Below, in pieces: positions 1 to 49,381 of a stretch of 49,381 bases of DNA. The notes below the pieces were generated by a model. The model saw nothing but the letters and a program-made list of their open reading frames with translations. It was not told where the DNA came from and searched no databases. Source of the stretch: Alphaproteobacteria bacterium (lineage in GTDB: Bacteria; Pseudomonadota; Alphaproteobacteria; GCA-2731375); assembly GCA_047518225.1 (NCBI GenBank), contig JAKZRK010000046.1, forward strand, positions 1 to 49,381, given 5' to 3'. The number at the start of each line of letters is the position of its first letter. Position 1 is the first letter of the stretch. The translations under genes were made by a program, and so were the position numbers.

Positions 1-102
1 CTCTACAATGCCCAGTGGATCGTCGAAAAGAACGGCTACCTGAGCCCCGCTCAAGCTCGTCAGGCGTGGCACGCCGCGATCTCAATCAGGCCCGCCGCGT
101 GA
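1..102 (+). CDS. IS3-family transposase (OrfB/integrase core), C-terminal fragment cut by the window edge
   Basis: Frame 1 reads LYNAQWIVEKNGYLSPAQARQAWHAAISIRPAA*, resembling the YN...GY.SP end of IS3 integrase cores. An IS3-like terminal sequence follows 35 bp later. Confidence 0.7.
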   Translation, partial: LYNAQWIVEKNGYLSPAQARQAWHAAISIRPAA

Positions 103-137
103 GACAAACTTGTGTCCAAGGAACCGGGTGCGCTACA
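1..137 (+). mobile_element. Right end of an IS3-family insertion sequence
   Basis: Ends gtgtccaaggaaccgggtgcgctaca (reverse complement TGTAGCGCACCCGGTTCCTTGGACAC), fitting the 5'-TG...CA-3' termini of IS3 elements. The left end is outside the window. Confidence 0.65.
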
Positions 138-146
138 CACAGACTA

Positions 147-257
147 ATACATAGCGTAATTCTGTTGGTCACTCTCCTTGTTTGCCCTATTGGGGCCTTG
201 CTTTACCATCCCGCATCATAGGTTCGGGAGAGTGACCAACGGAATTACGCTATGTAT
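147..257. repeat. 31-bp inverted repeat with a 49-bp spacer (MITE-like or long hairpin)
   Basis: 147-177 atacatagcgtaattctgttggtcactctcc pairs with 227-257 ggagagtgaccaacggaattacgctatgtat, 1 mismatch. Confidence 0.85.
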
Positions 258-269
258 AAGCTGTCGGGC

Positions 270-371
270 ATGGCGACGCGATTGAAATACCGGCACATCG
301 CCCGGCTCTATGACATCCTTGATCTGCCATTCGAATACAGCCGGTACCGGCCACTGCGCCCACAAATCTGA
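270..371 (+). pseudogene. 5' stub resembling a class I SAM-dependent methyltransferase N-terminus
   Basis: MATRLKYRHIARLYDILDLPFEYSRYRPLRPQI* resembles the Y..IA..YD leader of UbiE/PmtA-like methyltransferases. It stops before any SAM-binding motif. Confidence 0.4.
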
Positions 372-394
372 TCCGCGCCTGGAGCCCGACAAGC

Positions 395-2695
395 CTATTT
401 GAAGACATAGATCGGGCTGCTCCAGGCCTGGAAGCCGTCCTCCGTGGTGACGCAGATCCAAAGCGGATTATCCCGGCCGGCGGCAAGGGGAATTTCGACA
501 TCCGCTTCGATTTCCAGGCAGTTATTTTCCTCCGGCAGGCGGAACGCCCTGATCCGCCGTTCCAGGCCGCCGGCCTCCGCCACGATATCCTCCAGTCCCA
601 CCTCGGCCAGGGGAACCGTCATGGCGGCAAGATTGGTCGCCACCGACATCTCACCCGCCTGATTGTCATCCAGCCAGGCATCGAAACCGCCGAAGTTTCC
701 GGTGGTGATGGCGTCGAAGATGATGGTGTCGTCGCTTTGCTGTTCGAACAGCCGTTCGTGATTCCAGGCGTTGATTTTCTCGAAACGGCGTATGCTTGCG
801 CCGCCGAACGACACCTTGCCTTTCCAATTGGTATCCCGGCCCCGGTATTCCGCGCCGCTCCACAGCACGCGGATACGGTTGCCCAAATCGTTGCCGGTAT
901 AGCCGCGCAGGGTTTTAATGACCTGCGTGGCGTTCCGCACCTCGATCCGTTCAATGGCCGCATGGGTGATGGCACGGATGGACAGGGTGACCTTGTCGTC
1001 CACGGTCTGCACGATATCGCCCATCATCACGTCGCCGGCCGATCGGCGGCCGGTATCGGGGAACAGGTTCGGATCCCGTTCGAATAACGTCGCCGGTTGA
1101 TCGAACCGGGCCCTCACGTCAAGGTGCATGCGCGTCCCCGTGGTGCCGTAATGGTGGCGCCGGCGCAGGCAGTCGAAGAAGCTGTCGCGGGTCAATTCCT
1201 CGGTCAGAAAACAGGTTAGGCCGCCATAAGCGCCAAACGTGGACACGCCGGGATAGGAGGCGCCGGGCCGGCCCTTGTGGCCGTCGCTGTTGCAGACCAC
1301 GCCGCTACGGTAGCCAAGGGGGAAGCCGTCGGTCAGCAGCCATTCGAAAGTGCCCCAGGCAGAGTGGATTTCCATTGCCGTTTCCTTGGTGCCGTCGTGG
1401 GCGAAAGCGATATCGGCATAACGGCCACCAACATGGGCATAAACCACGCAATCTTCATCCACCAGACGCTCGAACAACAGGTTGGCGTCGTTGGCGTCCA
1501 TGTCCAGGTCGGACCGGTCCGTCAGTAAAGCGTGGGAAGAGCGGTAGATCGGCCGGCCTTCCCGCCGATAATAGACATTGCGGTCGCCCCCCACCGCCGT
1601 ATTGCCCGACCACTCATACCCCGGAAGGGTAACGAAGCGGCCATCCTCGTGATATTCGGCGGTCAATTCGTTCAGATAGGCCCAGAACGCGTTGTTGACC
1701 TGAAAGTCATTGGCCTGATGGCCGAGGGCATCAAGGAATGCCAAATCGCGCCCGAACTCGAAATAATCGCGGGAGGTGCCGATGCCGATGGACTCGCCGC
1801 TTTGCCCGTGCATATCGCCCCAAAAGCCGCCGTGGGGTCCATCCTGGATGACCAGCGGATGTGACCGCGCCACTTCCACGCCTTCATGGTCACGGACGAT
1901 GATGCGCAAGGTGCCGGCCACGCCAACGCTCAAATCGTCGAACAGCATGCCCCGCCGGCCCAAATCATAATCGATCCTGTCCGGCAGACCATCGACGGGC
2001 AGGTTGCTTTCAAATGTGAACCTGCCCCGCGCCTTGCCGGTTGGATTGCCCCATTTGTCCTCTGCCTTCAGGCCGAAATGGAACCGTTCGCCGGGGCGGC
2101 GCAAGCTGGGCAGAACCGCACGCCAAAGCACAGGTTCGCGCGGCACGATGGCGATGTTGGGTGTGTTGGGGATGGGTGTGTAATGCCCGACCGCGCAGAC
2201 GTCGGCGGCGACCTTGAATTCAAAATTCGGTTCGACCATGGATTGCAGGCGCATCCCGGCGGAGCCCTTGGAGGTATCGCCCAGGACGATCTCGATCCTG
2301 TCGCCTTCCCGCAGGAAACCACCGGCCACGCGAATGGTCAGGCTTTTCCAGCGCGGCCTTGGCGTGGTGCCATAGCGGCTGTAGCTGACATCCAGCGGCA
2401 CCCCGCTGGAGGTCGCCGCGGTGACGTAATTGTCTGCCGTCGGGTTATCTGTCTGCAGGGCGCCACTATCACCCATGGCGCGCAACATCACACGGATCGC
2501 ACCGGTATCGTCCAGTCCGAAGCGGCCAACCGTATAAGTGATGCGAAAGGTTTGCAGACTACGGGCGGGGAAATCACCCTTCGGTAAAATGTCCACATGA
2601 CCGTACAGCACCGGGTCCGTGCCCGGTTGGGCGGCCGTCCAAACCTCGCCCACCAGGTCTGAATCGACCAGGATACCTTTGTCCCGCGCGGTCAT
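395..2695 (-). CDS. DUF3604-like / PHP-fold metallohydrolase with N- and C-terminal beta-rich domains
   Basis: 766 aa with WGDMHGQS, HQAND, PGYEWS, EIHSAWG, NSDGH, HHYGTTG and terminal AWSSPIY motifs typical of DUF3604 proteins. Confidence 0.75.
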   Translation of the reverse strand: MTARDKGILVDSDLVGEVWTAAQPGTDPVLYGHVDILPKGDFPARSLQTFRITYTVGRFGLDDTGAIRVMLRAMGDSGALQTDNPTADNYVTAATSSGVPLDVSYSRYGTTPRPRWKSLTIRVAGGFLREGDRIEIVLGDTSKGSAGMRLQSMVEPNFEFKVAADVCAVGHYTPIPNTPNIAIVPREPVLWRAVLPSLRRPGERFHFGLKAEDKWGNPTGKARGRFTFESNLPVDGLPDRIDYDLGRRGMLFDDLSVGVAGTLRIIVRDHEGVEVARSHPLVIQDGPHGGFWGDMHGQSGESIGIGTSRDYFEFGRDLAFLDALGHQANDFQVNNAFWAYLNELTAEYHEDGRFVTLPGYEWSGNTAVGGDRNVYYRREGRPIYRSSHALLTDRSDLDMDANDANLLFERLVDEDCVVYAHVGGRYADIAFAHDGTKETAMEIHSAWGTFEWLLTDGFPLGYRSGVVCNSDGHKGRPGASYPGVSTFGAYGGLTCFLTEELTRDSFFDCLRRRHHYGTTGTRMHLDVRARFDQPATLFERDPNLFPDTGRRSAGDVMMGDIVQTVDDKVTLSIRAITHAAIERIEVRNATQVIKTLRGYTGNDLGNRIRVLWSGAEYRGRDTNWKGKVSFGGASIRRFEKINAWNHERLFEQQSDDTIIFDAITTGNFGGFDAWLDDNQAGEMSVATNLAAMTVPLAEVGLEDIVAEAGGLERRIRAFRLPEENNCLEIEADVEIPLAAGRDNPLWICVTTEDGFQAWSSPIYVFK

Positions 2696-2737
2696 GATTA
2701 GACACTCCCAATTCTCGATTGCCGAAAATATAGCAGA

Positions 2738-3358
2738 TCAGCGCGTCCGGGGCCGCCCCGCAACCGCATCTTGAAGACCTTCCAGATAGCTATCCGAGAT
2801 GCCCATGGCCTGCAGCTTCGCAACTGTGCCGGCGAGATAATCGCGGCAGGGGCCCCGTTCGCCATGGGCCAGGGCAATGTGCTCAATAATCTGGCCCCGG
2901 CTAAGATCGCCGGCGAATTGCCGGCTAGATTCATTGACCGTAAAGGTCAAGGCGGCCACATCCGCACCATCCATGGCCAGGGAAACCCAGGTGGGCCGAT
3001 AGATGTCCGTCCACATTTCCCGATGCCAGATCGCCGGCAACGCGGCCTCCAGATCCCCTTTCGCGATACGAATAGCGACGCCATCGCAGGCACCGCCCCG
3101 CAGCAGGCCCAGGGAAAGACCCGGCTGATCCGGCGTGCCCCGCGCCAGCGCGGTCCAGACGCACATGCTGCGCCGCCACCCGGTCAGGCGCGCGGGCGCC
3201 GAGGTCTGGTGCGGAAACGGCGTGTCCCAGAGCAGGCTGCCATAGCCGAAAATCCACACATCGCCCCCCGGCTGGGGCGCCTCGGCCAGCGCGGCCTCGT
3301 GCGACCGCTGGCGCGCCTGCTCGCTAAGAGGGGCGAATGGTTCGGCGAAGGAGCGCAT
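2738..3358 (-). CDS. chaC: ChaC-family gamma-glutamylcyclotransferase
   Basis: WIFGYGSLLW, RGTPDQPG, WHREM (catalytic Glu) and GPCRDYL motifs. Start moved to the ATG at 3358, 8 bp after the upstream stop. Confidence 0.8.
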   Translation of the reverse strand: MRSFAEPFAPLSEQARQRSHEAALAEAPQPGGDVWIFGYGSLLWDTPFPHQTSAPARLTGWRRSMCVWTALARGTPDQPGLSLGLLRGGACDGVAIRIAKGDLEAALPAIWHREMWTDIYRPTWVSLAMDGADVAALTFTVNESSRQFAGDLSRGQIIEHIALAHGERGPCRDYLAGTVAKLQAMGISDSYLEGLQDAVAGRPRTR

Positions 3359-3366
3359 GCCAGGCT

Positions 3367-4425
3367 CTAATCGAGGGGTGCATGCAGCCGGGTACCGGGC
3401 ACCAAGACACCGCCGCGGTTGCCGATCTCGACACTGCCGAAACGCTCGGCGAAACAATCCGGCAGGGGCCGGTCGCCCGGACTGGACAGCCACAGGCGCA
3501 ACAGGTGCCTACGCTCGGCCGGATCCGGGTGATCGCGAAAATCGGTGCGGTCGTGCAACAAGGTGTGGTTATGGACGAACTGCATATCGCCGGGTTGCAG
3601 CCGCATGGGCAGGTACAGGCGCGGATCGTTGGCCAGTTCGTCATACAAATCCAACGCCTCGGTATGACGCGCGGTTAGCCGGGGGGCGTCGGGGAAACGC
3701 TGGGCACTATCGATATATTGCCGCTGGTAGATCGATGATAAATATCCCGCGTACCAATTGAACACCGGGATCTGGAAATAGGGTTTTTGCCCCTCGTCCA
3801 CTTCGCCGCGCCGGTCCGTCGCCAGGGGCTCGAAAAGATAGGGCAGCAGATCGGGCCGCAGCCGCAGCATTTCGTTGAAGATGGTCGCCGCGCTGACCAG
3901 CAGGGACTCGCCGCCTTCCACGGCGTCTTTCAGGCATAGCAGGCCAACGATATCGCAGCTGTCCGTATGGAATGACTGCCTTTCAGCGGTCTGGTAGATG
4001 CGAACATCCGTATCCTCGCTGCTAAGGCCCGTATCGCGAACATGACCCAACAAATGTCCCTCGCCATTTTGCGATCGCGCATGGCCCAGATGGGCGCCAA
4101 CGCCAAAAAAAATCGCCGCCGCCATTTGCCGTGAATATTGCGCGACGGGCAAGCCGCGCAGCACGGCGAAGCCGATGCCATGCAACAGGGTCGCCCGCAA
4201 CAGCGCCAGGCGCGGGCCCAGGCCGGGCAATACAAATTCTTCCGCCGTGATCCGCGGAATATCCAGGCCACGCCCAAGGCAGTCCCGCGCGGCGGCTTCA
4301 AGCTCGGCCACTTCGTCCTGGCTTAGATGATCCAGCCATTGTTCTTCCCGGGCAGCCATATCCGCGCCATACCAGGCGGCGGGAATATTTTGTTCAGTCG
4401 GTATTTCTTGCATCGCTGTGCTCAT
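3367..4425 (-). CDS. TauD/TfdA-family Fe(II)/2-oxoglutarate dioxygenase
   Basis: HxD motif (FHTDSCD) and distal HNHTLLHDRTDF ... RHLLRLW motif. Confidence 0.85.
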   Translation of the reverse strand: MSTAMQEIPTEQNIPAAWYGADMAAREEQWLDHLSQDEVAELEAAARDCLGRGLDIPRITAEEFVLPGLGPRLALLRATLLHGIGFAVLRGLPVAQYSRQMAAAIFFGVGAHLGHARSQNGEGHLLGHVRDTGLSSEDTDVRIYQTAERQSFHTDSCDIVGLLCLKDAVEGGESLLVSAATIFNEMLRLRPDLLPYLFEPLATDRRGEVDEGQKPYFQIPVFNWYAGYLSSIYQRQYIDSAQRFPDAPRLTARHTEALDLYDELANDPRLYLPMRLQPGDMQFVHNHTLLHDRTDFRDHPDPAERRHLLRLWLSSPGDRPLPDCFAERFGSVEIGNRGGVLVPGTRLHAPLD

Positions 4426-4507
4426 CAAAGGTTTTCCGTGCCCCGCTGTCTATAGGTTGTCGTGGCCATTTTCAAACTCCGCGGTGGCGATGCAGGCTTG
4501 CCGGGAC

Positions 4508-5374
4508 CTATTGCAAGTGGGCCTGGAACCAATCCAAGGCGGCCTGGCGTGATGCCGCCAGTTGCAATGTATAGGGATCGTAGTGACGGCCTGCCAGGGT
4601 CACCAGTTTCTTGGGCTCGCCGGCCAGCTCAAATGCCTCGCGCTGCCAGGCCACGGGGGTCTGGGTGTCCTGATCGGCGACGATCATCAATAACGGCGTG
4701 GGCGCGATACGGCTGATCAATGAAATCGGCTCGTAACCGCGCAACAGATCCAGGCTCCGCAAGGTGATCTCGTTGCCGTAGGTACCGTCCTTGTCCACCG
4801 CCTCGGCCCACTCCGCCGTTTCGGAACCGGGGATGGCGGCAGGGGTAACGCCGGGCGGCTCGCCCCGGGCGCGGCCGTCACGGTCTGCGGCCAGGCGTTC
4901 GAGGAAACGTTGTCGGCTTGCCTGCGGTATCCAGGCCTCGAAGGTGCGCTGGCCCGAGACCAGGGGCACCTGGGAAACGGCGCATTTTACCCGGCCGTCC
5001 AGGGCCGCGACCACCAAGGCATGGCCGCCCGAATAGGATGTGCCCCACAGCCCGATCCGGCCGGGATCGACAAAAGCGAGGTTACGGCCATATGAGATCG
5101 CGGCCCGCATATCCTCGACCTGCTGCCAGGGGTCGGTTTCATGGCGCGGCCAGCCCGACGAAGCGCCATAGTTGCGGTGGTCATAGACCAGTACGGCAAA
5201 GCCGGCGGCGGCGAAGGCAGCGGCATAATCGTCCAACCCCATGGCCATGAGGGCGGAGAAACCGTGGCTCATGACGATCAGGGGGTAGCGATTACCGTCA
5301 GCCCCGGACGGCCCATAAAGCCAGCCGGCCAGCTTTTCGCCATTGGCCTCGAAAACATTATCGCGCCGTTCCAT
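4508..5374 (-). CDS. Alpha/beta hydrolase (CocE/NonD/AidA-like)
   Basis: SHGFS, YDHRNYGAS, nucleophile elbow GTSYSGG, acid Asp region ADQD and His in GRHY. Confidence 0.85.
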   Translation of the reverse strand: MERRDNVFEANGEKLAGWLYGPSGADGNRYPLIVMSHGFSALMAMGLDDYAAAFAAAGFAVLVYDHRNYGASSGWPRHETDPWQQVEDMRAAISYGRNLAFVDPGRIGLWGTSYSGGHALVVAALDGRVKCAVSQVPLVSGQRTFEAWIPQASRQRFLERLAADRDGRARGEPPGVTPAAIPGSETAEWAEAVDKDGTYGNEITLRSLDLLRGYEPISLISRIAPTPLLMIVADQDTQTPVAWQREAFELAGEPKKLVTLAGRHYDPYTLQLAASRQAALDWFQAHLQ

Positions 5375-5381
5375 CACGAAA

Positions 5382-6455
5382 CTAAGCCGCCTGCACCGTT
5401 TTCAAGATTGGCGCCCAATCTTCCAACATCTCCTCCTGGCCTGGATTGTACTGCACGGCAATCTGGCTATAGCCGGCATTTTTCAGGCTGGTCAGCCGCG
5501 CCACCAATTCATCGCGGCGGCCGGTGAAAGTCTTCTCGCGGATCAGATCACCGGTAACCAGGGGCGCCTCGTCATCGCGCACGAACATCATGTGGCCCCG
5601 GTGCAGGGACAGATAACGGGCATCGCCGGGTTGATAGGATTGATAGAGCCGATGATAGCGGTCCACCAATTCGCGCTGCCAGCCGGGCAGATTGATCTTG
5701 TCGCCACCTTTCGCCTCTGCCTCCACGATCGCATGCATGAAGATCGCCGCGCCCGGACCGGCCTGGGCCATGGCGCGCGGGCTGTCATAGGGTTCGCCAT
5801 CGGCCAGGACGCAGCCCAGGGACAACATGGTGGTGTAAAGATCTTGCGGCGGATTGCCCGCCTCGTCCCAGGCGGCCTGCATCCGTTGCAGATCGCGTAA
5901 ACCCGTGCGCTCGGTGAAGACGATATCGATCCAGGCCGCTTTCAACTTGGCCGTCAGGGCCCGGCTGCGCGGACCGAACGCCGAGATATGCAGGGGCACC
6001 GGATCGTCCAGATTGATCAGGCCGAATTCAGGGTTTAGGAAATTGGCCTTTGGCCGTTTGCCCTCGAACGGCACTTCGACGATTTCGCCCGACAGCATGC
6101 CATAGACGGCATGGATATAGTCCTCCATATCGTCCAATTTCATGGCGCCGTAGCCCATGGTGCGCCGGCCGGTAAATCCGGTGCCCACCCCGAAATCGAC
6201 ACGGCCGGGCGCCATGGCGTTCAGGGTGGCGAACGCATTGGCCGTCACCGGCGCGATGCGGTTGGAGGGGATCAGAACGCCCGTGGCCAGGCGGATTTTC
6301 CTGGTCCGCATGGCCGCCGCCGCCATGGCCACAAAAACGTCGCCGCATAATTGCTGGGTGTCATAGAACCAAGCATGGGTAAATCCCAATTCCTCGGCCC
6401 GTTCGACAATTTTCCAACTATCCGCGCCCGACGGCACGCCAAGACCGATATCCAT
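5382..6455 (-). CDS. LLM-class flavin-dependent oxidoreductase
   Basis: AEELGFTHAW, TRKIRLATGV and APGRVDFGVGTG luciferase-like motifs. Confidence 0.85.
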   Translation of the reverse strand: MDIGLGVPSGADSWKIVERAEELGFTHAWFYDTQQLCGDVFVAMAAAAMRTRKIRLATGVLIPSNRIAPVTANAFATLNAMAPGRVDFGVGTGFTGRRTMGYGAMKLDDMEDYIHAVYGMLSGEIVEVPFEGKRPKANFLNPEFGLINLDDPVPLHISAFGPRSRALTAKLKAAWIDIVFTERTGLRDLQRMQAAWDEAGNPPQDLYTTMLSLGCVLADGEPYDSPRAMAQAGPGAAIFMHAIVEAEAKGGDKINLPGWQRELVDRYHRLYQSYQPGDARYLSLHRGHMMFVRDDEAPLVTGDLIREKTFTGRRDELVARLTSLKNAGYSQIAVQYNPGQEEMLEDWAPILKTVQAA

Positions 6456-6486
6456 GAACGAACTTCCTTAGTATCTGTTCCTAAAT

Positions 6487-6499
6487 TAAGTGTTTGATT
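6487..6499 (-). promoter_or_regulatory. Candidate IHF-binding site
   Basis: Minus strand AATCAA-ACAC-TTA is an exact match to WATCAA-N4-TTR. A second, 1-mismatch site lies at 6618-6630. Confidence 0.4.
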
Positions 6500-6533
6500 T
6501 GACGGGGAATTTCCTTGCCGCCCTGCAACACCT

Positions 6534-6597
6534 CGTCACTCCCGCAAAAGCGGGAGTCTAGGTGGCTCCATGGATTCCCGCTTTCGCGGGAATGACG
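6534..6597. repeat. Inverted doublet of REP-like palindromes (dRS3-like core)
   Basis: cgtcactcccgcaaaagcgggagtcta ... tggattcccgctttcgcgggaatgacg. Each half is a hairpin and the halves are inverted copies. The right copy contains ATTCCC-N8-GGGAAT. Confidence 0.85.
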
Positions 6598-6663
6598 CCG
6601 GTTGGCCCTCTATTCTCCAAGTCATTGAAATCATTCATCTATGTTTTGAGCCAGACTCTTAGG

Positions 6664-7788
6664 TCACGATGCCGCCGCCAGGACTTCATCCGCCGCGCGG
6701 TAAGCCAAATTCAAATCCCGCGCCACCGCTTCATAGGTTACCTTGCCGCCATGGACGTTCAAGCCGGCCTTCAAATGAGGGTCGTCACGCATGGCCTGGG
6801 CAAAGCCCTTGTCCGCCAGGGCCAGCATGAACGGCAGGGTGGCATTATTCAGGGCGAAAGTGGAGGTGCGGGCGACCGCGCCCGGCATATTCGCGACGCA
6901 ATAATGCACCACCTCATGGACACGGTAGGTGGGATCGTCATGGGTGGTCGCATGCGCGGTTTCGATACAGCCGCCCTGATCGATCGCCACATCGACGATG
7001 ACGGAGCCCCGGCGCATGCCCTTGACCATATCCTCGCTGACCAGGCGGGGCGCGGCGGCGCCGGGCACCAACACGGCACCGATCACCAGGTCGGAATTCA
7101 TCACGTGCTTTTCGATGGCGTCCACGGTGGAATAGATCGTGTTGAGGGAGGAGGAAAATTGATCGTCGAGCTCTTTTAGCCGGCGTAAATTCAGATCAAT
7201 TACCGTTACCCGCGCCTCGCAGCCGATGGCAATGCGCGCGGCGTTGGCGCCGACCGCACCGCCGCCCAGGATCAGCACATCCGCCGCCGGCACCCCGGCC
7301 ACGCCGCCCAACAAAGCACCGCGCCCACCCTGGTTCATTTCCAGGCAGTGCGCCCCGGCCTGAATGGACATCCGCCCCGCCACCTCGCTCATGGGCGCCA
7401 ACAACGGCAGGCCGCCGAATGGGTCCGTCACGGTTTCATAAGCGACGGCGGTGGCGCCGGATGCCAGCAGTCCCTTGGTCTGATCCGGGTCGGGCGCCAG
7501 GTGAAGATAGGTGAAGATGATCTGGCCGTCACGCAGCATGGCGATCTCGCCCGGCTGCGGCTCCTTCACCTTGACGATCATATCGGCGCGGGCGAAGACC
7601 TCCGCCGGGTCGGCCACCACATCCGCCCCGGCCGTGGCATAGTCCTCGTCCAGCAGGCCAATGGCCGCACCGGCGCCGCTTTCGACCACGGCGCCATGGC
7701 CGTGATACACCGCTTCCCGCACGGAGGTGGGGGTCAGCCCGACGCGGTATTCGTGGTTCTTCACCTCTTTTGGAACACCGATCAGCAT
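6664..7788 (-). CDS. ald: Alanine dehydrogenase
   Basis: MLIGVPKEVKNHEYRVG, KVKEP, LLAPMSEVAGR, DVAIDQGG and HYCVANMPGAV motifs. Confidence 0.95.
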   Translation of the reverse strand: MLIGVPKEVKNHEYRVGLTPTSVREAVYHGHGAVVESGAGAAIGLLDEDYATAGADVVADPAEVFARADMIVKVKEPQPGEIAMLRDGQIIFTYLHLAPDPDQTKGLLASGATAVAYETVTDPFGGLPLLAPMSEVAGRMSIQAGAHCLEMNQGGRGALLGGVAGVPAADVLILGGGAVGANAARIAIGCEARVTVIDLNLRRLKELDDQFSSSLNTIYSTVDAIEKHVMNSDLVIGAVLVPGAAAPRLVSEDMVKGMRRGSVIVDVAIDQGGCIETAHATTHDDPTYRVHEVVHYCVANMPGAVARTSTFALNNATLPFMLALADKGFAQAMRDDPHLKAGLNVHGGKVTYEAVARDLNLAYRAADEVLAAAS

Positions 7789-7805
7789 TGGCGCGGCCCT
7801 TTCCG

Positions 7806-9143
7806 CTAGTCGAGCGCTTTTATGACGTTCGAGGTGATTTCGACCATTTTGTCGATATGCTCCTTCTCCAGGATCAGTGGCGGCGAGAGGGCGATGATAT
7901 CCGCCGTGACCCGCACCATCAGGCCGGCTTCGTAGGCCTTTATGCAGGCTTCCATGCCGCGCTGGCCCGCGGCACCCTCGCGGGGGGCCAATTCAATACC
8001 GGCGACCAGGCCGATATTGCGGATATCGATCACATTGGGCAGGCCCTTCATGGAATGCACCGCGTCCTGCCAATAGGGGCTGATATCGGCGGCGTGCTGG
8101 AACAGCCCGTCCTCCCGGTAAACTTCCAACGTCGCCATGGCGGCGGCGCAGGCCAGGGGATGGGCGGAATAGGTATAGCCGTGAAACAGCTCGATCCCAT
8201 CGGGGCTTTCATCCATGAAGGCCTGATAGATTTTGTTGTCGGCGGCCACCGCGCCCATGGGCACATAGCCCGAGGTCAGGCCCTTGGCCATGGTGATCAG
8301 ATCCGGCGTGACGCCAAAATACTCGGCGGCGAAGGAACTCCCCAAACGGCCAAAACCGGTGATCACCTCGTCGAAAATCAGCAGGATGCCGTATTTTCGA
8401 GTGATTTCGCGCAACCGTTCCAAATAACCCTTTGGCGGCACCAGTACGCCGGTGGACCCGGCCATGGGCTCCACGATCACGGCGGCGATGGTGGAGGGAT
8501 CGTGCAGGGCGACCAGATTTTCCAGCTCATCGGCCAGGTGCGCGCCCCATTCCGGCTGACCCTTGGTAAAGGCCTGCTTTTCCAGGTTATGGGTATGGGG
8601 CAGATGGTCGACGCCATTGATCAGCGGACCATAGAATTTGCGGTTATAGGGAATGCCGCCAACCGAAATACCGCCGAAGCCAACCCCATGATAGCCCCGT
8701 GCCCGTCCGATCAGGCGGGTCCGGGAGGCCTCGCCGCGAATGCGGTGATAGGCCAGGGCGATCTTCAGCGCCGTGTCCACGGCTTCCGAGCCCGAGTTGG
8801 TATAGAATATCCGGTCCATGCCCTCGGGCGTCATGGCGGCCAATTTCTGGGCCAGCTCGAACGACAGGGGCTGGCTGAACTGGAACGATGGGGCGAATTC
8901 CAGGGTTTCAGCCTGGGCCTTGATGGCCTCCACCACCTTTGGGTGGCCATGGCCGATATTGACGCACCATAGACCGGCGGAACCGTCCAGGATATCGCGG
9001 CCATCGTGGCTTTTGTAATACATGCCCTTGGCCGATACCAACAGGCGTGGCGCGGCCTTGAACTCGCGGTTCGAGGTAAAGGGCATCCAGAACTGCGATA
9101 GATCGTTCGGCTGCACGTTGGCGGTGGTAACGGGCTTATTCAT
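7806..9143 (-). CDS. Class III PLP aminotransferase (omega-amino acid/beta-alanine:pyruvate type)
   Basis: [38 protein letters not shown] and HGYTYSAHP motifs. Start placed at ATG 9143 behind GGAG; 9155 is an alternative. Confidence 0.9.
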
Positions 9144-9200
9144 GTTGTTCTCCATCAAGGCTGGGACGGTACTGTATCAAGGTGCCGCTCCGGGGCAAAC

Positions 9201-10235
9201 TCATAAACCCCGCGTCAGATCCATCACTTGTTCCAGGTGGGCGATACGCTCGGACAGGCTTTGTTTGTTGTCCAGGCGCAGGGTCAGGGCGTTGATGCCC
9301 GCGTCGCGGTAGGTTTGCAAGCGCTGGCGCACCATTTCCGCCGTGCCGATGGCGCCGAACTGGGTGATCATCTCGTCGGGCACCCGGTCAGCCGCTTCCT
9401 GGCGTTTGCCGTCCAGCCACAGGCGTTGAATGGCCAGGGCGTCGTCGGTAAAGCCGGACCGCTTGAAGGCATCGTTATAGAAATTCGTCGTGGCTGAACC
9501 CATGGCCCCCATGGAAAAGGCCACGCCCGGCCGGCGGGCATCAATCAATTCCTCTACATTCTCGCCGACGGCTATGTTGCACGAGGCATGCAGGTCGATA
9601 TCGGCCAGGCTGCGCCCCGCGGCTTGCGCGCCTTTGCGCAGATAATCCAAATGGGCGTCCGCATGGTCGGGCGAGAACGAGGTGCCCAGCCAGCCGTCGG
9701 CCGCGGCGCCGGTATATTCCAACGACTTTGGCCCCAGAGTGGCGAGATAAATCGGAATTTCGCGGGCCGGATGATCCAGGCGCAGCGCCTTGCCCTCGCC
9801 TCCCGGTCGGGGCAGGGTGTGGTAACGGCCCTCGTACTGCAGTTTTTCGCCGCGAAAGGCCATGCGCAGGATATCGACGGTTTCCTTCAGGCGGGTCAAA
9901 GGCGCCTGATAGGCAACGCCATGCAAACCTTCCACCACCTGGGGCCCACTGACGCCCAGGCCCAGGATGAAGCGGCCATTGGTCAGATTATCCAGGGACA
10001 AAGCGGTCATCGCCGTCATCGAAGGCGTCCGGGCGCTGATCTGCATGATGCCGGTGCCCAGCTTGATCTTGTCGGTCAAGGCGCCGAGGTAGGCCAGGGA
10101 GGTCACCGCATCACCGCCCCAGGCCTCGGCCGACCAGGCATGGTGCACGCCCAGCTTTTCGGCTTGTTGGATCAACTCCACCAAGCCGAGGACGTCGACC
10201 CGGTCATAAGCGCCAATGGAAATCGATACCTTCAT
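9201..10235 (-). CDS. LLM-class oxidoreductase (resembles F420-associated LLM subfamilies)
   Basis: WSAEAWGGDA, IKLGTGIMQISARTP and GRFILGLGVSGPQVVEGLHG motifs. Confidence 0.85.
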   Translation of the reverse strand: MKVSISIGAYDRVDVLGLVELIQQAEKLGVHHAWSAEAWGGDAVTSLAYLGALTDKIKLGTGIMQISARTPSMTAMTALSLDNLTNGRFILGLGVSGPQVVEGLHGVAYQAPLTRLKETVDILRMAFRGEKLQYEGRYHTLPRPGGEGKALRLDHPAREIPIYLATLGPKSLEYTGAAADGWLGTSFSPDHADAHLDYLRKGAQAAGRSLADIDLHASCNIAVGENVEELIDARRPGVAFSMGAMGSATTNFYNDAFKRSGFTDDALAIQRLWLDGKRQEAADRVPDEMITQFGAIGTAEMVRQRLQTYRDAGINALTLRLDNKQSLSERIAHLEQVMDLTRGL

Positions 10236-10238
10236 TTT

Positions 10239-11768
10239 TCAATCCTTCTTGTGCTGCCGGTCAGGCGACGGGGCGGCGAATTCAGGGCCTTCCGGGCAGA
10301 CCCGCACGCCGGGCCGCAGGTTTTTGTAGGGCAGAGTTTCGGGACGGTCAATACTGGCGCCCGGCGCCTCCACGACCAGAATTTGTTCGGCAATTTCGGT
10401 AAAATCAGCCCGGAGGTGCACGCTGCTTTTCAGGCCGAGGATTTTCTGCCGCGCGGGCTCGCAACCCAGATGGCGGAAGATTTCCTGGTCGGCGGCCTGC
10501 ATGCGGTTGGTGGCAACCACCACGGACACGCCGCCGATGCGCAATAGCGCCATGGCGCCCAAATTGGGCGTGATGCCGCCATAAAAGGGTCCGGTACAGG
10601 TGAATTGTCCATTGCCCAGGGCGGCCACCGTAAAGCGGCCCTTGAAAGGCGGGTCGCCGGCGGTAAACACTTTTCCACCCAAATTCACGTCGATCTCGGC
10701 CCCCTGCCCGGCCGCATGGGCCTGGGCGGCCACCTCGCCATCGACCAGAATGCCCAACACGGCGCCATCGGCCCCCTGTTCCACCAGGGCATGCAGCAGT
10801 CCCGTGGTATCCGACGTGGCGCCGGCGCCGCAATTGTCCTGCACATCGGCCAGGACATACGGTTTGTGGGCGTTGGAGGCGATGGCCTCGGCCACCGCCG
10901 CTCCCGGCGTCAAACGGGCGATCTGGAAAGCGGCTTCCCGGGCCAGAATGGCCTCGTAAAGGCCATCGGCGGCGCGGTCGGCGGTTTCCTCATCGTCACC
11001 ATAGGCCACCACCACGGGCCCACAATCCCAGATATCGGCCGGTGGGAAGCCCGGCGTGAAGGAGATCGAACGCACGCCCTCTTCGCCCTCCAGCGCCGCC
11101 AGCCTGGCATAGGCGCCCAAGGCCGGTTCGACCATGGTGCATTGCCCGGTCAACGGCATCAGAAACGGCAACGCACGATGGGTCTTGGCCGGCAGCCGGC
11201 CCGGATCGGCCAGCAGGGTATCCAGGAAATGCGCGGCCCGGCGGCCCGTATCGGCCATGTCCACATGGGGATAGGTGCGATAGGCGATCAGGCCATCGCA
11301 ATTGTCAACCATCGCCCGGGTGGTGTTGCTGTGCAAATCCAGGCTGACTACCAGGGGGAAGTCCGGGCCCAACCGATCGCGCACACGGATCAGCAATTCG
11401 CCTTCACCATCTTCAAGATGTTCGCAGACCATGGCGCCATGCAGGTCGAGATAGACCGCATCGAAGGGCATGGCGTCGGCCAAACCCGTCAACAACAAAT
11501 CCGCGAAGGTCTCGAAAGCATGCTCCGTGACATGGGCCGAAGGAACGTCCGAACACCAGGCAATGGGAGCCAATTCGTGGCCCATGGCCTGGGCCGCGTC
11601 GATAAAGCCGGCGGTTGAAATATTTTTGCCCGGCATGACCGTCAGAATATCCGCCCCGAGGGTCAGCCCGGGAAAACTTTCCGTGCGGAGGAAATCATCC
11701 CAGGTCGCCTTTTGCGGCGCAAATGTGTTGGTCTCGTGTAAAAATCCCCCATGGGCAATCCGGCTCAT
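10239..11768 (-). CDS. M81-family metallopeptidase (MlrC-like)
   Basis: HETNTF, LDLHGAM, LDLHSN, YRTYPHVD, DNCGAG and KSSVH motifs. ATG 11768 has a GGAG SD. Confidence 0.9.
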   Translation of the reverse strand: MSRIAHGGFLHETNTFAPQKATWDDFLRTESFPGLTLGADILTVMPGKNISTAGFIDAAQAMGHELAPIAWCSDVPSAHVTEHAFETFADLLLTGLADAMPFDAVYLDLHGAMVCEHLEDGEGELLIRVRDRLGPDFPLVVSLDLHSNTTRAMVDNCDGLIAYRTYPHVDMADTGRRAAHFLDTLLADPGRLPAKTHRALPFLMPLTGQCTMVEPALGAYARLAALEGEEGVRSISFTPGFPPADIWDCGPVVVAYGDDEETADRAADGLYEAILAREAAFQIARLTPGAAVAEAIASNAHKPYVLADVQDNCGAGATSDTTGLLHALVEQGADGAVLGILVDGEVAAQAHAAGQGAEIDVNLGGKVFTAGDPPFKGRFTVAALGNGQFTCTGPFYGGITPNLGAMALLRIGGVSVVVATNRMQAADQEIFRHLGCEPARQKILGLKSSVHLRADFTEIAEQILVVEAPGASIDRPETLPYKNLRPGVRVCPEGPEFAAPSPDRQHKKD

Positions 11769-11967
11769 GTGCACTCCCTTGTTATTCTTCTTCCCGAAAC
11801 CAGTTGCGCCGCGCCGCCGTCATGGTCGGCACGAAGTTCGTGGCAAAAACAAAAAATACGCCTTTGCCGGTCGTCTAATGCGCCCAATTTTTTGGGCTGC
11901 TGTTGGGAAGCTAACCCATTACCCACTCTCCGTCATCGGTTCATCTAGAGCGGTTCCGCCGCCAGTC

Positions 11968-12393
11968 TCAAGGTTGCGGCGGGTGGTCTTCCACCCAGGA
12001 GACGGCGCAGATATCAGGACGAGCAGCGGCAACTTGATACAAGCGGCGATCTGCCGTTACCAGTGTGGCCTTGTGAGCTTCGGCAACGGCCAGGTAAATG
12101 CAATCGTATGCGGGGTGATCAAGGCTCCGCGCAATCTCCCGCGCGCGATCCAGATGATCCAGGTCCGGAATGAACCTGATATCGCCCGCTAGGAAATGAC
12201 CCCATACCAATTCGGCCTCTTGGTCATCGATGAGGCCGGCATTTTCAATCTTCCATAGCGCGTTCGCCACTTCGAGGCGCATGAAGTCAGGCGCCATAAT
12301 GGGAACCGACGTCTCCATCCAACGCACCGCCTCGGCCGTGAACCGCTGCGACAGCATGGCATTGACAACGACGGAGGCATCTACAACCAGCAT
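11968..12393 (-). CDS. vapC: Type II TA toxin, VapC/FitB PIN-domain RNase
   Basis: VVDAS...EVANA...AYDCIYLAVA...LVTAD PIN acidic residues. Start overlaps the antitoxin stop (TAATG). Confidence 0.88.
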   Translation of the reverse strand: MLVVDASVVVNAMLSQRFTAEAVRWMETSVPIMAPDFMRLEVANALWKIENAGLIDDQEAELVWGHFLAGDIRFIPDLDHLDRAREIARSLDHPAYDCIYLAVAEAHKATLVTADRRLYQVAAARPDICAVSWVEDHPPQP

Positions 12394-12623
12394 TACCGAT
12401 CGCGGTCCTCACGGATTAATTCCGCTGCATCCGGAAACTCACGGTCGCCCAACGACGCCCTAAAATCCGCCAAACGCTGCATGAATTGTTTCCGGTCAGC
12501 CGCCGCCGCCGCGGACAGGATATCGCGCAGTTCCTGTTCCAGGGAATGCCCCTTGCGCGCGGCCCGGCTTTTCAGTGCCGTGACCACGTTGTCGTCAAGA
12601 TTTCTAACGATTACTTGTCCCAT
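12393..12623 (-). CDS. FitA-like ribbon-helix-helix antitoxin
   Basis: MGQVIVRNLDD..V..LK.RAA.KGHSLEQELR.IL is the FitA/Arc-like RHH signature. It lies directly upstream of the PIN gene. Confidence 0.88.
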   Translation of the reverse strand: MGQVIVRNLDDNVVTALKSRAARKGHSLEQELRDILSAAAAADRKQFMQRLADFRASLGDREFPDAAELIREDRDR

Positions 12624-12631
12624 GAGCGTAA

Positions 12632-12650
12632 TGATATCACAATGCTATCA
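12632..12650. promoter_or_regulatory. Candidate autoregulatory operator of the TA operon
   Basis: TGATATCA (palindrome, 12632-12639) and TGCTATCA (12643-12650) lie just upstream of the antitoxin ATG. TGCTATCA is the half-site bound by Neisseria FitAB. Confidence 0.6.
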
Positions 12651-12672
12651 CTGTACGCAAGGCGGGCGGAAC

Positions 12673-13923
12673 CTATCGGTTTTTGCCGAGAAAGCCGAAC
12701 AGATGGCCGGCGATCTTTCTGATCTGGATTTCCTCGGCCCCTTCGGTGATGCGATAGCGGCGGTGATGGCGGTAAATATGCTCGAAAGGCTGGTTGCGCG
12801 TGTAGCCCTCGCCGCCGAACACCTGCATGGCCCGGTCCGAGGCCTGGCAAACCAGCCGGTTGGCCCGATAGTTGGCCATGGAGACTTGATCGGTCACCGC
12901 CATGTGATTGTGCTGATCCAGGTTCCAGGCGGTCTTGTAGACCAGGTTGCGCACCATCTCCGCCTCGGTATGTAGTTCCGCCAGGGGGAATTGGATGGCC
13001 TGATTGGTAGCCAGGGGCTTGCCCCAGGTGGTGCGCTGCTTGGCGTAATTCACCGCCTCGTCGATGCAGAATTGCGCCGCGCCCAGGGATGAGGCTGCCT
13101 GACGGATGCGGTTTTCGTGCAGGAAAGTCTGCGCCACCACCAACCCGTCGCCCTCCTCGCCAAGATAGGATTCCGTATCCAGGGGCATGCGCACATCCGT
13201 GATGGAGACGATGCCGTGGTCGGTGGGCATGTTAAAGGTCCAATCCATCTTCACCACTTCAAAGCCCGGCGCGGTGACCGGCACCAGAAAGGCGGTAATG
13301 CCCAGGCCCTCGCCGGGCTTGCCCGAGGTGCGGGCAAAGACCAGATCGTGGGTCGCCTCATGAATGCCGGAATTGAAGCGTTTGTTGCCGTTGATCACCC
13401 ATTCATCGCCATCCTTGACGGCGGCGGTTTCCATATAGGTGGCGTCGGAGCCATGCTTGGCTTCCGTCAGGCCAAAGCCCACCCGCCGCCCGCCGGTGAT
13501 CAGGGCGGGCAGGAATTCCTCCTTTTGGGCCTCGGTGCCGAATTTCCACATCATGTGAACCAGGGGAAAATTGCCGACGATGGAAGATTCGTTCTGCAGA
13601 TCGTTGTGCAGGCCCAGGCCCTTGTGCGCCAGATGTTCCCGGATCATCGCCATGGCCAGGTTGGAGGCGCCCTGGCCGCCGATCTCCCTGGGCAGGGCAA
13701 AGCGCAGATGCCCCGCCGCATCGGCCAGGTCCTTCATCTCGCGCAACAGCGCTTCCCATGCCTTGGTGGGCTTGCCGTCGTTGTCCCAATCGGTGCGGGC
13801 ATTTTCCCGGCGATGATCGAAATATTGCCGGTTCTCGTTTTCGAGGGGCTTGATCTCCCGCTCAATAAACTCATCCAGTTCATTAAGTTTATCCTGTATC
13901 TCTTTGGGAACATTGAAGTCCAT
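12673..13923 (-). CDS. Acyl-CoA dehydrogenase
   Basis: FGLTEAKHGSDA, WVINGNKRF, QVFGGEGY and RITEGAEEIQ motifs. Confidence 0.92.
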   Translation of the reverse strand: MDFNVPKEIQDKLNELDEFIEREIKPLENENRQYFDHRRENARTDWDNDGKPTKAWEALLREMKDLADAAGHLRFALPREIGGQGASNLAMAMIREHLAHKGLGLHNDLQNESSIVGNFPLVHMMWKFGTEAQKEEFLPALITGGRRVGFGLTEAKHGSDATYMETAAVKDGDEWVINGNKRFNSGIHEATHDLVFARTSGKPGEGLGITAFLVPVTAPGFEVVKMDWTFNMPTDHGIVSITDVRMPLDTESYLGEEGDGLVVAQTFLHENRIRQAASSLGAAQFCIDEAVNYAKQRTTWGKPLATNQAIQFPLAELHTEAEMVRNLVYKTAWNLDQHNHMAVTDQVSMANYRANRLVCQASDRAMQVFGGEGYTRNQPFEHIYRHHRRYRITEGAEEIQIRKIAGHLFGFLGKNR

Positions 13924-13926
13924 TGT

Positions 13927-14412
13927 TTAGTCTTTCTCTTCAATACAGTCATGCAGCAGGTTCAGCGCGGCCCTGGCGAAGACCCACATATTGGCCTCCC
14001 GGTCGTTGTCCCCCGTCTCCAGGGTGATGACGCGCTCCACGGGTCCGCTGACGGCGAGGCAGGTATGGCCGGCATCGTCGCCATAGCGGTTTCCCGTGGG
14101 GCCCGAGGCGCCGGTCTCGGCCAGCCCCCAGGTCGCATCCAGCTTCTCCCGCATGGTGCGGGCGCATAACAGGGCATAGGGCTCCGAGGACGAGCGCATG
14201 CCTTGCATGGCCTCGGGCGGGATGCCCAGCAAATGCTCACGGGCGGGAAGGGTGTAGATGACACCGCCGCCCAAAAAATATGCCGAGGCGCCGGGCACAC
14301 ACAGCAGAGAGGCCGAAACCAAGCCCCCGGCGGACGATTCAGAGACGGCGACGGTTTCGCCGCGGTCTTTCAATATGGCGCCCAATTCGGCCGCCATGTT
14401 CAGATTGCTCAT
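13927..14412 (-). CDS. CinA C-terminal/PncC-family protein
   Basis: TVAVSESSAGG, PGASAYF and ETGASGPTG motifs of the CinA/PncC fold, with a divergent active site. Confidence 0.8.
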   Translation of the reverse strand: MSNLNMAAELGAILKDRGETVAVSESSAGGLVSASLLCVPGASAYFLGGGVIYTLPAREHLLGIPPEAMQGMRSSSEPYALLCARTMREKLDATWGLAETGASGPTGNRYGDDAGHTCLAVSGPVERVITLETGDNDREANMWVFARAALNLLHDCIEEKD

Positions 14413-14482
14413 CGGTATCCTCCCCCTTTTACCTTATTGTGCCGACAAATCCGTCGAAGCGCCAGATCGGTCAGGAAACTGC

Positions 14483-15340
14483 GTGCAGAATAACCCCCTC
14501 AAGGGCATCGTCTTGATGAATGTGGCCATGTTTTTACTGGCCGCCATGGATGGCATTACCAAGACCCTTGCCCCGGACTATTCGGTGCCGCAGATCCTCT
14601 CCGTGCGGTTCCTGATTTTCTGCCTGTTTGCCCTGGCCATCGCCCGGCCGAAAAGCCTCCGGGCGGCCTTTCGCTCCCATCACCCCTATCTGCAAATCGC
14701 CCGCAGCCTGATCATCACCATCGAGGTCGGCGTCTTCATCATCGCCTTCCGCTATCTGCCCCTGGCCGATGCCCACGCCATCGCCGGCATCGCGCCCCTG
14801 TTGGTCACCGCCCTGGCGGTGCCTGTCCTGGGCGAAAAGGTCGGCCTGCGCCGGTGGAGCGCCATTGCCATCGGTTTCATCGGCTTGCTTGTCATCGTCC
14901 GCCCCGGCCTTGGCGTCTTCAACCCTGCCGCCCTGCTCCCCCTGGGCGGTGCCTGCCTGTGGGCGGTCTATCAAATCCTGATGCGAAAAGTGGCCGAGGA
15001 CAGCGCCGCCACTTCCCTTCTGTACATGGCGGTGATCGGCGCCGTGGTGATGACCGCCCTGGCGCCGTTCTTCTGGCGCCCGCCGGACGCCACCGGCTGG
15101 CTGTTACTGGTCGCCCTGGGCCTAGTCGGCAGCCTGGGCCACTACATCTTGATCAAGGCCTTCCAGGCCGCCCCCGCCTCCACCCTGCAACCCTTCCACT
15201 ACGTCGTGCTGCTCTGGGCCACGGCGGTCGGCTACGTCATATTCGGCGACCTGCCCGATACATGGATCATCCTGGGCGCGGCCATCATCGCCGCCAGCGG
15301 ACTGTACGCCTTCTATCGGGAACGGGTACGGGCCAGCTAA
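14483..15340 (+). CDS. DMT/EamA-family transporter
   Basis: About 10 hydrophobic segments; LGEKVGLRRW, IVRPG and GYVIFGDLPD motifs. GTG start at 14483 behind AGGA. Confidence 0.88.
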   Translation: MQNNPLKGIVLMNVAMFLLAAMDGITKTLAPDYSVPQILSVRFLIFCLFALAIARPKSLRAAFRSHHPYLQIARSLIITIEVGVFIIAFRYLPLADAHAIAGIAPLLVTALAVPVLGEKVGLRRWSAIAIGFIGLLVIVRPGLGVFNPAALLPLGGACLWAVYQILMRKVAEDSAATSLLYMAVIGAVVMTALAPFFWRPPDATGWLLLVALGLVGSLGHYILIKAFQAAPASTLQPFHYVVLLWATAVGYVIFGDLPDTWIILGAAIIAASGLYAFYRERVRAS

Positions 15341-15416
15341 AACCGGCTCAGCGCGTCCTGCAATTTCGCCCGTGTTTGTTCCGCCTCCACCAGACGTTCG
15401 CGCTGGATTTCGGCCA
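15337..15416 (-). repeat. Displaced duplicate of the valS 3' end (direct repeat of 16602-16681)
   Basis: 71/80 identity. Encodes [25 protein letters not shown] versus [25 protein letters not shown] in valS. Confidence 0.93.
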
Positions 15417-15437
15417 AGGGCTAGAACCCTGCCATTT

Positions 15438-15516
15438 TGGGTATTCATGGGTAAATTTATGGAAGAAATGCCATAAACGTTGCATTAATGGGTATTTTTG
15501 GGTATATTCTTGGGTA
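15438..15516 (+). promoter_or_regulatory. Array of five TGGGTA direct repeats upstream of the Fic gene
   Basis: Copies start at 15438, 15448, 15489, 15499 and 15511 in AT-rich DNA. The last overlaps the ATG. Confidence 0.55.
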
Positions 15517-16568
15517 TGACGCTCAACCTCGACAGTTTATTTATCACCCCGGAAATCCTTTCGCTCATTGCGGAACTGGATGAGTTAAAGGGGGCATGGC
15601 GGGCGTTGGGAAGACTGGCGCCGGAACGCCTATCGGCCTTGCGCCGGGTTGCCACAATTGAGAGCATCGGCTCTTCGACCCGCATTGAAGGCGGCAGGCT
15701 CTCCGACCGCGAGGTCGAACACTTGCTGGCCAATCTTGAAATCCAAAAATTCGAAACCCGCGACGAACAAGAGGTGGCCGGTTACGCGGAGACCATGGAA
15801 GTGGTGTTCGCCCATTATGACGCCATCGAGATCACGGAAAACCATATCAAGCAACTGCACCGCGACCTGCTGAAACATAGCAGCAAAGATGAAAGCCATC
15901 GCGGCAACTACAAAACCAATCCCAACCATGTCAGCGCGTTCGATGCGGACGGCAAGGAAATCGGCGTCGTCTTCAAAACCGCCACGCCCTTCGAAACGCC
16001 CCGCTTGACGAACGACCTGGTCGAATGGACGCGAAGCGCCCTCAACGAGAACCGGCTGCATCCCCTGCTCGTGATCGCGACCTTTATCGTCGTCTTCCTG
16101 GAAATCCACCCGTTTCAGGACGGCAACGGACGTCTGTCCCGCATTCTAACGACGCTATTGCTGCTGCGCGGCGGCTACGCCTATGTCCCCTATGCCTCGC
16201 TTGAAAGCGTTGTTGAACAAAGCAAGGAAAGTTACTACATCGCCCTCAGACGAACCCAGGGCACAATCCGCGGCGGCGCGCCCGAATGGCGACCTTGGAT
16301 CATCTATTTCCTACGCGCCCTGCAACGGCAAAAGAGGCACCTTGAAAAGAAGATCGCACGGGAACGCATGGTCATTGATGCCCTGCCCGGACTATCGGTT
16401 CAGATTCTCGAACTCGCCAAGGAACATGGCCGCCTCGGCATCGGCCAAATCGTCAAACTCACAAGCGCCAACCGCAATACGGTCAACAAACACCTCAAGG
16501 ACCTGGTTGTTGCGAACCACTTGGCCCAACACGGCGTTGGCAGAGGAACGTGGTATGGACAGTCTTAG
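15516..16568 (+). CDS. Fic-family protein (AMPylase) with a C-terminal winged HTH
   Basis: Canonical HPFQDGNGRLSR motif, N-terminal STRIEG autoinhibitory motif (class II Fic) and a C-terminal HTH ending GVGRGTWY. ATG at 15516. Confidence 0.93.
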   Translation: MTLNLDSLFITPEILSLIAELDELKGAWRALGRLAPERLSALRRVATIESIGSSTRIEGGRLSDREVEHLLANLEIQKFETRDEQEVAGYAETMEVVFAHYDAIEITENHIKQLHRDLLKHSSKDESHRGNYKTNPNHVSAFDADGKEIGVVFKTATPFETPRLTNDLVEWTRSALNENRLHPLLVIATFIVVFLEIHPFQDGNGRLSRILTTLLLLRGGYAYVPYASLESVVEQSKESYYIALRRTQGTIRGGAPEWRPWIIYFLRALQRQKRHLEKKIARERMVIDALPGLSVQILELAKEHGRLGIGQIVKLTSANRNTVNKHLKDLVVANHLAQHGVGRGTWYGQS

Positions 16569-16601
16569 TTCGCGCAACAAGGGTCATGTGTTGACGCCCC
16601 C

Positions 16602-19262
16602 CTAAAACCTCGACAGCGCGTCCTGCAATTTCGCCCTTGTCCGTTCCGCTTCCACCAGACGTTCGCGCTGGATTTCGACCACCTCCCGAGGGGCCTTGTC
16701 GGTGAAGCCCTTGTTGGCTAGTTTTTTCGTCATGCCGCCGATCTGGCCGTCCAGTTTATCCACCGCCTTGGCCAGGCGGAGGCGTTCCTGATCCATATCG
16801 ATGACATCGGCCAGGGGCAGGACAAGCGTGGCTTCATCGACCACGGTTTGCACGCTGCCGGGAGGTAAATCGCCGCTCTGTTCGCCGGTTTCGCTGATCC
16901 GCGCCAATGTCGTGATCAATTCCCGTTGCCGTTCGAGCCGCGCCAGGGTCTCCGCACTGGCGCCGCTCAACAACAGGGGGATATGGGCCCCGGGGGGTAC
17001 GTTCATTTCCGAACGGACGGAGCGGATTTCACTGACCAGGCGGATCACCCAATCAATTTCCGCCGCCGCCCGCTCATTAACCAGCTCATCGCCGTAATCC
17101 GGCCAGGGCGCGGTTACCAACATGGTATCCCGCCCACCGGCCGCAACGGACCTGGCCCAAAGCTCCTCCGTCACGAACGGCATGAAGGGATGCAGCAGGC
17201 GCAGAATGGCGTCCAGGGCCCAGGCCGCGGTGGCCCGGGTCTCGTCCTTGGCCCGGCCATCGGGGCCCTGTAACACGGGTTTGGAGAATTCCACATACCA
17301 GTCGCAAAAGGTGCCCCAGACAAAATGATAGGCATCGTTCGCCGCCTCGTTAAAGCGGTAGGCATCCAGGCCGGAGCTGATGCGGTCCTGGGCCATTTTA
17401 AGCTGCCCGATCAGCCATTGGTTGACCGTGCCCGCGACCGTCCCCGGATCGAACGCCGGGTCAAGAACACAGCCGTTGATCTCGCAAAAGCGGGCCGCGT
17501 TCCAAAGCTTGGTGGCGAAATTGCGGCTGCCCTCGATACGCTGTTCCGACAATTTGACGTCGCGCCCCTGGGCCGCCTGGCCGGCCAGGGTGAAACGCAG
17601 GGCATCGGCGCCATATTTCTCGATCAATTCCAGGGGGTCGATAATGTTACCCTTGGATTTGGACATTTTCTGGCCCTTGGCATCGCGTACCAGGGCATGG
17701 ATATAGACCGTGTCGAAGGGCACTTCGCCGGCGAAATGCAGCCCGAACATCATCATCCGCGCGACCCAGAAAAAGATGATGTCAAAGCCGGTGACCAATA
17801 ACGCGGTGGGGTAATAGCGCGCCAACTCCGGCGTTTGTTCCGGCCAGCCCAGGGTGGTCAGGGGCCACAGACCGGAAGAAAACCAGGTATCCAGCACGTC
17901 TTCGTCCCGGCGCAGTTCCCTCTTTTCGCCGTAATGGGCCAGGGCCGCGGCTGCCACCGCCTCGTCGGTCATTTCGACAAAAATTTCCCCATCCGGGCCG
18001 TACCAAGCGGGGATCTGATGGCCCCACCAAAGCTGCCGCGAGATGCACCAGGGCTGGATGTTCTCCATCCAGTCGTAATAGGTTTTCTCCCACATTTTCG
18101 GGACGAATTTGGTCCGCCCCGAACGCACCGCCGCGATCGCCGGCTGGGCCAGGGTTTCGGCGTCCACGTACCATTGCTCGGTCAACCACGGCTCGATCGG
18201 GACATTGCCGCGGTCGCCATAGGGCACCGTGTGGGTATGCTCGTCAATTTGGGCGATCAGCCCCAGGGCCGCCAAATCCGCCAGCACCTTTTCCCGGGCG
18301 GCGAAACGGTCCAGGCCGCGATAGGCCGCGGGCGCGTTGTCGTTGATGCGGGCCTCTTCATCCAGCACATTGATCATTTCCAGGCCGTGCCGGCGGCCAA
18401 CCTCGAAATCATTGAAATCATGGGCCGGCGTCATCTTTACCGCGCCCGAGCCCTGTTCCGGATCGGCATAGTCATCGGCCACGATGATCAGACGCCGGCC
18501 CACCAGGGGCAGGATGGCGTATGTGCCCACCAGATCCTTGTAACGGCCATCGTCGGGGTGCACCGCGATGGCGCTGTCGCCCAGCATGGTTTCAGGCCGG
18601 GTGGTGGCGACGGTGATGAATTTTCCATTCCCATCTTCCAGTGGATAATTGATATGCCACAGATGACCCGCCACTTCCGTCGGCTGCACCTCCAGATCGG
18701 AGATGGCGGTCTTCAGCTTCGGATCCCAATTGACCAGGCGCTTGTCCTTGTAAATTAGGCCTTGTTTGTAGAGATCGACAAAGACCTTGCGCACCGCCCT
18801 GGACAGGCCCTCGTCCATGGTAAAGCGTTCCCGTTGCCAATCGCACGAGGCGCCCAGGCGGCGCAGTTGCCCGGTGATGGTGCCGCCCGATTGATCCTTC
18901 CATTCCCAGACCCGTTCGATAAATTTTTCCCGGCCCAGATCCTGACGCGTCAGCCCCTCTTCCTCCAGCATGCGTTCGACGACCATTTGTGTGGCGATGC
19001 CAGCGTGATCCATGCCCGGTTGCCACAGCACATCGCGCCCGCGCATGCGTTGCAGGCGGATCATGATGTCCTGCAAGGTATTGTTCAGGGCATGGCCCAT
19101 GTGCAGGCTGCCGGTCACGTTCGGCGGCGGGATGACGATGGCATAGGGCTCTGCGTTGCCGGCCTTGCCGGCGGGCGTCCCAGCGGAAAGTGCGCCCGAA
19201 TCTTCCCATTGGCGGTATAGGCGTCCCTCGACTTCCGAGGGAATAAAGGTCTTGTCCAGCAT
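16602..19262 (-). CDS. valS: Valine--tRNA ligase
   Basis: [14 protein letters not shown] (HIGH), [28 protein letters not shown] and KMSKS motifs. ATG at 19262. Confidence 0.98.
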
Positions 19263-19395
19263 TGCCGAACCCTTTTTTAAAACAAGCCCCGCATCAACCA
19301 CCCTTGGGATGCCGACACTGTCTTGCAGGTAAATATTTGATGGAAATAATCTTCAGGCCGGCGGTTGGCAGACCCATCAAAGTCAGCCGCTGTAT

Positions 19396-20025
19396 TCAGC
19401 CGTTTTCCGCGCCCCCCACCAGCTTGACGATTTCCTTTTCCACAAGGCGTTCTACCAGCGTCGGCAGATTTTCGTCCAGCCATTCTTTCAACATGGGACG
19501 CAACAGATCCTTGACCAATTCTTCCAGGGTCTGATGGGCATATCCCATGGGCATGCCACGGGCCGCCGAGACGGCGCCGGTTAATCCGGAAAATGTTTCG
19601 GTCGTGACATCGGCGGCGTGGTCCGATAGCAACGTGTGCAGATCCGCCGCCGGTGCCGCGGCCGGCTCAGGTGTCGGGGCCGGCGCGGGTTCCGCAGCCT
19701 TGATACTGTCAAAATCATCGACGGGAACCGGGTCTTCCTCATCCTCGGCCGCGTCTTCCATGGAGGGATCGAGTTCCGGTTCCAAATCGGGGACATCGTC
19801 GATGTCCGGGGCGACCTCGGTCAGTTCAAGGACGTCTTCGGCATCCTCGGCGGGCTCGGCATCCTCGGCGGGTTCGGCATCCTCGGCAGCCTCTTCATCG
19901 CCTTCCTCTTCCGCGTCGTCGCCACCCTCTTCTTCGTCGTCAGAGATGATCCGGCGAATGGATGCCAGAATCTCTTCCATCGTCGGTTCCCGATCGTCGT
20001 CTTCGTCTTCCGTGGCATCAGTCAT
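19396..20025 (-). CDS. popZ: Pole-organizing protein PopZ (DUF2497)
   Basis: N-terminal EPTMEEILASIRRII helix, acidic/Pro-rich linker and C-terminal LRPMLKEWLDENLP..VE.LV..EI. Sits between tolC and valS as usual. Confidence 0.9.
   Translation of the reverse strand: MTDATEDEDDDREPTMEEILASIRRIISDDEEEGGDDAEEEGDEEAAEDAEPAEDAEPAEDAEDVLELTEVAPDIDDVPDLEPELDPSMEDAAEDEEDPVPVDDFDSIKAAEPAPAPTPEPAAAPAADLHTLLSDHAADVTTETFSGLTGAVSAARGMPMGYAHQTLEELVKDLLRPMLKEWLDENLPTLVERLVEKEIVKLVGGAENG
19838..19887. repeat. 18-bp in-frame tandem repeat (about 2.8 copies) in the popZ linker
   Basis: tcggcatcctcggcgggc / tcggcatcctcggcgggt / tcggcatcctcggc, encoding AEDAEP repeats. Confidence 0.8.
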
Positions 20026-20146
20026 GGGGCATGGCCCTTGAAGGAAAGTGATTCCTGATCATTGTAAAAGAATCGATTGAAAAAGGCTAATACAGCAATT
20101 GTCTGTACTTAGACATATTTGTTAAGGTGTTATGGTGAAAATAATC

Positions 20147-21568
20147 TTAATCCTTTGGTGGGTTCCAACCCCACCACTTGTTTCGCACCTTTTGATAATG
20201 CCGGTCAGGGTCGTGAAATTGCACGTTTAAGCCGATATGGCGCGCGGTCAGCCGGCCAATCGCCGACAAGAGAAGGTAGCCGGCGACATATTCATCCCGT
20301 TCCGCCACCACCAACGCCACACTGGAATTCAACAATTCCTGTTCCGCATCAAGTACATCCAACGTCGTGCGCGAGCCCACCTCCGCTTCCTGGCGGACCC
20401 CTTCCAGGGCAATATTGTTGGCGCGGATTTCGTCGTTGCGGGCCGAAATTTGTGACCGCGTCGTGGTCAACCTCTCCCAAGCCTGACTGGTGGCTTCGGC
20501 AATATCGCGCCGGCTCCGTTCCACTTCTATACGCCTCTGATTGAGCAATTCCTTGGCCTCGCGGATCCGGGCGTGAACCGCGCCGGCCTGATACAAGGGA
20601 ATTGAAACAGTGGCGTTGATCGAATTGGAACTGCCGGAAACGTTTTCCAACGTCGTCTCGTCGGTGCGCTGCACCTGTCCGGTCAGGTCGATCGTCGGCA
20701 GCAGGTCGGCCTTCGCCACGTTGACCGCGTGGCGGGCCGCGGTCTCGTTATGAAGGGCAAGCGCGATCTCGGGGTTTTCCGCATCGGCGACGGCAAGGGC
20801 TTCGCTTTCCGTCGCCGGAACAATCGGCAACAGCGGCGCGGGCTGCAAAGTACCTGGCAGGACGCCGAAAACCTGACGATAACTGGCCCGTGAGGAGGCC
20901 AAGGCGCCTTCCGCGTCCACCCGGGCGGCGATCACACCCGAAAGACGGGCTTCCGCCTGCGCCACATCCGTGCGGGTCACTTCGCCCACTTCAAAGCGGT
21001 CGCGGGTTGCTTCCAACTGCCGGCGCAGGACCAATTCATTATTTTTCGTCAACTGCACCCTGGCAAAGTCGCGTAAGACATCAATAAACGCGGTCACGCC
21101 ATCCAACAACACGGTCTGTTCCACCACCGCTAATTGCGCCCGGGCCAGCTGAACACTACTTTCCGCCTGTTTTGTCGCGGCCACGGTGCCGCCGCCGGCA
21201 TAGAGCGACTGGCTGATGTCGGCGGAATAGCTGATCGGCATCCGATCCTGCCGGGTCGTCGCCGAGGTGTCGGAGCTTGCAAAACCCGATGAGCCATTGA
21301 GAGAAACCGTGGGGCGCCATCCCGCCAGCGCCTGCGGCACGCTTTCATCCGTGGTCCGTACCGCGGCACGGGCCGCCCTTAGGGTTGGGTTGCCAACATA
21401 AGCGCTTGCCAGGACGTCGAACAGGTCTTCTGCCATGGCGGGCGCGGCCGACAGGATTAACGTCATGCCAATTGCCGGCATCATGGCAGACCACAATGTC
21501 GACCGCCGTTGCGGCGACCAGCGCACCAGCCGGTGGAATTTTCTCATCATCAAACTCTCCGGCCACAT
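20147..21568 (-). CDS. tolC: TolC-family outer membrane protein (start uncertain, probably a downstream Met)
   Basis: Signal-peptide-like region; RFEVGEVTRTDVAQAEARL and VGSRTTLDVLDAEQEL motifs. Confidence 0.92.
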   Translation of the reverse strand: MWPESLMMRKFHRLVRWSPQRRSTLWSAMMPAIGMTLILSAAPAMAEDLFDVLASAYVGNPTLRAARAAVRTTDESVPQALAGWRPTVSLNGSSGFASSDTSATTRQDRMPISYSADISQSLYAGGGTVAATKQAESSVQLARAQLAVVEQTVLLDGVTAFIDVLRDFARVQLTKNNELVLRRQLEATRDRFEVGEVTRTDVAQAEARLSGVIAARVDAEGALASSRASYRQVFGVLPGTLQPAPLLPIVPATESEALAVADAENPEIALALHNETAARHAVNVAKADLLPTIDLTGQVQRTDETTLENVSGSSNSINATVSIPLYQAGAVHARIREAKELLNQRRIEVERSRRDIAEATSQAWERLTTTRSQISARNDEIRANNIALEGVRQEAEVGSRTTLDVLDAEQELLNSSVALVVAERDEYVAGYLLLSAIGRLTARHIGLNVQFHDPDRHYQKVRNKWWGWNPPKD

Positions 21569-21624
21569 CCGCGGCCGCCCTTATTTGCGCCTAAACCAAT
21601 CGGCGATTATATCGTTTCGCAAGG

Positions 21625-22278
21625 TCAAAATTGAAATGCTTCCGCCATCTGAAAACCAGGCAATACGGGGATCATGGCATCATACAGTTCCCGCCGCGAT
21701 ACCAAGCCGCCCCGGTTTGAATACAAAACCGCCCGGCTGACCTGGCCCCGCCGTTCCACGACAACTAACCGGCCGCCTTCGGCCAATTGGCCGACATAAG
21801 CCGTGGGCAATTCCTCTACCGCGCCGTTCACGAAAATCACGTCGTATGGACCTTGATCGCGGCAACCGTCCGTCAACGCGCCAGCCACGACGGCGGCATT
21901 GTCAATGTTCAAAACCGCCAGCTGCGCCTCGGCCACGGCCACGGCCTCTTCATTCGCTTCCAGACCAACGACGGCCGCGGCCAATTGCGCCAGTACCGCC
22001 GTCGAATAACCATTGGCGCAGGCCACATCCAACACCACATCATCGCTGCCAACGGCGGCGGATTGCAGCATCCGGGCGAAGATCATGGGTTCCATCAGAT
22101 AGCGCCCGTTATCAAGGGGAATATCCTCGTCCAGATAGGCCACATCGCGCAAACCCTTGGGGACGAAATTCTCGCGCGGTACCGACAACAATGCCTGGGC
22201 AATGCGGTCGTCGGTCAACTTATTGGTCAGCAACTGATTGTTGACCATATTCAGGCGCGCAGCAGCGTTGTCCTGCAT
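21625..22278 (-). CDS. pcm: Protein-L-isoaspartate O-methyltransferase family protein
   Basis: AARLNMVNNQL, VPRENFVP, VLDVACANGYS, GPYDVIF and QLAEGGRLV motifs. Conserved position upstream of tolC. Confidence 0.85.
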   Translation of the reverse strand: MQDNAAARLNMVNNQLLTNKLTDDRIAQALLSVPRENFVPKGLRDVAYLDEDIPLDNGRYLMEPMIFARMLQSAAVGSDDVVLDVACANGYSTAVLAQLAAAVVGLEANEEAVAVAEAQLAVLNIDNAAVVAGALTDGCRDQGPYDVIFVNGAVEELPTAYVGQLAEGGRLVVVERRGQVSRAVLYSNRGGLVSRRELYDAMIPVLPGFQMAEAFQF

Positions 22279-22488
22279 AATACATCCATAACAAAAGCAG
22301 CGCCGGATTTTTGGCGCGGCCGCTTTCCCGTGAGCAACGGATAATCGTTGCCTGTTGTTATAAGCGGGCCGGTCCGGCAAAACAATGATGGCGTCGCGGA
22401 AACTGCCACGTTGACCGGGCAAACAAAGCGCATTATGAAGCGAGTGGCTCGGCGTCCGATTTGTTACCCAATCGATGTCGGGCCGGCT

Positions 22489-22562
22489 GGCGCGGTGGCG
22501 GAGTGGTTACGCAGCGGCCTGCAAAGCCGTGTACACCGGTTCGATTCCGGTCCGCGCCTCCA
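22489..22562 (+). tRNA. tRNA-Cys (GCA)
   Basis: 74 nt with acceptor stem GGCGCGG/CCGCGCC, anticodon arm gcggc-ctGCAaa-gccgt, T arm with GGTTCGATT and an encoded CCA. Confidence 0.97.
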
Positions 22563-22588
22563 GCCCCGCTTATGGTCTACCCGCCAAT

Positions 22589-22822
22589 TTAACGTCCGCG
22601 TTTGCGGCGCAACCACCAAACTTCCATGCGCTGGCGCCATCTGCGCGCCCTTGGCAGATCATAAGACAGCACCAGCAAGCCTAGGGGAAACATCCAAAAA
22701 CCAACAATGGGGAGAAAACCCAGGATGCCGCCAAGCAAAAGAAGCACGCCCAGGCCAAGCCGTAACCAGCGCGGGTAACGGCGCACCGAATGCTGAATAC
22801 GTTGATAATAATCTTTCGTCAT
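22589..22822 (-). CDS. Small membrane protein (PGPGW-like putative transmembrane family)
   Basis: 77 aa; hydrophobic hairpin RLGLGVLLLLGGILGFLPIVGFWMFPLGLLVLS followed by a basic tail. Confidence 0.7.
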   Translation of the reverse strand: MTKDYYQRIQHSVRRYPRWLRLGLGVLLLLGGILGFLPIVGFWMFPLGLLVLSYDLPRARRWRQRMEVWWLRRKRGR

Positions 22823-22929
22823 GGGCCTGCCTTGCAAAGCGCCCTTTCGCAGTGTCATCGTCCCAGGTGCGCCGCGAACGCACTTACCTATCACGAATCG
22901 CTCCGGCGGGCATTGCCGGAACGGGGCCG

Positions 22930-23040
22930 ATGACCGGCTTCCTGGCCGCCCTGGTATTGGCGGCGGCATTGATGCATGCCTGCCGGAACGCCATTGTCAA
23001 AGTGGGCGGCGTCCAGGTTGACCCGGTCCCCGGCGTCTGA
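22930..23040 (+). pseudogene. 5' stub of an EamA/DMT transporter
   Basis: MTGFLAALVLAAALMHACRNAIVKVGG resembles the L.AA..HA.WN.+VK start of EamA proteins. It ends after 36 codons. Confidence 0.55.
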
Positions 23041-23052
23041 TCTAAAGTTTCC

Positions 23053-24270
23053 ATGACCGCTGCCGCAACATCCCTTGGCCGTGACGTTAAAGTCATGGGC
23101 CTGGTCGGCGCCGCCCATTGGGCGAGCCATTTTTTTCAATTGGTTTTGCCGTCCCTGTTCCTGTTTCTGCATGACGAATTTCAGGTGTCTTTCACCGCCC
23201 TGGGACTGTTGACCGCGCTGCTATACGGCGCCTCCGGCCTGACCCAGACAGTGGCCGGCTTTCTGGTGGACCGGTATGGCGCCCGCCGCATTCTGTTGGC
23301 CGGATTGACCCTGCTGTCACTGGCCACGCTGGCCTTTGGCCTGGTTCAGAGCTATTGGATGCTGCTGCCCCTGTCCATTTTGGCCGGCCTGGGCAATAGT
23401 GTCTTCCACCCGGCCGATCTATCGATCCTGACCTCGAAAGTCAGCGTGCATCGCCTCGGCCGGGGCTATGCCACCCATGCCCTTTGCGGCAATCTGGGCT
23501 GGGCCGCGGCGCCAACCTTGATGATCGCCCTGGCGCAGATTTGGGATTGGCGCGTCGCGATCATTTGTGCCGGTCTGATTGGCCTGTCCATCGTCGCCGC
23601 CTTTTTGATCTGGGGTGCCGATCTGGAAGATCAACCGGCTCCCGCCGCGGCAGCCAACACCGGCCATGTTCCGGTAAGCAAATTGGCCGAGAACATCCGC
23701 CTGTTGTTCTCAACCACCATTATCTCGTGTTTTCTGTACTTTGCCTTTTTGTCGGCGGCCTTGATCGGCATACAGAATTTTGGCATTCCGGCCATGGTGG
23801 ACCTATTCGGGCTCGGCCTGGGCGAGGCCAGCCGCAGCGTGACCGGATTTCTGCTGGGCACGGCGGCGGGCATTTTCATCGGCGGCATCGCGGCCGACCG
23901 CACCCACCGGCACGACCGCATCGCCATCGCGGGCATGACCACGGCGGCCCTGTTCATGCTGTACATCGCGACCAATGATCTAAGCCCCAACTTGCTGCTG
24001 GTCTTGCTGGTGGCCGCTGGCCTGGCATCGGGCACCACCACGCCATCGCGGGACATGCTGGTCCGCGCGGCGACGCCCAAGGGGGCATCGGGCCGGGTCT
24101 TTGGTTTCGTCTATTCCGGCCTCGACCTTGGTTCATCCCTGATCCCCCTGGCCATGGGCTGGGCCTTGGACCAAGGTCATCCCGAGGCCGTGTTTTATAG
24201 CGCCGCCGGCTTCCTCGCGGTGACAACCCTGACCGTGGTGCAAGTGCGCCGCCAGGTCGCCGCGGCCTGA
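23053..24270 (+). CDS. MFS transporter (Fsr-like)
   Basis: About 12 TM segments; motif A (GFLVDRYGARR) and GLGNSVFHPAD. Confidence 0.9.
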   Translation: MTAAATSLGRDVKVMGLVGAAHWASHFFQLVLPSLFLFLHDEFQVSFTALGLLTALLYGASGLTQTVAGFLVDRYGARRILLAGLTLLSLATLAFGLVQSYWMLLPLSILAGLGNSVFHPADLSILTSKVSVHRLGRGYATHALCGNLGWAAAPTLMIALAQIWDWRVAIICAGLIGLSIVAAFLIWGADLEDQPAPAAAANTGHVPVSKLAENIRLLFSTTIISCFLYFAFLSAALIGIQNFGIPAMVDLFGLGLGEASRSVTGFLLGTAAGIFIGGIAADRTHRHDRIAIAGMTTAALFMLYIATNDLSPNLLLVLLVAAGLASGTTTPSRDMLVRAATPKGASGRVFGFVYSGLDLGSSLIPLAMGWALDQGHPEAVFYSAAGFLAVTTLTVVQVRRQVAAA

Positions 24271-24286
24271 TTTATACCAACGGTCA

Positions 24287-25495
24287 TTAGTCACTCATGT
24301 CGCTGCGCGTGACGTGGCAATCCGGGCGCTTGAAAACGCCGGGTTGCAGCCTGGTGCCCAGGCCGGGACCCTCGGGCGGCCTGATCATGCCGTTTTCAAC
24401 GGGCGGCAGCGCGGTGACCAATTCCTGATACCAGCCGTAATAGAATGCCCGCACCATTTCCTGGACCAGGGCATTGGTGGCATTGATGGAATGATGTACC
24501 GAAGCGGTCAGCAGAACCGGGCCGGTGCAATCATGGGGTGCGACGGGGCGGTGCCAGGCCTCGGCCATGGCGGCGATCTTGCGGGCCTCGGACAGGCCGC
24601 CGCACCAGCTCAAATCATACATGACGAAATCGCAGGCCTGTAGTTCCAGCAGCTCACGAAACTCGCCGCGCATGCCGATGGTCTCCGACGCCGTGGTTGG
24701 AATACGGGTTGCGTCCTTGAATTCCTTCAGGCTGCGCAGATTGCTCATCTTGATGGGATCTTCGAACCAGAACGGCTCGAACGGTTCCAAGGCGCGGGCG
24801 ATCTTCTTCGCCTGGGGCAAATCCCAAAAGGCATGCAGCTCGACCATGATGTCCATTTTCGAGCCGACCGCGCCGCGGATTTTGCGGAACGGTTCCAGCG
24901 CCGTATCCAGCTCGGCCGGCGAAATATAGTGCCCGCCGGAGGCCTCCGCCGCGTAATCGAAGGGCCAGATCTTCATGCCCGTGATACCCATGTCCAACAG
25001 GCTTACGGCCAGTTCATCGGCATTATGCAGGAAGCCTTGCAGATCCTCGTACGGCCCTTCCGGCTTATCGCCGGGCAGGTTGAAGCTATCGGTGCTTTGC
25101 TTGACCTGATTGCGGACGTATTGATAGCCGGCGCAAGTGTTATAGACCCGGATTGAATCCCGGCTGGCGCCGCCCAGCAGCTGATAGATCGGTTGATTGG
25201 TGGCCTGGCCCCAGATATCCCACAGGGCGATGTCCACCCCGGAATTGCCGCGTACTTCGGCGCCGGAGCCGGAAAAGCCCACGTAACCGGTCAGCGCCTT
25301 GGAATGATAATCGATGCGCAGCGGGTCCTGGCCCAGCAAATGCTTGGCCGCGAAGCCGTGGATATGCGTCTCGGCCGCGGCGACACCATAGAAAATCTCA
25401 CCCAGACCGATCTGCCCTTCGTCGGTATGCACCTGTACCCAGAGAAGGTTGGGATATTCTTCCAACTGAATGGTCTCGATTGCGGTGATTTTCAT
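24287..25495 (-). CDS. Mandelate racemase/muconate lactonizing enzyme family (enolase superfamily) protein
   Basis: DIALWDIWGQ, MKIWPFD, MVELH, WFEDP, ASET, PHDC and GPGLG motifs. Confidence 0.9.
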   Translation of the reverse strand: MKITAIETIQLEEYPNLLWVQVHTDEGQIGLGEIFYGVAAAETHIHGFAAKHLLGQDPLRIDYHSKALTGYVGFSGSGAEVRGNSGVDIALWDIWGQATNQPIYQLLGGASRDSIRVYNTCAGYQYVRNQVKQSTDSFNLPGDKPEGPYEDLQGFLHNADELAVSLLDMGITGMKIWPFDYAAEASGGHYISPAELDTALEPFRKIRGAVGSKMDIMVELHAFWDLPQAKKIARALEPFEPFWFEDPIKMSNLRSLKEFKDATRIPTTASETIGMRGEFRELLELQACDFVMYDLSWCGGLSEARKIAAMAEAWHRPVAPHDCTGPVLLTASVHHSINATNALVQEMVRAFYYGWYQELVTALPPVENGMIRPPEGPGLGTRLQPGVFKRPDCHVTRSDMSD

Positions 25496-25558
25496 CTTTG
25501 ATCATTCCTCCTACAATGGCGGCCCGATAGCGTTGCGTAACGAAGCCTCTAGGAAATT

Positions 25559-25714
25559 ATGAAGCATATTTTAGGCGGCATTGTCGTTGTTGATTTTAGC
25601 CAGGCCGTCACCGGTCCCGCCCGCACCCGTCTGATGGCGGAATTGAGCGCCGAAGTGATCACGGCTGAACCGGCCGCCGCCGGCGTTCCGGCAGCCCATG
25701 AACGGCTCGCCTAA
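25559..25714 (+). pseudogene. 5' stub of a family III (CaiB/BaiF) CoA-transferase
   Basis: MKHILGGIVVVDFSQAVTGPARTRLMAELSAEVITAEPAAAG matches the L.G+.V+D.....GP.....A.+GA+V+.+E start of this family. Degenerate, and stops at 51 aa. Confidence 0.7.
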
Positions 25715-25763
25715 TGTGGTATCAAATCCGCAAAACCAAATCAAAATTCAATAGGAGACGGCA

Positions 25764-26903
25764 GTGTCCAAATCCCCCTCGCTGAACGCCGAATACATCG
25801 GCCAACCCGGTTCCCGATGGGATCTGCTGACACCGGCGTTGATCCTGGACCTTGATGTCCTGGAAGCCAATATCAAGGCCATGGCGGACTGGGCCAGGCA
25901 GGGCCAATTCGCCCTGCGGCCACATGGTAAATCCCACAAATCGCCCGATATCGCCCGCCGGCAGATCGCCGCCGGCGCGGTGGGTCTTTGCTGCGCCTCG
26001 TTGCGGGAAGCCCAGGTGATGGCGGCCCATGATATTCCCGGTCTGCTGATTACCACGCCCCTGGCTCCCGGCAAGGCGCCTCTGGTGGCGGAGTTGGTTG
26101 GGAATGGCGGCGATGTCGCCGTTGTTGCCGACCACTCTGATCTGGTGGCGGCCTATGGCGCGGCGGCCGCCGCCGCTGGGATGGAACTGGAAGTCTTTGT
26201 CGACCTGGACGTCGGACTTGGCCGCACCGGAACCCCATCGACGCAAGTGGCCATCGAACTGGCGGGCGAGATTACGGCGCATCCGGCCCTGAAATATGGC
26301 GGCGTGCAGGGCTACATGGGGCATTTACAGCATGTGGACGACCACGGCGAGCGGCGGCAACGCCTGGACGGCGATACCAACGATCTGAAAGGTATGGTCG
26401 ATGCATTGATCAAGGCTAATCTGCCGCCCGCCGTCGTCACGGGCGGGGGCACCGGGACCCATCGCATTGATGGGGAATATGGCATGTTCGGCGAATTCCA
26501 AGTCGGCTCCTATCTGTTCATGGATGTGCAATACCTCTCCGTGCAGCAGTCCGCCGACGGGGTGCAGCCCTATGGCACCGCGCTTTTCGTCCAGACCAGC
26601 GTGGTCAACATCAATCATCCCCGCTATGCCGTGACCGATGCGGGCCTGAAATCCTTCGCCACCGATGGCCCCTTTCCCATTATCGCGCGGGGTGCGCCCG
26701 CCGGTGCCTCCTACCGCTATATGGGAGATGAACACGGCGCCATTGATTTCGCCGACGCCGGGGACAGCCTGACCCTGGGCGCCAAGGTGGAGTGTGTGAC
26801 GCCGCACTGCGATCCCAATGTCAACTTGTACAATTGCTATCACGTGGTGCGTGGCGACACACTGGTGGATATCTGGCCGGTGGCGGCACGCGGCAATAGC
26901 TAA
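25764..26903 (+). CDS. DSD1 / D-threonine aldolase-like PLP enzyme (alanine racemase fold III)
   Basis: TPALILD, RPHGKSHK (PLP Lys), GGGTGT, GSYLFMD, DAGLKS, GDEHG and PHCDP motifs. GTG start with AGGAG SD. Confidence 0.9.
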   Translation: MSKSPSLNAEYIGQPGSRWDLLTPALILDLDVLEANIKAMADWARQGQFALRPHGKSHKSPDIARRQIAAGAVGLCCASLREAQVMAAHDIPGLLITTPLAPGKAPLVAELVGNGGDVAVVADHSDLVAAYGAAAAAAGMELEVFVDLDVGLGRTGTPSTQVAIELAGEITAHPALKYGGVQGYMGHLQHVDDHGERRQRLDGDTNDLKGMVDALIKANLPPAVVTGGGTGTHRIDGEYGMFGEFQVGSYLFMDVQYLSVQQSADGVQPYGTALFVQTSVVNINHPRYAVTDAGLKSFATDGPFPIIARGAPAGASYRYMGDEHGAIDFADAGDSLTLGAKVECVTPHCDPNVNLYNCYHVVRGDTLVDIWPVAARGNS

Positions 26904-26933
26904 ATACAGGGCCGAGCTGCAAGGCGCGCCGCC

Positions 26934-28102
26934 ATGTTCGTCTTATTGTTGACGGTTTTTATCGATCTGGTCGGCTTTGGCATCATCCTGCCGATCCTGG
27001 CTTTCTATGCCCAGGCCTATGACGCCACCCCGGTGCAAATCGCGCTGTTGGTGGCGGTTCATTCCGCGGTGCAAATCATCTCGTCGCCGATCTGGGGCCG
27101 GCTCAGCGACCGCTATGGGCGTAAGGTTATCTTGTTGCTGACCCTGGCGGGAGGCGCCGTTGCCTATACTTGGTTTGGCTTTGCCTCCAGCCTGGCCACC
27201 CTGTTCGCGGCCCGTGCGCTGAGTGGCGCCATGGCCGGCAACATTGCCGTCGCCCAGGCTTATATGGCGGACATCACCAGCACCGATGACCGGGCCGGCG
27301 GCATGGGCCGGTTGGGCGCCGCCTTTGGCCTTGGCTTCGTCGTGGGACCAATGCTGGGCGGCCTGTTGATCGGGACCCAGCCAAGCGCGGGGGATTTTTC
27401 CCTGCCCTGCCTGGTCGCGGCCGCCATCTCCCTTGCCGCCACTTTGCTGGGCCTGGTCATGCTTCGCGAGCCGGTCCGGCGAAAGACCAAAGCGCCCGGC
27501 CCGGCCGAGCTTAAACAATTGTGGCCGGCGGTCAAAAGCAATGGCATTCCGGGCATCATCGGTCTGAACTTCCTGGTCGCCTTCGCCTTTACCGCCCTGA
27601 TGGCCCTGTTCCCCCTTTGGTGCCAGGCCCGGCTGGGCTGGGGCGCCCGCCAGGTCAGCTTTGGCTACGTCTATATCGGTGTCCTCGTGGCCTTCCTGCA
27701 GGGCGTCGTGTTGGGCCCCATCACCCGGCGGATCGGCGGGCCAAGGGTCCTGTTTATTGGCGCCACGGTCCTTAGTACGGGCTTGTTGCTGGTGCCCTGG
27801 GTCGACGATATCATGACATTTGCCGCCGTCACCTTCATGTTCAGCCTGGGGACATCCTTCTGCCATCCCAGCCTGACCGCGATGATCTCGCAACGGACGG
27901 ATGAAGACAATCAGGGCACGGTCATGGGCACCGCCAACAGCGTGGCGGCCCTGGCCCGGATCACCAGCCACCCCTGGCCGGCCTGCTGTTCACGCACCTG
28001 GGGCCGAACTGGCCCATGTTGATGGGTGGTTTTATCATGCTGCCCGTGGTCGCCTCGGCGGCCTGGATGTCATTAACATTTCAACGGCGGCATGAACCAT
28101 GA
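26934..28102 (+). pseudogene. TetA-like MFS transporter, frameshifted near 27968 (pseudogene or sequencing error)
   Basis: Contains FIDLVGFGIILP, GRLSDRYGRK and GLGFVVGP. The last two TMs (PPLAGLLFTHLGPNWPMLMGGFIMLPVVASAAW) continue in the -1 frame to TGA 28100-28102, which overlaps the next ATG. Confidence 0.8.
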
Positions 28103-29907
28103 AGTATTTCCCTGCGGCGCTGATATTTCTGTTGGCGGCCTGGGGAGGTGGCGGCGCAGTGGCGGCGCCCGCCATCGTGATGCATGGCACGCCGAAATAT
28201 GGCCCCGAAATAACCCATTTCCCCTATGCCAACCCCGACGCCCCCAAGGGCGGGCGTCAGGTATTGGGACGGGTCGGCGGTTTTGATTCCCTACAGCATT
28301 TTATTGTTCGCGGCGCCCGCGCCGATGGCCGGCGGCTGAGCCATCAAAGCCTGCTGGCCCGCGCCTATGACGAACCCTTCACCCTTTATGCCCTGATTGC
28401 CGAGGACGTCGCCACCCCGCCCGACCGCGCCTCGGTGACCTTTCGCCTGCGCCCCGGCGCCCGTTTTCATGACGGCAGTGAAATCACCGTCGATGCCGTG
28501 ATCTTTTCCCTGGAGATACTGCGCGCCAAAGGCCGGCCCAACCACCGCTTTTTCTACGGCCGGGTCGCCGCCATCGAACGGCCCGAACCCCGCAGCGTGA
28601 CCTTTCGTTTCAAGGACAGCCGCAACCGGGAGCTGCCATTGATCATGGGCCTGATGCCAATCCTCTCGCGGACCTCGTTCCAGGACCGGGAATTCGATCG
28701 GGTTTCCCTGGCCCCCGTGATGGGCAGCGGCCCTTATGTGGTGGACAAAGTCGATCCTGGCCGCGCCATCCAATACCGGCGGATCCCGAACCATTGGTCG
28801 GAAAACCTAGCCGCGCGAAAAGGACAGCACAATTTCGATATTGTCCGCTACGACTATTACCGCGATGACAGCACCGCGCTGGAGGCCTTCAAGGCGGGCA
28901 GGATCGATCTGCGGGCCGAAACCGATCCGAAACTCTGGGCCAAGGCCTATGACTTCCCGGCCAGAACCAAGGGCGCGGTCCGCCTGCTGGAATTCAGCCA
29001 TGGCCGGCCGGCGGGCATGTACGCCATTGCCCTGAATACCCGGCGCGCAATATTCCGCGAGGCAAAGGTTCGCGCCGCCCTGGCCTACGCCTTCGATTTT
29101 AAATGGCTGAACAAAACCCTTTATCACGGCGCCTATCGCCGTACCCGCAGCTATTTCGAGAATTCGGAACTGGCCGCCACGGGCCTGCCCTCAAGCACCG
29201 AACTGGCCTTGTTGGCACCCTACCGCGACAGTCTGCCCGGGGAAGTTTTCAGCCAGGCCTATGCCCCGCCCCAGGCCGACGGCAGCGGCCGGTTGCGCGG
29301 CAATCTACGCACGGCGCGCAAGCTGTTGGCCCAAGCCGGCTGGCGCATCAAAAATCTGCAACTGGTGCATGATCGGGGCGGCGGGCCGTTTCGCTTTGAA
29401 ATCATGTTGTTGCGCCGGGGTAACGAAAAACTGGCCCTGCACCTGGCCCGAAATTTGGCCAAACTGGGCATCGAGGTCGCGGTCCGCACGGTTGATACGG
29501 CGCAATACCAGCAGCGCACCAATACCTATGATTTCGACGCCATGATCTATTTGTGGGACCCCTCGCTCTCGCCCGGCAACGAGCAGGCTTTTTATTGGGG
29601 CACCGAGGCGGCCAAGCGGGACGGCAGCCGTAACTATCCCGGCATCCAGGTACCCGCCATCGATGCCCTGGTGCAAAAGATATCCGACGCCCCCGACCGC
29701 GCCAGCCTGGTCGCCGCCGTGCGCGCCATGGACCGGGTGCTGCAATGGGGCCACTACGTCATTCCCCTGTTCCATCTAAAGGCGGATCGGGTCGCCTTGT
29801 GGGACCGCTTTGGCCGCCCCGCCGTGACCCCCCTTTATGGCTATCGCCTGGAAACCTGGTGGGAGGACCCGGCCAAGGCAGCTACAATCGAACAAAATCG
29901 CAATTAA
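28099..29907 (+). CDS. Family 5 extracellular solute-binding protein (YejA-like)
   Basis: Signal peptide; HFPYANPDAPKGG, ARFHDG, GSGPY, SPGNEQ, GSRNYPG and DRVLQWGHYVIP motifs. Confidence 0.9.
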   Translation: MKYFPAALIFLLAAWGGGGAVAAPAIVMHGTPKYGPEITHFPYANPDAPKGGRQVLGRVGGFDSLQHFIVRGARADGRRLSHQSLLARAYDEPFTLYALIAEDVATPPDRASVTFRLRPGARFHDGSEITVDAVIFSLEILRAKGRPNHRFFYGRVAAIERPEPRSVTFRFKDSRNRELPLIMGLMPILSRTSFQDREFDRVSLAPVMGSGPYVVDKVDPGRAIQYRRIPNHWSENLAARKGQHNFDIVRYDYYRDDSTALEAFKAGRIDLRAETDPKLWAKAYDFPARTKGAVRLLEFSHGRPAGMYAIALNTRRAIFREAKVRAALAYAFDFKWLNKTLYHGAYRRTRSYFENSELAATGLPSSTELALLAPYRDSLPGEVFSQAYAPPQADGSGRLRGNLRTARKLLAQAGWRIKNLQLVHDRGGGPFRFEIMLLRRGNEKLALHLARNLAKLGIEVAVRTVDTAQYQQRTNTYDFDAMIYLWDPSLSPGNEQAFYWGTEAAKRDGSRNYPGIQVPAIDALVQKISDAPDRASLVAAVRAMDRVLQWGHYVIPLFHLKADRVALWDRFGRPAVTPLYGYRLETWWEDPAKAATIEQNRN

Positions 29908-29922
29908 ATCCGGGAGGCAAAC

Positions 29923-30801
29923 ATGCAGACGGGAACATTTCGAGGTTTCGATGTACGGTTGGATGCGCCGGGCATCGCCTGGATCACTTTCAATACGCCC
30001 GAGCGGTTGAACGGCATGACCTCCGCCATTAAGCGTGATCTGGTGGAAACACTGATCCAGGCGCAGATGGACAACGGCGTGCGCATAATTGTCTTCACGG
30101 GCACCGGGCGGGCCTTTTGCGCCGGCGACGATCTGAAAGCCTACAGCGAGGGCTTGCGGGCGGAACCGGGTTTGGTGCCGCCCCTGCCCCCTGGCCATGA
30201 CAATGCCATCGGCACTTACGACGGCCTGCGAATGATCAGCCAGGAATTGAACCGCACCATTCGGAGCATCGATAAACCGACCATCGCGCCATTGAATGGC
30301 GTCGCCATCCAGACCGGCTTTTCCCTGGCCCTGGCCTGCGATTTCCGCATTGCGGCGGAGGATGCGCGCCTGGGCAGCGCCACGCTCCGTTTCGCACTGT
30401 TGCCCGATGAAGGTGGGCAGCATCTTCTGGTGCAGCACATGGGCCTGGCCAAGACCCTGGACTTTCTGATGCGCAAACGCATCGTCTCGGCCACGGAGGC
30501 ATTGGATCTGGGTTTGGTGCATGAAGTCGTGCCGGGCGATCAACTGGCCCAGGCGGCGGGCGATCTGGCAAAGGAACTGGCCGATGGACCACAGGTTGCC
30601 ATGCGCATGTTAAAGCGTTCGATCTACAATGCCGCGGAACTGACGTTCGAGCAGGCCTGTGACGAGATCGCCGCCAAGACCGCCGTGGTCGATCATCACC
30701 CGGATGCCCGCGATGGTGTCGCCGCGTTCGTGGAAAAGCGCAAGCCGAACTTTAATAACTGGCTGGAAGAGGATCGAGCCGTGGACCCGGCGCCTCTTTA
30801 A
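29923..30801 (+). CDS. Enoyl-CoA hydratase/isomerase family protein
   Basis: FCAGDDL, KPTIAPLNG, LALACDFRIA and AFVEKRKP motifs. Confidence 0.92.
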   Translation: MQTGTFRGFDVRLDAPGIAWITFNTPERLNGMTSAIKRDLVETLIQAQMDNGVRIIVFTGTGRAFCAGDDLKAYSEGLRAEPGLVPPLPPGHDNAIGTYDGLRMISQELNRTIRSIDKPTIAPLNGVAIQTGFSLALACDFRIAAEDARLGSATLRFALLPDEGGQHLLVQHMGLAKTLDFLMRKRIVSATEALDLGLVHEVVPGDQLAQAAGDLAKELADGPQVAMRMLKRSIYNAAELTFEQACDEIAAKTAVVDHHPDARDGVAAFVEKRKPNFNNWLEEDRAVDPAPL

Positions 30802-31724
30802 CGGTAAAAATCCAGGCCCATCTCGCGGTAGCGTTCCGGGTCGTCCTGCCAATTCTCGCGCACCTTGACGAATAGGAACAGATGCACCGTGCAGCCGAAT
30901 ATCTCCGCCAGTTCCGCCCGTGCCTCGGCCCCGATCTGTTTAATCTGATGGCCGCCCTTGCCCAGCACGATAGCCTTTTGCGTGTCCCGGCGGACATAAA
31001 TTACCTGTTCGATGCGCAGGCCCCCGCCACGGGCCGGCTTCCACGCCTCCGTCTCCACCGTCGCGGCATAGGGAAGCTCCTGATGCAGGCGCAGGAACAA
31101 TTTTTCCCGGGTGATCTCCGCCGCCAGCAGACGCTCGGGAATATCGGCCAGTTGATCTTCGGGATAGTGCCAAGGGCCCGTGGGCAGTTGGCCCGCCAAC
31201 GCCGCCCGTAAATCCGCGACGCCATCTCCCTTCAAGGCTGAAAGCATAAAGACCTCGCTGAAAACGCCTTCCGCGTTCAAACTGTCGGCCATGGCCAGCA
31301 AGCTATCGCGGCGCACCAGGTCAATCTTGTTCAGGACCAGCACCGCCTTCATCCCGGCCTTCCTCAGGCCCTCGATAATGGTCCGGGTATTGCCGTCCAG
31401 GCCGCGCTCCACATCAACCAGAAGAACCCGCAGATCGGCGTCCTCGGCGCCGCTCCAGGCGGCCGCCACCATGGCCTTCTCCAGGCGCTTCCTTGTCTTG
31501 GCAAATATGCCGGGCGTATCCACGAAAACAATCTGGGCGTTGCCGTGGACGGCGATGGCGGTGATCCGGGCCCGGGTGGTCTGAACCTTGGGCGTGACAA
31601 TGGAAACCTTGCTGCCTACCAGGGCATTGGTCAGGGTGGATTTGCCGGCGTTGGGCGCGCCAAGCAATGCGACGAAACCACAGCGCGAGACAGGATCAAC
31701 GCCGTCATTGTCAATTCCGCTCAT
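30798..31724 (-). CDS. era: GTPase Era
   Basis: GAPNAGKST, KVQTTR, DTPG, NKID and KH-domain IVLGKGG. ATG at 31724. Confidence 0.97.
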   Translation of the reverse strand: MSGIDNDGVDPVSRCGFVALLGAPNAGKSTLTNALVGSKVSIVTPKVQTTRARITAIAVHGNAQIVFVDTPGIFAKTRKRLEKAMVAAAWSGAEDADLRVLLVDVERGLDGNTRTIIEGLRKAGMKAVLVLNKIDLVRRDSLLAMADSLNAEGVFSEVFMLSALKGDGVADLRAALAGQLPTGPWHYPEDQLADIPERLLAAEITREKLFLRLHQELPYAATVETEAWKPARGGGLRIEQVIYVRRDTQKAIVLGKGGHQIKQIGAEARAELAEIFGCTVHLFLFVKVRENWQDDPERYREMGLDFYR

Positions 31725-31737
31725 ACAATTCAGCCTT

Positions 31738-32436
31738 TCACCGCTTTGCGGACAAGCTGTCCAGGCCGGCCAACATGGCCTTTGCCGCCTCTTTCTCCGC
31801 CTCCTGACGCGAGCCGCCCCGGCCGGTGGCCGATTTGATCCCATCGGCGCGAACTTCAACCGTAAAGCATGGCGCATGGTCGGGGCCGTCCTGCGCCAGC
31901 ACCTGGTAACGGGGCGGTTTGCCGTCTTTGCCCTGAATTAATTCCTGTAACTGATTTTTGGGATCCTTGGCCGCGTTGCTGCTGCTGGCCATGAACCCGG
32001 CCCAATAACGCAGGACGAAAGCCTCCGCCACGGCCAGGCCGCCGTCCAGATACAGGGCACCGATGACCGCCTCGCAAACATCGGCCAAGATCGCGGGTTT
32101 ATCCCGCCCGCCTTGGCGCGCTTCGCTTTTACCCAGCAAAACGTATGACCCCAGGCCAAACAGACGGGCCGCATCCGCGACGGTGTCGCGGCGCACCAGG
32201 TTATTGAAGCGCACCGCCAGTCCCCCTTCGTCAGCACCGGGGTCATCGCGGTAGAGGGCGGTGGAGATCACCAGTCCCAAGACCCGGTCGCCCAAAAACT
32301 CCAGGCGTTGGTAGTCCCGGCCGCCCCGACGCCGCCGGTCCAGTGAAGGGTGGCTCAGGGCCTCCTCCAACAGCGCCGGTTGTGCGAATTCGTGCCCCAG
32401 CAGGGGATAGAGTTCAGAGAATGTTGGATCGCTCAC
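31738..32436 (-). CDS. rnc: Ribonuclease III
   Basis: QRLEFLGDRVLG signature, ADVCEAVIGALYLD and a C-terminal dsRBD. Confidence 0.97.
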   Translation of the reverse strand: MSDPTFSELYPLLGHEFAQPALLEEALSHPSLDRRRRGGRDYQRLEFLGDRVLGLVISTALYRDDPGADEGGLAVRFNNLVRRDTVADAARLFGLGSYVLLGKSEARQGGRDKPAILADVCEAVIGALYLDGGLAVAEAFVLRYWAGFMASSSNAAKDPKNQLQELIQGKDGKPPRYQVLAQDGPDHAPCFTVEVRADGIKSATGRGGSRQEAEKEAAKAMLAGLDSLSAKR

Positions 32437-32439
32437 GGC

Positions 32440-33249
32440 TTAACCAAAGCCGTCGAAAAAACGGCTGAAGCGGATGGCCATGGGCCATTTCCAAATTTCC
32501 CAAAGCCGCGCACTGTCGTTCACCGAGAAAAAGATCATATCGGCCCGCCCGACCAGGTTTTCCGCTGGAATAAAGCCCACATGATCAAGGAACCGGCTAT
32601 CGGTGGAATCGTCCCGGTTGTCGCCCATGGCAAAATAATGCGCCGCCGGCACCACATAAATTCTGGTGTTGTCCGCCACGCCGCGGGGCTGCAAATCGAG
32701 GGTCAGATAGCTTCGGCCGTTGGGCAGGGTTTCACGGTATTGCCGCACGCTGCCATATGGGGCCTTGCGATGGCTCTGCACGAAGTCTTCGACCCGTTCC
32801 CGCTTCACCGCTTTACCGTTGATATGCAAAATACCGTCGAGAACCTGAATTTGGTCGCCCGGCAAGCCGATGATACGCTTGATATAATCAGTGGAATTAT
32901 CGGTCGGCAACTTGAACACCGCGATATCGCCACGCACCACCGGCGACTCATTGATCCGGCCGCTAAATAGCGGCGGGCTCAACGGAATGGAATGGCGGCT
33001 GTATCCATAGGGGAATTTCGACACGAAAACATAATCGCCGATCAACAGGGTCGGCAGCATGGAACCCGAGGGGATGTTGAACGGCTCATACGCCACGGTA
33101 CGGATAACCAGGGCAATCAGCACGGCATAAACCACCGTCTTGACAGTTTCGCGCCAGCCATCGTGGCGTCCGGCTTTGGCTTTGGCGTCGGATACTTGTT
33201 CTGAATTCATCTTTACCATGTCTGTTCGGGCACGCTTCATTCCGTTCAA
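32440..33249 (-). CDS. lepB: Signal peptidase I (start uncertain)
   Basis: [22 protein letters not shown] and [12 protein letters not shown] motifs. Confidence 0.96.
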
Positions 33250-33671
33250 CGGTTGTCGCCGCCGCCTCTCGGCGTCACGGGGACGGCCGTGATGATGACA
33301 AATGCTTGGCCCAGGGGTGGTTCATCGGTCAGGGTCAGGTCGATTTGCGCCTTCATGCCCGGTGGCGTCAGTTCTTGCAAGCGTTTCAAGGCGCCACCGG
33401 TTAATTCCATGCTGGGCTTGCCATCAGGCAGATTAACAACGCCCAGGTCGCGCCAAAATACGCCGCGGCGAAATCCGGTGCCCAGGGCCTTGGAACATGC
33501 CTCCTTGGCGGCAAAACGCTTGGCATAGGTTTCCACCCGGTTGCGGCGGCGCTCTGCCTTTTGCCGCTCCAACGGCGTGAAAATACGTTCGATAAAACGG
33601 TCGCCGAAGCGCTCCAGGGTCCGTTCGATCCGGCGAATATCAATCAGATCGTTGCCTATGCCAATGATCAT
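33246..33671 (-). CDS. acpS: Holo-ACP synthase
   Basis: MIIGIGNDL and [17 protein letters not shown] motifs. Confidence 0.96.
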
Positions 33672-33712
33672 GCCGGATCCCTAGGCAATTATTGAAATTG
33701 TCCGGAATCCCC

Positions 33713-34468
33713 TCATGCCGAGCGACTGCCCGAGGCCTCGGCACGGGCCTTGTCCATCAGGGAGCGCATGCGTTTGATCGCGGAATCCAGACCGCCGAAG
33801 ATCGCCTCGCCAACCAGGAAATGACCGATGTTTAACTCCCTGAGATTGGCGATCGCGGCGACCGGGCCGACATTGTCATAGCTCAATCCATGACCGGCGT
33901 GACATTCCAGGCCCAAATCCTCGGCCAAGGCGGCGGCAGCGCCCAGGCGCTCCAACTCTACCTTCCAGGTTTCGGGTCCAGCTTCGGCATAGCAGCCCGT
34001 GTGCAATTCCACCACCGGGGCGCCCAGACGCAAGGCGGCCTGTAATTGCACCGGTTCGGGATCGATGAACAGCGAAACACGGATGCCGGCCTGCATCAAT
34101 TCATCCACGTAACGGCGCAAATGGTTGGCGCCGCCATGGGCATCCAGACCGCCCTCGGTAGTTATTTCCTGGCGCTTTTCAGGCACGATACAGGCCGCAT
34201 GGGGACGATGGCGCACGGCGATCGCCAGCATCTCTTCCGTCGCCGCCATTTCAAGATTAAGCGGCAGATCGATCTGATCGCTCAGGCGTTCTATATCCTC
34301 GTCCGAGATATGGCGGCGGTCTTCGCGCAAATGCGCCGTGATACCGTCCGCCCCGGCCTCGGCCGCCATGCGGGCCGCGCGGATTGGATCGGGATGGGCG
34401 ATTCCACGGGCGTTCCGGATCGTCGCAACGTGATCAATATTGACGCCGAGGCGCAATGTCTTGCTCAT
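33713..34468 (-). CDS. pdxJ: Pyridoxine 5'-phosphate synthase
   Basis: LGVNIDHVATIRNAR, HLREDRRHI, TTEGGLD, HAGHGL and NIGHFL motifs. ATG 34468 with GGAG SD. Confidence 0.97.
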   Translation of the reverse strand: MSKTLRLGVNIDHVATIRNARGIAHPDPIRAARMAAEAGADGITAHLREDRRHISDEDIERLSDQIDLPLNLEMAATEEMLAIAVRHRPHAACIVPEKRQEITTEGGLDAHGGANHLRRYVDELMQAGIRVSLFIDPEPVQLQAALRLGAPVVELHTGCYAEAGPETWKVELERLGAAAALAEDLGLECHAGHGLSYDNVGPVAAIANLRELNIGHFLVGEAIFGGLDSAIKRMRSLMDKARAEASGSRSA

Positions 34469-34480
34469 ATCAGACTCCCT

Positions 34481-34522
34481 TACTCGTCTACCTAGTGCGT
34501 ATACTCGTCTACCTAATGCGTA
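34481..34522. repeat. 21-bp tandem duplication in the pyrE-pdxJ spacer
   Basis: tactcgtctacctagtgcgta followed by tactcgtctacctaatgcgta (20/21 identical). Confidence 0.85.
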
Positions 34523-34541
34523 TCTAAAACCTTCCCGGCTT

Positions 34542-35129
34542 CTAACGCAAACCGCGGCTTCCCGGTTTAATGGCTGGAATCGCCGCCAAATCCGGCGGCA
34601 GGCGATCCGGGTCGTAGGCCGGCACTTCCAAGCCAACCAGGGCAAACAACGGCGCGCCCACATCCGCCTTTCCGTCCGATCGGTCGACCAGGCAGGAGGC
34701 GGCGACAACCTCACCGCCCAATTGCCGGATACAGGCGATGCATTCCCGCGACGACAGGCCCGTGGTCACGATATCCTCGGCCATCAGGACACGGGCGCCG
34801 GCGGCGATTTCAAAGCCCCGCCGCAAGGCGAATTCGCCGTCGATCCGCTCCGTGAAAATGGCCGGACAACCCAAATGGCGGCCCATCTCGTAACCGGCCA
34901 CAACCCCACCCATGGCGGGCGAGACCACCAGATCAATGGCGCCCCGGCCCAGCGCCTTGACGATCCGGCCCGCAAGTTCGGCGCATAATGCCGCGGCCCT
35001 GTCCGGGTGCATCAAGACTTTAGCGCATTGCAGATAGGTCGGGCTGCGCAACCCGGAAGTCAGAATGAAGTGACCTTCCAGCAAAGCCCCGGCGTCCCGA
35101 AAATGTTGTAACACGTCCTGATCGTTCAT
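34542..35129 (-). CDS. pyrE: Orotate phosphoribosyltransferase
   Basis: EGHFILTSGLRS, SPAMGG and the PRPP-binding EDIVTTG motif. Confidence 0.95.
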   Translation of the reverse strand: MNDQDVLQHFRDAGALLEGHFILTSGLRSPTYLQCAKVLMHPDRAAALCAELAGRIVKALGRGAIDLVVSPAMGGVVAGYEMGRHLGCPAIFTERIDGEFALRRGFEIAAGARVLMAEDIVTTGLSSRECIACIRQLGGEVVAASCLVDRSDGKADVGAPLFALVGLEVPAYDPDRLPPDLAAIPAIKPGSRGLR

Positions 35130-37303
35130 CCGCGTAGCCGCTCCGCTGAACTAATGTCCGGTGTGGCCCGAAGGGCCGCGATGATGTTGGTGAGATGTTT
35201 CAAGTCCGCAACTTCGACATCCACCTGTAATTCAAAAAAATCGGCGCTGCGGTCCGTGACCTTGAGGTTCGATATATTGCCCATATTCTTGGCGATGACG
35301 CTGGACAGGCTGGACAGGCTGCCCGGTTGGTTAGAGACAACGGTGTCAATCCGCCCGACATAAATGCCCGGATCATTCGGATCCAGATCCCAACGCACAT
35401 CAATCCAATTGTCCCGGTCGTCGGACAGATCTGCCAACTGCGCGCAATCGATGGTGTGAATATCAATGCCTCTGCCCGGCATTACAATGCCGACGATGCG
35501 GTCGCCAGGTAACGGATGGCAACATTCGCCGTAATGGACCGCCAGGCCAGGGGTCAGCCCCTGTATGGGAATGGCGTTTTCAGTGTTGTCGCCAAGATTT
35601 CCATCGCCGCCGCCCCGGCGCAATCGCGCGGGGATCATGCGGTTGATGGCGCCAAACGCGCTGCGGGCGCGCCAGCGGCGTTCGCCGGGAAAAATCTTGG
35701 CCAGCAAATTTCGCGAGGTCAAATTACCCTGACCCAGTTCGACATAGATCTCATCCGCAGTCGCGACATCGAATAGCGGCAAAACGTTTTCCATGACGCG
35801 GTCGGAAAATTCGTGACTGGATTCACGAAAGGCCTTCTCGGCGATGGCACGGCCCAACTTGCGGTATTCTTCGCGCTGTTCGGCCCGGACAAATCGCCGA
35901 ATGGCGGCCCGCGCCTTGCCGGTCAGGACAAAACTTTCCCAGGCCGGGTCGGGCGCCGCTTTTTTCGAGCGTAGAATTTCTACCTGATCACCATTTTGCA
36001 ATTGGGTGCGCAACGGCACCACCCGGCCATTCACTTTGCTGCCAACACATGAATGGCCAATATCGGTATGCAGTGCGTAGGCGAAATCAACACTGGTGGC
36101 GCCACGCGGCAAGGCGATCACGCCACCCCGCGGGGTAAAGCAAAACACCTGGTCGGAATACATTTCCAACTTGGTGTGTTCCAGGAACTCTTCCGAGCTT
36201 TGGGCATGCTCCAGAATTTCAAGCAGGCCTTGCAGCCAGCGGTACTGGACACCGTCACCTGGCCCGACATCCTGTTTATATTGCCAATGGGCCGCGACAC
36301 CCAGTTCCGCCACCCGATGCATCATCGAGGTCCTGATCTGAACTTCGATGCGGCGGTTTTCCGGCCCGATTACCGTCGTATGCAGGGATTGATAATTGTT
36401 TGATTTCGGGGTCGAGATATAGTCCTTGAAGCGCCCCGGCACCATTTTATAGCGGCCATGCACCGCGCCCAGGACCTGATAGCAATCGGCCACCGTGTCG
36501 ACGATCAGGCGGATGGCCAGGGTGTCTGACAGTTGTTCGAAGGTGACGCGGTCGCGCTGCATCTTGTGCCAAATGGAATAAGGCGTCTTGATCCGGCTGG
36601 TCACCTCCACCGGGATACCGGCCATCTTGCAAGTGTCCTCCAACTCGGCATTGATACGCCCTTGCAGATCTTCGCCGCCGTCCTGCAAAAATTCCAGGCG
36701 CCGCAGCACCGATTCCCTGGCGTCGGGGTTCTGTTCAGCGAAGGCCAGGTCTTCCAGCTCCTGTTTCAACCGCTGCATGCCCAGACGTTCGGCCAGGGGC
36801 GCATAAATCTCCATGGTTTCAGTGGCGATCCGTTCGCGTTTCTCTTTTGAACTTAAGAAATTCAGGGTCCGCATGTTGTGCAGACGATCCGCCAGCTTGA
36901 CCAATAGAACCCGGATATCGTCCGACATGGCCAGCACCAGCTTGCGGAAATTTTCCGCTTGCTGGTTGGCTTCAGGCTGCAATTCCAGCTTGGCCAATTT
37001 TGTCACGCCATCGACCAGACGGCTGATATCCTCGCCGAACAATTCCTTGATTTGTTCGATGGTGGCGAGCGTGTCCTCCACCGTGTCGTGCAACAGGGCG
37101 GTGACGATGGTGGCGCAATCCAGCTTGTAATCCGCCAAGATGCCGGCAACTTCCACCGGATGGGAGAAATAGGGATCGCCCGAGGCCCGCATCTGGCTGC
37201 CGTGCGCCTTCATGGAAAAGACGTAGGCGCGGTTCAACAAATCCTCGTTAACATGGCTGTCGTAGTCGGCAACCAGTTCAACCAGTTCAAATTGCCGGAT
37301 CAT
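35126..37303 (-). CDS. spoT: Bifunctional (p)ppGpp synthetase/hydrolase (Rel/SpoT)
   Basis: HD motif LLHDTVED, KLADRLHNMRT, YQSLHT, EVQIRT, TGS domain, CCHPLPGD and ACT domain. Confidence 0.97.
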   Translation of the reverse strand: MIRQFELVELVADYDSHVNEDLLNRAYVFSMKAHGSQMRASGDPYFSHPVEVAGILADYKLDCATIVTALLHDTVEDTLATIEQIKELFGEDISRLVDGVTKLAKLELQPEANQQAENFRKLVLAMSDDIRVLLVKLADRLHNMRTLNFLSSKEKRERIATETMEIYAPLAERLGMQRLKQELEDLAFAEQNPDARESVLRRLEFLQDGGEDLQGRINAELEDTCKMAGIPVEVTSRIKTPYSIWHKMQRDRVTFEQLSDTLAIRLIVDTVADCYQVLGAVHGRYKMVPGRFKDYISTPKSNNYQSLHTTVIGPENRRIEVQIRTSMMHRVAELGVAAHWQYKQDVGPGDGVQYRWLQGLLEILEHAQSSEEFLEHTKLEMYSDQVFCFTPRGGVIALPRGATSVDFAYALHTDIGHSCVGSKVNGRVVPLRTQLQNGDQVEILRSKKAAPDPAWESFVLTGKARAAIRRFVRAEQREEYRKLGRAIAEKAFRESSHEFSDRVMENVLPLFDVATADEIYVELGQGNLTSRNLLAKIFPGERRWRARSAFGAINRMIPARLRRGGGDGNLGDNTENAIPIQGLTPGLAVHYGECCHPLPGDRIVGIVMPGRGIDIHTIDCAQLADLSDDRDNWIDVRWDLDPNDPGIYVGRIDTVVSNQPGSLSSLSSVIAKNMGNISNLKVTDRSADFFELQVDVEVADLKHLTNIIAALRATPDISSAERLRG

Positions 37304-37375
37304 GATAGAGCAGCTCCGGGCAGCGCCGGCCGAGCGCCCAACCGCTTAGCGGCGTTCTGCGGGGCAATTATACCT

Positions 37376-37756
37376 TTACGCCACATCCCCGTTATCAATG
37401 GCCGCTTCACCAGGGCCATCCTCGGCTGGGGCGGGATCGGCCACCAGAACTTGCGATTCATCAATATTGTCGGCGAACTGGTGGCTCAACATTTGCGCCT
37501 CCATATCGTCCTCTTCCGGCTCGTCCACCTCTACATGGCGCTGCATGGACTGTATGACGTTATCGCGCAAGGTGTCGGCGGAGATCGTTTCCTCGGCGAT
37601 TTCGCGCAGGGCAATGACCGACTGTTTGTCCCGCTCCTCGGGCACGGTTAACTCCGCCCCGGCGGAAATCTGCCGGGCGCGACCGGCCGCGATCAAAACC
37701 AGATCGAACCGGTTCGGTACTTTATCAATGCAATCTTCAACGGTAACACGAGCCAT
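37376..37756 (-). CDS. rpoZ: RNA polymerase omega subunit
   Basis: MARVTVEDC...NRFDLVL..A.RARQI...ALREIAE. Confidence 0.97.
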
Positions 37757-37881
37757 GTTCGTTATATCTCCACTGCTCTGTCCGGAGCCCTAAACGCGGC
37801 GCTATAAATAAGTCCGCAAAGGCCGCAATTCAAGGCTCATGTAAAGCACATTTGCCAATAGTGCAAATGGCTTAGACCATC

Positions 37882-38385
37882 TCAATCGGTTATTTTTTGC
37901 AATTTCTGCCCACCGCCCAGCGCCGCCAGCAATTCCGCCGCCGATTTCCCGGTTACCGGATGGCGCCAAGACGGTACAAGATCGGCCAGGGGCGCCAGCA
38001 CAAAGGCGCGCTCGTGCAAGCGGGCATGGGGCAATACCAAACCGTCCTCGCCGGGGCCGGCGATGATGCGTTCACCATAGGCCAGCAAATCCAGATCGAT
38101 AATACGCGCGGCCCAGCGCACCCCCCGCCGGCGCCCCAGGCGGGCTTCCACCCGATGCAACAGAGCCAGCAGAGCCTGTGGCGCCAGGGCCGTTTCGATC
38201 TGGGCCACGCCGTTGATAAACCAGGGTTGATCCGACACCGGAACGGGGGCGGAACGATACCAGGGCGAACAGCCACGCAGACGCACGCCCGCATGCTGTA
38301 TTCTATCCAGCGCCGCGCCAAGCACCCGGACTGGGCTCCCGAATTCCGGCGAATCAAGATTGCCGCCAAGGCCAACCAGTATCAT
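37882..38385 (-). CDS. folK: 6-hydroxymethyl-7,8-dihydropterin pyrophosphokinase
   Basis: GLGGNL, QPWFIN, ARIIDLDLL and LPH..LHERAFVL motifs. Confidence 0.95.
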   Translation of the reverse strand: MILVGLGGNLDSPEFGSPVRVLGAALDRIQHAGVRLRGCSPWYRSAPVPVSDQPWFINGVAQIETALAPQALLALLHRVEARLGRRRGVRWAARIIDLDLLAYGERIIAGPGEDGLVLPHARLHERAFVLAPLADLVPSWRHPVTGKSAAELLAALGGGQKLQKITD

Positions 38386-38574
38386 CGTCCACCACGGCTA
38401 ATCGGACAAAATGGAATATTATCGGCCAACGCCACGAACATAGGTGGCTCCTTACTCAATTTCCGTGTAGAACGGCGTCGCGGCATGGAATTTGTTTTCA
38501 GGCCATCCCGCATACCTGACGAACGCAATATTTTTCATACATACATTCAATTCAATTTCAAAATAGGAATTTTC

Positions 38575-39243
38575 ATGAACATTCAATCCGAGCGCATTGC
38601 CTTATTCATCGACGGCTCCAACCTGTATGCAGCCGCCCGGGCCCTGGGATTCGATATCGATTACAAGAAGTTACTGGAATACTTTGCGGGCCGCGGCTAT
38701 CTGGTCCGGGCGCTCTATTACACGGCGCTAATCGAGGATCAGGAATATTCACCCATCCGTCCCCTGGTCGATTGGCTGGATTATAATGGCTATACCATGG
38801 TGACCAAACCGACCAAGGAATTCACCGACGCGTCCGGCCGACGCAAAATCAAGGGCAACATGGATATCGAGTTGGCCGTGGATATGTTGGAAATGGCCGA
38901 CAGTTTGGATCATCTCTATGTTTTTTCCGGCGATGGCGATTTCCGCCGTCTGGTACAAGCCGTGCAGCGCAAGGGTAAGCGCGTGACCGTCGTGTCAACC
39001 GTGCGCTCCTCGCCGCCGATGGCGGCGGACGAGTTGCGGCGCCAGGCCGATGTTTTTCTGGAACTGGAAAAACTAATCCCCGAGATCTCCCGTAACAGCA
39101 ACCGCCAGTCGGCGCCCGGTTTGCCCACCGGGGCCAGACAACAGCCCATTCCTGCGGGAGAAAATGACGATCATTACGCCGATGACGGTGACGATTATGA
39201 AGAATTCGGTGACTACGACGATGGCGAGAGCCAAAGCGCCTGA
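38575..39243 (+). CDS. NYN-domain (LabA/DUF88) protein
   Basis: FIDGSNL, KGNMDIELAVD, FSGDGDF and ELRRQAD motifs. ATG at 38575. Typical position divergent from folK. Confidence 0.92.
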   Translation: MNIQSERIALFIDGSNLYAAARALGFDIDYKKLLEYFAGRGYLVRALYYTALIEDQEYSPIRPLVDWLDYNGYTMVTKPTKEFTDASGRRKIKGNMDIELAVDMLEMADSLDHLYVFSGDGDFRRLVQAVQRKGKRVTVVSTVRSSPPMAADELRRQADVFLELEKLIPEISRNSNRQSAPGLPTGARQQPIPAGENDDHYADDGDDYEEFGDYDDGESQSA

Positions 39244-39905
39244 TGGCGCAAACCGGGCCACAACCCGCCGATCCGCCACCGGATTGTTGCCTTTGCCCGC
39301 GTCTGGCGGCGTTTCGGCGGGAAAACCAGGAAAAACAGCCCGATTGGTTCAATGGCGCCGTTGCAAGCTTTGGTGATCCAAACGCCCGCCTGTTGATCGT
39401 TGGCCTGGCCCCGGGCCTATCCGGCGCCAATCGCACGGCCCGCCCCTTCACCGGCGATTTCGCGGGCGATCTATTGTATCAAACGCTGGCGGAGAATGGT
39501 TTTTCCACCGGCACCTACGACCGCCGGGCCGATGATGGGTTGAACCTGGTGGATTGCCGGATTACCAACGCTGTGCGCTGTGTACCACCGCAAAACAAAC
39601 CCATTGGCGCCGAGATCAAGACCTGCCGGCGGTTTCTCGTGGGGCAGTTGGTGCAATCGCCAAAGCCGCGGGCAATCCTGGCCTTGGGGCGGATTGCCCA
39701 TGACAGTTTGCTGACAACCCTGGAACGGCGCCGGGCCGCTTATCCCTTTGCCCATAATGCCCGCCATGACCTGGGCGATGGACGCACCCTGTATGACAGC
39801 TATCACTGCTCCCGCTACAACACCAACACTAGGCGCCTGACGGTGGATATGTTCAGGGCGGTGTTCGCCGGCATTCGCACCGATCTGGACGCCCGGGGCA
39901 CATAG
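39243..39905 (+). CDS. Uracil-DNA glycosylase, family 5 (UdgB-like, Fe-S)
   Basis: CCLCPRL, VGLAPG..GANRT.RPFTGD, RCVPPQNKP and YHCSRYNTNT motifs. Confidence 0.92.
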   Translation: MAQTGPQPADPPPDCCLCPRLAAFRRENQEKQPDWFNGAVASFGDPNARLLIVGLAPGLSGANRTARPFTGDFAGDLLYQTLAENGFSTGTYDRRADDGLNLVDCRITNAVRCVPPQNKPIGAEIKTCRRFLVGQLVQSPKPRAILALGRIAHDSLLTTLERRRAAYPFAHNARHDLGDGRTLYDSYHCSRYNTNTRRLTVDMFRAVFAGIRTDLDARGT

Positions 39906-39912
39906 CAAGATC

Positions 39913-40175
39913 TAGAGCGGTTCCGGGCTATTCTGGGTCATTTGACCGCCCACCAAGACCCCGTGGGTAGGCGCGGTTCGCAGGTCGATGTGGGACATCG
40001 TCCAAGAACCGTAACGCCGCCACGGGGCCTTGGTGAGCGGCCTTCGGTGGCGACCCTAAGCCATTCGGATGCGTTGCGCCGCTTGCCCGATATACCATAT
40101 CGCGCTACGCGACGCGCCTGCCCGAATGGCTTATGGACGCCATCAAATGATTCACAATAGCCCGGAAACGCTCTA
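39913..40175. mobile_element. 263-bp MITE-like element with about 33-bp terminal inverted repeats and TA ends
   Basis: Left tagagcggttccgggctattctgggtcatttga versus right (reverse complement) tagagcgtttccgggctattgtgaatcatttga, 29/33 identical. Internal 12-bp stem at 40057-40068 / 40122-40133. No ORF of note. Confidence 0.85.
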
Positions 40176-40931
40176 ATTTCCATGCCGCAGGATGTGGCGG
40201 TGATCGGCGGCATACAGGCGGCTGTCGGTGGCTTCATCCGTATCCAGCACCCGCCCCACCAAGACCAGGGCCGTGCGGGTCAGCTTGGCCGCCCGCACTT
40301 TCTCGCGGATATCGGCCAGGGTACCGCGGATAATTTCCTGATCGGGCCAGCTGGCGCGATAGATCAGGGCCACGGGGCAGTCCGCGCCATAGTGCGGGAT
40401 CAAATCGCGGCAAACCTGGCGTAGGTTGCGGGCCGATAGATGGATCGCCAATGTTGCCCCGGAGCGGCCCAATTCCGCTAAATTCTCCCCTGGCGGCATG
40501 GCTGAACTTTTCATGGCCGTGCGGGTCAGTATGATGGTTTGGCTGACGTCCGGCAGGGTCAGTTCCAAGCCCAGGGCGGCGGCGCAGGCGGCAAACGCCG
40601 GCACGCCGGGGGTGATGGCGTAGTCGATGCCCAGGGTCTTCAAACGTTTGATCTGTTCGCCAATGGCGCCGTAAAGCGACGGGTCGCCGGAATGCACGCG
40701 GGCCACGTCCTGGTTTTTCCCATGCGCCGCTTCAATCTCCGCCATGATCTCGTCCAGATTCATCGGCGCGGTATCGATAACGCGGGCTTTGGGGGAGGCA
40801 AATGCGACCACCTCCGCCGGCACCAGAGAGCCGGCGTACAGACAGACCGGACAAGCGGCGATCAGGTCGCGGCCGCGCAGGGTAATCAGGTCCGGCGCGC
40901 CGGGCCCCGCGCCGACGAAATGCACGGTCAT
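40173..40931 (-). CDS. cobM: Precorrin-4 C11-methyltransferase
   Basis: [41 protein letters not shown] and SRLY motifs. Confidence 0.95.
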
Positions 40932-42739
40932 GCCATCTCCTTGGTGTTGGGGCTATGCTTGGCGCCATAGCCGCGCGGTGTATAGACCGACCAGGTGCCA
41001 TCGCCGCGCATGCGGGCGCGGGTTTCGGAGGAGCCGACCATGACCAGGGTCAACATATCCACATCGTCGACTTGCAGGTCCTTCAGGGCCAGCACGGTCA
41101 ATTGTTCGCCGGCGCGGCCCATATCGCGGGCCAGGATGACCGGCGTGTCGCCGGGCCGGTGCCGCAACAGAATTTCGCGCGCCACGGCCAACAGATCGCG
41201 GCGGCGTTTACTGACCGGATTATAAAACGAGATGACGAAATCGCCCGCCGCCGCCGCCTCCACCCGTTGCAAAATGACCTCCCGTGGCGTTAACAAATCC
41301 GATAGAGAGATGGCGCAGAAATCGTGACCTAACGGCGCTCCGGCACGCAGTGCGGCGGCCTGCATGGCGGATATGCCGGGCGATAATTCCATCGATATGC
41401 GGTCCCAATGCGCCGGCATGTCATCCTGGTCCAGCAACTCGTGCGCCAATGCCCCCATGGCATAGACCCCGGCATCGCCCGACGAGACCAGGGCGACATT
41501 GCGGCCCTGGGCCGCCAGATCGATGGCAAAGCGCACCCGCGCCTCTTCCTCGCCCAGGTCATAGGCGTGGCATTCCTTATCCACGATCAGATCGGCGATC
41601 AGTTCCAGATAAAGGCCATAGCCGACAATAACCTCCGCCCGGCGTAAGGCGGCTTCCGCCGCGCCCGTGCGCCAGTCCGCGCGGCCCGGTCCGATGCCGA
41701 CAATGGCCAGATGTCCCCGCGCCGAACCCAGGGTCATGGGGTCGATGATTTTGTTCGACCGGGCAATGGCGCAGGTGGCGCGCCGGCTCTTGCGTTTTTC
41801 AACCAGCAAATCCCCCCCGGCGGCCCCCACAGCGGCCAATGCCGCCGCCTCCGCCACGCCGGCGACGCCGACTTCCGCCTTTACAATATCCGAGGGGTTG
41901 GCAAGGCGGCCTTCCTGGGCCTGAAGGGCCGCCAGATCAAAAAACCGCGCCGGAACGCCGAAATGCGCGGCGGCTGCGTGAACGGCCCTTTCGTCCATCT
42001 TTAAGTCAAGCGAGAAGACACCGGCCAGGGATTGGGCGGGGAGGTTCTCCACCGCCAAGGTTTCCGTGATCAGCCGGATCATTTCTTCCGGCGCCGTGCC
42101 GCGTTCGCACCCGAGGCCCAGGGCCAGGGTTTGTAAATGGTAAACCAGATGCCGGCCATCGCCCGCCAGGGGCGTATCGGCAATCGTGATCCTCAGCGGC
42201 CCGTCGTCGGCTTGCGGCAGGCTGGAGACGCGCAGCCAACCGCCGTCGCCCTCGATCTTCACTGATGCCCCTTCGCCCAAGGCCACGATAAAGCTTTTCA
42301 CATCTTCCGGATTGGCGAGCCGCCAACCGGTGGGTGGTTCATCCAGGGCGATTGCGAACATGGTGTCGCTGGCCGTGGTAATGGCCGGGACAACCTGGAG
42401 GATTTCGCCCATGCGCCGGGCCAGATCGTTGCCGCCATGATGGCCGCCCAGCAGGGGCACGATGGCGCTGCCGTCCTCCGCCGCCGCCAGCACGGGCGCA
42501 TCGTTATGTTTGCCGGCCAGAACGGGGGCAAGATGGCGAATGACGATGCCCGCGGCACAGAGTGCGATCAGCGGTTCGCCAGTTTTGAAATTATCCCGCA
42601 AAGCCGCCGCCACATCGTCAAAGGCGCGCACATCCGGCGCCTGTATGCGTTTGCCGTAGCCATGGATGACACCGCCCAACGCCGCCTGCAGGCGGCGCGC
42701 CGTATCCAGGCCCGCGTTGCTTAGGACCAGATAGTTCAC
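40928..42739 (-). CDS. cobJ: CbiG/CobE - precorrin-3B C17-methyltransferase fusion
   Basis: N-half has CbiG motifs ([32 protein letters not shown]). C-half has [28 protein letters not shown] and YTPRGY. Confidence 0.9.
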
Positions 42740-43437
42740 GGCTCTATCCCAGCCTTGCGCACCAGGATCATGGCGAAATACGGCACCTCGTCCGGGTTCA
42801 CGTCGCGCAGGTTTTGCACCTGTTGCGCGGGCATGGTGGCATGGGCCACGTATCTGGCCTGATCCAGCAGGTTAAGCTGGCGCAGGACGCCGTAAACCTT
42901 GGGCGCATGGCGGCCCAGCTTGATGATTGCGGCCGCCTCGGCCCGCTCCAGGTGGCGGCGCAGATCCTCCGCCGGCATGGGTGCGGGCAGGACGCTCAAG
43001 ACCTCGTTGCGCGCCCCAAGGGGGCTCAGAGAGGCCCCGGCGCAGGCCATCAGGGAAGAGATGCCGGGCACGACCCGTACGGTAAATTCCTCTTGCAGGC
43101 GGCTGAATAGATACATGAAGCTGCCATAGAAAAATGGATCGCCCTCGCAGATCACGGCCACATCCTCGCCACCTCGTAGAATGGTGGCGATTTCCGCGGC
43201 GGCGTCGTCATAGGCCGTGCGGTCGGGAAAACGTTTCGGATCCAACGGCATGCGGATAATGATTTCGCGGCGGCCCTGGGGTATGTGCGGCGCGGCGATG
43301 GTGCGGGCCAGACTGTCGCCGGCCTCGGGCGCCGGATAGGCAATCACCGGCGCGGCTTGTAAAACCTTGTGCGCCTTCAGGGTAATCAAGTCCGGATCGC
43401 CGGGGCCGACGCCGACGCCATAAAGAATGCCGCTCAT
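42736..43437 (-). CDS. cobI: Precorrin-2 C20-methyltransferase
   Basis: LYGVGVGPGDPDLITLKA and EGDPFFYGSF motifs. ATG 43437 overlaps the cobL stop. Confidence 0.94.
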   Translation of the reverse strand: MSGILYGVGVGPGDPDLITLKAHKVLQAAPVIAYPAPEAGDSLARTIAAPHIPQGRREIIIRMPLDPKRFPDRTAYDDAAAEIATILRGGEDVAVICEGDPFFYGSFMYLFSRLQEEFTVRVVPGISSLMACAGASLSPLGARNEVLSVLPAPMPAEDLRRHLERAEAAAIIKLGRHAPKVYGVLRQLNLLDQARYVAHATMPAQQVQNLRDVNPDEVPYFAMILVRKAGIEP

Positions 43438-44639
43438 GACTTGCCGCCCCGATATTGCGTCACCGCCCGCATGGCGCGCCAGGCGTGCAGATCGCCCATG
43501 CCGTCCATATGCGACACCGCGAGCCGCGTCATCCCGCCACCCTGGCGGCGCATAAAGCGAAACAATTCCCCTTCCCCTTCCGCACTGACGGCGTTCGCGA
43601 CCAACCGTCCGCCGGACGGCAGGGCGCGCCAACAGGCCTGCAACAACTTGCCATCGCTGAGGCCGCCACCGATGAAGATCACATCCGGCCTGGCCAGGCC
43701 TTTCAGGGCGGCGGGGGCCGTACCTTTAACGACCTGCAAATTGCCGATGCCCAGATTGTTCTGGTTGGCGCGGATATTGGCGATGCGGCTTGGCTTGCGT
43801 TCGATGGCGATGGCCCGGGCGGTGGGCTCGGCGCGTAAAAACTCGATGGCAATGGAACCGGCACCCGCGCCCACGTCCCACAAGATCTCGCCCGGAGCGG
43901 GGGCCAGCGCGGCCAGGGTTACCGCCCGCACCTCCCGCTTGGTCAACTGGCCGTCGTGTTGGAACAATTCGTCGGGCAGGCCGGCCGGCCGCATCAGGCG
44001 GGGCGCGTCGTGATCGGCAATGCAATGCAAGGCGATAGTGTTCAGATCCTTGACCTTGCGCCGCCAGGATTTGGCCGTGCCCTGGTGACGACTTTCCCTG
44101 GCCCCACCCATCTGTTCAAAGACCGTGATCCGGCTTTCGCCGTAGCCCATCGCCTTTAAAGACCGCGCCACCTGTTTCGGTGTGTCGCCATTCTCGCTGA
44201 GGATCAACAGCCGGGCGTTGGGACGCAGGTGCCGGTTCAAAAATCCTAAAGGGCGGCCATGCAGGGTCATGCAATCGACCTCCGCCAATGGCCAGCCCAA
44301 ACGGGCGCAGGCCAGGGAAAAAGCCGATTGTTTCGGTATCACCAAACATTGCGCCATGCCGATTTCCCTGGTCAGGGTGACGCCGACGCCATAGGACATG
44401 GGATCACCGGTGGCCAGCACGCAGACCTGCCTGCCCTTCAGGCCCTTGATCCTTGCCACGGTCTTGGCCAAGGGACTGTCCCAGGTCAGGCGCGGGCGCG
44501 GATCATCCGCCAACATGGCCAGATGCCGTTCGCCGCCGACGAAAATCTCCGCCCCTTCGACCACGGCACGGGCTGGCTCGCCCAGGCCCTCCAGGCCCTC
44601 TTCGCCAATGCCGATGATGGAGAGCCAGACCTTGGTCAT
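43434..44639 (-). CDS. cobL: Precorrin-6Y C5,15-methyltransferase (decarboxylating), CbiE-CbiT
   Basis: IIGIGEEG, LATGDPM, LHGRP, GQLTKREVR and WDVGAGAGS motifs. ATG 44639. Confidence 0.94.
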   Translation of the reverse strand: MTKVWLSIIGIGEEGLEGLGEPARAVVEGAEIFVGGERHLAMLADDPRPRLTWDSPLAKTVARIKGLKGRQVCVLATGDPMSYGVGVTLTREIGMAQCLVIPKQSAFSLACARLGWPLAEVDCMTLHGRPLGFLNRHLRPNARLLILSENGDTPKQVARSLKAMGYGESRITVFEQMGGARESRHQGTAKSWRRKVKDLNTIALHCIADHDAPRLMRPAGLPDELFQHDGQLTKREVRAVTLAALAPAPGEILWDVGAGAGSIAIEFLRAEPTARAIAIERKPSRIANIRANQNNLGIGNLQVVKGTAPAALKGLARPDVIFIGGGLSDGKLLQACWRALPSGGRLVANAVSAEGEGELFRFMRRQGGGMTRLAVSHMDGMGDLHAWRAMRAVTQYRGGKS

Positions 44640-45286
44640 GATGCAGCCGCCAGAGCATTGACGGCGGCGGCGGCAATGGCGCTGCCGCCACGGCGGCCAC
44701 CCAGGGTAAGATAGGGGATTTCCATCTCCGCCACGATCCCCGCATCGATCAGGGCCTGCTTGGATTCCGCCGCGCCGACAAATCCAACCGGAAAAGCTAA
44801 AATGACCGCGGGTTTGGGCGCGCCATCGGCCAGCAGTTCCAACAGGCGGAACAATGCCGTCGGCGCGTTGCCGATGCAGACAATGGCGCCGCCCAGGTGA
44901 CCGCGCCATCGTTCCACGGCCATGGCCGAACGGGTATCCCCGCGCGCCCGGGCGTCCTCGGCAACGCCATTCTCGTTCAGGGTACAGATAATGTTGTTTT
45001 GCGCGGGCAGGGCGCGGCCGATAATGCCGTGGCGCACCATCATGACGTCCACCAGGATGGGTGCGCCCAGACGCAACGCAGCCCGGCCCGCCGCCGCCGG
45101 ATTGCCACCCCAGGCCAGATCCGCGGGTAGATCGGTCATGCCGCAGGCGTGGATCAAGCGTATGGCCATGCCGTGCAGGTTTTCCGGCAGGCGGGATAAA
45201 TCCGCCTCCGCCCGCACAATGGCGAAGGACCTGTCGTAGATCGCCCGAGGATCACGTAGATAGTCGTAGGGGGCCGGATTGCCCAT
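44636..45286 (-). CDS. cobH: Precorrin-8X methylmutase
   Basis: IYDRSFA, RLIHACG, IGNAPTAL, PVGFVGAAESK and RRGGS motifs. Confidence 0.95.
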   Translation of the reverse strand: MGNPAPYDYLRDPRAIYDRSFAIVRAEADLSRLPENLHGMAIRLIHACGMTDLPADLAWGGNPAAAGRAALRLGAPILVDVMMVRHGIIGRALPAQNNIICTLNENGVAEDARARGDTRSAMAVERWRGHLGGAIVCIGNAPTALFRLLELLADGAPKPAVILAFPVGFVGAAESKQALIDAGIVAEMEIPYLTLGGRRGGSAIAAAAVNALAAAS

Positions 45287-45293
45287 GTTCGTC

Positions 45294-46325
45294 CTATTTC
45301 TTCAACATACTGCGCGGACCCAGGGGGTGATCCGCATGGGGGTAAGGATGATGGTCATGATCGTGGCCGTGCGAATGGCCGTGATCATGTCCATGGTCAT
45401 GGCCCTGATGCACGTGGGCCGTGGGGTCGAATTCCGCATCGGAAATCTTGCCCGTACCGATGCCTTCCACATGGTGGTGGTGGCTTTCCTGGGGCAGGCC
45501 AACATGGGCTTCAAAGCCCAGAACCTGCTCGCGGTAGACGCACATCTGGCAGTTCATGTTGTTGGCGCCATCCAGGGCCTCCCCGACCCGGTCGGCGAAG
45601 GCGTCCAGCACCAGGGGATGATCGTTCAGATACGGGGCTTTGACGAATTCGATCTCCGGATGCTGGGCCGCCACCTCGTCCGTATAATGATAAATGCGCC
45701 GAACCAGGATACCGGTGAACAGGAAATAGGGGAAAACGATAATCCGCTTATAGCCCAGCTTTGCCGCGTGCTGCAGGCCCGGCTCCACCAGGGGAAAGGT
45801 GACGCCGGAAAAGGCCACCTCCGCCCAGCCGAACCCCAGACCTTCCCACAACAGGCGGCAGACTTTCGCGATATTGGAATTGGCGTCGGGATCGGAGGCG
45901 CCGCGGCCAACCACGACCAGCAGGGTTTCCTGCCGACTGATGTGATCGCCGGCCGTGGCCATGGCCTCCCGCACCCGGTCGCCGGCGGCGCGGATCAGCT
46001 TCATATCCAGGCCCAGATCGCGGCCATAGGTAATCTCCAGATCCGGGTGCTGGGCGGCATAGGTGTTGATGACGGAGGGCAGATCGGTTTTCACATGACC
46101 GGCGGCAAACAGCATGCCGGGTACCGCAATAATGCGTTTGTTGCCCCTCTGGCGCAGCGCCTCCAACCGCTCGCGTATGATCGGCGTGGCGAATTCCAGA
46201 AAGCCGCTGTCCACGTCATATTGCGGCAGGCGGGCGCGGATGCCGTCCGCGACGCTTTGAAATTCAGTCACCGCGTCCACGTCCCGGCTGCCGTGGCCGC
46301 ACACCATAATGCCTATCTTGGTCAT
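45294..46325 (-). CDS. cbiX: CbiX-type sirohydrochlorin chelatase with an MxCxxC motif and His-rich tail
   Basis: CGHGSRD, FLEFA, LFAAGHVK, FLFTG, MNCQMC and a C-terminal HHHH...HDHGHDHGHSHGHDH tract. ATG 46325. Confidence 0.9.
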   Translation of the reverse strand: MTKIGIMVCGHGSRDVDAVTEFQSVADGIRARLPQYDVDSGFLEFATPIIRERLEALRQRGNKRIIAVPGMLFAAGHVKTDLPSVINTYAAQHPDLEITYGRDLGLDMKLIRAAGDRVREAMATAGDHISRQETLLVVVGRGASDPDANSNIAKVCRLLWEGLGFGWAEVAFSGVTFPLVEPGLQHAAKLGYKRIIVFPYFLFTGILVRRIYHYTDEVAAQHPEIEFVKAPYLNDHPLVLDAFADRVGEALDGANNMNCQMCVYREQVLGFEAHVGLPQESHHHHVEGIGTGKISDAEFDPTAHVHQGHDHGHDHGHSHGHDHDHHPYPHADHPLGPRSMLKK

Positions 46326-46377
46326 GTTCGCCTCTGTTACTCTATTCTTGTGCCTGTATAATTCGATAGCCGTTTGC

Positions 46378-47373
46378 ATGTTCGAAATTGTTTTTCCTGT
46401 TTTGACGGTTGCTGGCTGGGGCCTTGGCGTTCAGGCGGCTTTTCTCGCCCTGGCCCTGGACTTGCTGTTCGGCGAGCCAAAGTGGCTTTATGTCCGCATT
46501 CCCCATCCCATCGTCTGGATCGGTGCCTTGATTTCGGGCCTTGAGGCCCGCTTGTACCGCCCCCAGCATGGTGCGCCGGGGCAAATCGCCTCGGGCGCGG
46601 TATTGGTGGTGATAACCGTGGCGCTGTGCGCCATCACAGGGGCCCTCGTCGCCTGGTTGGCCGCCTTCAGCGGCTACGGCTGGATCGTGACCGGCGTGAT
46701 CGGCTCTGTTTTTATCGCCGCCCGCAGCCTGCATGACCACGTGACTGCCGTGGCCCATGGCCTGTCGCAGAGTTTGGCTGAAGGACGCGGTGCCGTCCGC
46801 CATATCGTTGGCCGCGATCCCGGGCAATTGGACGAGGCCGGCGTTGCCCGTGCGGCGCTGGAATCCCTGGCCGAGAATTTTTCCGATGGCGTCGTGGCAC
46901 CCTTGTTCTGGTTCTTGCTGGCCGGTTTGCCGGGGTTGCTGGCCTATAAGGCGATCAACACCCTGGACAGCATGATCGGCCACCGCAATGCGCGTTACCT
47001 GTATTTTGGCCGGGTCGCGGCGCGCCTCGACGATCTGGTGAACTGGCCGGCGGCAAGAATAACAGGCGCCTTGCTGTGCCTGAGCGCGGTGCTGACGCCG
47101 GGCCTCAGCGCCTCCCGGGCCTGGCGCATCATGCGGCGCGATAGGGGCAAGCACACTTCGTCCAACGCCGGCTGGCCGGAAGCCGCCATGGCCGGCGCCT
47201 TGGGCGTGGCCCTGGCCGGGCCGCGCATCTATGACGGCAGGCCTACCCATGGCGCCTGGATCGGCGATGGCGACGGGCAAGCCGGGGCAGGGGATATCGC
47301 GCGCGGCTGCCGTCTGTACCGCTGGACCTGCGGCCTGATGGTTCTGGCCTTGTTGCTTGCCGCTTTGGCTTAA
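46378..47373 (+). CDS. cbiB: Adenosylcobinamide-phosphate synthase (CbiB / alphaproteobacterial CobD)
   Basis: HPIVWIG, VGRD, ESLAENFSDG, YKAINTLDSMIG and NAGWPEAAMAGALG motifs. Confidence 0.94.
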   Translation: MFEIVFPVLTVAGWGLGVQAAFLALALDLLFGEPKWLYVRIPHPIVWIGALISGLEARLYRPQHGAPGQIASGAVLVVITVALCAITGALVAWLAAFSGYGWIVTGVIGSVFIAARSLHDHVTAVAHGLSQSLAEGRGAVRHIVGRDPGQLDEAGVARAALESLAENFSDGVVAPLFWFLLAGLPGLLAYKAINTLDSMIGHRNARYLYFGRVAARLDDLVNWPAARITGALLCLSAVLTPGLSASRAWRIMRRDRGKHTSSNAGWPEAAMAGALGVALAGPRIYDGRPTHGAWIGDGDGQAGAGDIARGCRLYRWTCGLMVLALLLAALA

Positions 47374-47374
47374 T

Positions 47375-48838
47375 TCAAGGCGCATGGGCAATCTCCAGCA
47401 TGCGGTCCAGGTCCAGATGGCTTTCCAGATGCGCCGCCAGCCCATCCAGGGTGCTTTCCACCAGGGCGGCAAAATCGACGCTGGTTCTCGCCCGTTGCCG
47501 CAGGCCCGCCAGATAGGCGTGCCGGAAGCCATTGGCGCGGAACAAACCATGCAAATAGCAGCCTTCAACCCGGCCATCGGTGCTGCGCGCGCCGTCTCCT
47601 ACACCGTCCATGGTCAGAAACGGCCGGGCCCGGTCGGGACCCTCGCTGCGGCCCAAATGGATTTCATAGCCCTGTAGGGCTTCGCCGCTTTCGCGGTGAA
47701 CGGCGGCACGCTCGCCTAAACTTTTTTCCACGCCCAGGACCGTCTCAATATCCAGCAAACCCAGGCCGTCCGCCTGGCGCACCGCGCCTTCGATGCCATT
47801 GGGATCGCGGATCGTTTTACCCAGCATCTGATAGCCGCCGCAAATGCCCAGAATTTTCCCGCCGTGCCGATGATGGGCCAGGATGTCGATGTCCCAACCA
47901 TTGCGCCGCAAGAATGCCAGATCGGCGATGCTGGCTTTGCTGCCTGGCAGCAATATCAAGTCCATGTCGCCAGGTATAGCCTGGCCAGGATGGATCAGAC
48001 GCACCTCCACATCGGGTTCGGCATTCAGGGGGTCCAGATCGTCGAAATTGGCGATGCGCGAAAGCTTCGGTACCGCGATCGTGATTGCGCCGCCACCATT
48101 TACACGGGGCTTGTCCAGGGCCACGGCATCCTCCGCCGGCAGATGCACCGCGTCCGGGAAGAACGGCGCGATACCCAAGGCAGGCCAGCTGGTGCGGGCC
48201 GTAATCTCCGTCAATCCGCTGTCAAAAAGGGTGATATCGCCGCGAAACTTGTTGATGATATAGCCTTTGATCCGCGCGCTCGCCGCATCATCAATCACTG
48301 CGTGGGTGCCGACGACGGCGGCAATGACCCCGCCACGGTCGATGTCCGCGACCAATATGACGGGCACATTCGCCGCCGCCGCAAAGCCCATATTGGCGAT
48401 ATCCGTGCCCGGCAGATTAATCTCCGCCGGGCTGCCCGCGCCCTCCACCAGGATCAAGTCCGCGCGCGCCGCGTTAATGGCATGGCTGTCCAACACCTCG
48501 GCCAGCAGGTCCGCCTTCATATGCTGGTATTGCCGCGCATTCGCCGTGCCGCGGACCTGGCCGCGGACAATCACCTGGGCGCCGATATCGCTCTGCGGCT
48601 TTAGCAGGATGGGGTTCATATGAATGCTGGGCCGGGCGCGCGCGGCCATGGCCTGGAGATGCTGGGCCCGGCCGATTTCACCGCCGTCCGCCGCGATGGC
48701 CGCGTTGTTGGACATGTTCTGCGGTTTGAAGGGCCGTACGCACAGCCCGCGGTTGGCATAGGCACGCGCCAGGCCGGCGACCATGAGCGATTTACCCACG
48801 TCCGATCCGGTACCCTGAAACATCAATGCCTTCGCCAT
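47375..48838 (-). CDS. cobQ: Cobyric acid synthase
   Basis: QGTGSDVGKS, PFKPQNMSNN, EGAGSPAEIN, GICGGYQMLG and YLHG motifs. Confidence 0.97.
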   Translation of the reverse strand: MAKALMFQGTGSDVGKSLMVAGLARAYANRGLCVRPFKPQNMSNNAAIAADGGEIGRAQHLQAMAARARPSIHMNPILLKPQSDIGAQVIVRGQVRGTANARQYQHMKADLLAEVLDSHAINAARADLILVEGAGSPAEINLPGTDIANMGFAAAANVPVILVADIDRGGVIAAVVGTHAVIDDAASARIKGYIINKFRGDITLFDSGLTEITARTSWPALGIAPFFPDAVHLPAEDAVALDKPRVNGGGAITIAVPKLSRIANFDDLDPLNAEPDVEVRLIHPGQAIPGDMDLILLPGSKASIADLAFLRRNGWDIDILAHHRHGGKILGICGGYQMLGKTIRDPNGIEGAVRQADGLGLLDIETVLGVEKSLGERAAVHRESGEALQGYEIHLGRSEGPDRARPFLTMDGVGDGARSTDGRVEGCYLHGLFRANGFRHAYLAGLRQRARTSVDFAALVESTLDGLAAHLESHLDLDRMLEIAHAP

Positions 48839-48858
48839 CAATTCGTCCTGTTTGGGGC

Positions 48859-49381
48859 CTAGAACTCAATGCCCTTTTGCGCCTTCACGCCAGAGCGGAA
48901 GGGATGCTTCACCTGGGTCATTTCCGTGACCAGATCGGCCGCCTCGATCAACTCGTCCTTGGCGTTGCGGCCGGTGACGATGACGTGCAGATCCTTGGGC
49001 TTATTGCGCAGGATCTCGACGATTTCAGCCAAGGGCAGGTTGTCGTAGCGCAACACGATGTTCAATTCGTCCAGCAGGATCATATGGAATTCTGGATTGG
49101 GTCCGCGCGACGCCTCGATCATCTGTTTCGATTTCTCCCAGGCCTTGCGCGCGGCGGCGATGTCACGGGCCTTGTCCTGGGTATCCCAGCTAAAGCCTTC
49201 ACCCATCGCGTGGATTTCGATCTGATCGGGGAAGTTTTCCAGGATACTGCGCTCGCCGGTCTCCCATTTGCCTTTCACGAACTGAATTACGCCGACCCGC
49301 ATGCCGTTGCCCATGGCGCGGACGACCAGGCCGAAGGCGGCGGTGGATTTGCCCTTGCCCTTGCCCGTATGGACGATCAGC
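48859..49381 (-). CDS. cobO: Cob(I)yrinic acid a,c-diamide adenosyltransferase, 5' end outside the window
   Basis: The open frame extends past the ORF-track start: LIVHTGKGKGKSTAAFG..RAMG..QFVKG..LDE..TGR..KHPF...KGIEF. Confidence 0.95.
   Translation of the reverse strand, partial: LIVHTGKGKGKSTAAFGLVVRAMGNGMRVGVIQFVKGKWETGERSILENFPDQIEIHAMGEGFSWDTQDKARDIAAARKAWEKSKQMIEASRGPNPEFHMILLDELNIVLRYDNLPLAEIVEILRNKPKDLHVIVTGRNAKDELIEAADLVTEMTQVKHPFRSGVKAQKGIEF

Follow-up and report, generated by a model that had tools for sequence, protein, structure and literature searches.

In an alphaproteobacterial MAG, the last 80 nt of valS, which encodes valyl-tRNA synthetase, occur twice, and the two copies enclose a single fic gene without any recombinase gene alongside. 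This 1,265-bp unit may well have been inserted within the final 80 nt of valS through homology-driven insertion-duplication between related valS ends, a reading in which we place about even confidence. The window, which is the whole stretch of DNA analysed and to which all coordinates refer, is a contig of 49,381 nt from this genome.

Structure of the duplicated valS end

A repeat search of the window returned a single pair of this kind, a direct repeat of 80 nt at 15337-15416 and 16602-16681, with a spacing of 1265 and 89% identity (71/80). Codon-by-codon comparison identified its content as the final 25 sense codons and the TAG of valS, an intact 899-aa ORF at 16602-19301 on the minus strand (ORF list; Pfam) with tRNA-synt_1, Anticodon_1 and Val_tRNA-synt_C domains. 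The copy at 16602-16681 (minus strand) is the working 3′ end of this gene, with the Val_tRNA-synt_C match reaching residue 898 of 899. The other copy, at 15337-15416 (minus strand), is an orphan end of 25 codons plus TAG with an in-frame stop three codons upstream, and its only match elsewhere in the 4.23-Mb genome is the expressed valS end. Its TAG (complement of 15337-15339) overlaps the TAA (15338-15340) of an EamA/DMT-family transporter gene, identified from the ORF list at 14258-15340 on the plus strand (Pfam EamA, 2e-21) and convergent with valS. The true start of the DMT gene probably lies downstream of 14258; its orthologues, 76-87% identical and adjoining valS in 11 same-genus genomes, in several cases align only from residue 43-117 onward. 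The ORF list and Pfam yielded no credible gene other than fic between the two copies, and the stop codons of fic and valS are separated by a 33-nt spacer (16569-16601) without similarity to the sequence after valS in the same-genus relative G003. A preliminary description had reported a valS end occurring twice with fic alone between the copies, which the repeat search and codon alignment confirm. By Pfam, the neighbours within 5 kb of the cassette are housekeeping genes.

The two copies differ at nine positions. Four codon changes, GAA/GAG, AGG/CGG (at two sites) and TCG/AGC, are synonymous and account for six of these nucleotides; the other three alter an amino acid, in CGG/CAA (R/Q) and, at the inner edge, in GTC/GCC (V/A). 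Within the repeat, four of the five changed codons are synonymous, including the three-base TCG/AGC serine switch. The longest exact block covers 27 nt (15386-15412 and 16651-16677), another exact block, towards the outside, has 23 nt, and the outer limit of homology between the two valS ends is exactly the stop codon. Given 8 substitutions in 25 codons, the probability under neutral change of seeing no stop and no more than one altered amino acid is 0.0003. A coincidental origin of the repeat is excluded, and since the synonymous differences are too many for decay in place, each end evolved as a functional valS terminus, the two in separate lineages until recombination brought them together. 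This bears out the earlier proposal that the two ends diverged under protein-level selection.

Assembly validation

The genome was recovered as a MAG of 4.23 Mb in 355 contigs, a state in which two strains, one with valS abutting the DMT gene and another with valS followed by fic, might have been assembled into a chimera, as the preliminary description had cautioned. Logan k=31 contigs from runs X5, X7 and X8, which belong to three further studies, cover both cassette junctions with 0-2 differences, spanning 14900-15861 (DMT gene, orphan, promoter and 5′ part of fic) and 15834-17100 (3′ part of fic, expressed valS end and valS). No single contig from these three runs spans both repeats; the breaks lie at 15834-15863 inside fic, where another fic gene in the community, diverged from this one, has about 30 nt in common with it, and they could likewise be taken as a sign of a chimera. 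Inside the contigs of the three other studies, however, the orphan end is joined directly to the fic upstream region with no differences, and the junction of fic with valS is likewise covered. As k=31 exceeds the 27-nt exact block, the block is unable to cause a false join, and the finding of valS and DMT as neighbours in 11 relatives supports the pairing of the two halves. The cassette, present in several samples, is not an assembly artefact, and a chimera of two strains is extremely improbable.

The native junction and the valS-DMT interval in relatives

In G003, valS and the DMT gene overlap by 27 nt. The orphan and DMT gene of the present genome are collinear with this arrangement (94/120 identical downstream of the stop), and the sequence following the expressed valS end shows no collinearity with G003. 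This collinearity places the orphan at the ancestral junction of valS and DMT, for which G003 serves as the empty site that the preliminary description had anticipated among relatives. The same description read the orphan as native and the current end as foreign; the native position stands, but the codon argument for foreignness fails. The serine codon in the repeat is TCN, not AGC, in 14/14 relatives, the last arginine codon is AGG or AGA in 7/14, and the expressed end is nearer than the orphan to 12/14 (67/78 versus 62/78 for G020, for example), contrary to the predicted grouping of the orphan with relatives and the expressed end apart. Compared with these 14 relatives, each copy mixes genus-typical and unusual states, and a lineage-specific 11-residue string is common to both. 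The copies are closer to each other (71/80) than either is to any of the 14 (best 67/78), which indicates that the recombination partner was a near relative. Over its final 300 aa, valS is 77-87% identical to that of 17 same-genus genomes, and no genome in the collections is close enough to tell which end is native, the best valS relative having 87% amino-acid identity.

What follows valS is different in each of the genus members examined. Across 12 genomes, the valS-DMT interval takes 12 distinct lengths (0, 471, 761, 1261, 1492, 1558, 1968, 2042, 2119, 3349, 3401 and 6797 nt) and holds different genes in each. Defence/toxin-type cargo was found in only 2/11 filled intervals (Fic in the present genome and CcdAB in G002), the others being metabolic or regulatory, and the idea of valS as a defence/toxin hotspot is not upheld by these counts. 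Neither a second valS end nor an integrase island follows valS in the 14 same-genus genomes with sequence there; orphan or stacked valS ends, expected in other strains, did not appear among the relatives examined, nor did the integrase-bearing island at this exact site that had been put forward as an alternative. Homologous fic cassettes occupy many unrelated sites, and since none of the 80 closest fic loci lies near valS, no donor arrangement is documented.

Similar gene-end duplications

In a MAG of another order (Kordiimonadales; L107), ftsK is followed by a fic cassette of 70% identity, flanked on both sides by the last 14 ftsK codons in a 43-nt duplication (1 mismatch). This duplication, too, ends at the stop codon, and the far joint falls on a 9-nt microhomology within a truncated fic 3′ end. 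The present genome contains three more gene-end duplications, each with 1.2-1.9 kb of unrelated cargo and known from the MAG assembly alone. The C295 repeat has 1 mismatch in 44 and the C133 repeat 86 identical nt; in L107 and C133 the outer edge of the repeat again coincides precisely with the stop codon. No word of at least 10 nt, and hence no shared att core, is common to all four gene-end repeats of this genome, which argues against one sequence-specific recombinase.

Origin of the cassette

In the ORF list and Pfam results, neither the 1.27-kb unit nor the rest of the 49-kb contig showed an integrase, excisionase or pseudogene, and none of the four PF00589 matches in the genome lies on this contig, in agreement with the earlier claim of a cassette consisting of fic only with no recombinase present. 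Two uncharacterised PF00589 tyrosine recombinase genes of non-Xer size are located at contig edges elsewhere in the genome, and these could act on the cassette in trans. A transposon or insertion sequence was also considered and rejected: there is no transposase ORF, inverted repeats at the cassette ends (15417 and 16601) are absent among the 25 longest of 42 pairs, and the duplication is 80 nt, in contrast to the short fixed target duplication of such elements.

Under homology-driven insertion-duplication, the incoming unit would have comprised the valS 3′ end of a closely related lineage, the 33-nt spacer, a SoFic-type fic and about 100 nt of operator/promoter. A single reciprocal crossover of Campbell type between the related, diverged valS ends, or an equivalent two-step homologous exchange, would have joined the two. 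With the crossover point inside one identical block, of 27 or 23 nt, valS would stay full length with a hybrid end, and the other hybrid end would become the untranslated orphan, still abutting the DMT gene as in G003. A homology that stops at the stop codon is the expectation if donor and recipient have the gene in common but not what follows it. We infer that host homologous recombination, and not a trans-acting site-specific recombinase, made the join; a circular intermediate is presumed, and the assignment of the incoming end is putative. Counting against homology-driven entry, 80 nt at 89% identity, with 27 nt of perfect match, make a poor substrate for RecA. Neither a circle nor an empty-site read turned up in the contigs, from which rare forms would escape, and no donor genome came to light.

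The cassette might instead be a CIME-like remnant of, or satellite to, a site-specific integrative element, whose tyrosine integrase would have used an attB in the valS 3′ end and an attP carrying a valS-end surrogate, with the integrase module later deleted or the 1.27-kb unit moved in trans. The gene-end-restoring architecture, with its direct repeat of the target 3′ end, similarity that runs out at the stop codon and exact block as possible core, is compatible with this, as are the two non-Xer-size PF00589 genes and the description of CIMEs in PMC5704250 as retaining attL/attR with integration genes lost. We nonetheless consider such an element unlikely, given the lack of integrase, excisionase or pseudogene in the cassette or on its contig, the 0/14 same-genus genomes with an integrase island or second valS end after valS, the spread of homologous fic cassettes over many unrelated sites (0/80 at valS) and the four gene-end repeats without a common core of at least 10 nt. 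It is quite improbable that 80 nt of native valS were doubled in place, through entry of a fic cassette into a staggered break or through replication template switching, and then diverged in situ. A drifting orphan should gain mostly non-synonymous changes, stops and indels, whereas 4/5 changes here are synonymous (P about 0.0003), and the precise fit of the outer limit to the stop codon would have to be accidental, yet L107 and C133 show it too. Speaking for duplication in place are the near identity of the repeats in L107, C295 and C133, the L107 joint at a microhomology, typical of illegitimate joining, and the mixture of genus-typical and unusual states in each copy.

More generally, small promoter-bearing cargo genes could conceivably enter core-gene 3′ ends, those of essential genes included (valS, ftsK), by integrase-independent insertion-duplication, the incoming DNA bringing the last codons and the native end being orphaned, although we advance this only tentatively. 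If true, the cargo would range from a SoFic defence gene at valS to toxin-antitoxin-like and metabolic genes at other sites, universal genes would lend their conserved ends as portable homology with which a single gene hops between related genomes, and four scars in one sponge-associated genome would mark the route as common there.

Relation to known systems

Integrative elements that restore the gene end include e14 at icd, islands at guaA or tRNA genes and streptococcal ICE/IME at core-gene 3′ ends. As in these elements, a direct repeat of the target 3′ end lies on both sides of the insert, a look-alike expressed end keeps the gene intact and an orphan is left; unlike them, the cassette has no integrase or excisionase, comprises 1.27 kb with one cargo gene and has no related element at valS in relatives, its fic kin lying at unrelated sites. 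An essential tRNA-synthetase gene tolerates such an insertion only by virtue of the replacement end that travels with the cargo; this substitution, known for integrase-bearing islands, here accompanies one defence-type gene in the absence of a recombinase. CIMEs, defined in PMC5704250 as cis-mobilizable elements that are att-flanked remnants without integration genes, resemble the cassette in keeping flanking repeats without recombination genes, but they are decay products that accompany, or are mobilised by, a cognate ICE/IME at the same site, and there is no such partner here or in 14 relatives. With minimal mobile elements, or core-gene-flanked HGT hotspots (definition quoted in PMC3787668), the valS-DMT region has in common differing whole-gene cargo in each relative, a lack of mobility genes and homologous recombination as the proposed means of spread; those elements, however, are exchanged by double crossover in both flanks with no duplicated gene end, whereas here the homology of one flank is 80 nt and is duplicated. 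If host recombination alone suffices, this would be a simple route for defence, toxin and metabolic genes into core-gene junctions and would explain some HGT hotspots without mobile-element genes. Orphan gene ends also serve as markers of recent insertions in MAGs.

The Fic protein and its upstream region

The fic gene (15516-16568, plus strand) encodes a 350-aa protein of SoFic type (class II Fic; Pfam Fic, PF02661, 4.8e-17), with a GC of 0.57 and GC3 of 0.70 compared to 0.61 and 0.76 for valS. Class II Fic proteins carry an N-terminal inhibitory helix, (S/T)xxxE(G/N), and the similar STRIEG at residue 54 aligns with the equivalent helix of 8uqu_A. The active-site motif, given as HxFx(D/E)GN(G/K)RxxR in PMC2686095, is present as HPFQDGNGRLSR at residue 198. 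The PADLOC SoFic model matches residues 19-345 of 350 (3.9e-44), and PDB matches include 8uqu_A (1.8e-35) and SoFic entries (1.6e-12). The score of 71.7 bits on the NCBIfam SoFic equivalog NF046030, against a cut-off of 550, makes the protein a distant member of the SoFic family and no equivalog. The end-to-end PADLOC match, canonical Fic motif, inhibitory-helix motif and comparable length liken it to the SoFic single-gene anti-phage defence and class II Fic AMP-transferases described in PMC12249575 and bioRxiv 10.64898/2026.07.09.737422; unlike SoFic equivalogs, it falls far under the NF046030 cut-off, and its activity and defence role are putative. The gene may form an autoregulated module of one gene, acting in abortive-infection type defence or as a toxin.

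The region upstream of fic (15417-15515, plus strand) is AT-rich (GC about 0.45) and contains two clusters of TGGGTA direct repeats, one at 15438 and 15448 with a degenerate repeat at 15460, and one at 15489, 15499 and 15511, spaced by 10-12 nt with the final repeat overlapping the fic ATG. A consensus promoter scan of this region gave no match. In other taxa, almost every one of the 80 homologous fic genes has the same repeat architecture on its 5′ side, and the array is predicted to be the operator/promoter of fic. To our knowledge, a TGGGTA-repeat operator has no earlier report, and the conserved array offers a testable candidate operator for a widespread Fic family. In run X1, this upstream region carries a 12-nt deletion at 15498.

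Layout of the valS repeat

A repeat search of the window returned an 80-nt direct repeat (15337-15416 and 16602-16681; 71/80 identical; spacing 1265 nt), and a search of the source MAG, G000, found no third copy. The copy at 16602-16681 (minus strand), hereafter the expressed end, comprises the last 25 sense codons and the TAG of the full-length valS (16602-19301, minus strand), which encodes 899 aa and matches the C-terminal tRNA-binding-arm model to residue 898. The orphan end at 15337-15416 (minus strand) has an in-frame stop three codons upstream, and its TAG overlaps the TAA of the convergent EamA/DMT transporter gene (DMT; 14258-15340, plus strand). Between the two copies lies a cassette consisting of a 33-nt spacer, the gene fic (15516-16568, plus strand) and, upstream of fic, 99 nt of AT-rich sequence. 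Codon-by-codon comparison agrees with the nine mismatches of the preliminary description: four synonymous codon changes, among them the TCG/AGC serine switch, account for six bases, an R/Q codon for two, and a V/A codon located at the inner edge of the repeat for one. The exact blocks within the repeat measure 27 nt and 23 nt, and similarity stops precisely at the valS stop codon.

No mobility genes were found between the repeat copies, the neighbouring genes encoding an acyl-CoA dehydrogenase, CinA, DMT, ValS, DUF2497 and an outer-membrane efflux protein. None of the four PF00589 matches in the G000 genome is on the window contig, and the cassette does lack a recombinase, as had been proposed. 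Among the 25 longest of 42 pairs in the repeat search there were no inverted repeats marking the cassette ends, Rfam gave no match within 14800-17200, and a consensus promoter/terminator scan returned nothing in 15200-16800. The long DMT ORF and the CinA gene share 155 nt (14258-14412), and the true DMT start is probably further downstream than 14258, since alignments to relatives begin only at residue 43-117. Within the DUF2497 ORF, positions 19838-19891 contain three tandem 18-nt units, TCGGCATCCTCGGCGGGC-like.

A hypervariable junction between valS and DMT

valS was present in 17 of 20 same-genus genomes, 14 of which extended downstream (unextended, with <520 nt after valS: G006, G013, G014); of these 14, three ended before DMT (G019, G007, G016). 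Because valS and DMT overlap by 27 nt in G003, a genome of the same genus, this is an empty site of the kind that had been predicted. In the other ten relatives reaching DMT, the gaps range from 471 to 6797 nt and differ in each, making the junction a hypervariable spot. Pfam assignments of this cargo include MsrA with an MFS transporter, CcdA/CcdB, a methyltransferase, a class-V aminotransferase, D-glutamate cyclase, a short-chain dehydrogenase (SDR), 2-oxoacid:ferredoxin oxidoreductase subunits, a PAS histidine kinase and an AMP-binding enzyme. Toxin or defence-type genes occur in only 2/11 filled intervals, which does not sustain the proposal that valS is a hotspot for such cargo. Stacked or extra valS ends had also been anticipated, and none was seen downstream of valS in the same-genus relatives examined; the gene-end duplication is peculiar to G000 within the genus. 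A scan of metagenome contigs with the ValS C-terminus gave a best match of 56% identity, with no close relative or empty site. Across the extracted loci L045-L058, the interval varies from 0 to 6.8 kb species by species and the last 1-6 DMT codons differ in each, as if each rearrangement had replaced the DMT tail and not the valS end.

Origin of the two ends

The orphan end and DMT of G000 are collinear with the valS end and DMT of G003 (94/120 identical past the stop, with one 8-nt indel), and the sequence following the expressed end does not align to the G003 region after valS, so the orphan end sits at the ancestral position. This positional part of the proposal that the orphan is the native end stands, but the accompanying argument that the codons of the expressed end are foreign fails. 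The serine codon is TCN in 14/14 relatives, as in the expressed end, leaving the AGC of the orphan as the odd one; the last arginine codon is AGG or AGA in 7/14 relatives, and the other is AGG in G020, the closest relative. AGG accounts for 5/65 arginine codons in valS, two of the five within the expressed end, and was ruled out as a sign of foreign origin because relatives have AGG or AGA at the same positions. The orphan had further been expected to group with relatives and the expressed end apart from them, but 12/14 relatives are nearer to the expressed end (67/78 vs 62/78 for G020) and 2/14 are nearer to the orphan, by one base. At the R/Q codon, the orphan (Q) matches 12/14 relatives. 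Both copies have a lineage-specific 11-residue string in common, and their mutual identity of 71/80 is above that of either to any relative, so that the recombination partner was a near relative; the 80 nt, compared with relatives of 87% protein identity at best, favour neither direction of transfer.

With 8 random substitutions in 25 codons, the probability of changing no more than one amino acid without creating a stop is P=0.0003, and a codon-event version of the calculation gave P=0.0004. These values support the earlier claim of protein-level selection on both ends, showing that each evolved as a functional valS end before the two met, and they make in-place decay of a duplicated target unlikely.

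Confirmation of the locus in independent data

Runs from four studies, covering sponge metagenomes and three coded organisms, contain the locus. Assembled Logan contigs (k=31) from three studies other than the probable source cover 14900-15861 and 15834-17100 with 0-2 differences, so independent data contain both diagnostic junctions; as k=31 exceeds 27, the 27-nt exact block cannot create a spurious join. The contigs end within fic, at ~30 identical nt (15825-15863) shared with a second, diverged community fic, and the G000 bin contains only one fic gene of this family. It is the MAG contig, together with valS-DMT synteny in 11 relatives, that supports the pairing of the two locus halves. Neither a cassette-skipping joint nor a circle junction is listed in the contigs of four runs, such contigs being blind to rare forms, and a hole at 15344-15417 in the contigs of run X1 is without evidential weight. 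The finding is real and neatly built.

Gene-end duplications at other loci

Whole-genome self-comparison of G000 yielded 29 local direct-repeat pairs, three more of which have the valS-like layout. On contig C133 (9674-9784/11542-11651), the 111-nt 3' end of a 246-aa SDR, ending at the stop codon, is duplicated around another SDR; on C86 (10430-10531/11723-11822), the 102-nt 3' end of a 498-aa flavoprotein, 84% identical, flanks a MaoC-type dehydratase and an unknown ORF; and on C295 (2914-2957/4602-4645), the 44-nt 3' end of a 285-aa ORF flanks an adenylate cyclase-domain gene. In these cases, seen in MAG contigs, the cargo measures 1.2-1.9 kb. No word of ≥10 nt that could be a common att core is shared among the four G000 gene-end repeats. 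In a search for an empty-site counterpart of C133, the 1.5 kb following the orthologous SDR contained neither the Rieske gene nor the 309-aa SDR in any of 19 relatives, and the comparison favours no reading. Further local repeats are present on C178, C265, C278, C207 and C293.

No valS fragments were found beside fic homologues in 11 loci of relatives or in the best 80 genome loci; the single match, at L063, was 25% identical and represents another class I synthetase. When left and right flanks were compared at 74 fic loci, with 300 mismatched pairs as controls, four loci scored above all 300 controls: the window, L107, L136 and L076. L107, from a Kordiimonadales MAG, is a clean parallel, with a 70%-identical fic cassette located after ftsK. 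Its repeat (5833-5877/7021-7065) duplicates 43 nt, the final 14 codons of ftsK, with one mismatch and again ends at the stop codon; the far joint shows a 9-nt microhomology within a truncated fic 3' end, through which the orphan ftsK end is fused in frame to that 3' end. Close relatives of L107 carry other small cargo after ftsK. In one locus (L227, genome G048), a SnoaL-like ORF separates ftsK from an orphan ftsK end in decay (79% over 62 nt), which lies ~620-740 nt past the stop. Beyond this decayed end lie AbrB/PIN-like (VapBC-type) ORFs, assigned by eye, and the close relatives L220, L221 and L223 have small toxin-antitoxin-like ORFs after ftsK. L076 has an 85-nt flanking repeat with two ORFs between the copies, and the 23-38-nt flanking repeats of L102/L113 are not above the control maximum. 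L136 was dropped as a second analogue, its 74-nt flanking repeat (5832-5905/7173-7246) being part of a dispersed ~185-nt element that is multicopy in related genomes, with three copies in G066.

Proposed mechanism

Homology-driven insertion-duplication fits these observations best. A piece of near-relative DNA would bring a valS end followed by the fic cassette, and would recombine once with the valS end already in place, in the simplest case as a circle. Such an event would account for the duplicated end together with its selection signature, and for the single illegitimate joint at 15416/15417 in the absence of a recombinase or a common core; the repeat edge would fall at the stop codon because lineages share homology only as far as the start of the variable region. 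A trans-acting or lost integrase, leaving an att-flanked remnant without integration genes (CIME-like), gives the same picture and is a less likely alternative. Duplication in place is disfavoured by the low probability of so few amino-acid changes, and an assembly chimera is disfavoured by the recovery of both junctions from contigs of three further studies.

The core reading, in which a surrogate gene end lets cargo sit in an essential gene without an integrase, holds. Compared with gene-end-restoring islands, CIMEs, minimal mobile elements and SoFic, the valS-fic arrangement falls within known kinds and requires no new category; its recurrence at ftsK and at three other G000 genes makes it worth pursuing.

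The fic cargo and its upstream repeats

The 350-aa Fic protein aligns end to end with the PADLOC SoFic model (3.9e-44), scores far under the NCBIfam SoFic equivalog cut-off, and contains the motif HPFQDGNGRLSR together with STRIEG in its N-terminal part; the closest solved structure is 8uqu_A (1.8e-35), with SoFic structures next. At least 561 relatives occur in species-representative genomes, the best 80 of which (66-78% identity) come from Alpha-, Beta- and Gammaproteobacteria, Verrucomicrobiota, Acidobacteriota and other groups, a patchy distribution that fits horizontal movement of the gene. Nearly all of the best 80 (loci L059-L138), across phyla, have upstream two clusters of (T/A)TGG(G/A)T(A/G) repeats, spaced about one helical turn apart and followed by the ATG. 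At 15417-15518 in the window, TGGGTA-type repeats lie 10-12 nt apart at 15438/15448 and 15489/15499/15511, the last overlapping the ATG, and may constitute an operator to which the C-terminal DNA-binding domain of the Fic protein itself binds. In run X1 these repeats are interrupted by a 12-nt deletion at 15498. Located 7 nt ahead of the ATG, a TTGCAT...TATATT pair hints at a leaderless fic transcript. In L104, L114, L117, L130 and L132, a conserved inverted repeat (hairpin), TATTCGCCGCA..TGCGGCGAATA-like, precedes the fic operator ~60-110 nt upstream of fic; these loci belong to a beta- and gammaproteobacterial subgroup of different genera.
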